From assembly GCA_964408285.1 (NCBI GenBank), contig CAYOYV010000011.1, positions 1 to 59,582 of the forward strand: 59,582 nucleotides of DNA, written 5' to 3'. Below the pieces are notes generated by a model. The model did not search any database and was not told the origin of the DNA. It saw only the letters and a program-made list of their open reading frames with translations. This document shows positions 1-59,582 of this stretch, piece after piece. The position numbers and the translations under genes are program-made. How positions within the stretch are numbered: the stretch's first letter is position 1; each line of letters starts with the position of its first letter. This DNA is from an uncultured Nitrososphaerota archaeon (lineage in GTDB: Archaea; Thermoproteota; EX4484-205; JAAOZO01).

Positions 1-1677
1 CATCGAGTCACATTCATCCAGCACAATTATCTTGAAAGGGACCTCAGCCATCGGGACGGATCTGGCAAATTCCTTGACCCGAAAGCGCACGACATCTATG
101 CCTCTTTCATCGCTATTATGTAAAAGGACAGGAGTCGTTCCTCCCCAAAACACTTGAGCACCTGGAACGGAGAAATCATAAACGTAACCCTCATATTCTC
201 TGATGTTGATGTTTCTGACCAGAACGGTTGAAAGCGGTGAATCTATTAGTTTCCTGATGTTCTTCAGATTCTCTCTTTGCATAGCGCTTAATTCATTCGA
301 GCTGATTTTCTCTAGTAACTCGCGGGCAGTTTTCTTCGAAATCCTCTTGCTCTTCTTAGAGTACAGTTGGTGTCTTAGCGCATACCTGAATTTCGGCTTG
401 AAACCGATTTCGTTGAATAGATTTGTCAGCGGCTCAGCCGGAACGAACTCAGTTTTGATATAGGAATAAGAAGGTAACTTCCACACGATTCTGGCTTCTC
501 TCTTGAAGCATGATGTGTCTAGGCCTGAAATTCTCCCCAACCATGCGACATCAATGAGATTCTGTCTTGAGCTGGAGATGTATCTCACGAATTCACCCCA
601 ATCCCCACATCCATCCCCCATGTAGCCCTTCAAGAATTCATACCTGTTCTCCAAATTCGTTTCGAAAATGAATGAAGGAACGATCTTCACAGATGCGATG
701 TGCTGACCGTTTGGAACGTAGAAACTGTCCTTGAAGAATTTTGCGACCTGCGTGTTGCACGCTCTCAATTGCACAGAGGAATATTTCGCTCGGTTGAATC
801 CGGAACCTGACAAAATGGTTTTGCCCTGTAATCCAAAGCTCTTCTGTAGGATTTTCTGAGCCTTTTCTGCTGTTTCCATTTCCTGGGGGTAGCCGAAGCT
901 GAAGATTACCTGTCCGCTGGTGTCTCCTCTGAAACCAACACAACCCTCTGCGAGATAAGTTCCGAGTAGCCAGCTCAGTTCGCCCGTAAGGACGAGTCTA
1001 TCAAAGGTTTTTTTCACCTTCGGATTTGGGATCGTCCCCTTCAAGAAAGGCTGCGGCGAGTATTTCTTGAGATCAATTGCATTCTGATCTCCTTCCAGCG
1101 ATGTACTGAAAGTTATCAGTAAATCGCCTTTGCCTAGCTCCGCAACTCTCTTGGAAATCAGATTGCCTTCTCCATCAACAGTGATGACGGAGTGATCGAG
1201 ACTCGTTCTCACGATACCGCTCTCGTATCGAATCTCGGCGATCTTGCGCACCCTATGTCTTGAAATCAAACTTACCGATCTGAAAGCTATGGAGTAATTC
1301 TCGTCTACCGAAAGCGCTTCTAGATTGCTGGGCCTTGCGTAACTAGATAGATCGTCGGAAAAATAACGATTCGCGATTTCTCCGAAAGCGCTTCTTCTGA
1401 CCACACCATTCTCCCTGATGAGTACAGGCGTTTCTGGTGTCACACTGGCATTGAGCTCAATGTAGTTGCCCTCAGGCTTCCCGTTGTAGATGTCATTCAC
1501 AAGCGCCAGGGCAGCGGTCGTCTTTGAAGTGCCGGCCGGTCCAACGAATAGCAGATGCGGCATGCTCTTAGACTTGACGAACGTCTTGAGCTTCGAGACT
1601 ATCTCCTCCCTATCCAAGATTTCCTCGATGGTCTTCGGCCTATACTTTTCAGTCCAGACCATCTCGCGCAAACTCAT
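1..1677 (-). CDS. rfcS: Replication factor C small subunit, intein-containing; 3' end runs off the window
   Basis: Hand translation from ATG 1677: MSLREMVWTEKYRPKT...MPHLLFVGPAGTSKTT...YIELNA|intein|SDERGIDVVR...FKIIVLDECDSM. These are classic RFC boxes. Missing from the ORF track because it has no stop inside the window. Confidence 0.95.
   Translation of the reverse strand, partial: MSLREMVWTEKYRPKTIEEILDREEIVSKLKTFVKSKSMPHLLFVGPAGTSKTTAALALVNDIYNGKPEGNYIELNASVTPETPVLIRENGVVRRSAFGEIANRYFSDDLSSYARPSNLEALSVDENYSIAFRSVSLISRHRVRKIAEIRYESGIVRTSLDHSVITVDGEGNLISKRVAELGKGDLLITFSTSLEGDQNAIDLKKYSPQPFLKGTIPNPKVKKTFDRLVLTGELSWLLGTYLAEGCVGFRGDTSGQVIFSFGYPQEMETAEKAQKILQKSFGLQGKTILSGSGFNRAKYSSVQLRACNTQVAKFFKDSFYVPNGQHIASVKIVPSFIFETNLENRYEFLKGYMGDGCGDWGEFVRYISSSRQNLIDVAWLGRISGLDTSCFKREARIVWKLPSYSYIKTEFVPAEPLTNLFNEIGFKPKFRYALRHQLYSKKSKRISKKTARELLEKISSNELSAMQRENLKNIRKLIDSPLSTVLVRNINIREYEGYVYDFSVPGAQVFWGGTTPVLLHNSDERGIDVVRFRVKEFARSVPMAEVPFKIIVLDECDSM
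115..1446 (-). mobile_element. Intein (444 aa) with LAGLIDADG homing endonuclease domain, inserted at ELNA/SDERG of RFC-S
   Basis: In-frame insert beginning SVTPETPVLIR, block B RTSLDHSV, LAGLIDADG-like WLLGTYLAEG and FLKGYMGDG, block F YVYDFSVPG, ending LLHN followed by Ser+1. Confidence 0.93.
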
Positions 1678-1740
1678 CGCTACGAATAGCGATTTCATTG
1701 GACGTATAAAGTTATATGGGCGTCTAGCCATTCAGATTCA

Positions 1741-2304
1741 ATGCTTAAGGCAGAATTGTCGATAATGGATGACTTGGTCAGAAGAGGTCTCGATCGGATC
1801 GAGACAGACCAGATGATTTCCTTGGTGAAAGTGAATCCGAAAGAGGATTTCTCGTTTGCTTCTTCACTGGTCGGTCAGATCTCGCTGAAGAAATCGAATG
1901 TGGCCGAGGTCCCACTCTACGTGGCTAGGCAGCTTTTCGCAGAAGGAGCCGCAGAACCATTGGAGGGATTCCTCGACAGGAAGAAACTCGCCAGGATAAA
2001 TTCAGAGGAGCGTTACAAGGAATATCGTCTGACGGACCTGCCTCCCTCTTTCTACTTCCATTTGAAGTATTTGGTCTCCTCTTTCAAGTCGCAGGCTGAC
2101 GAGAGGAAGGCGTCCGAGATGGAATCGCTTGCAGCAGAAATAGTGGACCTGAGGCTGAAGAAGATACTGAGATATTGTCTTCTGCCATCTGCTTCGCCAG
2201 AACTCGGCAAATCCATGACGACGGAGGAGACTCATTTGTTCAACCTCTTGAGCCACATGATAAACTGCTGGAAGAAGGAGGTGATGGACCTTGGAGGAAA
2301 GTGA
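1741..2304 (+). CDS. GINS complex subunit (Gins23/Psf2-like)
   Basis: EVPLYVARQL and LTDLPPSFY...LRLKKI motifs; overlaps the start of mcm as in the conserved gins23-mcm operon. Alternative start at 1765. Confidence 0.8.
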   Translation: MLKAELSIMDDLVRRGLDRIETDQMISLVKVNPKEDFSFASSLVGQISLKKSNVAEVPLYVARQLFAEGAAEPLEGFLDRKKLARINSEERYKEYRLTDLPPSFYFHLKYLVSSFKSQADERKASEMESLAAEIVDLRLKKILRYCLLPSASPELGKSMTTEETHLFNLLSHMINCWKKEVMDLGGK

Positions 2305-4339
2305 GCTAGGACTCTCAGAGCTTTTCAAACAATTCGTGAGGACTTTCAAAAATGACCAGGGTGACCTGGTTTATTTCGACAATCTCCGCTCGCTTCCGGT
2401 TAGAGGATCCAGAACACTGACTGTGAATTACGACGATCTCCTACTGTTCGATGTACAGCTGACCAAGGCCTTGGACGAAAATCCCTTGGATGCCATCAAG
2501 GTATTCCAAGAAGCTGGGCTTGTCATGATGACGGAGCAGGACATGAGTTATGCCAAGCAGGCGAAGAGGGTAAATGTCAGGATCAGGAATTACCCTCGCG
2601 GCATATCCATCAGGGAGCTCAACTCCGGCCACATAGGAAAGATGGTAGGCTTGGCAGGAGTCATAGTGAGGCAATCGCAAACCAAGACGCAACTGAAAGC
2701 GGGAACATACAGATGCTCTAAGTGCGGGAACTACAATACGGTCGAACAAGTCGGTCCGTCTTTGATTTCGCCGAAGTCGTGTGCGACATGCAACTCCAGT
2801 GGTCCTGGGGTGTTCGAGCTAGACCCTACTCGATCTACTTTTGAGGATTTCCAATCGATATCTGTCCAAGAGAGACCTGAGGATCTCCCCGCGGGTCAGA
2901 TGCCTCAGACTTTGGACTTTGCTCTGACGGACGATCTCGTAAACACCGTCAGGCCGGGCGACAGGGTTCTCGTCACTGGTTTGGTCAGCATCAGACAATC
3001 CTCCTCCGGTTTCGGTAAGCTAAGGTCGAGAGTCTTCGAGCTATCCATAGATGCAAATCAGGTTGAGGTAGAGGCTGAGGAGACCGCTGAATTGCCAATG
3101 AGCGAGGAGTTGACAGAACGGTTCAAGAAGGACTCCCGGGATCCATGGCAATACAAGAAGCTCATAGGGTCAGTCGCTCCATCGATCTACGGCCTGCAGC
3201 CCATAAAGGAGGCCGTCTTGCTTCAACTAGTCAGTGGGAATCCCAAGACATTCAAGGACGGCGTGAGGGTGAGAGGGGACATAAACGTATTGCTCGTCGG
3301 AGATCCGGGAACCGCGAAATCTCAATTGCTGAAGTACATCCAGAGGATAGCGCCGAGAGGGTTGTACACTTCCGGCAGGGGAGCTACAGCAGCAGGCCTA
3401 ACTGCTGCAGCAATAAGGGACGAAAGTGGAGCATTCGTGCTTGAAGCAGGAGCCTTGGTTCTCGCCGATAAAGGTCTGGCCGCAATAGATGAATTCGAGA
3501 AAATGAGGGAAGAGGACAGAATCGCCATCCATGAGGCAATGGAGCAACAGACGTGCAGCGTAGCGAAAGGAGGCATAGTAGCCACTCTTAACGCCAGGAC
3601 GGCCATCCTCGCTGCTGCCAACCCGCAGTTTGGCAGATACGACGAGAGCAGGAACTTCTCTGAGAATGTCAATCTCTCTCCGGTGGTTCTGTCCAGATTT
3701 GACCTCTATTTTGTGCTCAGGGATATACCAAGCGAGCAGGAGGATGCAAGACTAACTGATCATATCCTAGCGCAACATCGCCTAGCCGAAACCTCCGCTG
3801 AGTCTGTGTATGATGCAAACTACATTAGGATGTACATAGCCCATTGTAAGGCCTCAACGCCCAAACTCACAGATGAAGCCATGGCAGTCATCAGGTCCTT
3901 CTTCCTTGAACTGAGAAAGGCAAGTGCGGAATCTGCGATCCAAATAACCCCAAGGCAACTCGAATCCATTATCAGGCTAAGCGAAGCTAGGGCGAAGCTA
4001 GTGCTTCGATCAGAGGTAACAAGGGAGGACGCAGAGATCGCGATCGCCCTCTTCAAGCACTCGATATCCATGGCCGGAATGGACGTAGAGACAGGAAAAT
4101 TAGACATAGATTCATTGATGACCGGAAAGCCGAAATCATCAAGGGATAAGATGGTACTCATAATGAAGATAGCCGAGGATCTTGAGAAGGAATTCGGTTC
4201 CGCGAACATTGAAGAGGTGACCAGAAGGGCTGAGGCGAGAGGCATTGACCGGAATGATGCCCGTAGGATAATAAGTGGACTGATGAGGGAGGGCGTATTC
4301 TATTCCCCTGATGAAACGACCTTAAAGAGGACGCGCTGA
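2291..4339 (+). CDS. mcm: Replicative helicase MCM
   Basis: C4 zinc finger, GDPGTAKS Walker A, IDEFEKM, SRFD arginine finger, C-terminal winged helix; no intein. Confidence 0.98.
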   Translation: MEESELGLSELFKQFVRTFKNDQGDLVYFDNLRSLPVRGSRTLTVNYDDLLLFDVQLTKALDENPLDAIKVFQEAGLVMMTEQDMSYAKQAKRVNVRIRNYPRGISIRELNSGHIGKMVGLAGVIVRQSQTKTQLKAGTYRCSKCGNYNTVEQVGPSLISPKSCATCNSSGPGVFELDPTRSTFEDFQSISVQERPEDLPAGQMPQTLDFALTDDLVNTVRPGDRVLVTGLVSIRQSSSGFGKLRSRVFELSIDANQVEVEAEETAELPMSEELTERFKKDSRDPWQYKKLIGSVAPSIYGLQPIKEAVLLQLVSGNPKTFKDGVRVRGDINVLLVGDPGTAKSQLLKYIQRIAPRGLYTSGRGATAAGLTAAAIRDESGAFVLEAGALVLADKGLAAIDEFEKMREEDRIAIHEAMEQQTCSVAKGGIVATLNARTAILAAANPQFGRYDESRNFSENVNLSPVVLSRFDLYFVLRDIPSEQEDARLTDHILAQHRLAETSAESVYDANYIRMYIAHCKASTPKLTDEAMAVIRSFFLELRKASAESAIQITPRQLESIIRLSEARAKLVLRSEVTREDAEIAIALFKHSISMAGMDVETGKLDIDSLMTGKPKSSRDKMVLIMKIAEDLEKEFGSANIEEVTRRAEARGIDRNDARRIISGLMREGVFYSPDETTLKRTR

Positions 4340-4353
4340 AGAGAAAGGGACCA

Positions 4354-6558
4354 TTGAGAGTAGAGGAAATACCGATCAGTGACGATGTCAAGGGGCTAAT
4401 CTCCAACCGGATGGGGGTAACCGAGCTCTATCCAATCCAAGAGATGGCGATAAGGGCTGGCGTGCTTGAAGGAGAAAGCCTCCTGCTTTCCGCCCCGACA
4501 GCGTCCGGCAAGACGCTTGTCCCGTTTATGACCTCCGCTGACATTTTCGACAAAGGCAAGGGCAAGGTCTTGTATCTCGTGCCACTCCGAGCCTTGGCTT
4601 ATGAAAAATATCTAGAGTTTGGCCTGCTTTCTAGCATATCAAAATCCGGCGGAACGAAAACAAGGATAGGCATAAGCACGGGTGATTACGATTCTCCTGC
4701 CACTGAGCTGGCTCCGCTTGACTTCATTGTGGCAACCTACGAGAAGATGGACTCGATAATAAGACACAGACCTGGCTGGCTCAAGCAGGTTTCGTTGCTC
4801 GTCTTCGATGAAATCCATCTGATAACATCGGTTGACAGGGGCCCCGTGGTTGAGATGTTGGTTTCCTGGGCTCAGAGGATATTCCCTGGAGCGCAGAAGC
4901 TAGCGTTGAGTGCCACAGTCTCAAATGATTCAGAGATCTCCTCTTGGCTTGGATGCAAACTCACAAGAAGTGATTGGAGGCCAGTTCCACTCTTCGAAGG
5001 GATCTTCAAGGGAGATAGCATAACATACGATGAAAAGAAGGAAGACATAGAGAGGAAATTTGGCGACGAGCTCATGGATCTAGTGAACCATTCATTGAAG
5101 GAGGAGGGGCAGATCCTGCTCTTCGCCCCCACGAGGAGACAGGCAGTGGCCTTAGCAAAGAAATTGGCACCAGTTCCTCGGTTGCAACTGAAGGAAAAGG
5201 AGTCCAGGAAGCTTGAGAGACTAGCAGAGCAGATCAACGCCCAGGAGGATATAACTCCACTCGGGAGGGACCTAGCTCTTCTGGTCAGGAGTGGTGCCTC
5301 GTTTCATCATGCTGGTCTTCCAACATCTCAGCGCAGGATAGTGGAGAACGGTTTCAGGGATCGCCTCATCAAGATCATCGCTGCAACTCCAACCTTGGCA
5401 GCGGGCGTGAATCTTCCAGCAAGAGTGGTTTGCCTGACATCAATCAGCAGGTACTCATCAGACTATGGACCCAATGAGATTTCCGTGATGGAGTATAAAC
5501 AGATGGCAGGCAGAGCGGGTCGACCGCAATTCGACAAGTATGGTTTATCGTTAATAAGGGCAAGAGAGAAGGACGAGATCGGTTATCTCCTTGAACACTA
5601 CATAACTGCGCCCATAGAACCGGTGCGTTCAATGCTGGGCCAAAGTGACTACTTCTCCTCCGCTGTTTTGTCAACATGTGCTGCGGGATTGGCCGACGAG
5701 GCGAGCGAACTCGAAGCAATATTCAGCTCGACATTACTCGCGAGACAGAGAGGGGAGAAATATGTACAATGGAAATCATCCCAGACAATCGATTACCTCA
5801 AGGACAGAGGCGCTCTGAAGGTCATAGCGGGCAACCTGAAGGTTACTCCATTCGGCAGGAGAATATCGGAGCTCTATGTCCTGCCAGAGACTGCCTTCAT
5901 GATAGTCGACCGGCTGTCAGTGCTTCCGAGAGAGGTTACGGACGTAACTCTTCTTCATGTTGTCGTAGGCACACCTGACATAGAGCCAATGCTTGCCTCC
6001 TCTCGTCATGAAATGGATACCCTAGTTGAATTCATGGAGAGACATACAGGAGAGCTATTTCCGTTTGAGGCAGAATCCGCCGCCTTCGATGAGGTGAAGT
6101 GTCTGATGACCCTGAAGATGTGGACAGAGGAGAGCTCTTCAGAAGCAATCTACGAGAGGCTGAGGGTCGAGCCTGGTGATCTCCATGTGCTGTCGGAAAA
6201 GGCGGCTTGGCTTCTATACGCAGCATCAGAGCTAGCTCAGTGGTCGAAGAGTCCCCAAATGGCAACTCCGGCCCGGAAGATGAGCACGAGGGTTAGATAT
6301 GGGGTGAAGGAGGAACTGCTCAACCTGATCTCTCTTGCTGGAGTCGGCAGGGCAAGGGCTCGAAGTCTTTTCAAAACCGGCATCAGATCGAGGTCACAAA
6401 TCGCTAAGATGAGTGCGGAGGATCTTATGAGGATCCCCGGAATAGGAACGAAGCTTGCAATCTCGCTGAAGGAACAAGCCGGTGGAACAATAAAGAAGAG
6501 GTCATTCGAGTCAGAGGACCTCAAGCAGGCCAGGCTATTCGATTATGCAAACCAATGA
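4354..6558 (+). CDS. hel308: Ski2-like SF2 DNA helicase Hel308/Hjm
   Basis: APTASGKT, DEIH, SAT, FHHAGL, TPTLAAGVNLPA, QMAGRAGR, RVRYGVKEEL and C-terminal HhH. Confidence 0.95.
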   Translation: MRVEEIPISDDVKGLISNRMGVTELYPIQEMAIRAGVLEGESLLLSAPTASGKTLVPFMTSADIFDKGKGKVLYLVPLRALAYEKYLEFGLLSSISKSGGTKTRIGISTGDYDSPATELAPLDFIVATYEKMDSIIRHRPGWLKQVSLLVFDEIHLITSVDRGPVVEMLVSWAQRIFPGAQKLALSATVSNDSEISSWLGCKLTRSDWRPVPLFEGIFKGDSITYDEKKEDIERKFGDELMDLVNHSLKEEGQILLFAPTRRQAVALAKKLAPVPRLQLKEKESRKLERLAEQINAQEDITPLGRDLALLVRSGASFHHAGLPTSQRRIVENGFRDRLIKIIAATPTLAAGVNLPARVVCLTSISRYSSDYGPNEISVMEYKQMAGRAGRPQFDKYGLSLIRAREKDEIGYLLEHYITAPIEPVRSMLGQSDYFSSAVLSTCAAGLADEASELEAIFSSTLLARQRGEKYVQWKSSQTIDYLKDRGALKVIAGNLKVTPFGRRISELYVLPETAFMIVDRLSVLPREVTDVTLLHVVVGTPDIEPMLASSRHEMDTLVEFMERHTGELFPFEAESAAFDEVKCLMTLKMWTEESSSEAIYERLRVEPGDLHVLSEKAAWLLYAASELAQWSKSPQMATPARKMSTRVRYGVKEELLNLISLAGVGRARARSLFKTGIRSRSQIAKMSAEDLMRIPGIGTKLAISLKEQAGGTIKKRSFESEDLKQARLFDYANQ

Positions 6559-6664
6559 GCGAAAAACCGGTAGAATTCAGTTCTAGTGTTTTTGCTACAA
6601 ACTCCTTTTGCATTAGGTCTTTTAATTTCATGTCGCCGGCATAGACAAAAAGGTGTTAGAATAG

Positions 6665-7465
6665 TTGTCAGAACTAGACGGACTGCCCCAAATCGTTGGA
6701 GTTCCGGTGAAGGACTACTTCGGAAGGGACATCGGCAAGGTGATTTGCTATGCGCATGACGGAAAGGGAGAAGTCAAGAGTATCCTAGCTACCATGACGA
6801 CAGGCGACATAGCGGAATACTCCAGGGAGGATGTCCAGATGAGTTCCTCTGAAGTCGTGCTCAAGGACAAACTCATGACCGCTGCACACGCTCTAAGAAA
6901 GGAGATCGAGATAAACGTCAAGAGAATGCAGGCACTTGACATGCTGAAGGATTCATCGAAGATCCATCCAAGAGTATATTCCGAGCTGAAGGAAGAATTC
7001 GACAAAGAAAGATGCGCACTTGAGGAGAGGAAGCACGGTCTGACGGGCATAGCGGACGAAAGAAGAATCGATGTCGCAAGGAAGCTCATGGCGCTTGAGA
7101 AGACAAGGGCTACGATTGAAGTTCAGGCGATCTCAGGGGAGATTGATCAAACCGTATACAGATATGCATCTAGCGAAGTCAAGTCTGCAATAGACAGACT
7201 TACGAATGAGCTTGAGAACCTAGAAAGGGAACTGAGCTTCCTTGATGTGAAGATAGAGGAAATGCCAAAGGAGGTCATCCCGTTGCCGCAAGCAGAGGAA
7301 CTACCGGCAATCGAAGTGACAACCGACAGTTCGGAAGGGACAGCACAGGCAGAGACTCCAGAACCAAATGAAGGGATCATCCCTGGTCAGCCAGAAGAGA
7401 TAACTGTCACCCAGGAACCTCAATCGATTTCAGCAGACAGACCTCTAAGGGTAAGGCTCGTCTGA
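6665..7465 (+). CDS. cdvA: Cell division protein CdvA-like
   Basis: N-terminal PRC-barrel (VGVPVKDYFGRDIGKV), long coiled coil, acidic linker and C-terminal beta-strand RPLRVRLV resembling the ESCRT-III-binding tail. Confidence 0.8.
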   Translation: MSELDGLPQIVGVPVKDYFGRDIGKVICYAHDGKGEVKSILATMTTGDIAEYSREDVQMSSSEVVLKDKLMTAAHALRKEIEINVKRMQALDMLKDSSKIHPRVYSELKEEFDKERCALEERKHGLTGIADERRIDVARKLMALEKTRATIEVQAISGEIDQTVYRYASSEVKSAIDRLTNELENLERELSFLDVKIEEMPKEVIPLPQAEELPAIEVTTDSSEGTAQAETPEPNEGIIPGQPEEITVTQEPQSISADRPLRVRLV

Positions 7466-7493
7466 GAGTCCTAGAAGGATCAACAACTCACAC

Positions 7494-7601
7494 ATCCGTT
7501 CAAAAGACCCGGAAAGGGGGAGCCGTGGCCTGAGGCGCCGGGGAACCCGGCGCCAACTTCTGATTAGCTTGGGATAGGCACACCAATGACTAACAGCGGA
7601 T
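7494..7601 (+). ncRNA. Candidate structured ncRNA of unknown family (multi-hairpin junction with possible pseudoknot)
   Basis: Hand-paired stems 7494-98/7597-7601, 7534-42/7546-54 (perfect 9 bp), 7560-72/7583-96 and 7525-31/7576-81. Strand inferred from purine-rich GAAA/GAA loops. Confidence 0.5.
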
Positions 7602-8596
7602 CATAGTTCAACAATATCATCCACATCGATTCCAGTTCCAGCGTATTTCACCGGTATGCCCACTCGATCTTCGACTTCCCCAATGAATCCAAGGGCATCT
7701 CCTGAGAGCCCTTTCCTCTCCCTCACATGCTCTGAATCGGGGAAGAGCACATCGAGCTTCGTCAACGCTATGGAGGTGGCGCCATTGACTATGGCGCTTC
7801 TCCTTGCCATCTCGTAGTTGAATGGAGCAGCCCTTCTCGGCCTACCTGTCACGGTTGCCTCTTCTGCCCATCCCCTCTTCTTCGCCTCTTCGGGATTCAA
7901 TTCCCCCGGCAAGGGCCCTTTCCCAACTCTGGTTACGTATGATTTTAAGACGAGAATGACATCTGTCACCCTACTCGGGGCAACCCCAACCTCACTGAGG
8001 ACGGCTGCGGTCGTCGTATCCCTTCCCGTAACAAATGGATAGGAACCATGATACAAGCTGAGACCAAAGCCCTGTGAACCCTCCAGATGGACTGATTTTC
8101 CAGAATCAAGTGCTGAATTCACTTCAGATGAAACATCGCAGGTCATTCCGCTTAGCTCTGGAATGTCCTTCGCAAGCCTTGCCCGCCTGAGTACCCTGTC
8201 CGCTATGGCTGGTCCGACTCCAGTCCCAGTTGTCTCTACCATTCCCTTTAGATGCGAATCTGTTCTATCGATCTGGATATGCTGCTCCTCTATTATCGAA
8301 GCCATGCTGTCCACCTTCAGCCTTCCACCAACGCCTAGCTTCTCCTTCTCAGACAGAAGCACATTGACATCAATGTTTGCTCCCGACGCTATTCTGAGCT
8401 GTGTTTTTGGACTTAGGAAAGCAGCCGGTATCAACCTCAATTTGTAGATTCGTCCTTCATACCCAACTGTGTGACCCGCATTTACCGAACCGGTTCTGAC
8501 AGATATCGCAGGGCGTTGCTTGATTCCCAGATAGGAGGCGATCTTGCCTTTGCCCTCATCCCCGAAGAACCCGCTGACAATGACTACAAGGGACAT
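7601..8596 (-). CDS. purA: Adenylosuccinate synthetase (short archaeal form)
   Basis: GFFGDEGKGK, NAGHT, TGTGVGPA, EGSQG, TVTGRPRR and TKLD motifs. Confidence 0.97.
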   Translation of the reverse strand: MSLVVIVSGFFGDEGKGKIASYLGIKQRPAISVRTGSVNAGHTVGYEGRIYKLRLIPAAFLSPKTQLRIASGANIDVNVLLSEKEKLGVGGRLKVDSMASIIEEQHIQIDRTDSHLKGMVETTGTGVGPAIADRVLRRARLAKDIPELSGMTCDVSSEVNSALDSGKSVHLEGSQGFGLSLYHGSYPFVTGRDTTTAAVLSEVGVAPSRVTDVILVLKSYVTRVGKGPLPGELNPEEAKKRGWAEEATVTGRPRRAAPFNYEMARRSAIVNGATSIALTKLDVLFPDSEHVRERKGLSGDALGFIGEVEDRVGIPVKYAGTGIDVDDIVEL

Positions 8597-8653
8597 CTGC
8601 GCATCGTGTCCTTCCCCAATTCTTAATACTTACCCTCTAGCTCTGACTGACGA

Positions 8654-10030
8654 ATGAAAGATAATACGGAGGCAGTACATCCTCTCGACTATCGATACGG
8701 AGATGAAACGATAAAGAGGATATTCTCCCAATCCAACAAATTTAGGATAATGCTTCTCATTGAGGGCAAAGTTGCAGAGGCCCAATCCGAATTCGGATTG
8801 ATTCCCAAATGGGCCGGATCAATTATATCGGAAAAGTCGAAGGAAGGGATCTCCTTGGAGAAGATATGGGAGAAGGAGAAGGAGACAAGACACGAGGTGG
8901 CAGCAATGGTCTCCTGTCTCGAGGAATTGGCTGGCGAGGGAGGAAGATATGTTCACTTCGGTCTGACATCCAACGATATCATTGACACAGCCACCCTCCT
9001 GCAGATTTCAGAGGCAGGAAACAGGATTCTTGAAATGACTAAGGCACTCGGCCTTCTTCTGGCGAAGAGGGCGAATGAAACACGTCGTCTGCTCTGCGTT
9101 GCAAGGACGCATGGAATGCACGCAGAAGTCTACACCTATGGAATTAGATTCTCGGTCTGGCTGTCGGAAGTTGTTCGCTCATACCAAAGGATTTCGAACG
9201 CAATCTCAGATGCCCGGGTTGGAAAAATAAGTGGCGCTGTTGGCACGTATGTAGGAATGGGGGAAAACGGCATGAAGGTTGAGGAAAGGGTCCTTTCGGA
9301 ATTCGGGCTCAGAAGGTTGCAAGTCACAACCCAAGTTGTGCCAAGGGACATTTTCTCGTCTGTTATCATGCAGCTTGCAGCTCTCTCGTCCGTATTGGAC
9401 AGAATGGCAACAAATGTGAGGAATCTCCAGAGGACAGAGATCTCCGAGGTAAGCGAAGCACGTTCAGAACAACAGGTCGGTTCATCGGCAATGCCGCAAA
9501 AGATGAATCCCATAGGTTCTGAAAAAGTGTCGGGGTTGGCAAGGATCGTTAGGTCTCTCGCCCTAGCATCCCTTGAGAACATCTCATTGTGGGATGAGAG
9601 GGACCTTACAAACAGCTCTACAGAGCGAGTGATGTTTCCAGAGACATTCGGTCTTGTCTCTGAGCAACTCAAGACCATGATCGAGGTGATGGAAGGACTG
9701 AAGCTCAATGATGACCAAATAAGGAAGAATTTGGACTTGAACGCGGGGGAGATCTATTCTGAGTTCATAATGAGGGCAATGGTTGAATCAGGGATGGGAC
9801 GCGCTCAGGCACACAAAATGATGAGAGAGGCGATCGCTCAGTCAAGGAAGTCTGGCGTTGATCTTCTGACCCTCCTTCTCAAGGATCAGGTTGTTGTATC
9901 GAAATTGGGCGAACCGAGGTTGAAGGCGCTAATGGATCCCAGGGTCGTATTGCCATTCTCGGAGAAGATAGTGAACGGAACCGTGACGGAAGCTGAGGGA
10001 ATTCTTCAAGTGACCCAGGAATCCTATTGA
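8654..10030 (+). CDS. purB: Adenylosuccinate lyase
   Basis: VHFGLTSND, RTHGMHA and GSSAMPQKMNP; divergent from purA. Confidence 0.96.
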   Translation: MKDNTEAVHPLDYRYGDETIKRIFSQSNKFRIMLLIEGKVAEAQSEFGLIPKWAGSIISEKSKEGISLEKIWEKEKETRHEVAAMVSCLEELAGEGGRYVHFGLTSNDIIDTATLLQISEAGNRILEMTKALGLLLAKRANETRRLLCVARTHGMHAEVYTYGIRFSVWLSEVVRSYQRISNAISDARVGKISGAVGTYVGMGENGMKVEERVLSEFGLRRLQVTTQVVPRDIFSSVIMQLAALSSVLDRMATNVRNLQRTEISEVSEARSEQQVGSSAMPQKMNPIGSEKVSGLARIVRSLALASLENISLWDERDLTNSSTERVMFPETFGLVSEQLKTMIEVMEGLKLNDDQIRKNLDLNAGEIYSEFIMRAMVESGMGRAQAHKMMREAIAQSRKSGVDLLTLLLKDQVVVSKLGEPRLKALMDPRVVLPFSEKIVNGTVTEAEGILQVTQESY

Positions 10031-10061
10031 AGATATCCTTCATGCCTGAATGGAATCGTAG

Positions 10062-10817
10062 GTGCCGAAATTGAACTATGAGACGCGGATAGGGACTTGT
10101 GGATTCTCTGGGTCAAAGAATTCCTATTTCCAGAAGTTCAGGGCTATAGAAATTCAAGACACCTTCTACTCATTGCCTAGGCTATCGACTGTGGCGAGAT
10201 GGAGAACAGAAGCCCCTGAAGGCTTCGTCTTCACAATAAAGGCTTGGCAGGGCATAACCCATGTTGGCACAAGCCCCACATGGAGGAAGTCAAGAATGTC
10301 AAGGGGCCTCAATCTGGAGCGGTATGGAAATTTCAAGCCAACAAGGGAAGTCTTCTCAGCTTGGGACGCAGTCAGAGCCATTTCCAGAGAGCTTAAGGCG
10401 AGATTTGTCGTGTGCCAATCACCGTCGAGTTTCGAGCCAAGCTTCCAGAACGAGGCAAACCTGGAGAATTTCTTCGAATCGATTCACCGGGATGGGCTCG
10501 TGATAGGATGGGAGCCAAGGGGAAAATGGTTATCCGATCCGAAAAGGCTTGAGAGACTGCTCTCCAGACTGAACCTCGTTCACGTCGTTGATCCTTTCTG
10601 GGACAAACCCTCCTCAGACTATCCCCTCTCCTATTTCAGGCTGCATGGCCTAGGGAGAAGATACAATTACAGATACGAATACAAAAGGAGGGACCTCTTG
10701 AGCTTGCGGGATTTGGTCAACGAGGCGCTGGACTCTGGTGATGTCTATGTCATGTTCAACGTAGTCACAATGCGCAAAGCTGCCGAGGAATTTCAGGACC
10801 TGGCAACAAAGGAATGA
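10062..10817 (+). CDS. DUF72 family protein
   Basis: IGTCGF, EIQDTFY, FVFTIKA, WEPRG and YFRLHG motifs. Confidence 0.88.
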   Translation: MPKLNYETRIGTCGFSGSKNSYFQKFRAIEIQDTFYSLPRLSTVARWRTEAPEGFVFTIKAWQGITHVGTSPTWRKSRMSRGLNLERYGNFKPTREVFSAWDAVRAISRELKARFVVCQSPSSFEPSFQNEANLENFFESIHRDGLVIGWEPRGKWLSDPKRLERLLSRLNLVHVVDPFWDKPSSDYPLSYFRLHGLGRRYNYRYEYKRRDLLSLRDLVNEALDSGDVYVMFNVVTMRKAAEEFQDLATKE

Positions 10818-10960
10818 CGGAGACATCCTCCCAAGGTAATGACTGAAGATCAATCCCTCTTTGCGTGCTGATTGCTTTCAGGCATTCGAGCAGATGACGA
10901 CCTGTTTTTCCGGCATGTTGCGTTTATATGTCCTCATCTCAAAGAAATCCCAGATGGAAA

Positions 10961-11356
10961 ATGAGCACGGAACAAGAAATGCTAGAGGAACTCAAGAGGA
11001 TAAGAGAGGCAGTGACACCTAAGCCAGCGCCTCCTGCTCCCCAAGCCCCCAAAGGACTATGGGCAGAGTTCGTTGCCTTCTTGGGCAAGACCGGAGTCTT
11101 AGGGCTTGCGATAGGCTTCATCACGGGCACGTATATAAACAAAGTCGTCTCCAGCCTTGTTTCTGACATAATCATGCCGATCCCAGGAGCATTTATAGTT
11201 GGAGGAGACTGGAGGAAGGCTGTGTTCACATTGCCCATTGGCAATGGGATGAATTTCGCAGTAGGGGACTTCGTTGGCGTTGTCATAGACTTCTTGATAG
11301 TGGCCGGAGTAGTGTTCTTGATAGCTAGATACGGCAACAAGATGGGACTGAAGTAG
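10961..11356 (+). CDS. mscL: Large-conductance mechanosensitive channel MscL family
   Basis: EFVAFL...VLGLAIGF...VVSSLVSDIIMP...GDFVGVVIDFLIVA. Start 10961 chosen because a TATA-like TTTATAT lies at 10923-10929. Confidence 0.85.
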   Translation: MSTEQEMLEELKRIREAVTPKPAPPAPQAPKGLWAEFVAFLGKTGVLGLAIGFITGTYINKVVSSLVSDIIMPIPGAFIVGGDWRKAVFTLPIGNGMNFAVGDFVGVVIDFLIVAGVVFLIARYGNKMGLK

Positions 11357-11454
11357 TCCCCCTCTCTTTTCCCGAGCGGACTTCATCGCATTTCTGAAAA
11401 AAACGGGCTTCGGGTGATGAGAGATCCGAGGTTGAGTGTAGTGCGATGCGGATT

Positions 11455-12897
11455 CTATATCCACCATTCCCTGCCGTGGAGGAATCTCAGGATAAACTCT
11501 GCACCTTCCTTTGATCGAGAAATAGACAAGACGCCTTTTCCTGCTGCTATCTCTGATTTCTTGATTGCTCCAACGCTTTCCTCCGGCATTCCCCCGAGGA
11601 ATCTGGCGTCGCTCAAGGCGTGCAACAAGCTTCTCCTAATGCTAAACGTATCTCGTTTCAGCAAAAGGCACCATCTTCCATTCCTCATGAATGGCCCGGA
11701 TACCAACCTAGCATCTCTGCCGTATTTCGACAGGAATATCTCCGAGTTCGCATAATCGGTCACTGGCGGCCCTTCGTGCACGTCAACCATTGGTAGCTCG
11801 GTGGTCTCGATGGCGATCAGCACTAGGGCTTCGCGTTTTTCATCGGTCCAATCAGCTGATCTTATTACGTCATAGCCTGATTCCAAGAGCTTTGTCTCGA
11901 ATCTCTTTCTGATCCTATGGAGTTGACCCCAGATTATGTCAGGGGGTTGCTTCCATGCTGGCAATCTAAGCGCGACGGCTTCTATGCGAGATCTGTTCAC
12001 GTTCTGCAGAACCTTCCTCTTCACCTCACTCGAAATCTTGGCTCGAGAGAAAAATCGCTCAGAGGGCCTCTGAAGGAATCTCCTGGACGCCCAGATAAAG
12101 GTGTGTAAACTCTCTTCAGAAACGGCAGAGGCGACGTTTCTTTCTGGATCGATTGGATCCACCACAACGAAACTAGAGTTGAACTTGGCGGAAATCTCCT
12201 CTGGTGTTCTTCCATCATAATGTGCCTTCAGATCGATGATCAACAGTGTCTTCAATTCCGACAGTGCTTTCAACACGCCAGTGAAGCTCTTGAAGTGAAT
12301 GACAAGCAATTCACACAGGAATCCGCTGAATCCTCCTGTCTTTATCTCGGCACCATATCTGCCTATGCCTTTCATGAAGGCTTTGAGCAACCTCGCTTCA
12401 TCCTTCAATCTGTCATCGCAACTCTCTTGGATGAACTCAGTGTGATATATTGTCCTGTCAGTTGCGGATTCCCATTTTGTTGGCTGTACTTTGAAGCATG
12501 GCACGACATCTATCCCAAGGGGACCGAGATTGACGGTGACGTAGGGGTGTTCCGCATACCTCAGAACGCTGTTACTATCTCCGAAGATCTTGATGGTTTC
12601 CTCAGTTAGTATGTTGCCCATTTCTTCCTTCGAGTATCTCACTGGGAAGAGAACGAAGATATCCGCCTCGGCTTCGGTACTTATCCAAGTGTCTTTGGCC
12701 AAAGAGCCCTCGAGCCTCACTTCTAGCTCACCATCGATTTCACGAAAGCGATCCGTTATCCTTCGGATTGCAGAATCAACAGCGTCGCCTATGAATCTCC
12801 TCCTGTTGATTCCAGGCTTTATTCTCTTCAGGACGTTTGAGAGAACTACCTGCTGCAGCTCCTCCAAGGGTTTTGACCTCCCTATGTGCTTTCGCAT
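11455..12897 (-). CDS. cca: Class I CCA-adding enzyme
   Basis: GSLAKDTW..EADIF, YAEHPY, DVVPC, SATDRT, GGFSGFLCELL and DPIDPERNVASA. Confidence 0.95.
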   Translation of the reverse strand: MRKHIGRSKPLEELQQVVLSNVLKRIKPGINRRRFIGDAVDSAIRRITDRFREIDGELEVRLEGSLAKDTWISTEAEADIFVLFPVRYSKEEMGNILTEETIKIFGDSNSVLRYAEHPYVTVNLGPLGIDVVPCFKVQPTKWESATDRTIYHTEFIQESCDDRLKDEARLLKAFMKGIGRYGAEIKTGGFSGFLCELLVIHFKSFTGVLKALSELKTLLIIDLKAHYDGRTPEEISAKFNSSFVVVDPIDPERNVASAVSEESLHTFIWASRRFLQRPSERFFSRAKISSEVKRKVLQNVNRSRIEAVALRLPAWKQPPDIIWGQLHRIRKRFETKLLESGYDVIRSADWTDEKREALVLIAIETTELPMVDVHEGPPVTDYANSEIFLSKYGRDARLVSGPFMRNGRWCLLLKRDTFSIRRSLLHALSDARFLGGMPEESVGAIKKSEIAAGKGVLSISRSKEGAEFILRFLHGREWWI

Positions 12898-13430
12898 AGG
12901 ACTTCGTAGAGCGGCCCTTTCGGGGTCAGACTGCTCCTCTTCAAACGGATCGGGGATGTGACGGTTTCGCCAATCTCTATATTCGAAGCCTTCTGTAATT
13001 CCTCCGTCAATCTCTCCTTGTTGTAGAGTGATCTTACCCTCGCTATTGTCAGATGGGGGCTGAACTCCTCCTGCTTCAAGACAACCCCGGAGTCGATGGC
13101 GATCTTCTTTGCCATATCGGCATAGCGTTTCAGCTCATCTGCTCCCCTTTGGATGCCCAACCATATCACCCTCGGTTTCCCAGGGCCAGGGAATGCACCG
13201 ACCCCTTCTATCTTCACCGGAACTGGAGGCGCGTCCAAGGACCTGAGCCGCATGCATATAGCCTCCTTTTGTGCCTGGTCTATTTCACCGAGGAAAACCA
13301 AAGTGAAATGGAGGTTGACCCTCTCGACGGGCTTGAGATCAGCTCCCGTCTCCTCGAATTTCCTCTGAATGTCGACTATTCTGTCGAGCACAACGTGATC
13401 CTCAATGTCCAAGGAAATGAAACTCCTCAT
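12882..13430 (-). CDS. thpR: RNA 2',3'-cyclic phosphodiesterase (2H family)
   Basis: Two HxT motifs (LHFTL, PHLTI); adjacent to cca. Confidence 0.93.
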   Translation of the reverse strand: MRSFISLDIEDHVVLDRIVDIQRKFEETGADLKPVERVNLHFTLVFLGEIDQAQKEAICMRLRSLDAPPVPVKIEGVGAFPGPGKPRVIWLGIQRGADELKRYADMAKKIAIDSGVVLKQEEFSPHLTIARVRSLYNKERLTEELQKASNIEIGETVTSPIRLKRSSLTPKGPLYEVLCEST

Positions 13431-13521
13431 CTATCGGTGCTATTCGGTTGGGATTCAGATTTAAATCAATTACCCCGCCGCTAGATTTAACTTCAGTCCC
13501 TCTTCAGAAAGCGCAAGATAT

Positions 13522-14118
13522 ATGCAACGAGAGCGTAGTGACTCGTCCCAATCGGAGAAAACGTTGATACTAATAGCTGGGCTTCCTGGCTCTGGCAAAA
13601 CAACAATATCGAAGATGATGACGGATCTCGGTCTTCCTGTGGTATCAATGGGGGATATCGTTCGGGAACAGGCCTTGAAGCAAGGTAGATCAAGCAACGT
13701 AGGCTCGATGAACAGATTCATGGTCGAGTTGAGGGATCGGTTCGGGGAAGGCGTGGTGGCCGAATTGACCATGTCAAAGGTCAAGGAAATGCCTCAAGGG
13801 AAGATTGTGATCGATGGTCTGAGATCCTTGGAGGAATACGAGATATTCAAGAACGCAGCAAAAAAGGTGGTACTCGTGGTCGTGGACGCAGACATACAAA
13901 CTAGATTCAAGCGGTTGTCAAGAAGGGGGCGATCGGATGATCCGAAGAGCATATCCGAAGTCAGGACAAGGGACAAGGTAGAGCTTGGCGTAGGTGTCTC
14001 AGGGCTACTTTCAAAGGAAGGGATCCACGTGAAAAACAATAAGGACTTGGAGAGTCTGAGGACCCAGGTTCTTTCGATTGCAGAGAGCCTTAGTGTCACT
14101 CGATCGCGAACTCCATGA
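13522..14118 (+). CDS. P-loop nucleoside monophosphate kinase family (UPF0200/dephospho-CoA kinase-like)
   Basis: GLPGSGKTT, SMGDIVRE, DGLRS and RGRSDD. Confidence 0.8.
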   Translation: MQRERSDSSQSEKTLILIAGLPGSGKTTISKMMTDLGLPVVSMGDIVREQALKQGRSSNVGSMNRFMVELRDRFGEGVVAELTMSKVKEMPQGKIVIDGLRSLEEYEIFKNAAKKVVLVVVDADIQTRFKRLSRRGRSDDPKSISEVRTRDKVELGVGVSGLLSKEGIHVKNNKDLESLRTQVLSIAESLSVTRSRTP

Positions 14119-15019
14119 GGTCTCGCGCCACTTCAACATTCTGGAATATCGACTTGGCATCTTGAACGATCAGTCCTGCTTCCTGATACCTTGCACTTAC
14201 ATGCGTCAGGATCAGCTTCTTGACTCCACTTAGGGCTGCGACCATGGCAGCGTCTTTTGCAGTCGAGTGTTTGACCCTGTCCGCGGATTGAGTCTTTGAG
14301 GATTCGAATGTTGACTCATGAATCAGAAGATCAACGCCTTTGGAAAACTGAACCAATCCTTCGGAAAACGTAGTGTCCCCGGTGTACACCATCTTGAAGC
14401 CTGGCCTCGGTCTCCCGACAACCATATCCGGTCTTATGGATCTATCACCGACCTCGACGGCCTTTCCCTCAGTCAGTTGCCTTCTCAATGGTCCTTCAGG
14501 AATGCCAAGCTTTCTTGCCTCCTCCTCGTCGAATCTGCCAGGTCTGTCCTTCTCTGCGAATTTCAGAGCCCAAGCTTCCACTGAGTGCGACGCTTTGGCC
14601 GCTAGGATCTGGTACTCATTGTCATCGACAACAACACCTTCCGATCCTACCTCATATGCCTCGAGTTTGAAATCGAGATCTTCCTCGTGTATTGCAGTGA
14701 GAACGCAATCTAGGAATTTCTGGATTCCCCTTGGACCATATACCTTCAGGTTCTGTTCCCTGCCTAAGAGAGCCATTGTCATAAGAAGGCCCGGCAAGCC
14801 TAGGACATGGTCGCCGTGCGTATGGGTTATCAATACTTTACTGACTTTCAATGGGCTTAGGCCGGCCTCTATCATCCTGTGTTGTGTTCCTTCTCCAACA
14901 TCAAATAGTATGGTCTCTCCCTTCCAAACCAACGCTATTGAAGCAAGACTTCTTTCAGCGGTTGGGACTCCGGCTGAAGTTCCCAGAAACACTACCTTAC
15001 CTCTTGCCATCACCCTCAT
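14096..15019 (-). CDS. rnz: Ribonuclease Z
   Basis: FLGTSAGVPT, DVGEGTQ, THTHGDH, GP-rich exosite, HEST and THVSARY. Confidence 0.96.
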   Translation of the reverse strand: MRVMARGKVVFLGTSAGVPTAERSLASIALVWKGETILFDVGEGTQHRMIEAGLSPLKVSKVLITHTHGDHVLGLPGLLMTMALLGREQNLKVYGPRGIQKFLDCVLTAIHEEDLDFKLEAYEVGSEGVVVDDNEYQILAAKASHSVEAWALKFAEKDRPGRFDEEEARKLGIPEGPLRRQLTEGKAVEVGDRSIRPDMVVGRPRPGFKMVYTGDTTFSEGLVQFSKGVDLLIHESTFESSKTQSADRVKHSTAKDAAMVAALSGVKKLILTHVSARYQEAGLIVQDAKSIFQNVEVARDLMEFAIE

Positions 15020-16044
15020 CTCCTGGCGGATATGAACACCCTAGTCAGACCACCATGGACCCTCAGCTCATTTAAGGATAGTATCTTGAAACCACTTCGC
15101 TTCAATTTGGCCTCCATTGGAAAATCGGAAGGGCATATCAGGGACAGACATCGATTCTTTGACAAGGCTTCCGCTGAGAAGGCTACGAATGAGTCGTGTA
15201 ATTCCTCTATCATGGTGCCACCAATCCTGGGCGAAAGCCTTCCATAGGGCGGATCGGTGACTATCCCCTCAGCCTTGATGAAGGGCGGCTTTCTGGCATC
15301 TCCCCTTATCAGATGCCATAGGGAATTCCCATAGTGCATCAGGTTCCTCCTTGCCCCATAGATCATCTTGTGCTTGAAATCAAGCCCGACCGCCGTGGCC
15401 CCAATCTCTGATATCTCAAGCAGTATTCCACCGACTCCACAGTATGGGTCTATCACAGTATCCCCGCGTCTAATCCTTGCTATGTTGACCAGAGCCCTAG
15501 ATAAATCGGGCTGCAATGTTGAAGGGTGCTTGAACGGTTTGAGTCTATTCGTCCTTGAATTGAGGTCCCTCCTCGCGGCCGCTTGGATCTTCCTCCCGAA
15601 TATGAAACCTCTCTCTGAGACAAAGAGGATGAATTCCGCCTCCGGATTCTTTAAATTCACTTCTGCCTTCATCTTCGCCGAAAGAGCTCTACCGACTTTC
15701 CTCTCCAACTCCAAGACCTTTGCCGGAGGAATCGCGCCTCTCGACCTGATGACCTTGACCTTGAGACTTGCAGCCTTGGTCTCAGGGATTCCTCTGTGGA
15801 TCTCACCGATTATATCATAGGGATCGCCATGTGAGAAGAGCAGTTCCAAACATGCAAAGAAGGATAGGGCCAGCCTTCTTGTGGCGGCAGCCGCTCTGGG
15901 CATATCGGCGACCGCCCTTGAAACATTTGGAATGGAAGGTCTGTAGGAAAATCTTGCTCCCTCCGCCTCTAGAGCTCCTGTCAACTCACTTACTTCGAGT
16001 CCGCTATATCCGCCACAATGGAGGACAAAGAGATCAGAGTCCAT
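15016..16044 (-). CDS. tRNA (guanine-10-N2)-methyltransferase, THUMP plus MTase domains (TrmG10/Trm11)
   Basis: DPYCGVGG and TDPPYGR; N-terminal THUMP-like region. Confidence 0.85.
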   Translation of the reverse strand: MDSDLFVLHCGGYSGLEVSELTGALEAEGARFSYRPSIPNVSRAVADMPRAAAATRRLALSFFACLELLFSHGDPYDIIGEIHRGIPETKAASLKVKVIRSRGAIPPAKVLELERKVGRALSAKMKAEVNLKNPEAEFILFVSERGFIFGRKIQAAARRDLNSRTNRLKPFKHPSTLQPDLSRALVNIARIRRGDTVIDPYCGVGGILLEISEIGATAVGLDFKHKMIYGARRNLMHYGNSLWHLIRGDARKPPFIKAEGIVTDPPYGRLSPRIGGTMIEELHDSFVAFSAEALSKNRCLSLICPSDFPMEAKLKRSGFKILSLNELRVHGGLTRVFISARR

Positions 16045-16918
16045 GTGAGAGCTTCTCCACAGCCTGTGAAACAGATCGAGCTACTGAATAGGCCGTGTAC
16101 TTACCCTCTATCGTATCGGCGGCATATATGCTAGAAACACCTGATTGAAAGATCTTTACATCTCCTTCCTGCACGAATAGCCCATGTACCGTTGCGACCT
16201 CTATCGATTCAATGCCTTGGGCTTTCAATAGTCTCGCGGCATTTGCTATGGTACCTCCCGTGCTTATCAGATCATCAAATAGAAGGGCCGATCCTGTATT
16301 CACAGGCAATTGCCCGATTTTTGAGACCAATTCTCCAGTTCGCCTGTCCCTTTCCTTCTCGACCCAACCATAGCTGGTGCCGAGCATCTCTGCGAGTACG
16401 CTTGCCTCCCGTATCCTTCCCTTGTCCGGCGCAATGACAGTCTTTGTCTCACGGGAGTTCCTTAAGAAAGATGCAAGATCCTGCAAGGGATCTATTGGAA
16501 GAACTTTCCTCGTGAACCATGAGAAGGATTCATCGCTATGTGGTTCAACAATGAGCAATGTGTCAACATCATTGGCCTCAATCACTTTCGCTGTGACCTT
16601 TGCGGAAACTGCCTCGCCCTTCAGGAATGCCTTATCTTGCCTCGCGAATGCGAGGTACGGCACGACCGCGACTATCTTTCCAGCCGTGCAGTCCCTTATC
16701 GCAGATATCATCTGGACTAACACCATGAGATTCCTCGCCTGAGGTGGAGCCATGGACTGAACTAGCAGAATATCCTCGCTCGGTTCTATTTCCCCTACTC
16801 TCAAATATGTTTCTCCATCAGGGAATTCCTTGAATTCCACATAAACCTCCATTAGTCCAAGGTTCTTTGCTATTTTCTCTCCCAGTCGCCTCGAAGCAGG
16901 CCCTACGGCTATTCTCAT
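16034..16918 (-). CDS. prs: Ribose-phosphate pyrophosphokinase
   Basis: FPDGE, PYLAFARQD, APDKG and DDLISTGGT. Start at ATG 16918 inferred. Confidence 0.93.
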   Translation of the reverse strand: MRIAVGPASRRLGEKIAKNLGLMEVYVEFKEFPDGETYLRVGEIEPSEDILLVQSMAPPQARNLMVLVQMISAIRDCTAGKIVAVVPYLAFARQDKAFLKGEAVSAKVTAKVIEANDVDTLLIVEPHSDESFSWFTRKVLPIDPLQDLASFLRNSRETKTVIAPDKGRIREASVLAEMLGTSYGWVEKERDRRTGELVSKIGQLPVNTGSALLFDDLISTGGTIANAARLLKAQGIESIEVATVHGLFVQEGDVKIFQSGVSSIYAADTIEGKYTAYSVARSVSQAVEKLSHGL

Positions 16919-16963
16919 CCGAAAGCAGATAGGGTTCAATGGGATTTTAATAGTATTGGCTCA

Positions 16964-18001
16964 CTAGCTGGTGAACATCCAAGGGGAGATGGTAGCTGAT
17001 CCAACTATCGGTATCCTGTTGCCGCAGCCGGGACATCGATTATCGGGAGTAAGATTAACCTCTGAGACATAGAATCCATGTCTCAATATCAATAGCTTCC
17101 TGCACCTTGGACAGTAAGTGTTCTCCTTTTCGTGCCCAGGAATATTGCCGCTGTAGGTATATTCGAGGCCCTCTTCTGTTGCTATCTCTATTGCTCGATC
17201 TATGCTTCTCGCAGGGGTCATGGATCCGTTACCCATCCTGTAGTTCGGGAAGAACCTGAGCAAATGGAAAGGCGTATCCGGACCAAGATTGTCCACGATC
17301 CATCTCGCCAGCTTTCTCAAATCTGATTCAGAATCTCCCTCCTTCGGGACAATTAAGTCGGTGATTTCTACGTGAACACCCTTCTTCTTCATTTGTGTCA
17401 GTGCTTCGAATATGTGATCTGGGCTCGGGACTCCCATTTTCTTCACATGGAATTCCTTGTTTGCATGTCCCTTGAAATCAACGGTCGCCGCGTCAAGGTA
17501 ATGTGAAATGTAGTCCACGGCTTGTAGGGTCATTGAACCATTTGTGACGAAGGTATTCTTCAGCCCCCTTTCGTTGGCAAGTCTTGCTGTGTCAAAGGCG
17601 AATTCCATGTTGATGGTTGGCTCCGTGTACGTGTAGCTTATTGATTGAGTCTTGTTCTGTAATGCACCCGCGACCACTTGTTCAGGGGTTCTTTCGGCAC
17701 CTGTTATCTGCTTCTCTTGAGAGATCTCCCAATTGCAGCAGAAACTGCAGCGATAGTTGCATCCAACAGTTGCTATCGAGTAAGAAGTGGATCCTGGGTG
17801 AAAGTGATAGAGTGGCTTCTTCTCGATCGGATCTACATGTTCGGCTATTATCTTGCCATAGACCATGCTATAGAGCTTCCCGCCGATGTTTTTCCTGACT
17901 TGGCAGAACCCTAGATTCCCGGAGCTTATTCTGCACCTCCTGAAGCATAGATTGCACTCTACGTCCCCGTCAAGACCCCTGTAGAGACGTGCCTCCTTCA
18001 A
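16964..18001 (-). CDS. amrS: AmmeMemoRadiSam-system radical SAM enzyme
   Basis: CNLCFRRC, GFCQVR, DPIEKKPLYHF, GCNYRCSFCCNW, TYTEP and C-terminal CPRC/CPGC. Start at TTG 18001 inferred. Confidence 0.88.
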   Translation of the reverse strand: MKEARLYRGLDGDVECNLCFRRCRISSGNLGFCQVRKNIGGKLYSMVYGKIIAEHVDPIEKKPLYHFHPGSTSYSIATVGCNYRCSFCCNWEISQEKQITGAERTPEQVVAGALQNKTQSISYTYTEPTINMEFAFDTARLANERGLKNTFVTNGSMTLQAVDYISHYLDAATVDFKGHANKEFHVKKMGVPSPDHIFEALTQMKKKGVHVEITDLIVPKEGDSESDLRKLARWIVDNLGPDTPFHLLRFFPNYRMGNGSMTPARSIDRAIEIATEEGLEYTYSGNIPGHEKENTYCPRCRKLLILRHGFYVSEVNLTPDNRCPGCGNRIPIVGSATISPWMFTS

Positions 18002-18131
18002 AATCCACTCTAGGCGAGGAATTGTCAGAATTAAGCATATCGCAAGTTGAGAGAGGAAATAAAAATAAGGGCCTTTCATCCAACAACGCGACTTGTGGGG
18101 AAGGCTCATCAGACCTGACGCCGATAGCGTC

Positions 18132-19175
18132 ATGTTTGACGAGAAGGTGAGGTCTTCGCTAGGAAGGTACTTAGCTGAGGTTGAGAATAAGCTTCCAGCT
18201 AGCTTCCTGATTTCAAAGCGCGTATCGGCAGATTTGTCTCCCAGTTCAGAAGGTGAGCTTTGGGGCTCTCACAGTGAGGCGTTGGAGTCTTTTAGGTCGC
18301 TTCGAAGATCAATCTCCTCACTGGAGCAACTCGGGAAAGTCGTCTCCCCGAATATTCTCGATTTGAAGATCAGGATTGCTGAGCATGTGATGAGGCATTG
18401 CTGTCTTTGTGAGAGGAGATGCGGAGTAGACAGACTAGGAGGCGAGAAAGGCGCATGCAGAGCTGGAGTCGACCTCGAGATTTCGTCGATGTTCAATCAT
18501 TATGGAGAAGAGCCGGAGCTTGTTCCAAGTTTCACCGTCTTCACGATGGGGTGTTCGTTTCATTGTCTTCACTGCCAGAACTACACGATATCCCAGTGGA
18601 TAGAGCGCGGCACGAAGATGAGCTCACAAGAGGTGGCTAGGGAGATAGACATCGCCCGGAGAAATGGATCAAGGAACCTCAATTGCGTGGGGGGAAATCC
18701 TGATCAGTACCTCTACGCTTGGCTTAATGTATTCTCCCGGCTCACTGAGAACGTCCCCGTGGTATGGAATTCCAATGCCTACTACTCTGAGGAGGAGGCC
18801 GAGTTGCTGCGGGGAGTAGTGGATGTTTACCTTCTTGATTTCAAATATGGTAACGATAGATGCGCCAAGGACATCTCTAACGTCGACGATTACTTCAGGA
18901 TTGTTTCGAGGAATCATCTGATGGCCTTCCGAGATGCGGAGCTGATCATAAGGATATTGGTTCTGCCAGGACATCTAGATTGCTGTTTGAAACCGATAAC
19001 CAACTGGATCTCCCATAATCTTGAGCCCAATGTCAGGGTGAATCTGATGTGGCAATACAGGCCAGAATGGAAGGCTCACGAAAGAAAGGAACTCACTAGG
19101 AGGTTAACAGATAGGGAGAAGCTCGAATCGATGAAGATAGCCAAGCAGGCTGGCCTTCTGAACATATTGACCTAA
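18132..19175 (+). CDS. PflX-like radical SAM protein (PFL-activating enzyme family)
   Basis: CCLCERRCGVDR, HYGEEPEL, GCSFHCLHCQNY, DFKYGN and QYRP. Confidence 0.85.
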   Translation: MFDEKVRSSLGRYLAEVENKLPASFLISKRVSADLSPSSEGELWGSHSEALESFRSLRRSISSLEQLGKVVSPNILDLKIRIAEHVMRHCCLCERRCGVDRLGGEKGACRAGVDLEISSMFNHYGEEPELVPSFTVFTMGCSFHCLHCQNYTISQWIERGTKMSSQEVAREIDIARRNGSRNLNCVGGNPDQYLYAWLNVFSRLTENVPVVWNSNAYYSEEEAELLRGVVDVYLLDFKYGNDRCAKDISNVDDYFRIVSRNHLMAFRDAELIIRILVLPGHLDCCLKPITNWISHNLEPNVRVNLMWQYRPEWKAHERKELTRRLTDREKLESMKIAKQAGLLNILT

Positions 19176-19231
19176 AACATTCAGTTTGGCGACGGATCGA
19201 AACATGGTGAAGGGGATTTCCCAAGCGATCC

Positions 19232-19741
19232 TCAATATGTTATTCCGATCCGGCTGTACATCTCTCTGGGAGATTTGATGTCAGCCACTACATTGACGAA
19301 ATCGGCTCTGTTCACCAATTCCGACGAAGCATACCTTCCCGTCAGAACTACGTCGGTTTCCTCAGGGATTGCGTCCAGCAAATCCAGGACTTCATTTACA
19401 TCGAGAAGCTTTGCAGCAACGGCCAGATTCACTTCGTCAAGTACCAAGAGATGTGGTTTCTCGGCCAACTTCCTCCTAGCGAATTCAATGCCCTGCTTTG
19501 CCATGTCCTTGTCGCTCTGAGATGGATTCCTCAGATCGATGAGGTCAGGAGATCCGAATAGGTGGGCTTCATAGAAGGGAGCCAGTTTCTCCTGTATTCT
19601 GAATTCACCAACATCCTTTCTACCCTTCATGAAGAAAATGATTACTGCCTTCAGGCCATGGCCTGCGCTTCTGATGGCAAGACCTATAGCGTTCGTTGTC
19701 TTTCCCGGTCCGGGACCGGTATAGAGGAATATCTTTCCCAA
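19232..19741 (-). CDS. cobO: Cob(I)alamin adenosyltransferase (CobO/BtuR family)
   Basis: YTGPGPGKTTNAIGLAIR, FMKG, LVLDE and VLTGR. Start at TTG 19741 inferred. Confidence 0.9.
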   Translation of the reverse strand: MGKIFLYTGPGPGKTTNAIGLAIRSAGHGLKAVIIFFMKGRKDVGEFRIQEKLAPFYEAHLFGSPDLIDLRNPSQSDKDMAKQGIEFARRKLAEKPHLLVLDEVNLAVAAKLLDVNEVLDLLDAIPEETDVVLTGRYASSELVNRADFVNVVADIKSPREMYSRIGITY

Positions 19742-19745
19742 TTCA

Positions 19746-22358
19746 TCAAGCCACCGGGCAGTAGCTCCAACCGCAATCAAGACAGCATTTGCATCCAGAT
19801 TCGAATACAAGTCTTGAGCTCCCGCAAGACGGGCACTTGTCGAATATCGAGTTGTTGTGATTTCCCTTGTTGCCTGCCTCGGTGAGAATCTTAGTGGTCG
19901 GTTGAGGCTTGCTAGCGGTTCCGGATTGTGATGGTGTTATGCCGAGGAGCTGAATCATCACTTCTAGAGTTCTATTCTTGACCAATGTGTAGTATTGGCC
20001 CTTCCTAGAGGACGGCGTAACGAGAACCTGAGTCGGCAGTGATCCCTCTCTATATATAGTGATTCCCTTGATTCCTAACTTGTGAGCGAATAGATAAGAG
20101 TAAAGGACATCTTCTTGCTTCGCCCAGGAGGGCATATTGATGGTCTTGCTTGTTGCAGCTGCTACCCATCTTGCGAAACATGACTGAGCTCTCACATGAT
20201 CCCACCAAGGAATATCCAATGCGGTCTGGTATACTTCCCTCATTTTATCCGGGATTCCCTCTAATCCCTGCAGGCTTCCTCCATTGTCGCTTATCTGCTT
20301 CAGAACCATTTCACTGTAGAGCCCGGATTCCTTGAGTTGCCTTTCCAGTTCTCCGTCAGTGTAGAAGAAGGTGCCTGCTGTGACCCGCTTCTCATATACA
20401 AGGGCGAACTGGGGTTCGATGCCTGCCGAGGTATCCAGTATCATTGATATGGAACCAGTCGGGGCTATTGTGGACATTTCAGCGTTTCTGATGCCATCTA
20501 CTTTGATTTTTCCCGCAAGCTTGTCCCAATCTTGGGTCCATTCATCCCTATGGTAGTAACCTTCCGCCGGGAACTCCCCCATCGGATAGCTGGATTTGGC
20601 ATAGAGAGGGAACGCCCCCCTTTCCTTGGACAGATTGGCGGACTCCCACATTGACCAATAGGTGAGGAATTCAGCTACTCTGTTCATGAAGTAGAAGCTT
20701 TCCTCGCTATTATAGGGCATCCCAAGAGCAAATAGAGTGTTTGCCAAGCCCATAACGCCCAAACCGACTTTTCTGGTTGCCTTCGTGTGTTCCTCTATCT
20801 CCGGGAGAGGGAATTTGTTGATGTCCAGAACGTTGTCTAGGAATCTGAGAGCAATCAGTATTGTCTTGGCAAGTTCCTCCCAATCGAACCGAACCTTTTC
20901 CCCCTCCGTTTCCACAAAAGCATGGAGGTCTATAGATCCTAGATTGCATGACTCATATGGATACAGTGGCTCCTCCCCACATGGATTCGTGCTCCAGATT
21001 GGTCCCAAGCAATCCTTGAGCGTGTTCCTCCTGTTGATGTTGTCGAATAGAACCACTCCCGGGTCTCCCGTTTCCCACGCGAACTTCGAGATTATATCTA
21101 TCAGCTTCCTCGCATTGGTCTTGTCCCAAACTTGCCCTGTCCTAGGGTTCATGAGGGGCAACGGTTCATTCCTATCATAGCAATCCCAGAATTTGTCTGT
21201 CAACATCACAGAGATGTTGAAGTTCTGGAACTGCCCTCCTCCAGATTTGCAGGAGATGAACCTCTCTATGTCCGGATGGTCAACGTTAAGAATTCCCATG
21301 TTCGCTCCTCTCCTCTTTCCGCCCTGTTTGACCACGTCCGTGACAACATCGATTATCTTCATGAAGGATACTGGACCACTTGCAACGCCAGAAGTAGTTA
21401 GAACAGCTTCGCCTGCAGGCCTTAGCTTGGAATAGTTGATTCCTATTCCTCCTCCGGATTTGAAGATGACAGCAGCATCCTTTGCCGCCTTCATTATCGA
21501 TTCAATATTGTCCTCTATGTCAAGGACGAAGCATGCTGAAAGCTGCCCGAGCTTTGCTCCAGCATTGAAGAGGGTGGGAGAATTCGGCATGAATTTCTTT
21601 TGAACCATTGATTGGTAATATTCATTGTACGCCCTCAGATATCGGTCGAACTCTCCAGACACAATGCGTTGCCAGAACTCAGACCAAGAAATCTTTGCTT
21701 GTCCAAGTTCGTTCAACTCCTCATAGAGGACTCTCATCCTTTCAAGATGATGCTCATTCCAGACAAATGCGAATTCACCGTTTGGTCCTCTTAGTCCAAT
21801 CTGGTCTTTCATTGACGATGGGTCAAACGCCTCGCTTTCCTTTCTGGTTTGCTTTGCATCTCTATCGAATATGAGATCATCATGGAGTATATCGGGTATA
21901 ACAACAAGGGCGGCCACTCTCTGGAGCAGTTGCTTTGGGCCTTCCGTGAAATTCCCATTAGCATCCTTCAAAAGATATCTTGTCGCAAGGAGCCTAAGCG
22001 CGTTTGTTGAGAAGGCTTTATCGACTTCATCAAGATATTCCTTTTTCAGAATGGCCCTTTTCTCATCCCTTATCCTTTCTCTCTCCTTCCTGTACAATAT
22101 GTAGGATTTGGCCACATTGAACAGGTCTTGCTTCATGAGTTCCAGTTCGACGATGTCTTGTATTTGTTCTACTGATGGTGTCTTATCTTCCGAGTAGATT
22201 GCGTCTATCGCCTTCTGCACTCCTTTCATGACCTTCCGAAGTTTGTCTTCATCTGCTTTGCCGATGGAAAGCATTGATTTCCTGATTGCTTTCTCGATCC
22301 TCTGTTGATCGAAATCAACGACCCTACCGTCCCGTTTAATGACTTTCTTGTCGGACAC
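19746..22358 (-). CDS. nrdJ: Class II (adenosylcobalamin-dependent) ribonucleotide reductase with ATP cone
   Basis: VIKRDGR ATP cone, PNSPTLFNAG, LSACF, TNPCGEEPL, IAPTGSIS and C-terminal Cys cluster. Confidence 0.96.
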   Translation of the reverse strand: MSDKKVIKRDGRVVDFDQQRIEKAIRKSMLSIGKADEDKLRKVMKGVQKAIDAIYSEDKTPSVEQIQDIVELELMKQDLFNVAKSYILYRKERERIRDEKRAILKKEYLDEVDKAFSTNALRLLATRYLLKDANGNFTEGPKQLLQRVAALVVIPDILHDDLIFDRDAKQTRKESEAFDPSSMKDQIGLRGPNGEFAFVWNEHHLERMRVLYEELNELGQAKISWSEFWQRIVSGEFDRYLRAYNEYYQSMVQKKFMPNSPTLFNAGAKLGQLSACFVLDIEDNIESIMKAAKDAAVIFKSGGGIGINYSKLRPAGEAVLTTSGVASGPVSFMKIIDVVTDVVKQGGKRRGANMGILNVDHPDIERFISCKSGGGQFQNFNISVMLTDKFWDCYDRNEPLPLMNPRTGQVWDKTNARKLIDIISKFAWETGDPGVVLFDNINRRNTLKDCLGPIWSTNPCGEEPLYPYESCNLGSIDLHAFVETEGEKVRFDWEELAKTILIALRFLDNVLDINKFPLPEIEEHTKATRKVGLGVMGLANTLFALGMPYNSEESFYFMNRVAEFLTYWSMWESANLSKERGAFPLYAKSSYPMGEFPAEGYYHRDEWTQDWDKLAGKIKVDGIRNAEMSTIAPTGSISMILDTSAGIEPQFALVYEKRVTAGTFFYTDGELERQLKESGLYSEMVLKQISDNGGSLQGLEGIPDKMREVYQTALDIPWWDHVRAQSCFARWVAAATSKTINMPSWAKQEDVLYSYLFAHKLGIKGITIYREGSLPTQVLVTPSSRKGQYYTLVKNRTLEVMIQLLGITPSQSGTASKPQPTTKILTEAGNKGNHNNSIFDKCPSCGSSRLVFESGCKCCLDCGWSYCPVA

Positions 22359-22731
22359 GTCCCCTGCTCCTCCTTAGGCATCGTATGGGGGTTGGGTACG
22401 GTATTTAAGACATACAAGTTGTCTCTCATTCGTAACAATCGCGTTCGACGAGGTCTATCAATGCTCATCGTTCATCTTTCATTGGGAATCAAGAGGATTC
22501 TGCCACTCGGCTTCAGAAAGCCGAGAAAAATGCGCTTCCCAATATCGAGCCTAACTTCAGAAATGTAGAGTATCAATCGGCCTTTCAGACTATTAGGCAA
22601 CGGTCGGACTGCTGTCGGATTCGATATGTGGATTCTTACACCTAAGTCGTTGTTCGTACCCGAGTCCCGGTTCAGAACGAAGGAATGATCATAAGAAAAG
22701 ATATTAAGGTCATAGAGAATTCGGACGATGA

Positions 22732-22847
22732 GGGGGCGTAGTCTAGTTTGGTCTAGGATTCCAGCCTGGGGCGCTGGACAAAAACGTCCAACTCAACTGG
22801 CGATCCCGGGTTCAATGGCTCGAGCCGAACAAATCCCGGCGCCCCCA
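22732..22847 (+). tRNA. tRNA-Pro(GGG) with two non-canonical introns (22774-22796, about 39/40; 22816-22832, 58/59)
   Basis: Removing both segments gives a full cloverleaf GGGGGCG...CCAGC-CT-GGG-GC-GCTGG...CCGGG-TTCAAAT-CCCGG-CGCCCCC-A. The second intron forms a strict BHB. CCA is not encoded. Confidence 0.92.
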
Positions 22848-22850
22848 CTC

Positions 22851-23630
22851 CTATTCAGGCTGACAGCATTTCCTGCCAACAAGAAGCGCGTAGCCCACAT
22901 ATTCCAGATACTTGCGCCAAGCCCAAAGCATTTCCGTGTTCAAAAACGGGCCACTCATCGACGGATTGGATATTCCTCGCAGGAGCGCTGAGACATACTT
23001 CCTGAACCCATCCACTCGTATATGACTGGCCAACTGATCCTTGATGCTGATTGGGTGCAATGTTGAATGAACCTCCACGAATCCTGCTTCTTTCATAGCC
23101 GCAATCCACTCATCCTGGCTCAGGAATCTAATATTCCCACCGAATGGTGACCTAGAAAGTAGCGAAGCCAATCCGGGAGGAGGAGGCCTTAGATAGGTCA
23201 TTTCATTGCCCCCAAATATGCCCCCGTACTTCAAAACCCGGTAGATCTCCCTCATCGCCTTGCTAAGCTCACAATGAACAAGGAGGGACTCCGTCATCAC
23301 AATGTCGAAAGTGCCATCCGGAAACGGCATGGCTTCCACATTAGCCTCCCTTATTTCTATCCTTTCGGCAAGATTCTTCGCTTCTACCCTCTTCCTTGCC
23401 AACTCCAAGACCTTCGGGCTTATGTCAGCGGCAACGACCTTGGCCCGATATTCATCTGCAAGAAGGCAGGCAGTGTATCCAGTCCCGCAGCCTATATCTA
23501 GGACATATTTGCCAGGGGCTAAGTGGCACGATCTAAGAAGCTGGCGACTTGCCTCTATGCCCCCGAGATGCTCGGTGGTTCCCAGTTGTTCCCAGATCTC
23601 GGATATCTCAAACTGAAGGCCAGAGGACAT
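22851..23630 (-). CDS. Class I SAM-dependent methyltransferase
   Basis: HLGG, VLDIGCGTG and MPFPDGTFD motifs. Confidence 0.88.
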   Translation of the reverse strand: MSSGLQFEISEIWEQLGTTEHLGGIEASRQLLRSCHLAPGKYVLDIGCGTGYTACLLADEYRAKVVAADISPKVLELARKRVEAKNLAERIEIREANVEAMPFPDGTFDIVMTESLLVHCELSKAMREIYRVLKYGGIFGGNEMTYLRPPPPGLASLLSRSPFGGNIRFLSQDEWIAAMKEAGFVEVHSTLHPISIKDQLASHIRVDGFRKYVSALLRGISNPSMSGPFLNTEMLWAWRKYLEYVGYALLVGRKCCQPE

Positions 23631-23793
23631 CCCAGAAGACTTCTTTGGGGGATTGCCCCTACAAGCAATATTATAACCATGTCCCCGTCGATCGTGTTAG
23701 ATCCAGTGCCATTCCAGAAGCCTCGAAACGAGCCAAACCAGATATCAGGACAAAACAAAACGCTTAAGTGCGGTCCGGTCTCGGATATCGCTG

Positions 23794-24006
23794 ATGTCGG
23801 TCAAGAAATATTGTCCCGAGTGTGGCGGGGACCTGGACTACGACTCATCCATGAAGCTATATACCTGCAAGAGGTGCGGAAGGATGTACACCTCTGACCA
23901 ACTCATCGAGAGCCGACATGAGGTCTTGGATTCACTCTCCGAAGAGGACAAAGTAAAAAGGAAAAGGAAGGAAATGCTGAAGTGGTGGCTCACTGAGAAG
24001 AAGTGA
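23794..24006 (+). CDS. Small zinc-ribbon protein
   Basis: CPECGG...CKRCG followed by a basic helix ending WWL; TATA-like CTTAAG about 30 nt upstream. Confidence 0.75.
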   Translation: MSVKKYCPECGGDLDYDSSMKLYTCKRCGRMYTSDQLIESRHEVLDSLSEEDKVKRKRKEMLKWWLTEKK

Positions 24007-24155
24007 GTCCCGGTTAGCGATTCCACGCTATTCCGTGAGCTTCGCATAGAAAGATCGCTGATCGAAAACGGATGGCGTAACTAGCATTTTGGTTGAACCG
24101 ACACGACATTGAAAAATGGATCTGATCTGAGATATTTGAAAGGATCAAAGTGGGA

Positions 24156-25052
24156 TCACCGATGGGCAAGCCCTACGACCTCGCTGACCTTCATTCCCTG
24201 TCTATGGAGATAGTGAGCCAGTTGCTCTGCGAATTCCCTGAATATGTCCATCCTCATCTCTCCCAATGCAGAACCAATCTGAACTGCACTAGCTCCTGCC
24301 AACATAAGCTCCACCGCATCCTCCCAAGAGATCACCCCCCCAACGCCCACGATGGGTTTCCGAGTAATTTCGTAGAGGTCATACACAAGGGCGACCACAA
24401 TAGGATGCAGTCCCGCCCCTGATAGTCCACCGAACCCGTTCGACAACACCGGGGCCGAAGCCCAAACATCAATTGCCATTGCCCTAGCTGTATTTGCGAT
24501 CACGTATCCTTCAACTAAACCATCCAACTTCTCAACAAAATCAGTGATTGCGTTCCTTACAGGCTGCAGCTTGGGAAATAGTGGCTTATTCGTTTTTCTC
24601 CGGATTGACCTGACTATGGCTTCGGTGAGTTCGAGATCCGATCCAACTTCAGCTCCGAGCTTGGATGAGTGCGGGCAGGAGAGGTTCAATTCGAAAATAT
24701 CGGATACTTCGTCCAATTCGCTCACCATCTCGTCTGCCTCGAGGGATGTGCTTGGTGCAATGCTGGTCACGATGGGCGCTCCAATCGTTCGAAGCTCCTT
24801 CAACTCGCGGGCAACCTCCTTATACCCGGGATTTGGAAGGCCCATTGAGTTTATGCAACCTGCCCTAAGCTTGACATAAACGGGATTGTCATGGCCTTCC
24901 CTTGGAAAGTATGTGCAGGATTTGGTCACGATTGCTCCTGCTCCTCCTTCATAGAACCTCCTCAACAGGGATGCCGAAACTCCTCCAATACCGGAGGCGT
25001 TCATGAACGGGTTCCTCATCCTCTTTCCAGCAAGGCTGATGCTCAATTCCAT
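24156..25052 (-). CDS. pyrD: Dihydroorotate dehydrogenase 1B catalytic subunit
   Basis: NASG, NSMGLPNPG, ELNLSCPH and GGLSG. Confidence 0.95.
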   Translation of the reverse strand: MELSISLAGKRMRNPFMNASGIGGVSASLLRRFYEGGAGAIVTKSCTYFPREGHDNPVYVKLRAGCINSMGLPNPGYKEVARELKELRTIGAPIVTSIAPSTSLEADEMVSELDEVSDIFELNLSCPHSSKLGAEVGSDLELTEAIVRSIRRKTNKPLFPKLQPVRNAITDFVEKLDGLVEGYVIANTARAMAIDVWASAPVLSNGFGGLSGAGLHPIVVALVYDLYEITRKPIVGVGGVISWEDAVELMLAGASAVQIGSALGEMRMDIFREFAEQLAHYLHRQGMKVSEVVGLAHR

Positions 25053-26341
25053 GTTCTTCCTATCACCTCCCCATTCGGCGTTTCAGACGGCTGCCCTTCT
25101 CCAAAAGCCCACTTGCCTCCTACCATAGTCGCTAGGACCCGACCTCGAAGCTCCTTGCCTTCAAATGGAGAGAATTTTGCTTTGGACTGGAATTCCGAGG
25201 GCCTCACCTTCCATCTAGTCTCTGGATCCACTATTGCTAGGTCAGCATCCATTCCGATTGCTATCGAGCCTTTACCCTTCAATCCGAATCCCAAGGATGG
25301 CTTTGATGTGAGATCCTTAATAACGTCATCCATGATCAGCTCACCTTTTCCGGATAGGTCACATAGGACCGCGAATGCGGTCTCCAGTCCAGGGAAACCC
25401 GAGGGGATGTCGTCATACATCTCATTTCTCTTCTCCTCAAGGAGATGAGGGGCATGGTCACTCACTATCGCGAGCGGAGCGCCTTTGTTCACTGCCATTC
25501 TCAATGCAATGACATCCCGCTGAGATCGCAGTGGCGGATTCACTTTAGCTATTCCTCCGTGCTGATCAATGGCTGCCCCACTCAAAGCCAGATGGTGCAC
25601 AGTCACTTCAAACGTAACTTGCCTGGTACCAGTAAGTGCTCTGATCCCCTCTGATGTCGTCACATGTGCCATGTGCAACCTTCCTCCTTTCAGCAGATGG
25701 AATGCTTTTGACACAGCTGCTATCTCTGCTTCTGGGCTCCTTATGCCGCCATGCTTGCTTGCACCTTTGAGTTTTGTATCGAGCAACTTCCTGTTACGAC
25801 TTATCATATCCAGATCCTCAGCATGTAGATAAACTTGGAAGTCACCGGATGCCAAAGTCTCAATCCAATCTTGCCTTTTCTCGATTCTTGAGAAGTCCTC
25901 AGGATATAATTTCGCTGAGAAGCCTCCGGCATCAAGTGCGTCACCTAGATCGCTGGGTGATTGTGCTAGACCGATGTGGAATCCGATGTCACACCAGACC
26001 CCATCTGCTGCCTTGGATTTCGCCTCCCTTAGCATTCGGACGTTTGTTATTGGCGGCACTGTATTAGGCATGCAAAGCACTGTGGAAAATCCTCCAGCTA
26101 CTGCAGCCTTGGTGCCGGACTTGAAATCCTCCTTTTTGCATTCCTCGAAATCTCTAAGATGAACATGGATATCGACAAGGCCCGGGAGAATCCATCTGTT
26201 TCCGAAATCGGAAAATGAGATCCGCTGTGGCACTTCGCTTCTCGGGACTATGTCAACTATCTTGTCCCCTTCGATCAGGATCGCGCAGCTCTCGAATCCG
26301 TCCTTGATCCAGGCTTTTCCGCCTATTGCCAGATCCACCAT
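25043..26341 (-). CDS. pyrC: Dihydroorotase
   Basis: PGLVDIHVHLR, MPNTVPP, KVNPPLR and SDHAPH. ATG 26341 overlaps the pyrK stop (TAATG). Confidence 0.93.
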   Translation of the reverse strand: MVDLAIGGKAWIKDGFESCAILIEGDKIVDIVPRSEVPQRISFSDFGNRWILPGLVDIHVHLRDFEECKKEDFKSGTKAAVAGGFSTVLCMPNTVPPITNVRMLREAKSKAADGVWCDIGFHIGLAQSPSDLGDALDAGGFSAKLYPEDFSRIEKRQDWIETLASGDFQVYLHAEDLDMISRNRKLLDTKLKGASKHGGIRSPEAEIAAVSKAFHLLKGGRLHMAHVTTSEGIRALTGTRQVTFEVTVHHLALSGAAIDQHGGIAKVNPPLRSQRDVIALRMAVNKGAPLAIVSDHAPHLLEEKRNEMYDDIPSGFPGLETAFAVLCDLSGKGELIMDDVIKDLTSKPSLGFGLKGKGSIAIGMDADLAIVDPETRWKVRPSEFQSKAKFSPFEGKELRGRVLATMVGGKWAFGEGQPSETPNGEVIGRTWN

Positions 26342-27147
26342 TACGGTATGGGCACCTTCCTCCCATAGCCGTCCCTCATCGTCGAACCGAACTCTGTCTT
26401 GAGCAATATGCTTCCTGGGAGGACAGTTCCTTCTTTGCATGTCAGGACTCCCAAAGGATCAAGGACACAAGATCCACATACTCCCTCTCCGCATTTGACT
26501 ATCCTAACAATAGAGGCCTCGCAGTACAACCCGTGTCTGGCCGCGATCTTCAGTGCTTCCTTCATCATTTTCTCTGGACCAGTGGTCAGCAATACCCTGG
26601 CCCTTTTCTCAACTATTAGTTCCTCGGCCAGATCGGTCACAATCCCTCTCCGTCCGAAAGAACCGTCCTCGGTTGTAAATCCGATAGAGTCTGCAGTCGA
26701 TCTCAGCTCCTCGACGTAATAGATCCGGTCCTTTGAAGCTCCTCCGCATATCATGTGGACCTCTTTGCCTTTTTGTCTGAGTTCACTCAAGGCCATGAAC
26801 AAAGGGGCAATGCCCGTTCCCCCGGCGATAAGCACATAGGGACCATCAAGATCGGTGTTGAAGCTTGAGCCAAAAGGCCCTCTGATGAACGATATTTCTC
26901 CAATTGCTGATCTGACAATTGCAGAGCTTGTCGGGCCGACATCCTCAACCAAGAATTCGACAAGTCCCTCGCCACACTTCGAGGGGCTGAGAGGGATCTC
27001 CCCCCTGGTCGGTAGCCATAGCATGAGGTATTGTCCGGGCCTGCATCGGATGTCCTCTTCGATGCGATACAGTTTCGAGCGGACTCTTTCATTGAACTCT
27101 TGATCTTTCTTTAGGGTCGCCCTGTGGTAATAATGGTGGGCATGCAT
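26341..27147 (-). CDS. pyrK: Dihydroorotate dehydrogenase electron transfer subunit
   Basis: RGPFG, AGGTGIAP and CGEGVCGSC...C 2Fe-2S motif. Confidence 0.93.
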   Translation of the reverse strand: MHAHHYYHRATLKKDQEFNERVRSKLYRIEEDIRCRPGQYLMLWLPTRGEIPLSPSKCGEGLVEFLVEDVGPTSSAIVRSAIGEISFIRGPFGSSFNTDLDGPYVLIAGGTGIAPLFMALSELRQKGKEVHMICGGASKDRIYYVEELRSTADSIGFTTEDGSFGRRGIVTDLAEELIVEKRARVLLTTGPEKMMKEALKIAARHGLYCEASIVRIVKCGEGVCGSCVLDPLGVLTCKEGTVLPGSILLKTEFGSTMRDGYGRKVPIP

Positions 27148-27633
27148 CTACTTACCCACCAGATGCGTTATTATCTCCTCGCCCTGCATTTTGCCGCCAC
27201 AATATATACACCGTAAGATTACTGGTTTGCCGGATATTACCTCGAGCTTGGGAATTATCGGCTCTTGCTCAGAATTCGAGATGCAAGTTGGATTCCCGCA
27301 CTTCACAAGTCCTTCGACAACCTTTGGTGGATACAATTTCACCTTCCTAATCACACTGTAGTCAGAAACTATGTTGAGAGAAGCCTCCGGCGCCACGAGC
27401 GAAATGAGCTGGGCTTCCTTTGGATCGACCTCCCTTCCCTCAATCTTCAGCAAATCCTTCTTCCCTAATCTCTTACTCTCGACATTCATCAGGATCGCCA
27501 TGACATTTCCTCCTTCCCCAGTCAAGCCCAATATCCTAAGCACATGAAATGCCCTTCCGCGAGGAATGTGGTCTATCACAGTTCCATTCGCAATCTTCGC
27601 AACTCTCAGCTCATCCTTTTCCATGATCTTCAA
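27148..27633 (-). CDS. pyrI: Aspartate carbamoyltransferase regulatory subunit
   Basis: IANGTVIDHI, KKDLLKIE and CGNPTC...CIYC. Confidence 0.96.
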   Translation of the reverse strand: MKIMEKDELRVAKIANGTVIDHIPRGRAFHVLRILGLTGEGGNVMAILMNVESKRLGKKDLLKIEGREVDPKEAQLISLVAPEASLNIVSDYSVIRKVKLYPPKVVEGLVKCGNPTCISNSEQEPIIPKLEVISGKPVILRCIYCGGKMQGEEIITHLVGK

Positions 27634-28547
27634 CCTCCCAGGATGGATTCGAGAATTGCCATCCTCACGTGAAGGCCCCTCCTTGCCTGCTCGAAATATC
27701 TAGCTTGTCTGTATTTGTCCACCGTGACACCAAGCTCATCAACCCTAGGAAGGGGGTGGAGTATTATCGAATCAGGCTTCATCTTCTTCACCACGTCATC
27801 GTTGATTATGTATGAGTTCTTGACCCTTTCGTATTCACCAAGATCAGAATATCGTTCCTTCTGTACCCTGGTGACGTATAGCACATCAGCATTTTCGACA
27901 ACTCCAAGAAGAGAATCCCTCTCTTCAAATCCTACCTTAGCTGCATTGAGCCTGTCCTTCACCTCAGGTCTTACTCTGAGGGGTTCGGGCGCAATGAGAT
28001 AGATCTTCTTCACATCGAACAGACTCAGGCCCAAGAGCAGGGATGCAGAAGCGCGCGCATGTCTAATGTCTCCAACAACTGCAATAGTGAGTCCATCGAT
28101 CTTGCCGAACTCCCTCTGTATCTCATAGAGATCGATCATTGTCTGTGTTGGATGGTCTTTCATTCCCTCTCCAGCATTGATCACCGGATGGGTGCAAACA
28201 TCGGCCGCAAATCTCGAGGCTCCTTCCAGCCAATGACGTATGACAATCACATCTGAGTAGAAATCGAGCATTTTGACGGTATCAGCTAGGTTTTCACCCT
28301 TAGTAACGGAAGACGCCTTCATTTCTCCAAGATCCATTACCTTGCCGCCTAATCTCATCATAGCAGCTTCGAAGCTCATCCTAGTTCTAGTGCTCGGTTC
28401 AAAAAAAGCCAAAGACATCAATCCGTTTTTCAGGGCTTCGGAACCTTCCTTCCTTCCTTCCTCAAAGCCCATAGTCTCGCGAAAGAGTCCGTCCAGTTCC
28501 TCTCTTGTGAAATCCAATATGTCCAGAATGTCTCTTCCCTTCCACAT
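27630..28547 (-). CDS. pyrB: Aspartate carbamoyltransferase catalytic subunit
   Basis: FEPSTRTR, HPTQT, RVQKER and HPLPR. Start at ATG 28547 inferred. Confidence 0.96.
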   Translation of the reverse strand: MWKGRDILDILDFTREELDGLFRETMGFEEGRKEGSEALKNGLMSLAFFEPSTRTRMSFEAAMMRLGGKVMDLGEMKASSVTKGENLADTVKMLDFYSDVIVIRHWLEGASRFAADVCTHPVINAGEGMKDHPTQTMIDLYEIQREFGKIDGLTIAVVGDIRHARASASLLLGLSLFDVKKIYLIAPEPLRVRPEVKDRLNAAKVGFEERDSLLGVVENADVLYVTRVQKERYSDLGEYERVKNSYIINDDVVKKMKPDSIILHPLPRVDELGVTVDKYRQARYFEQARRGLHVRMAILESILGG

Positions 28548-28578
28548 TTCCAACCCTCTTGAGAGTGAGGCTAAGAAA

Positions 28579-29187
28579 TTAAACACTTGCACCTGCAGCC
28601 CTGAGATAGCTCAGGACTGACTCAAGCTGATTTGCAGTCATCAATCCCCTTGAATTGAGTTCGTTGATTGCTTCAACTATGGTTGTCGAGGCCGAAAGCA
28701 TCACGCCTTCTGCCGAGAGATTTTCGCGTCCCCCTTCCATCCTATCGAAAAGAACCGAAGCAGAATCTACAAAGGCTCCCGTGTCTCTTAGCGATTTCAC
28801 TACGTGTAGGATACTGCCTGCCGTTGTGAGTACGTCATCGACGATCATGAATCTATCACCCGCATTGATCGTGCCCTCGACCAATCCACCCGTTCCATGT
28901 TCCTTTCTCTGCTTTCTCACGTAAATGAATGGCTTGCCGATCTTCAGAGCTAAGGCCGCACCCAAGGCGATTCCAGCCAACTCCGGCGAGGCAATTCCAA
29001 ATGTTCCGCCAGATCGAATGGACAACATCGCCTCAAATTCAGATATCGCAAGCGAGAACAGCCTTGGATTCGAAGGCAGAGGTCTAAGATCTATATAATA
29101 TGGGCTTTCCCTTCCGGAGGCAAGAGAGAACCTGCCAAACTTCATCATCCCGCTCCTCCAAAGCCCTTCAAGCAATTCCCACTTCAT
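28579..29187 (-). CDS. pyrE: Orotate phosphoribosyltransferase
   Basis: FSLASGRESPYYIDLR, RKQRKEHG and VDDVLTT. Confidence 0.95.
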   Translation of the reverse strand: MKWELLEGLWRSGMMKFGRFSLASGRESPYYIDLRPLPSNPRLFSLAISEFEAMLSIRSGGTFGIASPELAGIALGAALALKIGKPFIYVRKQRKEHGTGGLVEGTINAGDRFMIVDDVLTTAGSILHVVKSLRDTGAFVDSASVLFDRMEGGRENLSAEGVMLSASTTIVEAINELNSRGLMTANQLESVLSYLRAAGASV

Positions 29188-29906
29188 CTCGCCATCGCCT
29201 CTCTCTGCAATCTGACAATCGATTCCGCACTCGACACAGGATCTGTGCTCTCATAGATTGCCCTGCCCACTATCTCATAGTCCGCCCCGCTTGACAGGGC
29301 TGATCCGGGTGACGCTCCTTGGGCTCCTACTCCCGGAGAGAATATCTTCATGATTGGTGGAATCTCAGACCTGATTTTCTCTATCACCTCAGGTCTTGTT
29401 GCAGGAGCAACAAAGCCGGATGGTCCTGCTTTGAGGGCTTCCCTTAGGATCCCCTCGACAAGGTTGTCCATCATGGCCATGGCCCCTTTGTTCGACATGC
29501 TCAGCAGGATAATGAGCCCCTTGTCCTTAAGATGAGCAACATGAGATAGACCATCGAGGCCGCCTTCATATCCCATGAAGCCATGGGCTATGACCGCGTC
29601 AAATCCATTCGAGTACAATATTTCGCCTATCAGGGCATTTACGTGGGAGACGTCAGCTATCTTCGCATCAGCGATAAAGCAGACCTCATGCGAGAATTCC
29701 GCTATGAATCCGGCCACGTTCTGTGCTTGATTCGAAAGTATTGTCGGATATCCGATTTTCACTCCAACCAGATGCTCTTTGAGACCCTTCACCAAACTCT
29801 TGCTTCTGAGTAGGCCTTCTGAACCTAGAAGGTCCAATGCCAATATCAGCCTGGAGTTCCTTTCCTTGGCCAGATCCTGAATCTTTCTTCCGAAATCACT
29901 GTCCAT
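29184..29906 (-). CDS. pyrF: Orotidine-5'-phosphate decarboxylase
   Basis: LILALD, DAKIAD, SPGVGAQG and IVGRAIY. Confidence 0.95.
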   Translation of the reverse strand: MDSDFGRKIQDLAKERNSRLILALDLLGSEGLLRSKSLVKGLKEHLVGVKIGYPTILSNQAQNVAGFIAEFSHEVCFIADAKIADVSHVNALIGEILYSNGFDAVIAHGFMGYEGGLDGLSHVAHLKDKGLIILLSMSNKGAMAMMDNLVEGILREALKAGPSGFVAPATRPEVIEKIRSEIPPIMKIFSPGVGAQGASPGSALSSGADYEIVGRAIYESTDPVSSAESIVRLQREAMAR

Positions 29907-29989
29907 TTATTCCCTTGCACATGATTCTAATGGAAATAATAACGTTTAAGTAGTGTCCAATCGGTCTGGCAACTATTGAAAGCGATTAG

Positions 29990-31114
29990 TTGGCTCCAGA
30001 TATCTCGAAGAGATTCGAAAGACGCGGCCTACTATTATTAGAAGACGGTTCAATCTTCGAGGGTTGGGGCTTCGGTTCCTCCTGTCTCAGAACGGGGGAG
30101 GTGGTTTTCTCAACTGGGATGGTGGGGTATGTTGAATCACTCACAGATCCCTCCTATAGGGGCCAGATACTGGTGCAGACCTATCCCTCGATTGGCAACT
30201 ACGGAGTTACATCGACCTTCACTCAATCTGATCGAATCCAAGTTCGAGGGTATGTCATAAGGGATCCAGCTTGGGATCCAAGTCACTGGTCATCAAGCAA
30301 ATCACTGGATCATTGGCTTGCCGAAGAGGGAATCCCTGGCATTTGGGGCTTGGATACCAGGGCGCTGACCAAGAGACTGAGGGAAAAAGGAACAATGCTC
30401 GGGCTGATATACTCACTGGGGCAGGATGAGGAACCGGACAAAGGGAAGATCGACGAAGCTCTCCGGTCGATGGATGATCCAAACAAGTCCGACTTGGTTG
30501 CAGAAGTGGCAGCCAAGCAGAAGCGAACTCTCGGAAAAGGAGGAAGGCCAAGAATAGCAATCTATGACTTGGGGATTAAGCGGAGCACGATAAGGAGTCT
30601 TCTGGAGAGGGGGGCAGAACTTACCCTCTTGCCAAGGGAAACAAAGCCCGAAGAGCTGCTGGATGATCGAATAGAAGGTGTTCTCGTGTCGAACGGACCA
30701 GGAGATCCTAGGAACAACAAACAGCTCATCCAATTCGTGGCGACATTGGCGTCAGAGGGAATCCCATTGATGGGAATATGCCTTGGCCATCAGGTTATAG
30801 CACTCGCAATGGGTTGCGACTCCTTCAAGATGAAGTTCGGACATAGGGGCGTGAACCATCCAGTCACGTCACTGGCAGACGGGAGACTGGTCATAACTAG
30901 CCAGAATCACGGTTTCGCAATCGAAGAGAGTTCAGTAAGTGGAACTGGACTGGAGGTAACGCGGGTTCACTCAAACGATAAGACAATAGAGGGGTTCAGA
31001 CACTCTAGGTCGCCAATAATCACAACTCAATACCATCCGGAGGCCGCTCCCGGTCCGAGAGACGCCGATTCTCTATTCGACGAATTCCTGAGATTGGTGA
31101 AAGGCAATGCCTAA
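29990..31114 (+). CDS. carA: Carbamoyl-phosphate synthase small subunit
   Basis: GEVVFSTGM, SNGPGDP, GICLGHQ and QYHPEA. Confidence 0.97.
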   Translation: MAPDISKRFERRGLLLLEDGSIFEGWGFGSSCLRTGEVVFSTGMVGYVESLTDPSYRGQILVQTYPSIGNYGVTSTFTQSDRIQVRGYVIRDPAWDPSHWSSSKSLDHWLAEEGIPGIWGLDTRALTKRLREKGTMLGLIYSLGQDEEPDKGKIDEALRSMDDPNKSDLVAEVAAKQKRTLGKGGRPRIAIYDLGIKRSTIRSLLERGAELTLLPRETKPEELLDDRIEGVLVSNGPGDPRNNKQLIQFVATLASEGIPLMGICLGHQVIALAMGCDSFKMKFGHRGVNHPVTSLADGRLVITSQNHGFAIEESSVSGTGLEVTRVHSNDKTIEGFRHSRSPIITTQYHPEAAPGPRDADSLFDEFLRLVKGNA

Positions 31115-34100
31115 ACTGGGCGACATTGAAAAAGTGCTGATAATTGGGAGCGGCGGAATAGTGATAGGCCAAGCCGCAGAATTCGACTACTCCGGTTCTC
31201 AGGCACTGAAGGCCCTTAGGGAAGAGGGAATAAAGTCTGTCCTGATCAACCCGAACGTCGCAACCATTCAAACTGGCACGCGCCTTGCAGACAAAGTCTA
31301 CCTTGAGCCAATAACTCCGAGAATAGTCGAAAGGATAATCGAAAGAGAAAATGTCGACGGAATCCTCCTCGGCTTTGGGGGCCAGACCGCTCTTAACGTT
31401 GGCGCCGAACTCGGAAGATCAGGCGTGCTGCAGGAACATGCAGTCAGGGTCTTAGGAACTGGGATTAGGGCGATAGAAATCAGTGAAGACAGGTACCTCT
31501 TCAAGGAGAGAATGGCATCCCTCGGCCTAAGGGTCCCGGAAAGCGGAACGGCGAGTACACCGGAAGATTGTCTGAAGGTTGCAAACTCAATCGGGTATCC
31601 CATCATAATCAGGACATCCTACACCCTGGGAGGCACGGGAGCTGGAATTGCAGAAACCGATGCAGAACTACGCAAAATGGTCATGAGAGCCTTGAAGTGG
31701 ACGACGAAGCAGGAGATTCTGGTGGAGAAATATATCGGGCCCTGGAAGGAAGTCGAATATGAGGTGATGCGCGATTCAAAAGGAAATTCGGTTGCGGTCG
31801 CTACGATGGAAGGGGTTGATCCGCTTGGAATTCACACGGGTGACAAAATCGTCGTGTCGCCGATTCAGACACTCACGAACGAAGAATATCAGGATCTTAG
31901 GGATGACTCCCTGGGAATAGTCGGATCCATCGACATAGTCGGAGAGTGCAACATCCAGTATGGCATTGATCCTGACGGGAAGGATCAACCATATGTGATT
32001 GAACTGAATCCGAGGATGTCAAGATCAAGTGCCTTGGCCTCGAAGGCAACTGGCTACCCCTTGGCATATATCGCCGCCAAGCTCGCGCTGGGATATGGTC
32101 TTGACGAACTCCTGAACAAGGTCACAGGAGTCACCATAGCAGGATTTGAACCAGCAATGGACTATATGGTCGTCAAGATCCCTCGCTGGGACTTCGAGAA
32201 ATTCTCGGGGGAAGTGGATCGCACGATTGGACCCATGATGAAATCGGTCGGAGAGGTCATGGCAATTGGAAGATCGTTCGAGGAGGCGATTCAGAAGGCC
32301 ATCAGGATGATGGACAAGGGGAAATTGGGTCTTCTCTGCAACGAGGAAGATTCGAAGGAAACAACAGATGCCGTCATACGCGAAGGCCTCTCAATACCGA
32401 ATGACCGCCGGATACTCTACATAGGAGCGGCATTTTCCAGGGGCTATGTTCTAGACGAAGTCCACGAACTGACAAAGATAGACAGGTGGTTCCTTTCCAA
32501 GATAAGGGACGCAGTTCTAGTTGGGCACAAGCTGAGGGAAGTGACAACCGACGACCAAAAGAAGAAGTGGGTGCTCTTGGCCAAGAGGTATGGATACTGT
32601 GACGAACAGATAGCCAAACTACTCCGATGCAGCGAAGAGGAGGTAAGGGATTTCAGAACTAGGAATGGAATCAAGCCCTCGTTCAAAATAATCGATACAA
32701 CGGCCGCGGAATGGCCCTCTCGCACTAACTACTGCTATGTTTCATATGGTGACACGGAGGACGATGTGGAAGAATCGAGCGGAAAGAGCAAGGCTTTGGT
32801 CTTGGGGGCAGGATCGAACAGGATAGGTAGCAGTGTTGAGTTCGACTACTGCACAATGAACCTAGTCTGGTCTCTGAAGTCAGAGGGAATCGATGAGGTG
32901 ATAGTAGCGAACAACAATCCGGAAACGGTCTCCACGGACTATGATATGTCGGACAAGCTGTATTTCGAAGAATTGAGTCTGGAGCGGGTCCTCGACATTG
33001 TAGAAAAGGAAAAACCCATGGGGGTCGTAGTCTCCGTGGGTGGCCAGATACCGAACAACCTTGCCCTCTCTCTCAGCAGACTGAAGGTGAAGATACTTGG
33101 AACATCTGCCGAGAGCATAGATGCCGCGGAGGATAGGTCGAAGTTCAGCTCGCTACTTGACAGATTAGGCATCCCTCAACCTCCTTGGTCACGGGTCCAT
33201 TCGCTAGAACAGGCAAAATCTAAGGCCATGGAGTTCGGTTATCCTGTTTTGATTCGTCCTTCATATGTTCTGTCTGGGGCCGCAATGAGCGTTGCGAACA
33301 ACGAGAATGAGCTTGTATCTTTCGTGGAAAGGGCAACACGACTATCAGGTGAGAATCCAGTAGTCATCACCAAGTTCATTGACGGAGCGATTGAGTGCGA
33401 GATAGATGCCGTTTCCGACCGAAGCGGGAACCTGTCATACGTTATCCTCGAACACATCGAAGCGGCTGGAACCCATAGCGGAGATGCCATCGTAGTCACT
33501 CCACCTCAAAGAATCGGCCAGTCACTTCAAGGCAGGATGGTTGAGATTGCACGAGCATGCGCCAAAGAACTCTCGATCAGAGGCCCCTTTAACATTCAGT
33601 TCCTGCTGAAGAAAGAAACTGTGTACGTAATCGAAGTGAATCTCAGAGCCTCTAGGAGTATGCCCTTCTCAAGCAAGGCAACGGGCCTTCCTCTGGCATA
33701 TCTAGCAGCCAAGGCAATCCTCGGCAGGGAGATCAATAACCACAGCGCGAGTTCTGACGACGGATTCGTGAGCGTGAAGGTTCCCACCTTCTCCTTCGCT
33801 AGACTAAAGGGAGCGGATCCTGTTCTCGGAGTGGAGATGAATTCCACTGGGGAGGTGGCCTGCACTGACAAGAAACTGAGTCGCGCCCTTCTCAAGGCCC
33901 TCCTGGCCTCCGGAATGAAGCTACCCGGAAGGGACAAAGCCATTCTCCTCACGGTCTCAGACAGGGAAAAACCCAGACTGGGACCAATAGCCGCTGCCTT
34001 CTCAAGCAATGGATATAGGCTATTTGCCACTGAAGGGACTTCCCACGCGATAAGATCGAAGGGCTATGATGTCGAGCGTGTTTCCAAGATCGGTGAGCGC

Positions 34101-34367
34101 CCCCAGCTCAACGATATCCTGTCACTTATTTCCGAAGGAAAGATGGGCCTAATAGTGAACATACCTGCTGGATCCTCAAGGATAGCACTAGATCACATGT
34201 ACAGTATGAGGAGAACTGCAGTCGAGTTCTCGATACCAATAGTGACAGAAATGAATTCAGCAAACGCGATAGCGGAAGCCATGAAGGAAGGACTAGACGA
34301 ATCGAGTTTCGACCTGTTCTCGCTCACCGAAAGGCTTAGGAACGTCTCATCATCGGCACTTATCTGA
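31107..34367 (+). CDS. carB: Carbamoyl-phosphate synthase large subunit
   Basis: IGQAAEFDYSG, two ATP-grasp halves and C-terminal MGS domain. Confidence 0.97.
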   Translation: MPKLGDIEKVLIIGSGGIVIGQAAEFDYSGSQALKALREEGIKSVLINPNVATIQTGTRLADKVYLEPITPRIVERIIERENVDGILLGFGGQTALNVGAELGRSGVLQEHAVRVLGTGIRAIEISEDRYLFKERMASLGLRVPESGTASTPEDCLKVANSIGYPIIIRTSYTLGGTGAGIAETDAELRKMVMRALKWTTKQEILVEKYIGPWKEVEYEVMRDSKGNSVAVATMEGVDPLGIHTGDKIVVSPIQTLTNEEYQDLRDDSLGIVGSIDIVGECNIQYGIDPDGKDQPYVIELNPRMSRSSALASKATGYPLAYIAAKLALGYGLDELLNKVTGVTIAGFEPAMDYMVVKIPRWDFEKFSGEVDRTIGPMMKSVGEVMAIGRSFEEAIQKAIRMMDKGKLGLLCNEEDSKETTDAVIREGLSIPNDRRILYIGAAFSRGYVLDEVHELTKIDRWFLSKIRDAVLVGHKLREVTTDDQKKKWVLLAKRYGYCDEQIAKLLRCSEEEVRDFRTRNGIKPSFKIIDTTAAEWPSRTNYCYVSYGDTEDDVEESSGKSKALVLGAGSNRIGSSVEFDYCTMNLVWSLKSEGIDEVIVANNNPETVSTDYDMSDKLYFEELSLERVLDIVEKEKPMGVVVSVGGQIPNNLALSLSRLKVKILGTSAESIDAAEDRSKFSSLLDRLGIPQPPWSRVHSLEQAKSKAMEFGYPVLIRPSYVLSGAAMSVANNENELVSFVERATRLSGENPVVITKFIDGAIECEIDAVSDRSGNLSYVILEHIEAAGTHSGDAIVVTPPQRIGQSLQGRMVEIARACAKELSIRGPFNIQFLLKKETVYVIEVNLRASRSMPFSSKATGLPLAYLAAKAILGREINNHSASSDDGFVSVKVPTFSFARLKGADPVLGVEMNSTGEVACTDKKLSRALLKALLASGMKLPGRDKAILLTVSDREKPRLGPIAAAFSSNGYRLFATEGTSHAIRSKGYDVERVSKIGERPQLNDILSLISEGKMGLIVNIPAGSSRIALDHMYSMRRTAVEFSIPIVTEMNSANAIAEAMKEGLDESSFDLFSLTERLRNVSSSALI

Positions 34368-34416
34368 TGCTTTGAGCGAACGATTTAAATAACCGAAGCA
34401 ACGAGCCCGGATAATC

Positions 34417-34800
34417 TTGGCGCAGATGAATAGAAGGATCACGAGGAAGCAGGAGGTCACCTTGTTGCCGAAGTTAGAGTCCTCACTGTCGCATTTGCTA
34501 GGAGGAGATCTGAAGAAAGCAGAATCGGTTCTCAGCAAGCTAGATGTTACAGAGGATGAATATGTGAAGGGCTATAGGGATGCTCTCCAGGGAATTGTAA
34601 ATTCACTGAATTCCCAGGATCGAAAGAGCTTCGTGTTCAGATTGTCTGGCGATGCCCAATTCCTTAGGAATGAGCTCACAAGGCTGAAGGAAACTGAGGA
34701 GGCACACCTTTGCACAGAGTGGGATCTCGGCTACTTCAAATGCTGGACATCATATCTTGAGGGTCTTCTCAGGGTCTCAGCCAGTGTGAAAAAACAGTGA
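34417..34800 (+). CDS. Hypothetical helical protein
   Basis: Fills the gap after carB with a TTTAAAT promoter-like site upstream; two similar E..KGY/E.D.GY segments. Start uncertain. Confidence 0.6.
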   Translation: MAQMNRRITRKQEVTLLPKLESSLSHLLGGDLKKAESVLSKLDVTEDEYVKGYRDALQGIVNSLNSQDRKSFVFRLSGDAQFLRNELTRLKETEEAHLCTEWDLGYFKCWTSYLEGLLRVSASVKKQ

Positions 34801-35085
34801 ATACACAAGGATCCACATGAACAGCCAAGAGATGAAAAAGATTCCGATTCCTATCCTAGAAATCTTCGATGTACCTCCAAGGAGCTGAAGTCGATATTCG
34901 CCGAGAGCAGTTCTGATAAGATAGTATGAGATCACGTAGAAGAGCACAGCGATAGAGGCGGCCTGCAGTAGGCCCCCCCAAGCTTCCCTCCAAAGGGCTG
35001 CATATCCCGCCCCCAGAGCCGATCCGAGGGCTGCCCTTGACCAGTATATGATTTGTTCAAGCTTATCTTTCTCGCCTTGGCTCAT
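34777..35085 (-). CDS. Three-TM membrane protein, EMC6/Rab5ip-like
   Basis: Three hydrophobic segments; C-terminal GIGIFFISWLFMWILVYSL resembles the EMC6 final helix pattern. Confidence 0.6.
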   Translation of the reverse strand: MSQGEKDKLEQIIYWSRAALGSALGAGYAALWREAWGGLLQAASIAVLFYVISYYLIRTALGEYRLQLLGGTSKISRIGIGIFFISWLFMWILVYSLFFHTG

Positions 35086-35099
35086 TCTACACTCTCCTC

Positions 35100-36992
35100 A
35101 TGATGAACGTGAAGAGGCTTCCATCAAGGCTCGAGACATTAAAACTTAGCGATGAGTTAGACAGACTCCTAGGCGGCTGCATCCTTTCGAACTTCTACCA
35201 AGACAGGCCGCACCAAATCTCACTTTTAAAGGTGAGTAGCCCGACCGGGCCGATACGGCTTGTCTATCAACATGGCGTCCGATTTCACAGGACAAACTAC
35301 GCCTACCCTTTCGCAAAGCAACCTGACAGAATCGTGTCTGGACTGAGGACTGTGATAAGAGGTGCTAAGATCACTGCGGTCTCCCAACACGCTTTTGATC
35401 GAGTTGTGAAAATCGCGCTGATGTCGAAGAAAGCACCCCTGGATATGTTCCTAGAGGTCATGGCAGGAGGAGTACTCGCAGTAACAGATGACCGGGGGGA
35501 GATTCTGTATACAACTGAAAGGAAGAGAATGAAGGACAGGGAGATAGCCATCGGCTTGCCGTATTCGCCTCCGCCTTCGAAATTCCCCTCTCCTTTTTCA
35601 ATCACGGACAGAGAGCTAGAAGCCTTCTCCGCGATCTCAGGAACAGTATCGAAGGTGTTGGAGACGACGTTTGGGTTGGGCAACATGGCATATGACGTAT
35701 GCTTTTCCTTGGAGGTCGATCCAACATCTGACTGGGCAGCATTAAAGCAAAAAGAACAACAATCGCTAATACGGAAGGGAGCTGAGATCGCGCTCAGCCT
35801 GACTCCCAGACCCACGCTATATCTCTCGAATGGGGAACCGAACGACTATTCTCTGGTTCCACTCAAGACTCCACCTTCTGCTGACTCCTACTCCTTTGAT
35901 TCAATTTCAGAGCTAATGGATGCCTATTACACCTGGTCGGGACGGCTCAGCATGCCATCAAAACGAGAGTCGGATCCAAAGCTGGAGGCGATGAAGACCT
36001 CATCGGAATCGTTGAGGCTTTCCTCAGAGAGAACAAAAGAGATCGCTTCCCTGATCATGGCAAATCCATTACCTTTCGAGAAGGCGCTGTCCCTGTCAAA
36101 GCAGGGAAAGGTAGGTCCCGTCGAGGAAGGCATTGAGCTCCTAAAGATAGATTACGATAGAGGCATGGTGGCTCTAGTCGTACATGGCAAGGAATTCCAG
36201 ATGGATAGAACTGCGTCAGCTTTGTCAAACGCATCTCGACTGTTCGATCTTTCGAAGGAGCTATTCACCAAGTCACTGGAATTGGATTTTCAGATTGATC
36301 GCTACCGAGGTCCAGAGGAACAGATTGAGGCAATCAGGTTGACAAGGCTCAAGGAAAGGCCTTGGTATGATAAGTTCAGGTGGGCGATCTTATCAACTGG
36401 CAGGATGGCATTGCTGGGCAAGGACGCCCATTCAAACGAAGTGCTTCTCAGGAAATATTCAAATGAGAATGATATTATCGTTCATTCCCAAATGCCCGGC
36501 TCCCCATTCGGGCTCGTGTGGTTGAGAGGAGAGGCAGATGAGTCTGAGATCGACGAGGTGGCGAATCTGGTTGCCTCGTACACGTCGAAAGCTTGGGAAT
36601 CGGGATTCTCGTCACTTGATGTCTTCTGGGTCAGGCGTTCGCAATTGAGGAAAGCACCTCCCTCTGGAACCTTTCTTCCGCGTGGTTCATTTGCCGTCTC
36701 TGGCAAACGGAATTACATTAGGGGAGCAAGGCTGGGAATAGGTCTAGCAGCCAGAAAGCTCAACAATGATGTGGAATTCCTGGCCCTGTCGCTGAAGGCC
36801 ACTTCCAACTTCTTGAGCTACGCGGTCCTGAAGCCGGGAGATGAGCCGAACTCAAAGGTGGCCCACAGATTGGGTGCCCTGTTTGCTAGGTCTCTTGCCA
36901 TGGAACCGACGAGGTCCCTAGCAGACTCCATAAGGTCGAAAATCCCAAATAAGGGGAGTTCGATAGCTGAGTTGGTGAATCTTCAAGGATGA
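35100..36992 (+). CDS. rqcH: NFACT-family ribosome quality-control protein (Rqc2/RqcH homologue)
   Basis: QHAFDRVV (NFACT-N), WYDKFRW, GKDAHSNE and PPSGTFLPRGSF (NFACT-R). Confidence 0.88.
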   Translation: MMNVKRLPSRLETLKLSDELDRLLGGCILSNFYQDRPHQISLLKVSSPTGPIRLVYQHGVRFHRTNYAYPFAKQPDRIVSGLRTVIRGAKITAVSQHAFDRVVKIALMSKKAPLDMFLEVMAGGVLAVTDDRGEILYTTERKRMKDREIAIGLPYSPPPSKFPSPFSITDRELEAFSAISGTVSKVLETTFGLGNMAYDVCFSLEVDPTSDWAALKQKEQQSLIRKGAEIALSLTPRPTLYLSNGEPNDYSLVPLKTPPSADSYSFDSISELMDAYYTWSGRLSMPSKRESDPKLEAMKTSSESLRLSSERTKEIASLIMANPLPFEKALSLSKQGKVGPVEEGIELLKIDYDRGMVALVVHGKEFQMDRTASALSNASRLFDLSKELFTKSLELDFQIDRYRGPEEQIEAIRLTRLKERPWYDKFRWAILSTGRMALLGKDAHSNEVLLRKYSNENDIIVHSQMPGSPFGLVWLRGEADESEIDEVANLVASYTSKAWESGFSSLDVFWVRRSQLRKAPPSGTFLPRGSFAVSGKRNYIRGARLGIGLAARKLNNDVEFLALSLKATSNFLSYAVLKPGDEPNSKVAHRLGALFARSLAMEPTRSLADSIRSKIPNKGSSIAELVNLQG

Positions 36993-37381
36993 AGCTTAGG
37001 CTCAGCACGTTCATAATCTTCATAGCAATGTCCTTCTTGGTTGACGGCCTTTGTGCCTTACTCTCCATGATGTGGGCAGTACCTGAACCCTTGACCTCTA
37101 ACTCTGTGTTCTGGGTATCCCTTGCACTGACCCATCTGTTCCTGGGGATGGGTCTTTCTTGGCGAAATGAATTGATGCTGTCGATCTTAGTGGGCCTTTT
37201 TTCCTCCGCCTTAGGTTACATAGCCTTCAGCATTTCCGTTTTCGATCTCAACTTCATCCTGAGGTCAGAGTTTCCGTTATTCTGTTTACTACTCGGCTCT
37301 GCAACCGGTTCCTTCATTTCCTCAATCTTTTCCCGCATATTCCTTGGAATCAGGGGCGGCTCACCACAAGAAGCACCATAG
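36989..37381 (+). CDS. Hypothetical four-TM membrane protein
   Basis: Hydrophobic ORF overlapping the rqcH stop (ATGA). Confidence 0.6.
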   Translation: MKLRLSTFIIFIAMSFLVDGLCALLSMMWAVPEPLTSNSVFWVSLALTHLFLGMGLSWRNELMLSILVGLFSSALGYIAFSISVFDLNFILRSEFPLFCLLLGSATGSFISSIFSRIFLGIRGGSPQEAP

Positions 37382-37499
37382 ATGGAAATCTAGGGGCGTC
37401 TTCGATCCCTTCCGATATGCCACCTGAAGTCTTTATCAGAAGCCATCATATTCAAATCTATGGCAATAGAGGCCGCGTCAGCCGAGGAAGGAACAGATC

Positions 37500-38183
37500 A
37501 TGGTAGTGATAGCTGCTGTCTCAGACATACATTCCCCCCGCTTCTTGGATCAGTTCCTTGCCTCCATGGGAATAAGGATGAACCAGGCTGAATTGATGCT
37601 GTGGGCAGGGGACATGGTGTGGAGGGGAAGAATAAGCACACTCGATTCAGTGCTGAAAGGAGTCAGAAAGGTCTACAACGGCAGAATAATTGCAGTATTC
37701 GGCAACGAGGAGCACGATGACCTGAAGCCCCGTTTCATCAAGAATTACCCCGAAATAACTTGGCTTGATGATTCAGAAATTGATCTCGAAATCGCTGGCA
37801 GGAAGATGAGGATAGTGGGAACAAAGGGAAGCCTGGGAGAGCCGACCACCTGGCAAGAGAAAAACATCCCAAACATTCAGGAGATCTACGCAAATAGGAT
37901 TCAGAAGGTCAGGTGGATGCTATCCAAGAGGGAAAGTGGCGTGATCAACCTTTTCCTCACCCATTATTCGCCTTCGTCCCTGACAATAGCAGGGGAAAGT
38001 CCTGCCCTCTATCCCGTTCTGATGGATGAAAGAATGGAGACGGTGGTCAGAGAGACCAAACCTGATTTCGTTGTACATGGCCACTCGCACAATTCCAGGG
38101 TCCTGTATTCAGAGGTCGAAGGGATCAGAGTATTCAATGTTGCTTTTCCAGCCAGAAAACGCATCACAATGATAGATATCTGA
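37500..38183 (+). CDS. Calcineurin-like metallophosphoesterase
   Basis: SDIH, AGD, GNEE, THY and HGHSH. Confidence 0.88.
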   Translation: MVVIAAVSDIHSPRFLDQFLASMGIRMNQAELMLWAGDMVWRGRISTLDSVLKGVRKVYNGRIIAVFGNEEHDDLKPRFIKNYPEITWLDDSEIDLEIAGRKMRIVGTKGSLGEPTTWQEKNIPNIQEIYANRIQKVRWMLSKRESGVINLFLTHYSPSSLTIAGESPALYPVLMDERMETVVRETKPDFVVHGHSHNSRVLYSEVEGIRVFNVAFPARKRITMIDI

Positions 38184-38312
38184 ACGGTCCGGCTTGCACT
38201 TTCACGAGGGCTTTGTGCATGTTCTACATTCACTTCACGGAGCTGAGCCGCCGCGCGTTCGGATACTTGCTTCGTGATTGATCCGATGTAGAAAGGGATC
38301 AGGAGGAGATCC

Positions 38313-38879
38313 CTACTCACGTCTTTCTTCCTTCCAGACATCGCCTCTTGGGTGATATCCCCTTCGTTCCCAGTAGCCCGGCTCATAGTGGTCCATGAAG
38401 ATGATCTCAGAAACCCACTTGGCATACTTCCAAGCATAGAGGCCTGGAACAACAAGGCGAACTGGGAAGCCCAGTTCGGCCTCCAGTTCCCGTCCGTTCA
38501 TGAATGTCGCAAGGAGACACCCACCTTTTCTTGTTTCATCTATTGGTATTGTCGTCGAATAGCCGTCCAGGCACCTGAAAAACACGTGTGTTGCAGACAC
38601 TTTGGGGCCAGCAAGGTCGACAATCTTCCGGAGTGGGATCCCCTTCCATCTTACTCCCCTTACTGACCAACCTTCAACGCAATGGAGATCATCCACCATC
38701 TCAAGGTCTGACATGCCTTTGACTTGGTCAAGATCAAACTCAAGCGGATTCAATATCTCACCTCTAACCCTCAATCTATAGGCTCCTATGTCTACTTTGG
38801 GTACGCCAAGCACCGCGTATTCTGTTATCTTATCAACCCACTTCTGCCCTGGAGGCAGTCTTCCTTCAGACAATGTCAC
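38313..38879 (-). CDS. Sulfite-oxidase-like molybdopterin-binding oxidoreductase
   Basis: RLPPGQ, DLHCVEGWS, GFPVRLVVP, KYAKWV and GYWE..GYH. Confidence 0.9.
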   Translation of the reverse strand: MTLSEGRLPPGQKWVDKITEYAVLGVPKVDIGAYRLRVRGEILNPLEFDLDQVKGMSDLEMVDDLHCVEGWSVRGVRWKGIPLRKIVDLAGPKVSATHVFFRCLDGYSTTIPIDETRKGGCLLATFMNGRELEAELGFPVRLVVPGLYAWKYAKWVSEIIFMDHYEPGYWERRGYHPRGDVWKEERRE

Positions 38880-38994
38880 GTGATTCGGCGTCGAGCCGTT
38901 AAAAACTTGATTACAATCTGGAAAAATATGCTTCAGTCAACATGTCGACCTAGGATGGAAACATAATATAATTCCATTCCTTCTTAGGAGTACA

Positions 38995-39789
38995 ATGGAA
39001 GGGGTAATCGAACCCGGGGAATTCGTCAAAGTCCTGTTCGTAGATGGCAAGTCGTCTGTACAAAGGGTCAGAAAGGACGGGATCGAGACACACGATGGAG
39101 GGGTCAAACTCAGCGAGACGGAGAAGATGAGATTCGGTACTGTTGTGGAGACAAACATCGGCAGGAAACTGACATTAGTGAAGCCAACGCTTTCGGATCT
39201 CGTTTCAAGGATAGCTAGGAGGACTCAGGTGCTCTATCCTAAGGAGGTGGGATACCTGCTGCTCTCTCTCGACATAGCGCCCGGGTCATTGGTTTTCGAA
39301 GCGGGAACCGGAAGTGGAGTGTCAACCGCGTACATCGCCAACATCGTGAGGCCGAGCGGCAAGGTCGTATCCATGGATGTCAATGAAGAATCGGTTGAGA
39401 TAGCTAGGAAGAATCTCTCCTTGCTCGGGCTTTCGGACTACGTGGAGCTGAGGTTGGGCGATGTTGTAGGAGGGGTGCCTGAGAGGAACCTCTTCGATGC
39501 AGCGGTGATGGATCTTCCATCGCCATGGGAAGCGAGTCGAGCCTTCTGGAACCTCCTGAAACCATCGTCCCGAGTTGCTGTCGTCATCCCAACCTATAAT
39601 CAGTTGGAGAAAACTGCTACATCTCTAGAGGAAGCTGGCTTCTCGGTCTTGGACTGTGTCGACATTTCGGTCCAGGGAATCAGGGTCAAGAAGGGGGCAG
39701 TCAGGCCGTTGCCATTCTCAAGAACTCATAATGCCTTTCTGATGTTTGCCGCGAAGGTTCTAACAAGGGACCAATGGAGCAAAAGTTAA
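38995..39789 (+). CDS. trmI: tRNA (adenine-57/58-N1)-methyltransferase
   Basis: RRTQVLYPKE, EAGTGSG, DLPSPW, VRP and H-x-x-F motif. Confidence 0.9.
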   Translation: MEGVIEPGEFVKVLFVDGKSSVQRVRKDGIETHDGGVKLSETEKMRFGTVVETNIGRKLTLVKPTLSDLVSRIARRTQVLYPKEVGYLLLSLDIAPGSLVFEAGTGSGVSTAYIANIVRPSGKVVSMDVNEESVEIARKNLSLLGLSDYVELRLGDVVGGVPERNLFDAAVMDLPSPWEASRAFWNLLKPSSRVAVVIPTYNQLEKTATSLEEAGFSVLDCVDISVQGIRVKKGAVRPLPFSRTHNAFLMFAAKVLTRDQWSKS

Positions 39790-39816
39790 AATCATCTACA
39801 CGAGGCAGCAGCCACA

Positions 39817-40374
39817 ATGCAGGAGAAGGCCAAGGAAACCAACACATTCACTGTTCTCGCCAATGGAATGCTCTATCTTTCCATCTTGGTGATTATTGCT
39901 TCAATCTCTGTCTTTGGCTTTGAGGGATACCTTAACAATGCGATCTTGGTCTATTCATCGCAACTCCTACTTCTGCTTTCAACCATGATTCCCTTCCTCC
40001 CCCGCGACAACGAATCCTTCAGTAGGCTCTTCAATAGAAGCGCAGGAGGCTTGTTGATCTTCTCTCTGCTTTCAGCCCTCGAGCTGATATACTACTCGAG
40101 ATTGAAGACCTCGACCCTGTTGGCGAGTCTAGGGATGGTCGCTCTGTTCGGCTTCTCTTCCTATAAGGCAGTTCTCATAGGGCAGAAGAGGGCATATGGT
40201 CGCGAGATGCTGGACCTGCTGGGAGCTGGCCTCACTGCTTTCGGGGCCGTACTGCAAGCGTTTGCAAGTAGATTCAGCGTTCAGCAAGCTAACACCATAG
40301 GGTTCTTTGGCATCCCGCTTGTCATTCTTGGCCTAGCTATGCTTTTCTATTCTAGGTTCATGCTCAAACGCTGA
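39817..40374 (+). CDS. Hypothetical six-TM membrane protein
   Basis: About six hydrophobic segments; no motif recognised. Confidence 0.6.
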   Translation: MQEKAKETNTFTVLANGMLYLSILVIIASISVFGFEGYLNNAILVYSSQLLLLLSTMIPFLPRDNESFSRLFNRSAGGLLIFSLLSALELIYYSRLKTSTLLASLGMVALFGFSSYKAVLIGQKRAYGREMLDLLGAGLTAFGAVLQAFASRFSVQQANTIGFFGIPLVILGLAMLFYSRFMLKR

Positions 40375-40466
40375 TTCTGATACGGATTTCTTGAATCGGC
40401 CTAATCCAAGGATCCGAGATAATCGAGACTTATGTCGTTTAAAACCTAGAAATCTTTGGCTAAGTC

Positions 40467-40474
40467 TTATTAAA
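40467..40474 (+). promoter_or_regulatory. Putative TATA box for the downstream candidate ncRNA
   Basis: TTATTAAA about 25-30 nt upstream of the closing helix at ~40498. Confidence 0.5.
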
Positions 40475-40496
40475 CAAATCCGGCCCGATTCTCATG

Positions 40497-40752
40497 TCGC
40501 CCCTGCCGGGGGATATCGGGCTCGGAGTTGTCGCCTGAAGAGGCAACTCTTGAGACGCCTCTCTGCATGAATGGGGATCGAAGTCCAACGATGTCTGGGT
40601 CTCCAGGGATTGGGCATAGAAACCGAGGAGACATGATCGCCCTGGGACAACGATCTCCAAGGGTGTCTGGGCACCGGACGTCGCGATTGGGTGAAACAGG
40701 GCGTGCGAAGACGGGATAACCCGGAAGCCCGAACCCAAATGGCAGGGCGTCA
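40497..40752 (+). ncRNA. Candidate stand-alone ~260-nt structured ncRNA, family not recognised
   Basis: Nested long-range helices 40501-07/40741-47, 40516-22/40726-32 and 40555-60/40699-704; hairpins 40525-49 and 40712-23; upstream TATA and downstream T5; overlapping ORFs look spurious. Confidence 0.7.
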
Positions 40753-40761
40753 TTGGTTTTT
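40753..40761 (+). terminator. Putative archaeal oligo-T terminator
   Basis: TTGGTTTTT immediately after the closing helix. Confidence 0.4.
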
Positions 40762-40857
40762 CCTACAAATTGGACAGCAGAGAATGCACTCTTCCCTCGC
40801 TCTGCCGGCACCAGTAGAGTTAAAGACCCAAAAGACTGCCATGATCCTCGATCGTGA

Positions 40858-42081
40858 TTGCCGAAATTCTTTGTCGACATGCACCTTCATTCGAAGTATT
40901 CGGTTGCAACCAGCGAGATCATGGATCTTGAGCATGTCTCACATTATTGTAGATTCAAAGGCCTTGACATAGTTGCGACTGGAGATGTTCTGCACCCGCG
41001 ATGGCTGTCAGAACTGAAGAACAAGCTTCAGGAAAATGAAGGGCTTTTTTCAATGAGGAATGAAAGACCGATGCCCTTCTTCATACTTTCTGGCGAGATA
41101 TGCACAATCTATCAGTTGGAGGGAAAAAGGAGAAGGATACACCATGTTCTGCTATATCCGTCATTCGATTCAGTCGAACAAGCATCGGACGTTCTGGCAA
41201 GGCATGCCGATCTCAGTTCGAATGGTAGACCTTTTGTTTCCCTTAATCCAGAGGACCTAGTATCACTAATCCGCAGCGTGGACGATGGAATCGAGGTATT
41301 CCCAGCCCATATATGGACGCCTCACTTCAGCATTTTCGGACTGCATGGCCATTCATCGGTGGAAGAAGCCTACGGGTCAAACGCAAGTCGCATCCATCTG
41401 ATGGAAACAGGTCTTTCCTCTGACCCTGAGATGAATTGGTCGCTTTCTTCGTTGGACCGATTCAAGCTTGTATCCAATTCGGATTCGCACTCCCCGTATC
41501 CATTCAGAATCGGCAGGGAGGCCAGCCTCTTCGAATTGCGAGAACCTAGCTATGGCTCGCTCCTTGACGCGATCAGGAACGGTGGAGCCTCTTCACTGCT
41601 AATGACGGTCGAAACATTTCCCCAATATGGGAAATATCACTGGCCCGGCCACAGGTCATGCAGTTTCTCGGCGTCTCCAGAGGAATACGTCAGGCTTGCT
41701 GGCCTCTGCCCGGTCTGCAGAAGGAAACTGACAAATGGCGTTGAACTAGAGGTGAGAAAAAAGGCCGACAGACCAAGGGGTTACATTCCGGAAGGAGCAA
41801 AGCCATTCTTCAGGGTCATCCCGCTATCTGAAATCCTATCCATGATCTCAGGATCTCCGGTTGACTCAACAAAGGTTTGGAATCTTTACGACGGATTGGT
41901 CAAGCGCTTTGGCAATGAGTACTCGATTCTTCTTTGGGCTCCAATACGGGAGCTCGATGAAATCGGAGGGAAAAGGCTTGGCAGCCTGATAAGAAAGATG
42001 AGACAAGGCACTCTAGAGATAAGACCCGGATACGATGGCAAATATGGGGAATTGATTGAGACATCGAATTGCTGCCGGTAG
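40858..42081 (+). CDS. endoQ: Endonuclease Q (PHP domain plus zinc finger)
   Basis: DMHLHSKYS, PAHIWTP, ETGLSSD, SNSDSHS, GKYH...C..C...CPVC and PGYDGKYG. Confidence 0.9.
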   Translation: MPKFFVDMHLHSKYSVATSEIMDLEHVSHYCRFKGLDIVATGDVLHPRWLSELKNKLQENEGLFSMRNERPMPFFILSGEICTIYQLEGKRRRIHHVLLYPSFDSVEQASDVLARHADLSSNGRPFVSLNPEDLVSLIRSVDDGIEVFPAHIWTPHFSIFGLHGHSSVEEAYGSNASRIHLMETGLSSDPEMNWSLSSLDRFKLVSNSDSHSPYPFRIGREASLFELREPSYGSLLDAIRNGGASSLLMTVETFPQYGKYHWPGHRSCSFSASPEEYVRLAGLCPVCRRKLTNGVELEVRKKADRPRGYIPEGAKPFFRVIPLSEILSMISGSPVDSTKVWNLYDGLVKRFGNEYSILLWAPIRELDEIGGKRLGSLIRKMRQGTLEIRPGYDGKYGELIETSNCCR

Positions 42082-42097
42082 AATCCTTGAATGGGCC

Positions 42098-43438
42098 CTA
42101 AAGCTCGAAAATGAGTGGCTTGAGGCCCTTAGGAATGAATGTAACGTTCTTTGGCGAAGGCCTTGTTCCAAGCTCAACTGTTCTCTCCGTAGCGTCGAGG
42201 ATGATCTTCATCACGTCAGTTCCGTTTATTCTGCCAAGTGCTCCACTTGCAGCTTGACGTTCGGAAAAGACCTTCGTGTCATCCCTTCTGATTCCCGGTG
42301 ATGCGAGCAAGAGAGGAACTGGCTCTCCAGAGTGCATGCCTCTGTCACATGGTGTTGTATGGTCGCCTGTCAAGATGACGGACAGCGTTCTAAGTAGGTC
42401 AGACGGAATGAGGCATAAATTTTCGTCCACCTTCGATATGAATCTTGACTTCCCCAACGCGTTCTTGTTGTGGGAGAAGTAGTCGGTCGCTTTTATGTGG
42501 AGGAACACGAAGTCGTGAGTTCCTAGCGCGTGAACCGCAGCTTCGAACTTCCCCTCAAGATTCGTATTGGGCATTCCGTTAGCCCCTTCGACTTCTATGA
42601 AATCCATTCCCACGGCTTTTGCCACTCCTTTGTAGAGGGCTCCTCCAGCAATGGCAGCAGCATGGAAGCCGAATTTCTCGTGGAAGCCGGGCAGCTTCTT
42701 GGCAACACCCGATCCCCTGAAGAGCACAGCGTTAGCGACTGGTCTGCCTGAGTGCTTTCTCTGCTCGTTCAGATCGGCCTTGGAAAGCGCTCGCATCGCC
42801 TCTATCTCCCATCTGTTCATAACTGAGGCGAGTCTTCTCGCGCCATCTGCATTTCTGGCCTCTTGCCTTTGTTGGCATTCCAGCATTGGTGCGCCCTCCT
42901 CATGTGGATCGTTGTCCGTTACTTCGTACGATAATCCCTCGCCACTGACTGTCAATGCCATCCTGTGTTCCGTGAGCCCGTATGATCTGAAGCTACAACC
43001 ATCCACCTCGGGAACCTCTTCGTTCAGGATATCTACCAGATTCTTGGTTTCCTGTGTCGATATCCTCCCTGCCCTTCTATCGACCACCATCGCCATGTTG
43101 TTCGCAAGTTTGACTGTTGCTAGGTTGGCCCTGAACGCTATTTCGTTCTCGCCAAGGACGACTCCTTCTCCGAGGGCCTCGATGGGTCCCCTTCCGAAAT
43201 ACTCTTTCTCCAAGTCATAGCCCAATATAGCCAAATGTGATGTGTCGCTTCCAGGGGGGACTCCTGGCGATATAGGGTCCATCAATCCCTGAGCACCAAT
43301 CTTCTTCAGCCTCTTCATATTCACCTGTCTTGCCGCTTCCAGGGGAGTTCTTCCTCTGAGCCCGGGAGCTGGATGGTCTCCAAGCCCGTCTAGAATAATC
43401 AGAATGCACTGTCCGGACCTATCCATATTCACTCGCAA
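42098..43438 (-). CDS. apgM: 2,3-bisphosphoglycerate-independent phosphoglycerate mutase
   Basis: ILDGLGD, PGSDTSHL, GRGPIEA, DRRAGRI, HIKATD and TGDHTTP. Confidence 0.94.
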   Translation of the reverse strand: MRVNMDRSGQCILIILDGLGDHPAPGLRGRTPLEAARQVNMKRLKKIGAQGLMDPISPGVPPGSDTSHLAILGYDLEKEYFGRGPIEALGEGVVLGENEIAFRANLATVKLANNMAMVVDRRAGRISTQETKNLVDILNEEVPEVDGCSFRSYGLTEHRMALTVSGEGLSYEVTDNDPHEEGAPMLECQQRQEARNADGARRLASVMNRWEIEAMRALSKADLNEQRKHSGRPVANAVLFRGSGVAKKLPGFHEKFGFHAAAIAGGALYKGVAKAVGMDFIEVEGANGMPNTNLEGKFEAAVHALGTHDFVFLHIKATDYFSHNKNALGKSRFISKVDENLCLIPSDLLRTLSVILTGDHTTPCDRGMHSGEPVPLLLASPGIRRDDTKVFSERQAASGALGRINGTDVMKIILDATERTVELGTRPSPKNVTFIPKGLKPLIFEL

Positions 43439-43505
43439 ATGGGCCTCTTTCCGATAAATAAGGCTAATCAGCTTTCTTGAGAATTGGGTCAGATGATATT
43501 CCGAG

Positions 43506-44444
43506 TCAGGACACTGTTTCCTTGAGGCCCTTGAACCTGTTCCTCACCGTGACCTCCGTCACGTTTGCTGCCTCAGCTATCTGTTTTTGAGTTACGGAAT
43601 TGATCCCCAGCTTCAGCGTTGCCATGTACATAGCCGCTGCAACAAGCCCCATCGGATCCTTTCCAGAGGTAGTTTTCCTTGACTTGGCTTCATTGATTAT
43701 TTTCAAGGTCTCCCTTTCTATCTCGGGCCCGAGCTTGAGTTTCGATGCCACCTTTGAGATATATATCGTCGGATCGCTTATGGGCATCTTGTCGTTCTCC
43801 AATGCTTTCAGTATATTCCGGTACGACCTAGCGATTTCCTTCTTCCTAAGGCCTGCCTTGGCAGCGACCTCCTTGAGGGTCCTTGGTACCTCGCTGCTTC
43901 TGCAAGCCGCATATACGACTGCGGCTGCCATGGAGTTTATCGGTCTACCTCTCACCAATCCCATTTCAAGTGCCTGCCTGTAAATTCTTGCAGCCCTCAC
44001 GATGATGTTCTTGCCCAAGTTGAGTTGATCCGCGAGGTGAGTGATGTATCTCATCGCCACCATCAAGTTCCTTTCGTTTGCAGTCGAGGCCCTTCCCCTC
44101 TCCTGCCAGACCCTCATCCTTTGGGCCCTGCTTAGTTCCTCGCTCGTCATGCCTCTCCCGGCAGCACTCTTAGTTCCAAATTCAAGTGAAGTCGTGAAAC
44201 CGAGATCATGAACCAATGGGGACAGGGGGCTTCCCGCCCTGTCTCTGCTTTCACTCTCATCATCACCGAACTCCCTCCATTCCTGACCTCTGTCATACAA
44301 TCTGGAAAGAACAAAACCGCATTTTGAGCAGTAAATCTCACCAGACTTGTTGTCCGTTATGAGTTCGGTAGACCCGCAATTGGGGCAGACATTCCGGTGA
44401 AGCACGTTCTCCCAATTCCTTTGAGTATTCGCTTCCATCTCCAC
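43506..44444 (-). CDS. tfb: Transcription initiation factor IIB
   Basis: CPNCG..CSKCG zinc ribbon, QEWREF B-reader, two cyclin repeats and VTEVTVRNR. Confidence 0.97.
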   Translation of the reverse strand: MEMEANTQRNWENVLHRNVCPNCGSTELITDNKSGEIYCSKCGFVLSRLYDRGQEWREFGDDESESRDRAGSPLSPLVHDLGFTTSLEFGTKSAAGRGMTSEELSRAQRMRVWQERGRASTANERNLMVAMRYITHLADQLNLGKNIIVRAARIYRQALEMGLVRGRPINSMAAAVVYAACRSSEVPRTLKEVAAKAGLRKKEIARSYRNILKALENDKMPISDPTIYISKVASKLKLGPEIERETLKIINEAKSRKTTSGKDPMGLVAAAMYMATLKLGINSVTQKQIAEAANVTEVTVRNRFKGLKETVS

Positions 44445-44842
44445 CTACCTCCAAACCTTAATATAGCCCGAGAGCGGGGGCTTCTGAGCTATCAAGGGCA
44501 AGCTTTCAAGCTCACGGCAGAGGTCATATTTAAGCCTTTGTTTTCTGGGGAAGTTCCATTAGAGCTATTTTACTGCTCAAATCATTCCTGCCAATTTACC
44601 CCTGCAGTTGTGGTGAATTCGCATTCACCCAGACGGAGAAAGATGCGTAATATGACAACGGGAAATCAGACCATTGATCTGTCAGAGTCTATCCCAAACT
44701 CGAAGAGATCGATTTGGCCCATGCCAGGGATGACTCCTCAAGCATTGAAACCTCGGTCATGCCAATGAAAAGATCGCCAATGGACTGTTTCGGAAAAGAC
44801 AAATATCCCGCTTAGATCCCCCTCTGAACGTGGCCCGGGAAT

Positions 44843-44970
44843 AGCCCGGTCGAGGCAAGGCCCGCCGAGTCTAGCGGTCAATGGAAACGGCCAAGGATAA
44901 CGGGCTCTGGGTCTCCCCAAAGGGGAAAAGAAACCCGTTGACGTGAGTTCGAATCTCTCCCGGGCTACCA
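44843..44970 (+). tRNA. tRNA-Gln(CTG) with three introns (44853-44869 at 10/11; 44882-44894 at 21/22; 44911-44932 at 37/38)
   Basis: Spliced product AGCCCGG-TC-GTCT-AGCGGTCAA-GGAT-A-ACGGG-CT-CTG-GA-CCCGT-TGAC-GTGAG-TTCGAAT-CTCTC-CCGGGCT-ACCA has the A1-U72 pair of archaeal tRNA-Gln. Each intron forms a BHB/BHL-like motif. Confidence 0.88.
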
Positions 44971-45098
44971 TCACACTGTGGGCGGGTCATAGTTCAAACT
45001 CTCTGCTCAGTGATCTGGCCTGGTCTAGACATCGGTTCATGCTTTCGGCTTGTGATATATCTGAGAATTCGACCTGAATCATCCAGACTACGGAAAGC

Positions 45099-45563
45099 TC
45101 AAGTCCTGAATTGAGTTGCTATTCTCTTTCCGAACTCTTTGCACTTAGAAAGCTCTCCTTCAATAATGGGGCCCTTGGATCCTTGAACCGCTATTGAAAG
45201 TATGGGACCTATGCGTTTCAAGCCGGGTACCTTCTCGTTTATTCTCTTCTCCATTTTCCTTGCTGCCTTTCCAAAGAAACCTTTCCCCAAGTGTGTGTCA
45301 AAAACGGCAAAATGCATTCCCTTGAGGTCGAGTTTCTCTAGCTTGTCGATGAACTCACTTATCCCTTTGGTTGGCCCACCATAGTGATTCGGGGAACCTA
45401 TGAGAATAACATCGTATTCAGCTATCTTGTCGAGGTCAACGTCTTTGACTTGATTGAGCGCAGTTTCTCCTTCTTGAACTTCTCTGATGCCCTCGATAAT
45501 TATCTCCGCTACACGTTTAGTGTTACCATACTTCGACTCATAAACCACAATCACCTTTACCAT
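45099..45563 (-). CDS. Flavodoxin family protein
   Basis: VYESKYGNT, IGSPNH and AVFDT. Start at ATG 45563 inferred. Confidence 0.88.
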   Translation of the reverse strand: MVKVIVVYESKYGNTKRVAEIIIEGIREVQEGETALNQVKDVDLDKIAEYDVILIGSPNHYGGPTKGISEFIDKLEKLDLKGMHFAVFDTHLGKGFFGKAARKMEKRINEKVPGLKRIGPILSIAVQGSKGPIIEGELSKCKEFGKRIATQFRT

Positions 45564-45849
45564 TGTGATAAGCCAGTATTGGTTCTTTTGCCTGAGTCTT
45601 AAGATTTGTCGGGCAGTTAGGTGCGTACATAGAAGACGGCAGAAGGGATCTGAATCCGAATAATTGATCAATTCCCTTCTAGTCAAATATGTCCTCCCAT
45701 AGCATCTTTCCTCATCAAAAGACGAAATTCGTCTGCCCATGGAGCGGAATACATCAAGCATTATTGTCAGTCGCACGCGCTTCTAGTGAATCGGTTCAAG
45801 GTCCCTACATAGGCTGGCTTGCCACAACCTATGGGATGAAGCAGTGATC

Positions 45850-46596
45850 CTAGAAGAGACTTCGCTGGGGATACTCCCCTTTTATGACCTCGCCTGTTAT
45901 AGCACTCATAATGACCTTGTACGAGGTCCCCTCGTACCTATAGGTGAATATCCACAAGGGAAAGTGCAGGTATGTCGGAGTGCCAACCTCGAAATCCACA
46001 TCGAACACGCTCAATTTATCGATTATTTCAAGAGCTAAAGCCTTGAGCCTGTCTCCGAGCTGTGTCTTGGCTATTGAAACTGCCTCGTCCTGTTCTATTT
46101 CTAAGTGCATCAGCTTGGAACTCGGTGGAAGATCCGATATCGATGGGTAATTCGTTGCCTCCAATGGTATGATTGCGGGGAGGGAGAAATCGAGCTGCCT
46201 TCTGCCCATGACGTTCCATTCGTATTGCCTCTCTATCTCGCCGCTCCTAGTCTCCGTTGCAGTCACCCTCATCGATGTTCCCTCGTATCTTGAGATGCCC
46301 TTGATAGGAATCCTCCATACGGGTTCGAAAACGAGTTCTTGCGTAAGTGTCACCCCCTTGGAGGGAAGGTCCTGAGGCTTGGTGAATCCCCTGCTTAGCC
46401 AACTCCTATACGATTGGGCCGCCGAGACTTGGTCTACGGTGGAAACCAATACTATATGCCTGAGCTCCAGTGGTTTCAGGGTGTTGACGCTGAATACATA
46501 TCCACAGTAGTTGCATGTGACGAATACTGTTCCCATCTGGAATTTAAGGGGCGCATTGCACCTAGGGCAGGATATTTCGTTCAGCGAATTCTCCAT
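45850..46596 (-). CDS. Hypothetical protein with N-terminal zinc ribbon
   Basis: CPRCNAPL...CNYCG; C-terminal PLWIFTYRY...SAITGEV..GEYP. Confidence 0.75.
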   Translation of the reverse strand: MENSLNEISCPRCNAPLKFQMGTVFVTCNYCGYVFSVNTLKPLELRHIVLVSTVDQVSAAQSYRSWLSRGFTKPQDLPSKGVTLTQELVFEPVWRIPIKGISRYEGTSMRVTATETRSGEIERQYEWNVMGRRQLDFSLPAIIPLEATNYPSISDLPPSSKLMHLEIEQDEAVSIAKTQLGDRLKALALEIIDKLSVFDVDFEVGTPTYLHFPLWIFTYRYEGTSYKVIMSAITGEVIKGEYPQRSLF

Positions 46597-46661
46597 TCCA
46601 CAGATATTACAGACAGGATAGATAAAGCATTAAATGAGGGTCTCACTCAGTAGGGTCAGAG

Positions 46662-47714
46662 TTGTCCGAGGCAGCCAAATTGAAGTTCTCTGCAAGAGCT
46701 TCCTTGATATTCTCGACCGTTGTCTCCGCCATTTTCTTTCTAGGTCTCTCATTGATTTTCAGTCAAGGAGATCTAGGCCTTTCACTCCCTATTGTGCTCG
46801 TTCTGTGTGCTCTCTTTCTAGGTTTTCAATACTTCGTTGGGCCGTCATTGGTAGAGGCTGGGCTGAGATTGATCCCAATTTCCTCAGGGGAGTTCCCAAT
46901 GCTACAACAGGCAATTTCTGAGCTTAATCAACAGACAGGAACAAAGGTGAGCCAGATCCTCGTGTCAGACGACCCGTCTCCCAATGCGTTTGTATACGGA
47001 ACAAGCAGCTCCAACGTCAAGCTTGTAGTGACGCGCGGCCTTCTCGAAGGAATGAGATATGACGAGCTCAAGTCAGTACTCGCGCATGAATTTGGACACA
47101 TCCACTTCAATGATTACGTCTATGTGACACTGCTCTCAGCTGTTCCTCTTTTAGCTTATCTCGTGTTCAGATTGTCTGCCAATGTCTCTAGGTCATTGCC
47201 TAACAGGTATAGGGGTAGATCCGAGAGATCGAGTGGCTCTTTTGTGGCAATCGGTTTGGCCCTTGCGGCGTTTTCCTTTGTGATATATTTCATCGCCATG
47301 CTCGCAGTGAGGTGGCTCAGTAGAATGAGAGAGCATTACGCAGATGTCTATTCCGCGGAAATCACGAGAAACCCAGAAGGCTTGATTCGTGGCCTGGTCA
47401 AGATAACATATGGTGCTGCTTTAGCGCCGACCTCCAATGAGTCTGTGAGGCAATTCTATATCGCAGATCCGGTCACCAGCAGGAAGGAGGTCGAATTCAT
47501 AGAACAAAACCGCGATCGATACGATCTGAATAAGGACGGACTTCTTGACGAATATGAGTTGGAGGAAGCCATGGAAGAAGAGGCTCACACATGGGCATCG
47601 AGGGGTTTGGAAGCATTCTCCACCCATCCCCCAACCTACAAGAGGATTTTGCTCCTAAGGCAGCTCTCCGCTGAATTCTCCGCACAGACTCCGGCTCCCC
47701 CTACGCCTCCTTAG
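46662..47714 (+). CDS. htpX: HtpX/M48 zinc metalloprotease with EF-hand-like insert
   Basis: PNAF, TRGLL, AHEFGH, SRMREHYAD and FSTHPP; insert DLNKDGLLDEYE. Confidence 0.9.
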   Translation: MSEAAKLKFSARASLIFSTVVSAIFFLGLSLIFSQGDLGLSLPIVLVLCALFLGFQYFVGPSLVEAGLRLIPISSGEFPMLQQAISELNQQTGTKVSQILVSDDPSPNAFVYGTSSSNVKLVVTRGLLEGMRYDELKSVLAHEFGHIHFNDYVYVTLLSAVPLLAYLVFRLSANVSRSLPNRYRGRSERSSGSFVAIGLALAAFSFVIYFIAMLAVRWLSRMREHYADVYSAEITRNPEGLIRGLVKITYGAALAPTSNESVRQFYIADPVTSRKEVEFIEQNRDRYDLNKDGLLDEYELEEAMEEEAHTWASRGLEAFSTHPPTYKRILLLRQLSAEFSAQTPAPPTPP

Positions 47715-47765
47715 CAGGAGAGGAAATTCAGCCTTATATCCTGCACCAGAGATGAAGGTGTCCCC

Positions 47766-48590
47766 TTGCCATCTTTGGTCTCAATAGCTAGGGGGATGCG
47801 TTCTGCCTCGGTAGTCGAAGGTTGCATGAATCAGATACTCCCAAGGATTCCACTCAAAGGCAAGCGTCTACTAGTGAAGGTCAATCTAACTCACAGAGGA
47901 AACCGTTTTGATGGCGTTGCAACAGATCCAACAGTGGTGGAAGCCATTCATAACGTTCTTTCGGATAGATTCGAGGAAATTGTCATAGCTGAATCGGATG
48001 CGACAAGCCTAGATGCCCTTGGCGCTGCGAAATCGTCCGGACTACTGCTCACATGTCAGCGATTGGGCCTGAATTTCGTGAACCTGAGCAAGGAAAAAGA
48101 CAGGGTCCGCTTGAAAGTACCCAAGCCGCATCGCGTATCGGAGTTCGAAGTGCCTAAAGTGGTGCTCGATAGCGTAGTCGTCAGCGCGGCAAAGATGAAA
48201 ACACACTCTGATACAACTGTCACTCTGTCCATAAAGAACCTGTTCGGACTTCTTCCGGAGAGATTCAAGGCGAAATATCACATCTTGGGAATAAGCCAAG
48301 TACTGGCGGACTTGTTTCAGGTGGTAAAACCGGCTCTCTCAATTGTCGAGGGTTTCTCCGCGATGGAAGGTGCGGGCCCAATAGGAGGCAACGTTATAGC
48401 CGTGGATACTATTATTTCCGCCAGCGATGCGTTGGCGGCCGACTGGGTCACTGCCATGGTCATGGGCTTTGACCCTAGGCTGATATATCATCTAGCAGAA
48501 TGTGCCAAGATGGCCCCGGAATCAATCGAAGAAATGAAGATTCTTGGAGAGTCATTGGAAAGTGCGCATAGGAAGTTCAAGTTCCCATAG
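47766..48590 (+). CDS. DUF362 family protein
   Basis: LVKVNL, TDP, KMKTH..T.VTLSIKNLFG, MEGAGP and DALAAD. Confidence 0.85.
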   Translation: MPSLVSIARGMRSASVVEGCMNQILPRIPLKGKRLLVKVNLTHRGNRFDGVATDPTVVEAIHNVLSDRFEEIVIAESDATSLDALGAAKSSGLLLTCQRLGLNFVNLSKEKDRVRLKVPKPHRVSEFEVPKVVLDSVVVSAAKMKTHSDTTVTLSIKNLFGLLPERFKAKYHILGISQVLADLFQVVKPALSIVEGFSAMEGAGPIGGNVIAVDTIISASDALAADWVTAMVMGFDPRLIYHLAECAKMAPESIEEMKILGESLESAHRKFKFP

Positions 48591-48640
48591 ATGGAGAGCC
48601 AAAAAGGATATCTGGGCAGATTGGGTCACTAACCAATAAT

Positions 48641-50179
48641 ATGGTCGTCTGCAAGGGTAGTGATCGCATTGCGAGATTCCCGGAGGAGATATCAATGGCA
48701 GAAGCTAATTCTGTTTACTCGGGTGTCACACGATTATCACTAATGGAAAATGCTGGAGTGGCGGTCGCTAATACAGTAAGAAGATTTGCTGTCGCACCCT
48801 CACGCGTCGCCGTAGTCTGTGGAGCAGGAAACAATGGGGGCGACGGCCTTGTTGCCGCTCGGTATCTCCTGAAGGATGGATATGATGTGACAGTCCTCCT
48901 TCTCTCTGGTCCAAGTGAGATAAGAACAGAGGAGGCCAAGACCAATTGGGAGGAATTCAGGAAGCTGGATGGAAGATATGTCGATACTTCAGCCCGAGAT
49001 TTCCAAACTCGTCTAGCCAACGAACTCAAGGCAGCCGATATAATCGTCGACGCTATATTTGGCACGGGAATTTCGGGGGAGATAGGGGGACTGCCTGCGA
49101 CAGTGATACGAGAGATCAATGAATCGGGAAAGACGATTGTAGCGGTGGACACTCCATCTGGGCTAGATCCCTTTTCAGGCACTATCGCTGGAATAGCGGT
49201 GAAGGCGAACTGCACGGTCACATTCCATATTAACAAGAAGGGTCTTGTAGAGCACCCCGAGCACTCCGGAGCCATCGAAGTGGTGGACATCCATATTCCC
49301 GTCACATCAAACTTCTTCATTGGAGAGGCAGATCTAGGCGCCACTCTGAGGCCTAGATTCGCCTTCTCCCACAAGGGGGACTTCGGGACAGTGCTCACAA
49401 TCGGCGGTAGTAGCCTCTATCACGGCGCTCCAGCCTTAGCTGCATTGGCAGCTCTCAGAACCGGTTGTGGTCTGTCCATCATAGCCGCGCCTGAGATCGT
49501 AGCGCCAAGCATAAGGGCCGTATCCCCCGACCTGATTGTCATGCCCCTTCCAGGAACCGCCCTAAGGCTTGAGCATTTGGATCTCCTAAGGCCACAGCTT
49601 GACAAGGCAAGCGTGCTGGCAATTGGTCCAGGTCTGGGCAAGGAAGCCCCCACGCTTCAGGCAGCAATCGCGATTCTCGAACTGGCCATTTACTCCGGAA
49701 GATCGATCGTACTTGATGCAGATGCCATTGACGTGATTAACAGGACAGAATTGTCAAAGCCGGAACGCGTTGTCATAACGCCTCACGCAGGAGAATTCGA
49801 AAGAATAGCGGGGACGCGACCTGGCCCTGTCTGGCGAGACAGGATCGGGCCAGTCAGGGATTTCTCTCTCAGGAGAAAATGCACAACTCTGCTGAAAGGA
49901 CATCACACCGTCATATCGGACGGAAAAAGGATCAGGGTATATGCCGGTGGAAATCCGGGAATGGCGAAGGGCGGGGTCGGCGATGTTCTAACAGGAGTAA
50001 TATCAGGACTGATCTCCCAAGGAAACGAGGTCTTCGATTCAGCATGTGCGGGCGCCTACACACTCGGGGCCTCCGGGGACAATCTACTTCGGAAAATGGG
50101 CTTCCACTTTGTCGCATCCGATCTGATCTGTGAATTGCCGGAGATAATGCGATGTCACAGTAAGAGTTTCGAAGAATGA
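48641..50179 (+). CDS. nnr: Bifunctional NAD(P)HX epimerase/dehydratase
   Basis: LMENAG, GNNGGDG, DAIFGTG, HKGDFG, GPGLG, TPHAGEF and GGVGDVLTG. Confidence 0.95.
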   Translation: MVVCKGSDRIARFPEEISMAEANSVYSGVTRLSLMENAGVAVANTVRRFAVAPSRVAVVCGAGNNGGDGLVAARYLLKDGYDVTVLLLSGPSEIRTEEAKTNWEEFRKLDGRYVDTSARDFQTRLANELKAADIIVDAIFGTGISGEIGGLPATVIREINESGKTIVAVDTPSGLDPFSGTIAGIAVKANCTVTFHINKKGLVEHPEHSGAIEVVDIHIPVTSNFFIGEADLGATLRPRFAFSHKGDFGTVLTIGGSSLYHGAPALAALAALRTGCGLSIIAAPEIVAPSIRAVSPDLIVMPLPGTALRLEHLDLLRPQLDKASVLAIGPGLGKEAPTLQAAIAILELAIYSGRSIVLDADAIDVINRTELSKPERVVITPHAGEFERIAGTRPGPVWRDRIGPVRDFSLRRKCTTLLKGHHTVISDGKRIRVYAGGNPGMAKGGVGDVLTGVISGLISQGNEVFDSACAGAYTLGASGDNLLRKMGFHFVASDLICELPEIMRCHSKSFEE

Positions 50180-50281
50180 TCATTGCACCCCAAATCGCCC
50201 AATTCTGAGATTCCAATTCAGACGCTGCTGAACCAACGTTAATATTCCTCACATTGGGAAGTCTATGATGTACTCAGAGGA

Positions 50282-51433
50282 ATGAGCCCTCATTCTGAGA
50301 TATCAATTGGAGGCATTATTCCACCGATAGACGAAAGATACGATCTGAGGGAGATCACAACTTTCATACCCAACAAGAAGCTTCCCATACATAACTGGTT
50401 CTATTTCAAGGAAGGATTCTCCGCAGACTTCGTTAGACTTGCCCTAACATGGATGGATAGGACGCAGGGGGTAATCCTTGACCCATTTATGGGCGTAGGA
50501 ACTACTCCGCTGGTAGCAAAGGAGCAAGGACTCAGGAGTGTCGGAATCGATGTCTCTCCTCTCATGGTGCTAATTGCGAAAGTGAAATGCAGAGACTACG
50601 ACATAGATAGATTGATTACTGCCGCGGATCGCATCTTTTCGGTGAAGTTCTCCAGACCTGACCTTGGGAGGATTCCCAAGTTCATCAGAGCATATTTTAG
50701 CAGGTACACCTTGGAGGATGTGATCTTCTTCAGGGACCTAATAAACGATATAGACGAAGTCGAGACAAGAGAATTTCTGTTGGTGGGACTCATTTCCGCA
50801 ACGGCTCGCGCATCCTATGCATATAGGGATGGGTCACTGTTGAAGATAGTCAAGAAGGCCGTTCCTCCATTCAGGAAATTCTACAGGGCGAGGATTCGCA
50901 GAATGATAAAAGATCTGGAGAAATCGGATCTTCACGGGCCAGAGCCTGATCTCTACCTGGGTGACGCGCGGCTTCTAAAGGAAGTGCAGGATAGCTCGAT
51001 TGATCTAGTGATCACATCGCCCCCTTATCTTAACAAAATAGAATACACAAGGGTCTATGCATTGGAATACGCTCTTTTCCTGCCAAATGCGGAGCCAAAC
51101 CAAATGAGATCATACGTAGGGACTAATGTAAGTCAAGATGTTTCGCAGTATCCTGAGTTCCCCCCCGTCGCTGGTGCCTATTTCAAAGACATCCAAGCAG
51201 TCTTGGGGCAGATGAGAAGAGTCCTCAGAGACGGAGGAAAGGCAACAATACTCCTAGCTGGAGGGGTCTTTCCGAACATGATCGTCAACACAGACATCGT
51301 ATTGGCCAGCATTGCTTCTGAACTGGGATTCAAGATAAATGCAATTGTTGCCCTTAACAAACGTGTGGCCACTCGTGACAGAGTGGAGAAGATCGGCTGG
51401 GCAAGGGAAAGTGCTGTAATCATTCAGAAATGA
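50282..51433 (+). CDS. Orphan DNA amino-methyltransferase (probable N4-cytosine, alpha-type motif order)
   Basis: Motif I DPFMGVGTT precedes motif IV TSPPY with a long intervening region. Confidence 0.82.
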   Translation: MSPHSEISIGGIIPPIDERYDLREITTFIPNKKLPIHNWFYFKEGFSADFVRLALTWMDRTQGVILDPFMGVGTTPLVAKEQGLRSVGIDVSPLMVLIAKVKCRDYDIDRLITAADRIFSVKFSRPDLGRIPKFIRAYFSRYTLEDVIFFRDLINDIDEVETREFLLVGLISATARASYAYRDGSLLKIVKKAVPPFRKFYRARIRRMIKDLEKSDLHGPEPDLYLGDARLLKEVQDSSIDLVITSPPYLNKIEYTRVYALEYALFLPNAEPNQMRSYVGTNVSQDVSQYPEFPPVAGAYFKDIQAVLGQMRRVLRDGGKATILLAGGVFPNMIVNTDIVLASIASELGFKINAIVALNKRVATRDRVEKIGWARESAVIIQK

Positions 51434-51495
51434 CATTCAGCCTGCTCCCTCTTATCGGGGACGCGGGCGTCGACCATGGAATAGGGCTGTTCCTT

Positions 51496-51771
51496 TCAAA
51501 TCCGCTGAGATCTCAGCCATCTAAGAATGAGCAAGACCTCTTCAGCCAATTGATCCTTCCGAATCCTGTACAACCTTATTCCCCCAACTGATTCAGTCTC
51601 GACCAATCCAAGCCTGATTAGGTTCCTTAGATGAGCATTTGCCGTCCTTGGGTAGATTCTTGATTCCCTCGATATCGTGTAAAGGTTCCGTTGTTCCCCA
51701 TCAATGAGCAAAGACATTATCTCTAAATTATGCTTGTCCCCCAATATTTCCTCCCACTTCAGCTTAAGCAT
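51496..51771 (-). CDS. Small winged-helix (ArsR-like) DNA-binding protein
   Basis: NLYTISRESRIYPRTANAHLRNLIRLGLV...IRLYRI. Confidence 0.8.
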   Translation of the reverse strand: MLKLKWEEILGDKHNLEIMSLLIDGEQRNLYTISRESRIYPRTANAHLRNLIRLGLVETESVGGIRLYRIRKDQLAEEVLLILRWLRSQRI

Positions 51772-51777
51772 TGCTAT

Positions 51778-52866
51778 TCAACCGGTCAACCCTTTCGCAG
51801 GCATGCCAAGAAGTGCAACCTTGACCTGTCCCTTCTCCTCAAGGATATCCACAATGCCCTCGAAATCAAGTTTCCTAAGTTCTGCGATCTCTTCCTCCTT
51901 CACGATTCCCAGCTCTGAGAGCTGGAAGTATGCCCTTTCCTTTGAGGCAGAGGCGTTGGCGACTTTCTTCAGCAACCCGATTACGCTGGATGATAGTTTC
52001 CTAAGCTCGGCCTGCTCGATCACTCCCTCCATCCTTGTCTGGGCTATCCTGAAATGCTCAGGTGCGACGGTTTCCGAATTCTCCCAATCGGCCTCCCTTC
52101 CGGCAGCGAGCATCAGTTCCAATCCATACCTTGCAGAACCATAGCCGAATTTCGTGGCCATCCTACTGGCTATTAGCAGATCATCCTCGTTTATTGTGCC
52201 AGGAAAGAAGGCATGTTGAGTCCTCGACTGCAATACGTCGCGCATTTGGTCATATTCATATGGAACGTAAGAGGTCTTTGTTCTCCATATATAATTCCTT
52301 ATCCAGCTCTCCTCGAAATATACCGAGAAGTCCTCAACTCCTGCCAGTATGAGGAATATGCTCCCCTTGCCTCCCTCGTGCCCCTTAAGCACGTCATAGA
52401 TAACTGAGGTCTTTCTTCCGACTGACCTGAGAAAGGAATCAAAATCATCAAGAGCTATTAGAATCTTCTCCTTCCTGTTGCTCAGATATTCCTGAATGGC
52501 TTGGAGCAATTCTGTTGTGCTGTATCCCCTTGAGCTGATCCCCGGTATGAGCTTGAGTGCGAGCATCTGAAGCAACGCATAATCGGAGATCGCGAATCTG
52601 CAGTTCAGATATTCTGTTCTGAGTCTGACGGCCTTTGCTCTCGACTTGCTCTCTATCAAGGACAATGATCGCCTGACCACAGCAGTCTTTCCAGTCCCAC
52701 TTGGACCGACCACCATCACCGCCCAAGGAACTTGCTCGATCCCCTCTGCCATTGGTGCAAATAGCATGGTCATCTCATCGACATGCTCTTCCCTGTGTGG
52801 CAGCTTCTCGGGCATATAGGAAAGGCTTAGCTTGGATATCCCGTCTCTTTGGAATATTCTCCCCAT
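51778..52866 (-). CDS. Divergent Cdc6/Orc1-family AAA+ ATPase
   Basis: LSLSYMPEKLPHRE, GPSGTGKT, YLNC, IALDDFD and GSARYGLELM; short C-terminal domain. Confidence 0.85.
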   Translation of the reverse strand: MGRIFQRDGISKLSLSYMPEKLPHREEHVDEMTMLFAPMAEGIEQVPWAVMVVGPSGTGKTAVVRRSLSLIESKSRAKAVRLRTEYLNCRFAISDYALLQMLALKLIPGISSRGYSTTELLQAIQEYLSNRKEKILIALDDFDSFLRSVGRKTSVIYDVLKGHEGGKGSIFLILAGVEDFSVYFEESWIRNYIWRTKTSYVPYEYDQMRDVLQSRTQHAFFPGTINEDDLLIASRMATKFGYGSARYGLELMLAAGREADWENSETVAPEHFRIAQTRMEGVIEQAELRKLSSSVIGLLKKVANASASKERAYFQLSELGIVKEEEIAELRKLDFEGIVDILEEKGQVKVALLGMPAKGLTG

Positions 52867-52869
52867 CTT

Positions 52870-53544
52870 CTACTCCTTGCTCCTTGCTTCGAGGACTATT
52901 TCCTTAGCATGGCTAGTACCTATTATCGATGCTCCTGCCTGAAGTATGTCCAGCGCCTCCTTTAGATTTCCTATTCCGCCTGCGGCCTTAATCGGCACCT
53001 TCCCCCTCGTAGCGTCCAGCATGGTCTTGACATCTCCAGTCGTCACCCCTCTCGGCCCGAACCCCGTTGAGGTCTTGAGATAGTCGACTCCGGAAGTGGC
53101 AATGGCAGAACAAAGCTCCGTCAACTGCACCCTATTCAGATAGCCGACCTCAGTGATGGCCTTGACAAGAACATTGCCATATGACTTGGCCTCTCCAACC
53201 ACGCTATCTGCTTCATTTGTCACGGGTTCAAGTCCATCCGAGAGATAGGCACTCAAGTTCACGACGTAGTCTATATCGTTGGCACCTTCTTTTGTGGCCT
53301 GCTCGACCTCGTAGAGCTTCACCGCCAAGGATGAGTATCCAAATGGGAATCCCACCACTGCACATACCCTAACATCGGTTCCTTCTAGTAGTCGTTCCGC
53401 TGCCGGTACGAGATAGGTTGGCACACACAATGCGCGATATCCGAAAGAGTGGGCTTCGTCAGCCAGCAAGGTCAAATCTGCTCTCGTCGAGTTCGGGCGC
53501 AAGAGGGCGACATCGATTCTCTTTGCTATCTCCTTCCATTCCAT
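52870..53544 (-). CDS. deoC: Deoxyribose-phosphate aldolase
   Basis: VVGFPFG, KTSTGF, IKAAGGI and IGTS. Confidence 0.95.
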   Translation of the reverse strand: MEWKEIAKRIDVALLRPNSTRADLTLLADEAHSFGYRALCVPTYLVPAAERLLEGTDVRVCAVVGFPFGYSSLAVKLYEVEQATKEGANDIDYVVNLSAYLSDGLEPVTNEADSVVGEAKSYGNVLVKAITEVGYLNRVQLTELCSAIATSGVDYLKTSTGFGPRGVTTGDVKTMLDATRGKVPIKAAGGIGNLKEALDILQAGASIIGTSHAKEIVLEARSKE

Positions 53545-53801
53545 AATGACCTAATGCCGGCCAATCGATTAAAAACAATTTGGTCTCCACTGACCTCGAT
53601 TGGCTCTGATCAGTTGCTCTCACCGAATCTGCATCGGCCGAATCTCGCAACTGCCAAGTCGTGCGAAGTGTGCGTGACGAGTAAGCAAGTATGACGGGAA
53701 TGAGCTCTCTTTGTCCATTAGGAAACGTTATTAATCCCTTCGGCCCGATTGGTTCGTCCATCTTGGAGCCAGACAGCGAACAGCCCACTGGATTAGAGAA
53801 A

Positions 53802-54134
53802 ATGGTGGAAAAGGCGAAGGTGATGCTGAAGACAGGTAGAGTGACCAGGATAGACAGATCTACTTACCAAGTCGTGGGAGATCATGGCATCTACATAGTT
53901 GTGAAGGGAGTAGACGGTAACTATCATTGCGGATGCCAAGGATACATGACAAGAGGCTTCTGCTCTCATGCATTGTCTATCAATATGCTCGAGGAAAGAG
54001 CGAAGTCGAGGAGGAGACAACTGGTTTCACCGAAGCAGGAAGAGGCCTCTTCGCAAAGCATCGAGAGTGTGGAGACCGAGGAAATCAAGTCTGAGGAGGA
54101 GTCTGAAGAAACCCAGAACACGGACGACGTATAA
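53802..54134 (+). CDS. SWIM zinc-finger protein with acidic tail
   Basis: CGC-x7-CSH motif. Start at ATG 53802 inferred. Confidence 0.75.
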   Translation: MVEKAKVMLKTGRVTRIDRSTYQVVGDHGIYIVVKGVDGNYHCGCQGYMTRGFCSHALSINMLEERAKSRRRQLVSPKQEEASSQSIESVETEEIKSEEESEETQNTDDV

Positions 54135-54204
54135 TTTTAGTTTCAAAAAGGTCTAGTGCATTCCAAGATATGTATTTAAAACCGCGAAATCGCTATTACG
54201 TGAC

Positions 54205-54525
54205 ATGCCCGCTTTTGACCTTAGGAGGGCCGCTCAATCAAGCGAGGAAATCGAGGTTCTCGATGTATTCCTGAATGGGGACAGAGTTGGGATTCTGAAA
54301 GCCTATAAGGCCTCTGAGGAAGAGGCAAAGATGATCAAAACCAAGTTGAAGAGGAAGGTCAAGACGGGTGACGTTTATTCTCTCAGAGTTATCTTCAAGA
54401 GCACACCGGCGTCTGATGATCTGTTGACTCTTGACAGAATTGTAGACGAGAGATATCCTTCCCTGCCCGGAAAGAAATATTTCCTAGTGGAGAAGGACGG
54501 AGAACTCATTCGGCTACCCACATGA
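54205..54525 (+). CDS. Hypothetical protein
   Basis: Clean ORF with TATTTAAA about 30 nt upstream. Confidence 0.6.
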   Translation: MPAFDLRRAAQSSEEIEVLDVFLNGDRVGILKAYKASEEEAKMIKTKLKRKVKTGDVYSLRVIFKSTPASDDLLTLDRIVDERYPSLPGKKYFLVEKDGELIRLPT

Positions 54526-54535
54526 GGCGACTTAG

Positions 54536-55195
54536 ATGGAAAAGGCAACATTCGCATTGATCATGGTTGTGATAGGAGGTCTGATTTTCGCGTTGACTGT
54601 CCTCTTTGTCGTTAATTTGGTGACCTCGGGCTGGCCGGTGTATGATTCGATACTCGTGAGGAGAAATTCAACTCGGACGGAAACATTCAGGCCCGCAGAC
54701 GCATACACGCTGCCAAAAGGGACTCGTCCCAAAGTCATTTCGCTTGGATTGATCGAACCTTCCGGACAGAACTACAACCTTTCTTTGGCGGCTTGGGGAA
54801 ATTCGTCATTCATATTGCTACTATTGGATGAGACCAATTACCGCCTATATAATCAGAGTGCTGCTCACAAATGGCTCGGTCGCATCATGTCGCAAGGAGA
54901 GAATAGAACAGTGGCCATTACAATCACTGCACCTGTGACTTTGTACATAGTCATTGAGAACAGCAGACCCCAAGCCAACCTGTTCATCGTATTCAGTATG
55001 AATCACAGTTTCTTGTATTCTATGTTTGAAACAAGGAAAGAGATGAACATACTATGGAGCTATCTAGTACCGGCTGTCTGCTTTGTTGGCTTTGCCGTCA
55101 TGCTGATCGGATTCTTCACCCTCAGAAGCGAGGCGAGAGCGGCTAGACAGGCCTCTAGCGAAGAGCCGACCATCTACACTTACGAGGGGCAATAG
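54536..55195 (+). CDS. Hypothetical membrane protein (N- and C-terminal TM, extracellular beta-rich domain)
   Basis: Two TM segments and several N-x-S/T sequons. Confidence 0.6.
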   Translation: MEKATFALIMVVIGGLIFALTVLFVVNLVTSGWPVYDSILVRRNSTRTETFRPADAYTLPKGTRPKVISLGLIEPSGQNYNLSLAAWGNSSFILLLLDETNYRLYNQSAAHKWLGRIMSQGENRTVAITITAPVTLYIVIENSRPQANLFIVFSMNHSFLYSMFETRKEMNILWSYLVPAVCFVGFAVMLIGFFTLRSEARAARQASSEEPTIYTYEGQ

Positions 55196-55211
55196 TGTCA
55201 AGATTCCATCG

Positions 55212-55802
55212 ATGACCACAAAGTATTTGGAAAGACTGAAGTCGGTTATCATCGAGCTATATCTTCCTTCAATTGTGTTGCTCGGTATCTTGGCCGCATT
55301 CTATTTCGCCTTGGGTTTTGCACTCAAGACCCAGACGCCTGTGAGAATCGTTGAGATTGACATGGAACCCTGGTGGACTACAAGCATGTATCCGGCCCTC
55401 TTCGCAGGGGATGTTGTATTCGTGGAAGGAATCTCGCCTTCCGACCTTCAGGTCGGAGATGTGATTCTGTTCACTAGGCCTTACTCGGACAAGGTGATAA
55501 TCCACAGGATAATAGAGATCTTTGGCACAGGCGATTCAAGGTCGTTCAGAACAAAGGGAGATCACAATCCTGTTGCGGACGGATATGTTGTGAAGCGTTC
55601 GGATCTGGTTGGTCGTTGGACCGGAGTCAAAGTGCAATTCGTGGGCCTTCCGGTGTTGTTGGCTCAGACAGATGGCGGAAGACTCATAGTAATATCTCTA
55701 CTGGTCGTAATCACGTTGTATTCACTCCTAGTGGAGGAAGAAAGCCCAAAAGAGGTCAAAGAGGATCCCCCTCCGGGGCAACAGGAGCTTCAGCTCGTCT
55801 AG
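55212..55802 (+). CDS. Signal peptidase I (S26B/Sec11-type)
   Basis: TSMYPAL, GDV, IIHRI and TKGDHN..AD. Confidence 0.9.
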   Translation: MTTKYLERLKSVIIELYLPSIVLLGILAAFYFALGFALKTQTPVRIVEIDMEPWWTTSMYPALFAGDVVFVEGISPSDLQVGDVILFTRPYSDKVIIHRIIEIFGTGDSRSFRTKGDHNPVADGYVVKRSDLVGRWTGVKVQFVGLPVLLAQTDGGRLIVISLLVVITLYSLLVEEESPKEVKEDPPPGQQELQLV

Positions 55803-55947
55803 ACTCTCCGCGGAGCTTTTCCGTCTGAACATAACACCGTTAAGTTCGATCCCCTTTTTGAGCTGGACACAATACGCGATTCAGCCGCATTGACAATTCA
55901 TGAGAAGCCGCATCGTTTTTAATGGCACCGAAACGCTGTTCTGATGC

Positions 55948-57075
55948 ATGAGGGCGAAGGGGGAGATCGTGTATCTCTTCATCTACGACGTAGCTGAGGA
56001 AATAGATGTCGCGCGAATAGATAAAGTCATGGATAAGCTCCCAAAATCCGTTGCTCTAGAATACAGAAGAATAATGCCAAGATACATATCGATAGAGCCG
56101 GCTCCAATCTTCATCGATGTCGGGAGAAGAAGGATTGAGGTATTCGGGAGGGATCTCCAAGCGCAAATTCAGTCGAGAATATACGCTGTCGGAGCCATCT
56201 CGATAGCTATCAGGATGCCCTTCGAGGGGGACGTGGAAGACCTTGTCGAATTCTCGTCCGAATTCACAGTGAAGTATCAGGAACAGGAATGGGACCTGAG
56301 GAAGATCAGTAAGGTTACTGTTCAGGAAATTGTGCGTAGCATAGAGAGCCTCGTGATTCCTGTGCCTAGGCTAGATGTCATACCTGAGGAATACAGCATT
56401 TTTTGCATATCAGAAGCCGAAGGAATCCTTCAGTCAGAGGACTTCGTAGGTGCTCACAGGTCCACGATAGCTGCAATCCTAAGGGGAGAGAAGAATGTTG
56501 ATAGGATTTCAGAGGATGAGATCAAGGACGCATTGAAGTACTCAGTGTCCTATTTCAAAAGGGACATTGTGTTAATCGACTGGAGCTCGACCCTGCTATT
56601 TGAGCCCAGCGGTGAATATGAAGACCAACTAATGACCCTAGAGCTGGCCAATCTTCAACTGCTTGAACTAAGGTCCTACGATGCATACATTGATGAGGCA
56701 ATAGAGAAGGCGTATGATGACATCCGGAAACTCACATCAGGGAGTGTCGTGCTGCTTATTACGGGAGGCCCCCAAGGCACAGTCATGGAAATGGCAGAAA
56801 CTAGAATGGAGCTCGAGAAATCCGTGGAGAGTACGATGAACATTATGAAGCTCTTCGGAGATTGGTATCTTGGCAGGATCTATTCCTGCAGCTCTGAGAG
56901 ATTGCACCTCAAGGAATGGGAGGACACAGTGATGAGGAAATTGGACACCCTAGAGGATCTCTACAGCATAGCATCCGACAATGTGGAAAGCAGGAGATAT
57001 ATGGTTCTGGAGTCGATATTTGTCATCATTGTTGCTCTGGACCTCGCTCTCAGACTCATCGGTTTGATCAGTTGA
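55948..57075 (+). CDS. Conserved hypothetical protein, RMD1/DUF155-like with C-terminal TM
   Basis: LELANLQLLELRSYD and GDWYLGRIY...LHLKEW...KLDTLEDLY...LESIFVII pattern. Confidence 0.6.
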   Translation: MRAKGEIVYLFIYDVAEEIDVARIDKVMDKLPKSVALEYRRIMPRYISIEPAPIFIDVGRRRIEVFGRDLQAQIQSRIYAVGAISIAIRMPFEGDVEDLVEFSSEFTVKYQEQEWDLRKISKVTVQEIVRSIESLVIPVPRLDVIPEEYSIFCISEAEGILQSEDFVGAHRSTIAAILRGEKNVDRISEDEIKDALKYSVSYFKRDIVLIDWSSTLLFEPSGEYEDQLMTLELANLQLLELRSYDAYIDEAIEKAYDDIRKLTSGSVVLLITGGPQGTVMEMAETRMELEKSVESTMNIMKLFGDWYLGRIYSCSSERLHLKEWEDTVMRKLDTLEDLYSIASDNVESRRYMVLESIFVIIVALDLALRLIGLIS

Positions 57076-57185
57076 GCTTGTGACCGCGCGTGCGGAGAGA
57101 GAAGGAGTTAGATTAAGTTAGTTTGGGTTTGGTGGCTGTAATTCCGGCGTACATACACTGAAAGGAAAGGATAGAGAATTACGCG

Positions 57186-58517
57186 TTAGCCGGGTGCCTG
57201 AGTAGCATTTTTGCTCTCTTCATTTGCTTCGGATGTTATTTCATCTCTGCTCTCTTCTGCTGCTTCTGGAAGCAAGCCCTTGCTCTTTACCCACAGATAA
57301 ACCATCAATGTCGCGACGATGGTGGACCCTATGATGAGCGTGAGGTACCAGCCCATGTCCGCTGGAGTGAGTGCGAATATGTTCGTTTGTGACATAACAG
57401 TGGCTATCGTATTGGGAACTACGAATCCTGCACCGACAATAGCGAGAAATGCGGCGAGAAGCGTGATCTTATTGTTGAGTGCCGATAGTCGGTTGTTGAG
57501 TAGCGTCAGCCTGTTGCTGTATTCCTGCAGCTTGTTGTTTTTCTCCTGAAGTAGATTGTTCCTTTCTTGTAGTTTGTTGTTGAGATCCGCTAGCGCGTTG
57601 TTCTTTTCCTGGAGCATATTGTTTCTATCTTGGAGCATGTTGTTCCTGTCCTGCAGTTGATTGTTGTGAATGGACTGTAAACATTCAAGCCCAGACGCAA
57701 GGACCTCAGATAGGTGCTCCGCCAAGCTCAGGTGGTCCCGCACCTCTCTTATCAACATGCTTATTTTCTCAAGGACTTGGGTGTCATCGGACATGAGGTT
57801 GGCGTCGCCATAGCGGAGTGAATTTAACGTGTCCGAAGTTCCCCAGAGGCATGAAAGGTATCTGACGAGTGTGAGCTTCATCCGGTAAATCTGGTCGCCA
57901 ACTTCACTGTGCACAATCCAGTCGGCCCTCAGGTCTTTGGTCAATTCCTCGCTGCATTTGTCTATTTCCTGAAGTTGCTCGAAATTCCTTTCGTTGTTTT
58001 CATCTAAGATTCGAATAAGCAGTAGTGTTAGCCAATCGGCCTGTTCAAGGTTTTTTGGCAGTCTTCTCATGAAAGTTTCCGCGTAGCGATGTAGATTGTG
58101 AAAAACGTGAGTCTTATTGCTGCGTATTGTCACAATGACGTTTTGCTTCAGTAGCACAACTATTGGATATATCGTGATGTCGGGACCGTTCACGCTGATT
58201 GCTGGAAGAAGCAACCCCATCTCAGTGTCGTGGTCCTCACAGCCGCCGGCGAAACTGGTTCCGTCACCCAATCTTGTCAGCAGTTGCTTTATCAGCAGTT
58301 CTGAGTGGCCGAATTTGGTGCCTGTTTCGAAGATTTCCTTGTCAAAGTCGTCCACTTTGATGTCAGCCCACGCGATAGATGCTTGCTCTATCAGAGGGAA
58401 GAAATCGTCAAGGCGGCTTGAACGTTTGCTCTGAGTACCACCTGTTGTTAGGGTGAAGCAAGAACTGCGGTTTTTCTCTTCTGCTGGAGTGCTAACTCTC
58501 TCCTGCAAATCAGTCAT
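57186..58517 (-). CDS. CorA-like divalent cation transporter lacking GMN, with heptad-repeat insertion
   Basis: Alpha/beta funnel domain (WADIKV, LLIRILDENNERNFEQL), long stalk helix and two C-terminal TMs. Confidence 0.75.
   Translation of the reverse strand: MTDLQERVSTPAEEKNRSSCFTLTTGGTQSKRSSRLDDFFPLIEQASIAWADIKVDDFDKEIFETGTKFGHSELLIKQLLTRLGDGTSFAGGCEDHDTEMGLLLPAISVNGPDITIYPIVVLLKQNVIVTIRSNKTHVFHNLHRYAETFMRRLPKNLEQADWLTLLLIRILDENNERNFEQLQEIDKCSEELTKDLRADWIVHSEVGDQIYRMKLTLVRYLSCLWGTSDTLNSLRYGDANLMSDDTQVLEKISMLIREVRDHLSLAEHLSEVLASGLECLQSIHNNQLQDRNNMLQDRNNMLQEKNNALADLNNKLQERNNLLQEKNNKLQEYSNRLTLLNNRLSALNNKITLLAAFLAIVGAGFVVPNTIATVMSQTNIFALTPADMGWYLTLIIGSTIVATLMVYLWVKSKGLLPEAAEESRDEITSEANEESKNATQAPG
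57465..57665 (-). repeat. About ten degenerate 21-nt tandem repeats encoding NNxLxxx heptads
   Basis: NNQLQDR NNMLQDR NNMLQEK NNALADL NNKLQER NNLLQEK NNKLQEY SNRLTLL NNRLSAL NNKI. Confidence 0.9.
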
Positions 58518-58715
58518 GCGCCTCCACCCTTTCGCGTATGATGAAGGAGAACTGCCATAGCTTAAAGGCGTTTCGGGATATGCGTTTGCGGAAATAGGGA
58601 TGTCTGTAGATTGGGAGGGCTTGATAGGATCGACAGAGGGCTCGCGCGCTGCCGGGAATTATCGTGTAGGGCATGCATGCTATGTCCAGAGGGCTCTCAT
58701 GGAAAACCGAATGAA

Positions 58716-59582
58716 TCACTCATGCAGTAAATACCTGCGTGCCCACTCGATCTTCTTCTCCTGATGGTAGTTGAGGCTCTCATGCCCCATACCATGATAG
58801 ATCGAGATCTCCCTATTCGGATTTGTCATTTGGTTGAAGGTACCGAAAATGGTCGATGGGGGACAGACATTGTCAACCAATCCGACGGAGACGAGGATGG
58901 GGCATTCTATCTGAGGGGCGAAATTCATGGCATCGAAATACGATAGGGTCTCCGCTGTTCTATCAACATCCTGGTTGTGTAATCTTCTGTATTTCATGAT
59001 CTCAGGATACGGCCCCTCGGATGCGAAATCCAAGGCCCTTTCAAAGTGACAAAGGAATGGCACCTCTGACAGCGAAAGCGAAATTCTTCTATCGAGAGCG
59101 GCAGCTACTATTGATATTCCGCCTCCTTGACTTACTCCTGTGACTCCAATGTTTTCTATTTCTATATCTTCGCTTCCTAGGAGGAATTTCAGTGCCCTTA
59201 GGCAATCCATGTAGACATATCTGTAGTAATAGCTATTCTTGTCAGTGATTCCCCTGGTCATATTCCCGCTCCAACTCCCCGGAGGATATCTTGCGAAATC
59301 AGGAGACTCACCAGATTGTCCCCTTATATCAATTGACATTATTGCATAACCTTGCAGAATCCATCCTAGGAAGTCCGAAACAGTTCCTCTGTTTCCTCCG
59401 TATCCATGAAATGAGAGGAGAGCCGGAAACGGACCTTCCTCTCTTGGTCTCAGAAACCATGAATTTATGGGGCTCGAATCAATGAATCCATCGAAAGTCA
59501 CCAAATCGACTCGGAGTCTCTTGACGGGATAATCGATTCTTCTCGTCTTCTCATTAAGTGGCTGTTCCTCAGACAATTTGCG
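58716..59582 (-). CDS. Acetyl xylan esterase/cephalosporin-C deacetylase (CE7), 5' end beyond the window
   Basis: FHGYGG, DIRGQ, GVSQGG nucleophile, GLVDNVCPPST and GHE; frame open to the window edge. Confidence 0.9.
   Translation of the reverse strand, partial: RKLSEEQPLNEKTRRIDYPVKRLRVDLVTFDGFIDSSPINSWFLRPREEGPFPALLSFHGYGGNRGTVSDFLGWILQGYAIMSIDIRGQSGESPDFARYPPGSWSGNMTRGITDKNSYYYRYVYMDCLRALKFLLGSEDIEIENIGVTGVSQGGGISIVAAALDRRISLSLSEVPFLCHFERALDFASEGPYPEIMKYRRLHNQDVDRTAETLSYFDAMNFAPQIECPILVSVGLVDNVCPPSTIFGTFNQMTNPNREISIYHGMGHESLNYHQEKKIEWARRYLLHE

Follow-up and report, generated by a model that had tools for sequence, protein, structure and literature searches.

A structured RNA family of uncultured Thermoproteota, and a circular joint in one member at its conserved bulge–helix–bulge motif

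A stretch of 59,582 nucleotides from an uncultured archaeon (hereafter the window) encodes a structured RNA whose two ends are joined, in metatranscriptome contigs, at the sites at which a motif of the bulge–helix–bulge (BHB) type predicts cleavage. The RNA belongs to a real family with strong covariation, found in two classes of Thermoproteota. The explanation that we favour, and that we consider quite probable when taken as a whole, is that the gene stands alone, with a TATA box and an oligo-T terminator of its own, that its short precursor would be cut by the tRNA-splicing endonuclease EndA and ligated by RtcB, and that the product would be a four-arm circle held together by a kissing loop. 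The positions given in the initial annotation, 40497–40752, are those of the precursor; the mature RNA spans positions 40515–40738. The features of the locus are as follows.

40467..40474, + strand: TATA-like box TTATTAAA, read from the sequence, around 42 nt 5′ of the central-helix GGGG.
40501..40508, + strand: 5′ strand of outer helix P1 (h of the BHB), in the leader predicted to be removed; 8 adjacent pairs with 40740–40747.
40509..40512, + strand: GGGG, 5′ strand of the central 4-bp helix P2 (H of the BHB), predicted to be removed with the leader; GGG/CCC are G–C pairs in 27–28 of 28 alignment rows.
40513..40515, + strand: 5′ bulge AUA, with the predicted cut at 40514/40515; A-D-R in 27 of 27 parsed homologues.
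40515..40738, + strand: mature circular RNA, 224 nt; back-joint from 40738 to 40515 in metatranscriptome contigs.
40516..40522, + strand: UCGGGCU, 5′ strand of inner helix P3 (h′ of the BHB), pairing with 40726–40732.
40523..40565, + strand: arm A, a hairpin with the GNRA tetraloop GCAA (40543–40546); its outer 5 pairs all covary.
40566..40665, + strand: arm B, a long irregular hairpin, with B0 (40566–68/40663–65), B1 (40573–80/40651–58), B2 (40583–86/40645–48) and B3 (40599–40607/40623–32).
40608..40622, + strand: loop B, GAUUGGGCAUAGAAA; conservation in the family peaks here (UGGGC..GAAAC), with the element kept in no fewer than 11 of 12 lineage groups.
40666..40725, + strand: arm C, with C1 (40666–71/40720–25), C2 (40674–76/40712–14) and C3 (40681–85/40704–08); its terminal loop holds GUGAAAC (40691–97).
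40726..40732, + strand: AGCCCGA, 3′ strand of P3, from the family alignment.
40733..40736, + strand: ACCC, 3′ strand of P2; in the circle, part of the 7-nt loop ACCCAA+A that would cap P3.
40737..40739, + strand: 3′ bulge AAA, with the predicted cut at 40738/40739; A-R-N in the homologues parsed.
40740..40747, + strand: 3′ strand of P1, in the trailer predicted to be removed; pairs with 40501–40508.
40757..40761, + strand: T5 tract, read from the sequence; likely the archaeal terminator of the precursor.

Taken together, the data support a structured non-coding RNA that is encoded on the + strand, has its own promoter and belongs to a family without a name. The position of the TATA-like box suggests that transcription starts near 40497. 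Homologues have A-T-rich boxes as well, whose distance 5′ of the GGG is 37–43 nt in families f1, f3 and the second class of Thermoproteota that has the RNA, and around 30 nt in genus g6. The T5 tract reported earlier is present, and T-runs follow the element in many homologues. A scan of the window for bacterial promoters and terminators returned no matches, as expected for an archaeon, and ARAGORN found zero tRNAs in the window. The family alignment contains many G–U pairs that are compatible with the + strand only. The minimum free energy of the + strand is −111 kcal/mol versus −96.2 ± 4.9 for shuffled sequences (z = −3.0, with 0 of 200 shuffles equalling it); because the minus strand scores nearly as well (z = −2.85), folding energy alone is not decisive, and homologues and covariation decide.

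Since a BLAST search of the region against 41 relatives gave only one weak partial match, covariance models were needed. With models built here, the RNA was found as a single copy per genome in 25 of the 26 genomes of the window's own class: a strict three-block sequence pattern identified it in 24, with 0 matches in controls, and the covariance model added one more (G004). Model R3, the last one built, yielded matches in 21 of a sample of 151 genomes from the phylum, comprising all 20 own-class genomes and G128. For the second class, R3 matched 9 of 151 genomes; one of these matches (G498, 24 bits) falls inside an open reading frame and was rejected as a false positive, and the RNA is present in 8 genomes of this class. 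Of 23 genomes from another order, 3 gave full-length matches with the same model; G483 has partial matches of 12.7–16.9 bits. A relaxed three-block pattern matched 48 of 401 phylum genomes, half of which (24) do not belong to the class; three of these outside matches (L076, L077 and L078) were extracted as loci and scored with the model, and one (G185) is real. Among 40 loci found by pattern in metagenomes, 28 are family members, scoring 64–212 bits. Model R2 with strict filters missed the known G185 copy across 151 genomes and is thus uninformative on absence; likewise, the lack of a model match in G009 (82% complete), G027 and G051 does not prove that the RNA is absent there.

Homologues and covariation bear out the proposal in the initial annotation that the locus encodes a structured RNA. 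In a 29-row alignment (A8), 89.3% of cells at model pairs are paired compared to 63.0 ± 0.8% in shuffles, and 60 of 69 pairs show changes on both sides, counts that are biased toward the model because the alignment was fitted to the model structure. The covariation score is 0.570 versus 0.180 in shuffles, a value that 0 of 500 shuffles reach, and it falls to 0.07–0.15 when partner columns are slid by 1–3 positions. An independent mutual-information scan returned mostly model pairs among its top-scoring column pairs. A MAFFT alignment of all homologues (A5) placed arms B and C out of structural register and was left out of the counts; folding the 224-mer on its own as a circle (z = −2.1) did not reproduce the consensus arms and was set aside. 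Outside the BHB and loop B few nucleotides are conserved, and they give no clue to function.

The two helices previously described as closing the element, CCCTGCC/GGCAGGG (40501–07/40742–48) and TCGGGCT/AGCCCGA (40516–22/40726–32), are present, but their role had been missed: they are the outer and inner helices of a BHB, separated by a 4-bp GGGN/N′CCC helix and two 3-nt bulges, a processing site with a circular product. The published definition of the motif specifies H = 4 and B = 3 (PMC3978253, PMC7714728), and the locus has both the 4-bp central helix and the two 3-nt bulges on opposite strands. Across the family, 9 of 9 P1 pairs change on both sides, with gaps in many rows, and P3 has 99.4% of its cells paired, with 5 of 6 counted pairs changing on both sides. 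The fourth pair of P2 is UG in 14 rows, UA in 8, CG in 2, AU in 1 and something else in 3, and so is standard in 25 of 28; in the window itself it is a G·A mismatch. Bulges were parsed in 27 homologues, of which one row (G002) was mis-parsed at the 3′ site. P1 varies in length, with 6–11 adjacent base pairs in 11 of 27 sequences, a 2-nt offset in G006 and G185, and 0–3 base pairs in 10 of the 11 g6 sequences looked at and in most of genus g2. The window has the strict form of the motif, in which h and h′ both exceed 2 bp, and many relatives have the relaxed form only; precursors of g6 and g2 would need an endonuclease of relaxed specificity.

The geometry of this motif suggests how the RNA would mature. 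The tRNA-splicing endonuclease would cut after the second nucleotide of either bulge, at 40514/40515 and 40738/40739, and RtcB would seal the ends, freeing the body as a covalently closed circle; topologically, the body would be the 'intron' of the BHB, and the 'exons' would be a discarded leader and trailer. The genome encodes RtcB (560.7 bits, contig C15) and two EndA-family proteins (105.3 and 67.6 bits, contigs C4 and C8), the enzymes that would act on this RNA. Cutting after the second bulge nucleotide is, as far as is known, the general rule for such sites. The 37/38 intron of tRNA-Ala(GGC) in the same genome has a BHB of like geometry, also cut after bulge nucleotide 2.

In the resulting circle, four arms (P3, A, B and C) would radiate from one junction, with P3 capped by a 7-nt loop, N′CCCAR+R, arm A by a GNRA tetraloop, and the long arm B by the conserved 14–15-nt loop GA-YUGGGC-NN(A)GAAA. 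Arm A is capped by GAAA, GCAA or GUAA in most rows of A8. Helix B1 is 98% paired with 5 of 5 pairs covarying; pairing in A8 drops to 66% in the lower part of B3, where bulges move the helix into different registers in different lineages. In arm C, pairing reaches 94% in C1, 93% in C2 and 91% in C3, with changes on both sides. This consensus differs from several local pairings proposed in the initial annotation. The hairpins CGGG-ATAA-CCCG, GTCTGG/CCGGAC and GATCGC/GCGATT and the helix ACGCCT/GGGCGT are not upheld in that form; the family consensus replaces them with the long-range helices C1 (UCUGGG/CCCGGA), C2 (CCG/CGG) and C3 (UCGCG/UGCGA), and the hairpin GAGTTGTC/GGCAACTC competes with the GNRA-capped AGAG-GCAA-CUCU, the form kept by most homologues.

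Circularization creates a 7-nt loop whose CCCAR complements the YUGGGC in the middle of loop B. In the precursor, the CCC would be paired with the GGG of the leader; once the leader is gone, CCCAR would be free to kiss the YUGGG of loop B, locking a compact fold. We propose, on the basis of the alignment, that 40610–40614 would pair with 40734–40738. The UGGG/CCCA pairs are invariant in 28 of 28 rows and the flanking Y:R pair is UA in 12, CG in 11 and something else in 4, such that the kissing helix consists of invariant bases plus one covarying pair with 4 of 27 mismatches in A8, in counts inflated by kinship. The Y:R pair is standard in 11 of 13 further metagenome sequences, which were retrieved with a search pattern that left both positions unconstrained.

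An alternative reading of these loops, raised from the window's sequence by the initial annotation, is that the RNA resembles the RNase P specificity domain and binds tRNA, which could also be a function of the circle; we consider it unlikely. The motifs ATAGAAAC (40616–23) and GTGAAAC (40691–97), like the TATA-like box, do lie where they had been placed. In family f1, the AGAAA and UGAAA/UUAAA loops occur in the 5′-to-3′ order of the AG..A and UG..A cores of the double T-loop module as described in PMC3664808, the RNase P RNA of the same genome carries ACAGAAAU and GUUGAAAA, and in 8 of 9 own-class loci the second gene upstream encodes a GCD14/TrmI-like tRNA methyltransferase. Two pentanucleotide loops with both cores are found in f1 only, however. 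In f2, f3, g6 and the entire second class, the first A is missing from loop B, which reads NNGAAA (often CGAAA); the centre of this loop is better accounted for by the kissing pair, and ATAGAAAC forms the 3′ part of the 14–15-nt hairpin loop. The UGAAA loop of arm C is conserved in the window's class only, which weakens the idea of contact with the tRNA elbow; in the second class, this position is taken by a GUAA tetraloop, GAUAAA, GAGAAA or GGGAGCC, and the methyltransferase neighbour is missing. Nor do the two motifs flank one branched subdomain, as had been supposed, as they sit in the terminal loops of separate arms, B and C. The specificity-domain and tRNA-binding claim is thus unsupported by the family, and a kissing contact remains our preferred account of loop B.

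Evidence for the circle comes from metatranscriptomes. A back-joint from 40738 to 40515, at which the contig goes back 224 nt, is present in contigs from 4 of 4 RNA runs in two studies. The joint corresponds to cleavage of both bulges behind their second nucleotide followed by ligation, and because the contig joints coincide with the cut sites predicted by the motif, we take the mature RNA to be a 224-nt circle. These contigs are assembled sequences, 95–99% identical to the window and derived from another strain or strains, that carry no strand or abundance information, and RNA libraries may include DNA. At the joint, 2 letters fit both sides, such that it could lie up to 2 nt further on. Leader, trailer and neighbouring genes have no contig cover in the metatranscriptomes, and uncovered parts prove nothing. 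One variant in the metatranscriptomes, 40669 G>A, would break one C1 pair without compensation.

The joint could in principle be an assembly or library artefact, with the RNA an ordinary linear sRNA of around 255 nt, or it may reflect a DNA variant with a tandem duplication. The artefact would be consistent with the use of contigs rather than raw reads and with the two-letter microhomology, but would have to produce an identical joint in every run of both studies and to place it on both of the predicted cut sites of a motif that was defined independently and keeps its geometry in 27 homologues. Moreover, two contigs are 254 nt long, the length expected of a 224-nt circle assembled with a 30-nt word overlap, presuming that the assembler used 31-letter words. 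We regard an artefact as quite improbable, and a circle joined at the predicted sites as the reading that the contigs show.

The position of the RNA in the genome raised the question of a regulatory role in cis. It lies 53–106 nt upstream, on the same strand, of a gene of the TIGR00375 family (PHP-type) in f1 (g1 and g3), f2 and g6, and Haloferax has BHB introns in 5′ untranslated regions, as reported in PMC7714728, which would be compatible with a cis-acting leader or excised intron of this mRNA and a circle that is a functionless by-product. Against this stand the genomes of genus g2, which retain the RNA at 189–198 bits with the gene found in 0 of 3 (85–88% complete), the G185 and G239 loci, where the gene is convergent and lies 10–17 nt from the end of the RNA, and the other second-class loci, where the neighbours are unrelated. 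A T-tract also follows the element, and the conserved, covarying part is the excised body and not the leader or trailer, leaving an mRNA-leader origin very unlikely and a gene of its own the better explanation. The RNA is single-copy and syntenic. The 17 loci listed have no transposase-type gene among the 2–4 open reading frames next to the RNA, 22 of which were scanned against Pfam or NCBIfam.

Comparison with Rfam bears out the initial description of the RNA as a member of an unnamed family, as the locus has 0 matches at gathering thresholds. A permissive scan (E ≤ 10) of 40380–40860 in genomic, unrotated order gave 3 chance-level matches, none of them to RNase P or SRP RNA. The model match and the P4 and CR-I/CR-V core of archaeal RNase P RNA (RF00373) are lacking, as are, in the sequence scanned unrotated, the model match and helix-8 motif of archaeal SRP RNA (RF01857). 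Canonical genes for both RNAs, whose location had been left as a point to check, are on other contigs: a full-length RNase P RNA on C15 (175.3 bits, with a gathering threshold of 84) and a full-length SRP RNA on C18 (85.6 bits, E = 7 × 10−20, model positions 1–317). Least probable of all, then, is a divergent or circularly permuted RNase P or SRP RNA restored by circularization, for which the permuted SRP RNA of Thermoproteus, with its leader–trailer BHB and a promoter 26 nt upstream as described in PMC4731332, is a precedent and short RNase-P-like motifs in the window (ACAGAAA-like, UGAAA and AUGAAUG) a hint, given that both RNAs are already encoded elsewhere, that the unrotated scan found neither locally and that GAAGUCC and AUGAAUG of the window are not kept among homologues. 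The literature searched contains no description of this RNA, which does not prove it unpublished; supplementary tables of circular RNAs (PMC3326292, PMC7714728, PMC12918454) could list a related circle.

Our best guess for the cellular role is a very stable scaffold for proteins or the RNA of a housekeeping ribonucleoprotein of these lineages. More tentatively, and with the odds somewhat against it, the RNA may join RNase P and SRP RNA as a third structured RNA with a lineage-wide housekeeping role in these archaea, obligately circular and with a working fold that would depend on the tRNA-splicing machinery, in which CCCAR would dock into loop B only after removal of the GGG and ligation, such that endonuclease and RtcB would act as a maturation switch for a ribonucleoprotein or ribozyme that possibly handles tRNA or tRNA-like substrates.

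Maturation to a circle through a BHB is so far known for only a few archaeal RNAs, and the known circles are intermediates or rearranged forms of understood RNAs (rRNA, tRNA introns and a permuted SRP RNA). The gene described here is a dedicated one, conserved in two classes of uncultured Thermoproteota, and appears to serve solely to make an intricately folded circular RNA. If this is true, the family would be a new class of structured RNA for Archaea, where very few are known, the tRNA-splicing machinery would gain a substrate, and circularization would, in a natural case, alter tertiary fold beyond protecting ends. The compact motif could also interest those who engineer circular RNAs with archaeal BHB scaffolds.

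Several known systems share parts of this picture. C/D box sRNAs and the circular isoforms of omega RNA (PMC9014305, PMC12558985) are likewise small archaeal non-coding RNAs that occur as circles, but circularization of the C/D box sRNAs depends, in the account of PMC9014305, on the Rnl ligase and not on a BHB; no C/D boxes were seen in the homologue alignments, which, like K-turn and 11-nt receptor readings, were judged by eye only. With the RNase P specificity domain and the double T-loop module (Lehmann et al. 2013, PMC3664808; Zhang & Ferre-D'Amare 2016, PMC4810234), the RNA shares AGAAA- and UGAAA-type pentanucleotides in the same order in f1 and a multi-arm junction with a GNRA arm; it differs in that its motifs sit in two separate hairpin loops and are not family-wide, and in having no P4, CR-I or CR-V and no RNase P match in Rfam. 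The circular pre-16S and pre-23S rRNA intermediates and tRNA introns (Danan et al. 2012, PMC3326292; PMC7714728; PMC12918454) have the same 4-bp helix, 3-nt bulges and route through endonuclease and ligase to a circle, but these are described as intermediates or discarded introns of known RNAs, whereas here no product other than the circle is conserved, and the 'exons', a leader and a trailer, are not. The closest parallel is the circular SRP RNA of Thermoproteus (Plagens et al. 2015, PMC4731332), which is described as a stand-alone non-coding RNA gene with a promoter around 26 nt upstream and a short leader (23 nt there, around 18 nt here) that forms a BHB with the trailer, cleaved by the tRNA-splicing endonuclease, with RtcB as the proposed ligase, to a stable circular product; the same route is suggested here. 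In Thermoproteus, however, the SRP RNA is permuted and circularization repairs a known fold, whereas here the genome's SRP RNA is normal, the body matches no known family and is not permuted, and circularization would instead free a loop for the proposed kissing contact.

The initial annotation had described a stand-alone structured RNA of a family that could not be named at 40497-40752 (+). Its sequence elements are placed correctly: the TATA-like TTATTAAA lies at 40467-74, ATAGAAAC at 40616-23, GTGAAAC at 40691-97 and a T5 tract at 40757-61, and the nested helices CCCTGCC/GGCAGGG and TCGGGCT/AGCCCGA are present, whereas several of the proposed local hairpins lack conservation in the family consensus. 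Searching the whole window against Rfam 15 gave no match at gathering scores and, even at E ≤ 10, the region 40380-40860 returned three chance-level matches, none to RNase P or SRP. The canonical RNase P RNA of this genome was located on contig C15 (175.3 bits; gathering score 84) and a full-length SRP RNA on contig C18 (85.6 bits, E = 7e-20), so the element is an additional RNA that replaces neither. The SRP RNA (C18:11628-11938, locus L002) spans the whole Rfam model and, scoring below the 96.5-bit gathering threshold, would be missed by automatic annotation. The + strand folds at -111 kcal/mol, whereas dinucleotide shuffles give -96.2 ± 4.9 (z = -3.0) and none of 200 is as stable; the - strand comes close behind (z = -2.85), and folding energy by itself is therefore not decisive.

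Homologues emerged from successively broader searches. BLAST against 41 relatives found one weak partial match, in genome G002, at the syntenic position; a two-sequence covariance model (R1) matched 7 of 61 genomes, and a seven-sequence model (R2) matched 16 of the 26 genomes of the window's order. Of 26 genomes in the window's class, which as sampled is a single order, 24 each gave one match to a strict three-block pattern built from the family's conserved motifs, and a reversed control pattern matched nowhere. Because it derives from family members, this pattern is no independent test, yet it did pick up members of genus g6 overlooked by R2 in its whole-genome search. Together with genome G004, found by covariance model, the RNA is present in 25 of the 26 class genomes, and genome G009 (82% complete) matched neither strict pattern nor model, which does not imply absence. 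A relaxed pattern run on 401 genomes of the phylum surfaced G185, from a second Thermoproteota class, and a covariance model confirmed it. The final model (R3; 12 sequences, structure corrected by hand) matched over its full length in 3 of the 23 genomes from the order of G185. With the strict filters applied to searches of more than 40 genomes, under which weak matches are lost and 'not found' does not equal 'absent', R3 matched 9 of 151 genomes of G185's class, one of them falsely, and 21 of 151 in a phylum sample, namely all 20 of the window's class plus genome G128. The false match, in genome G498, was rejected as a family member: this hairpin (L089, 1501-1538; 24 bits by R3) carries the same loop motif (GAAUGGGCGUCGAAA) within an open reading frame and is a chance look-alike. 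A pattern scan of metagenomes yielded 40 loci, 28 of which match R3 at 64-212 bits; the sole organism name encountered was 'Thermoproteota archaeon'.

The R3 alignment (A8; 28 full-length rows and one false partial row) supports a consensus of 69 pairs in 14 helices, comprising the helices P1 (terminal), P2 (short; GGGN/N'CCC) and P3 and a four-way junction with arms A, B and C. Arm A is capped by a GNRA tetraloop in most members, and the long, irregular arm B ends in a loop of 14-15 nt, GA-YUGGGC-NN(A)GAAA. Standard pairs fill 89.3% of cells (63.0 ± 0.8% in shuffles) and 60 of the 69 pairs change on both sides, counts that lean towards the modelled structure because A8 was fitted to R3. The covariation score is 0.570 versus 0.180 in shuffles, with 0 of 500 shuffles reaching it, and falls to 0.07-0.15 after sliding partners by 1-3 columns. 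An independent ranking by mutual information placed mostly model pairs at the top. Positions kept in at least 11 of 12 lineage groups are almost only the 5' GGG.A, the UGGGC..GAAAC of loop B and the 3' CCCA.A. The locus is almost certainly a real, conserved, structured RNA gene.

A search of public RNA runs found seven sediment metatranscriptome runs, from two studies, that contain part of the stretch. We aligned contigs of four of these runs to 40300-40950; in all four, contigs were 95-99% identical to the window and contained a back-joint that leads from 40738 to 40515, going back 224 nt, and that is absent from the window's genomic DNA. Because two letters are compatible with either side, the true junction may sit up to 2 nt further on. 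Two of the contigs are 254 nt long (224 + 30), as expected for a 224-nt circle assembled with what we take to be 31-letter words. Given this joint, P1, P2 and P3 match the geometry of an hBHBh' bulge-helix-bulge (BHB) motif; the passages cited define this motif by a 4-bp helix with a 3-nt bulge on either side and, beyond the bulges, helices exceeding 2 bp (PMC3978253, PMC7714728, PMC4731332):

40501-08/40740-47, + strand: P1, outer helix of hBHBh'
40509-12/40733-36, + strand: P2, central helix, 4 bp
40513-15, + strand: 5' bulge, AUA
40737-39, + strand: 3' bulge, AAA
40516-22/40726-32, + strand: P3, inner helix

The observed joint corresponds to a cut past nucleotide 2 of each bulge. BHB motifs are generally cut at this position, and this genome offers a further case: in the tRNA-Ala(GGC) gene on C15, nucleotides 32-35 pair with intron CCAA, and the ARAGORN-reported 37/38 intron boundaries place the cuts past nucleotide 2 of both bulges. 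Among homologues the bulge consensus is A-D-R (5') and A-R-N (3'), and the fourth pair of P2 covaries (UG 14, UA 8, CG 2, AU 1, other 3 in A8). We conclude that the mature form is probably a BHB-processed circle, with a predicted size of 194-231 nt across the family. P1 spans 6-11 bp in 11 homologues out of 27, among them all eight from the second class once a 2-nt offset in G185 is allowed for, and just 0-3 bp in genus g2 and most of g6. In g6, about 30 nt separate the TATA-like box from the GGG, versus 37-43 nt elsewhere, so the g6 leader is predicted to be too short for P1. Such relaxed BHB motifs require the broad-specificity (alpha-beta)2 endonuclease, a type found in this superphylum according to the passages cited (PMC6379350, PMC7714728). 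The window's genome has two EndA-family genes and one RtcB gene. Across all its contigs (94% complete) ARAGORN found only 21 tRNA genes, 13 with predicted introns; many of its tRNA genes are probably split or interrupted by non-canonical introns.

Circularisation may also create a tertiary contact. In the precursor, the CCC would be base-paired with the leader GGG; excision would remove the leader and close P3 with a loop of 7 nt (N'CCCAR and the final 5'-bulge nucleotide), which could form a kissing contact with the complementary YUGGG(C) of loop B. UGGG/CCCA does not vary in any of 28 rows of A8. Beside it, 12 rows have a U:A pair, 11 a C:G pair and 4 a mismatch, with U:A and C:G both found within the window's own class. 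This flanking pair is standard in 11 of 13 further distinct metagenome sequences, which are relatives of known members and not independent events, and the search pattern constrained neither position. Such a kissing loop would explain both the double need for the same CCC and the invariance of GGG/CCC/UGGG, given that the endonuclease recognises structure. From these invariant bases and one covarying pair, we somewhat favour a kissing loop that depends on circularisation.

The initial annotation had also noted RNase P S-domain-like loop motifs and suggested that the RNA possibly binds tRNA. The tRNA-elbow-docking module concerned, the double T-loop, has AG..A and UG..A as its conserved cores in the account cited (PMC3664808). 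The likeness is real in the window, and in family f1 loop B reads AGAAA and loop C UGAAA or UUAAA, but it is not family-wide: outside f1, loop B is missing the first A, and loop C of the second class is very different, including a GUAA tetraloop. We regard tRNA binding of this kind as improbable.

Gene order in the window's class runs from a GCD14/TrmI-like methyltransferase gene through a small gene that matches no family and the RNA to a TIGR00375-family (PHP-type) gene. The tRNA (m1A58-type) methyltransferase gene (38995-39789, +; PF08704, 96.8 bits) is the second gene upstream from the RNA at 8 of the 9 own-class loci examined and is not at second-class loci. The intervening 185-aa ORF (39817-40374, +) has no Pfam or NCBIfam match; its homologues occupy the same place in f1, and g6 has a different, 200-aa ORF there. 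The TIGR00375-family protein (407 aa; 40858-42081, +) scores 161.6 bits, under the curated cut-off of 326.6, and has no Pfam match. Its gene adjoins the RNA in both classes: the two share a strand in the window's class and are convergent in G185 and a further genome, G239. It was not found in the three g2 genomes, which keep the RNA and have a phosphoglycerate mutase gene directly downstream instead, a homologue of the window's cofactor-independent phosphoglycerate mutase gene at 42098-43438 (-; PF10143, PF01676). Unrelated genes neighbour the RNA at other second-class loci (Rad3-type helicase, replication factor A, KaiC-like gene, IF-2B, metallo-beta-lactamase fold, DUF402). The RNA is therefore not the leader of one gene, and the neighbours at the own-class and second-class loci examined gave no functional clue.

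No such RNA turned up in a literature search of the main texts of papers. Closest among known cases is Thermoproteus circular SRP RNA, which, in the passages cited, likewise has its own promoter and a leader-trailer BHB, and is cleaved by the endonuclease with RtcB proposed as ligase (PMC4731332). As described there, that circle mends a permuted known RNA, whereas the RNA body reported here is of no described family and has nothing permuted. BHB-made archaeal circular RNAs are a known kind; what appears to be new is the RNA family itself.
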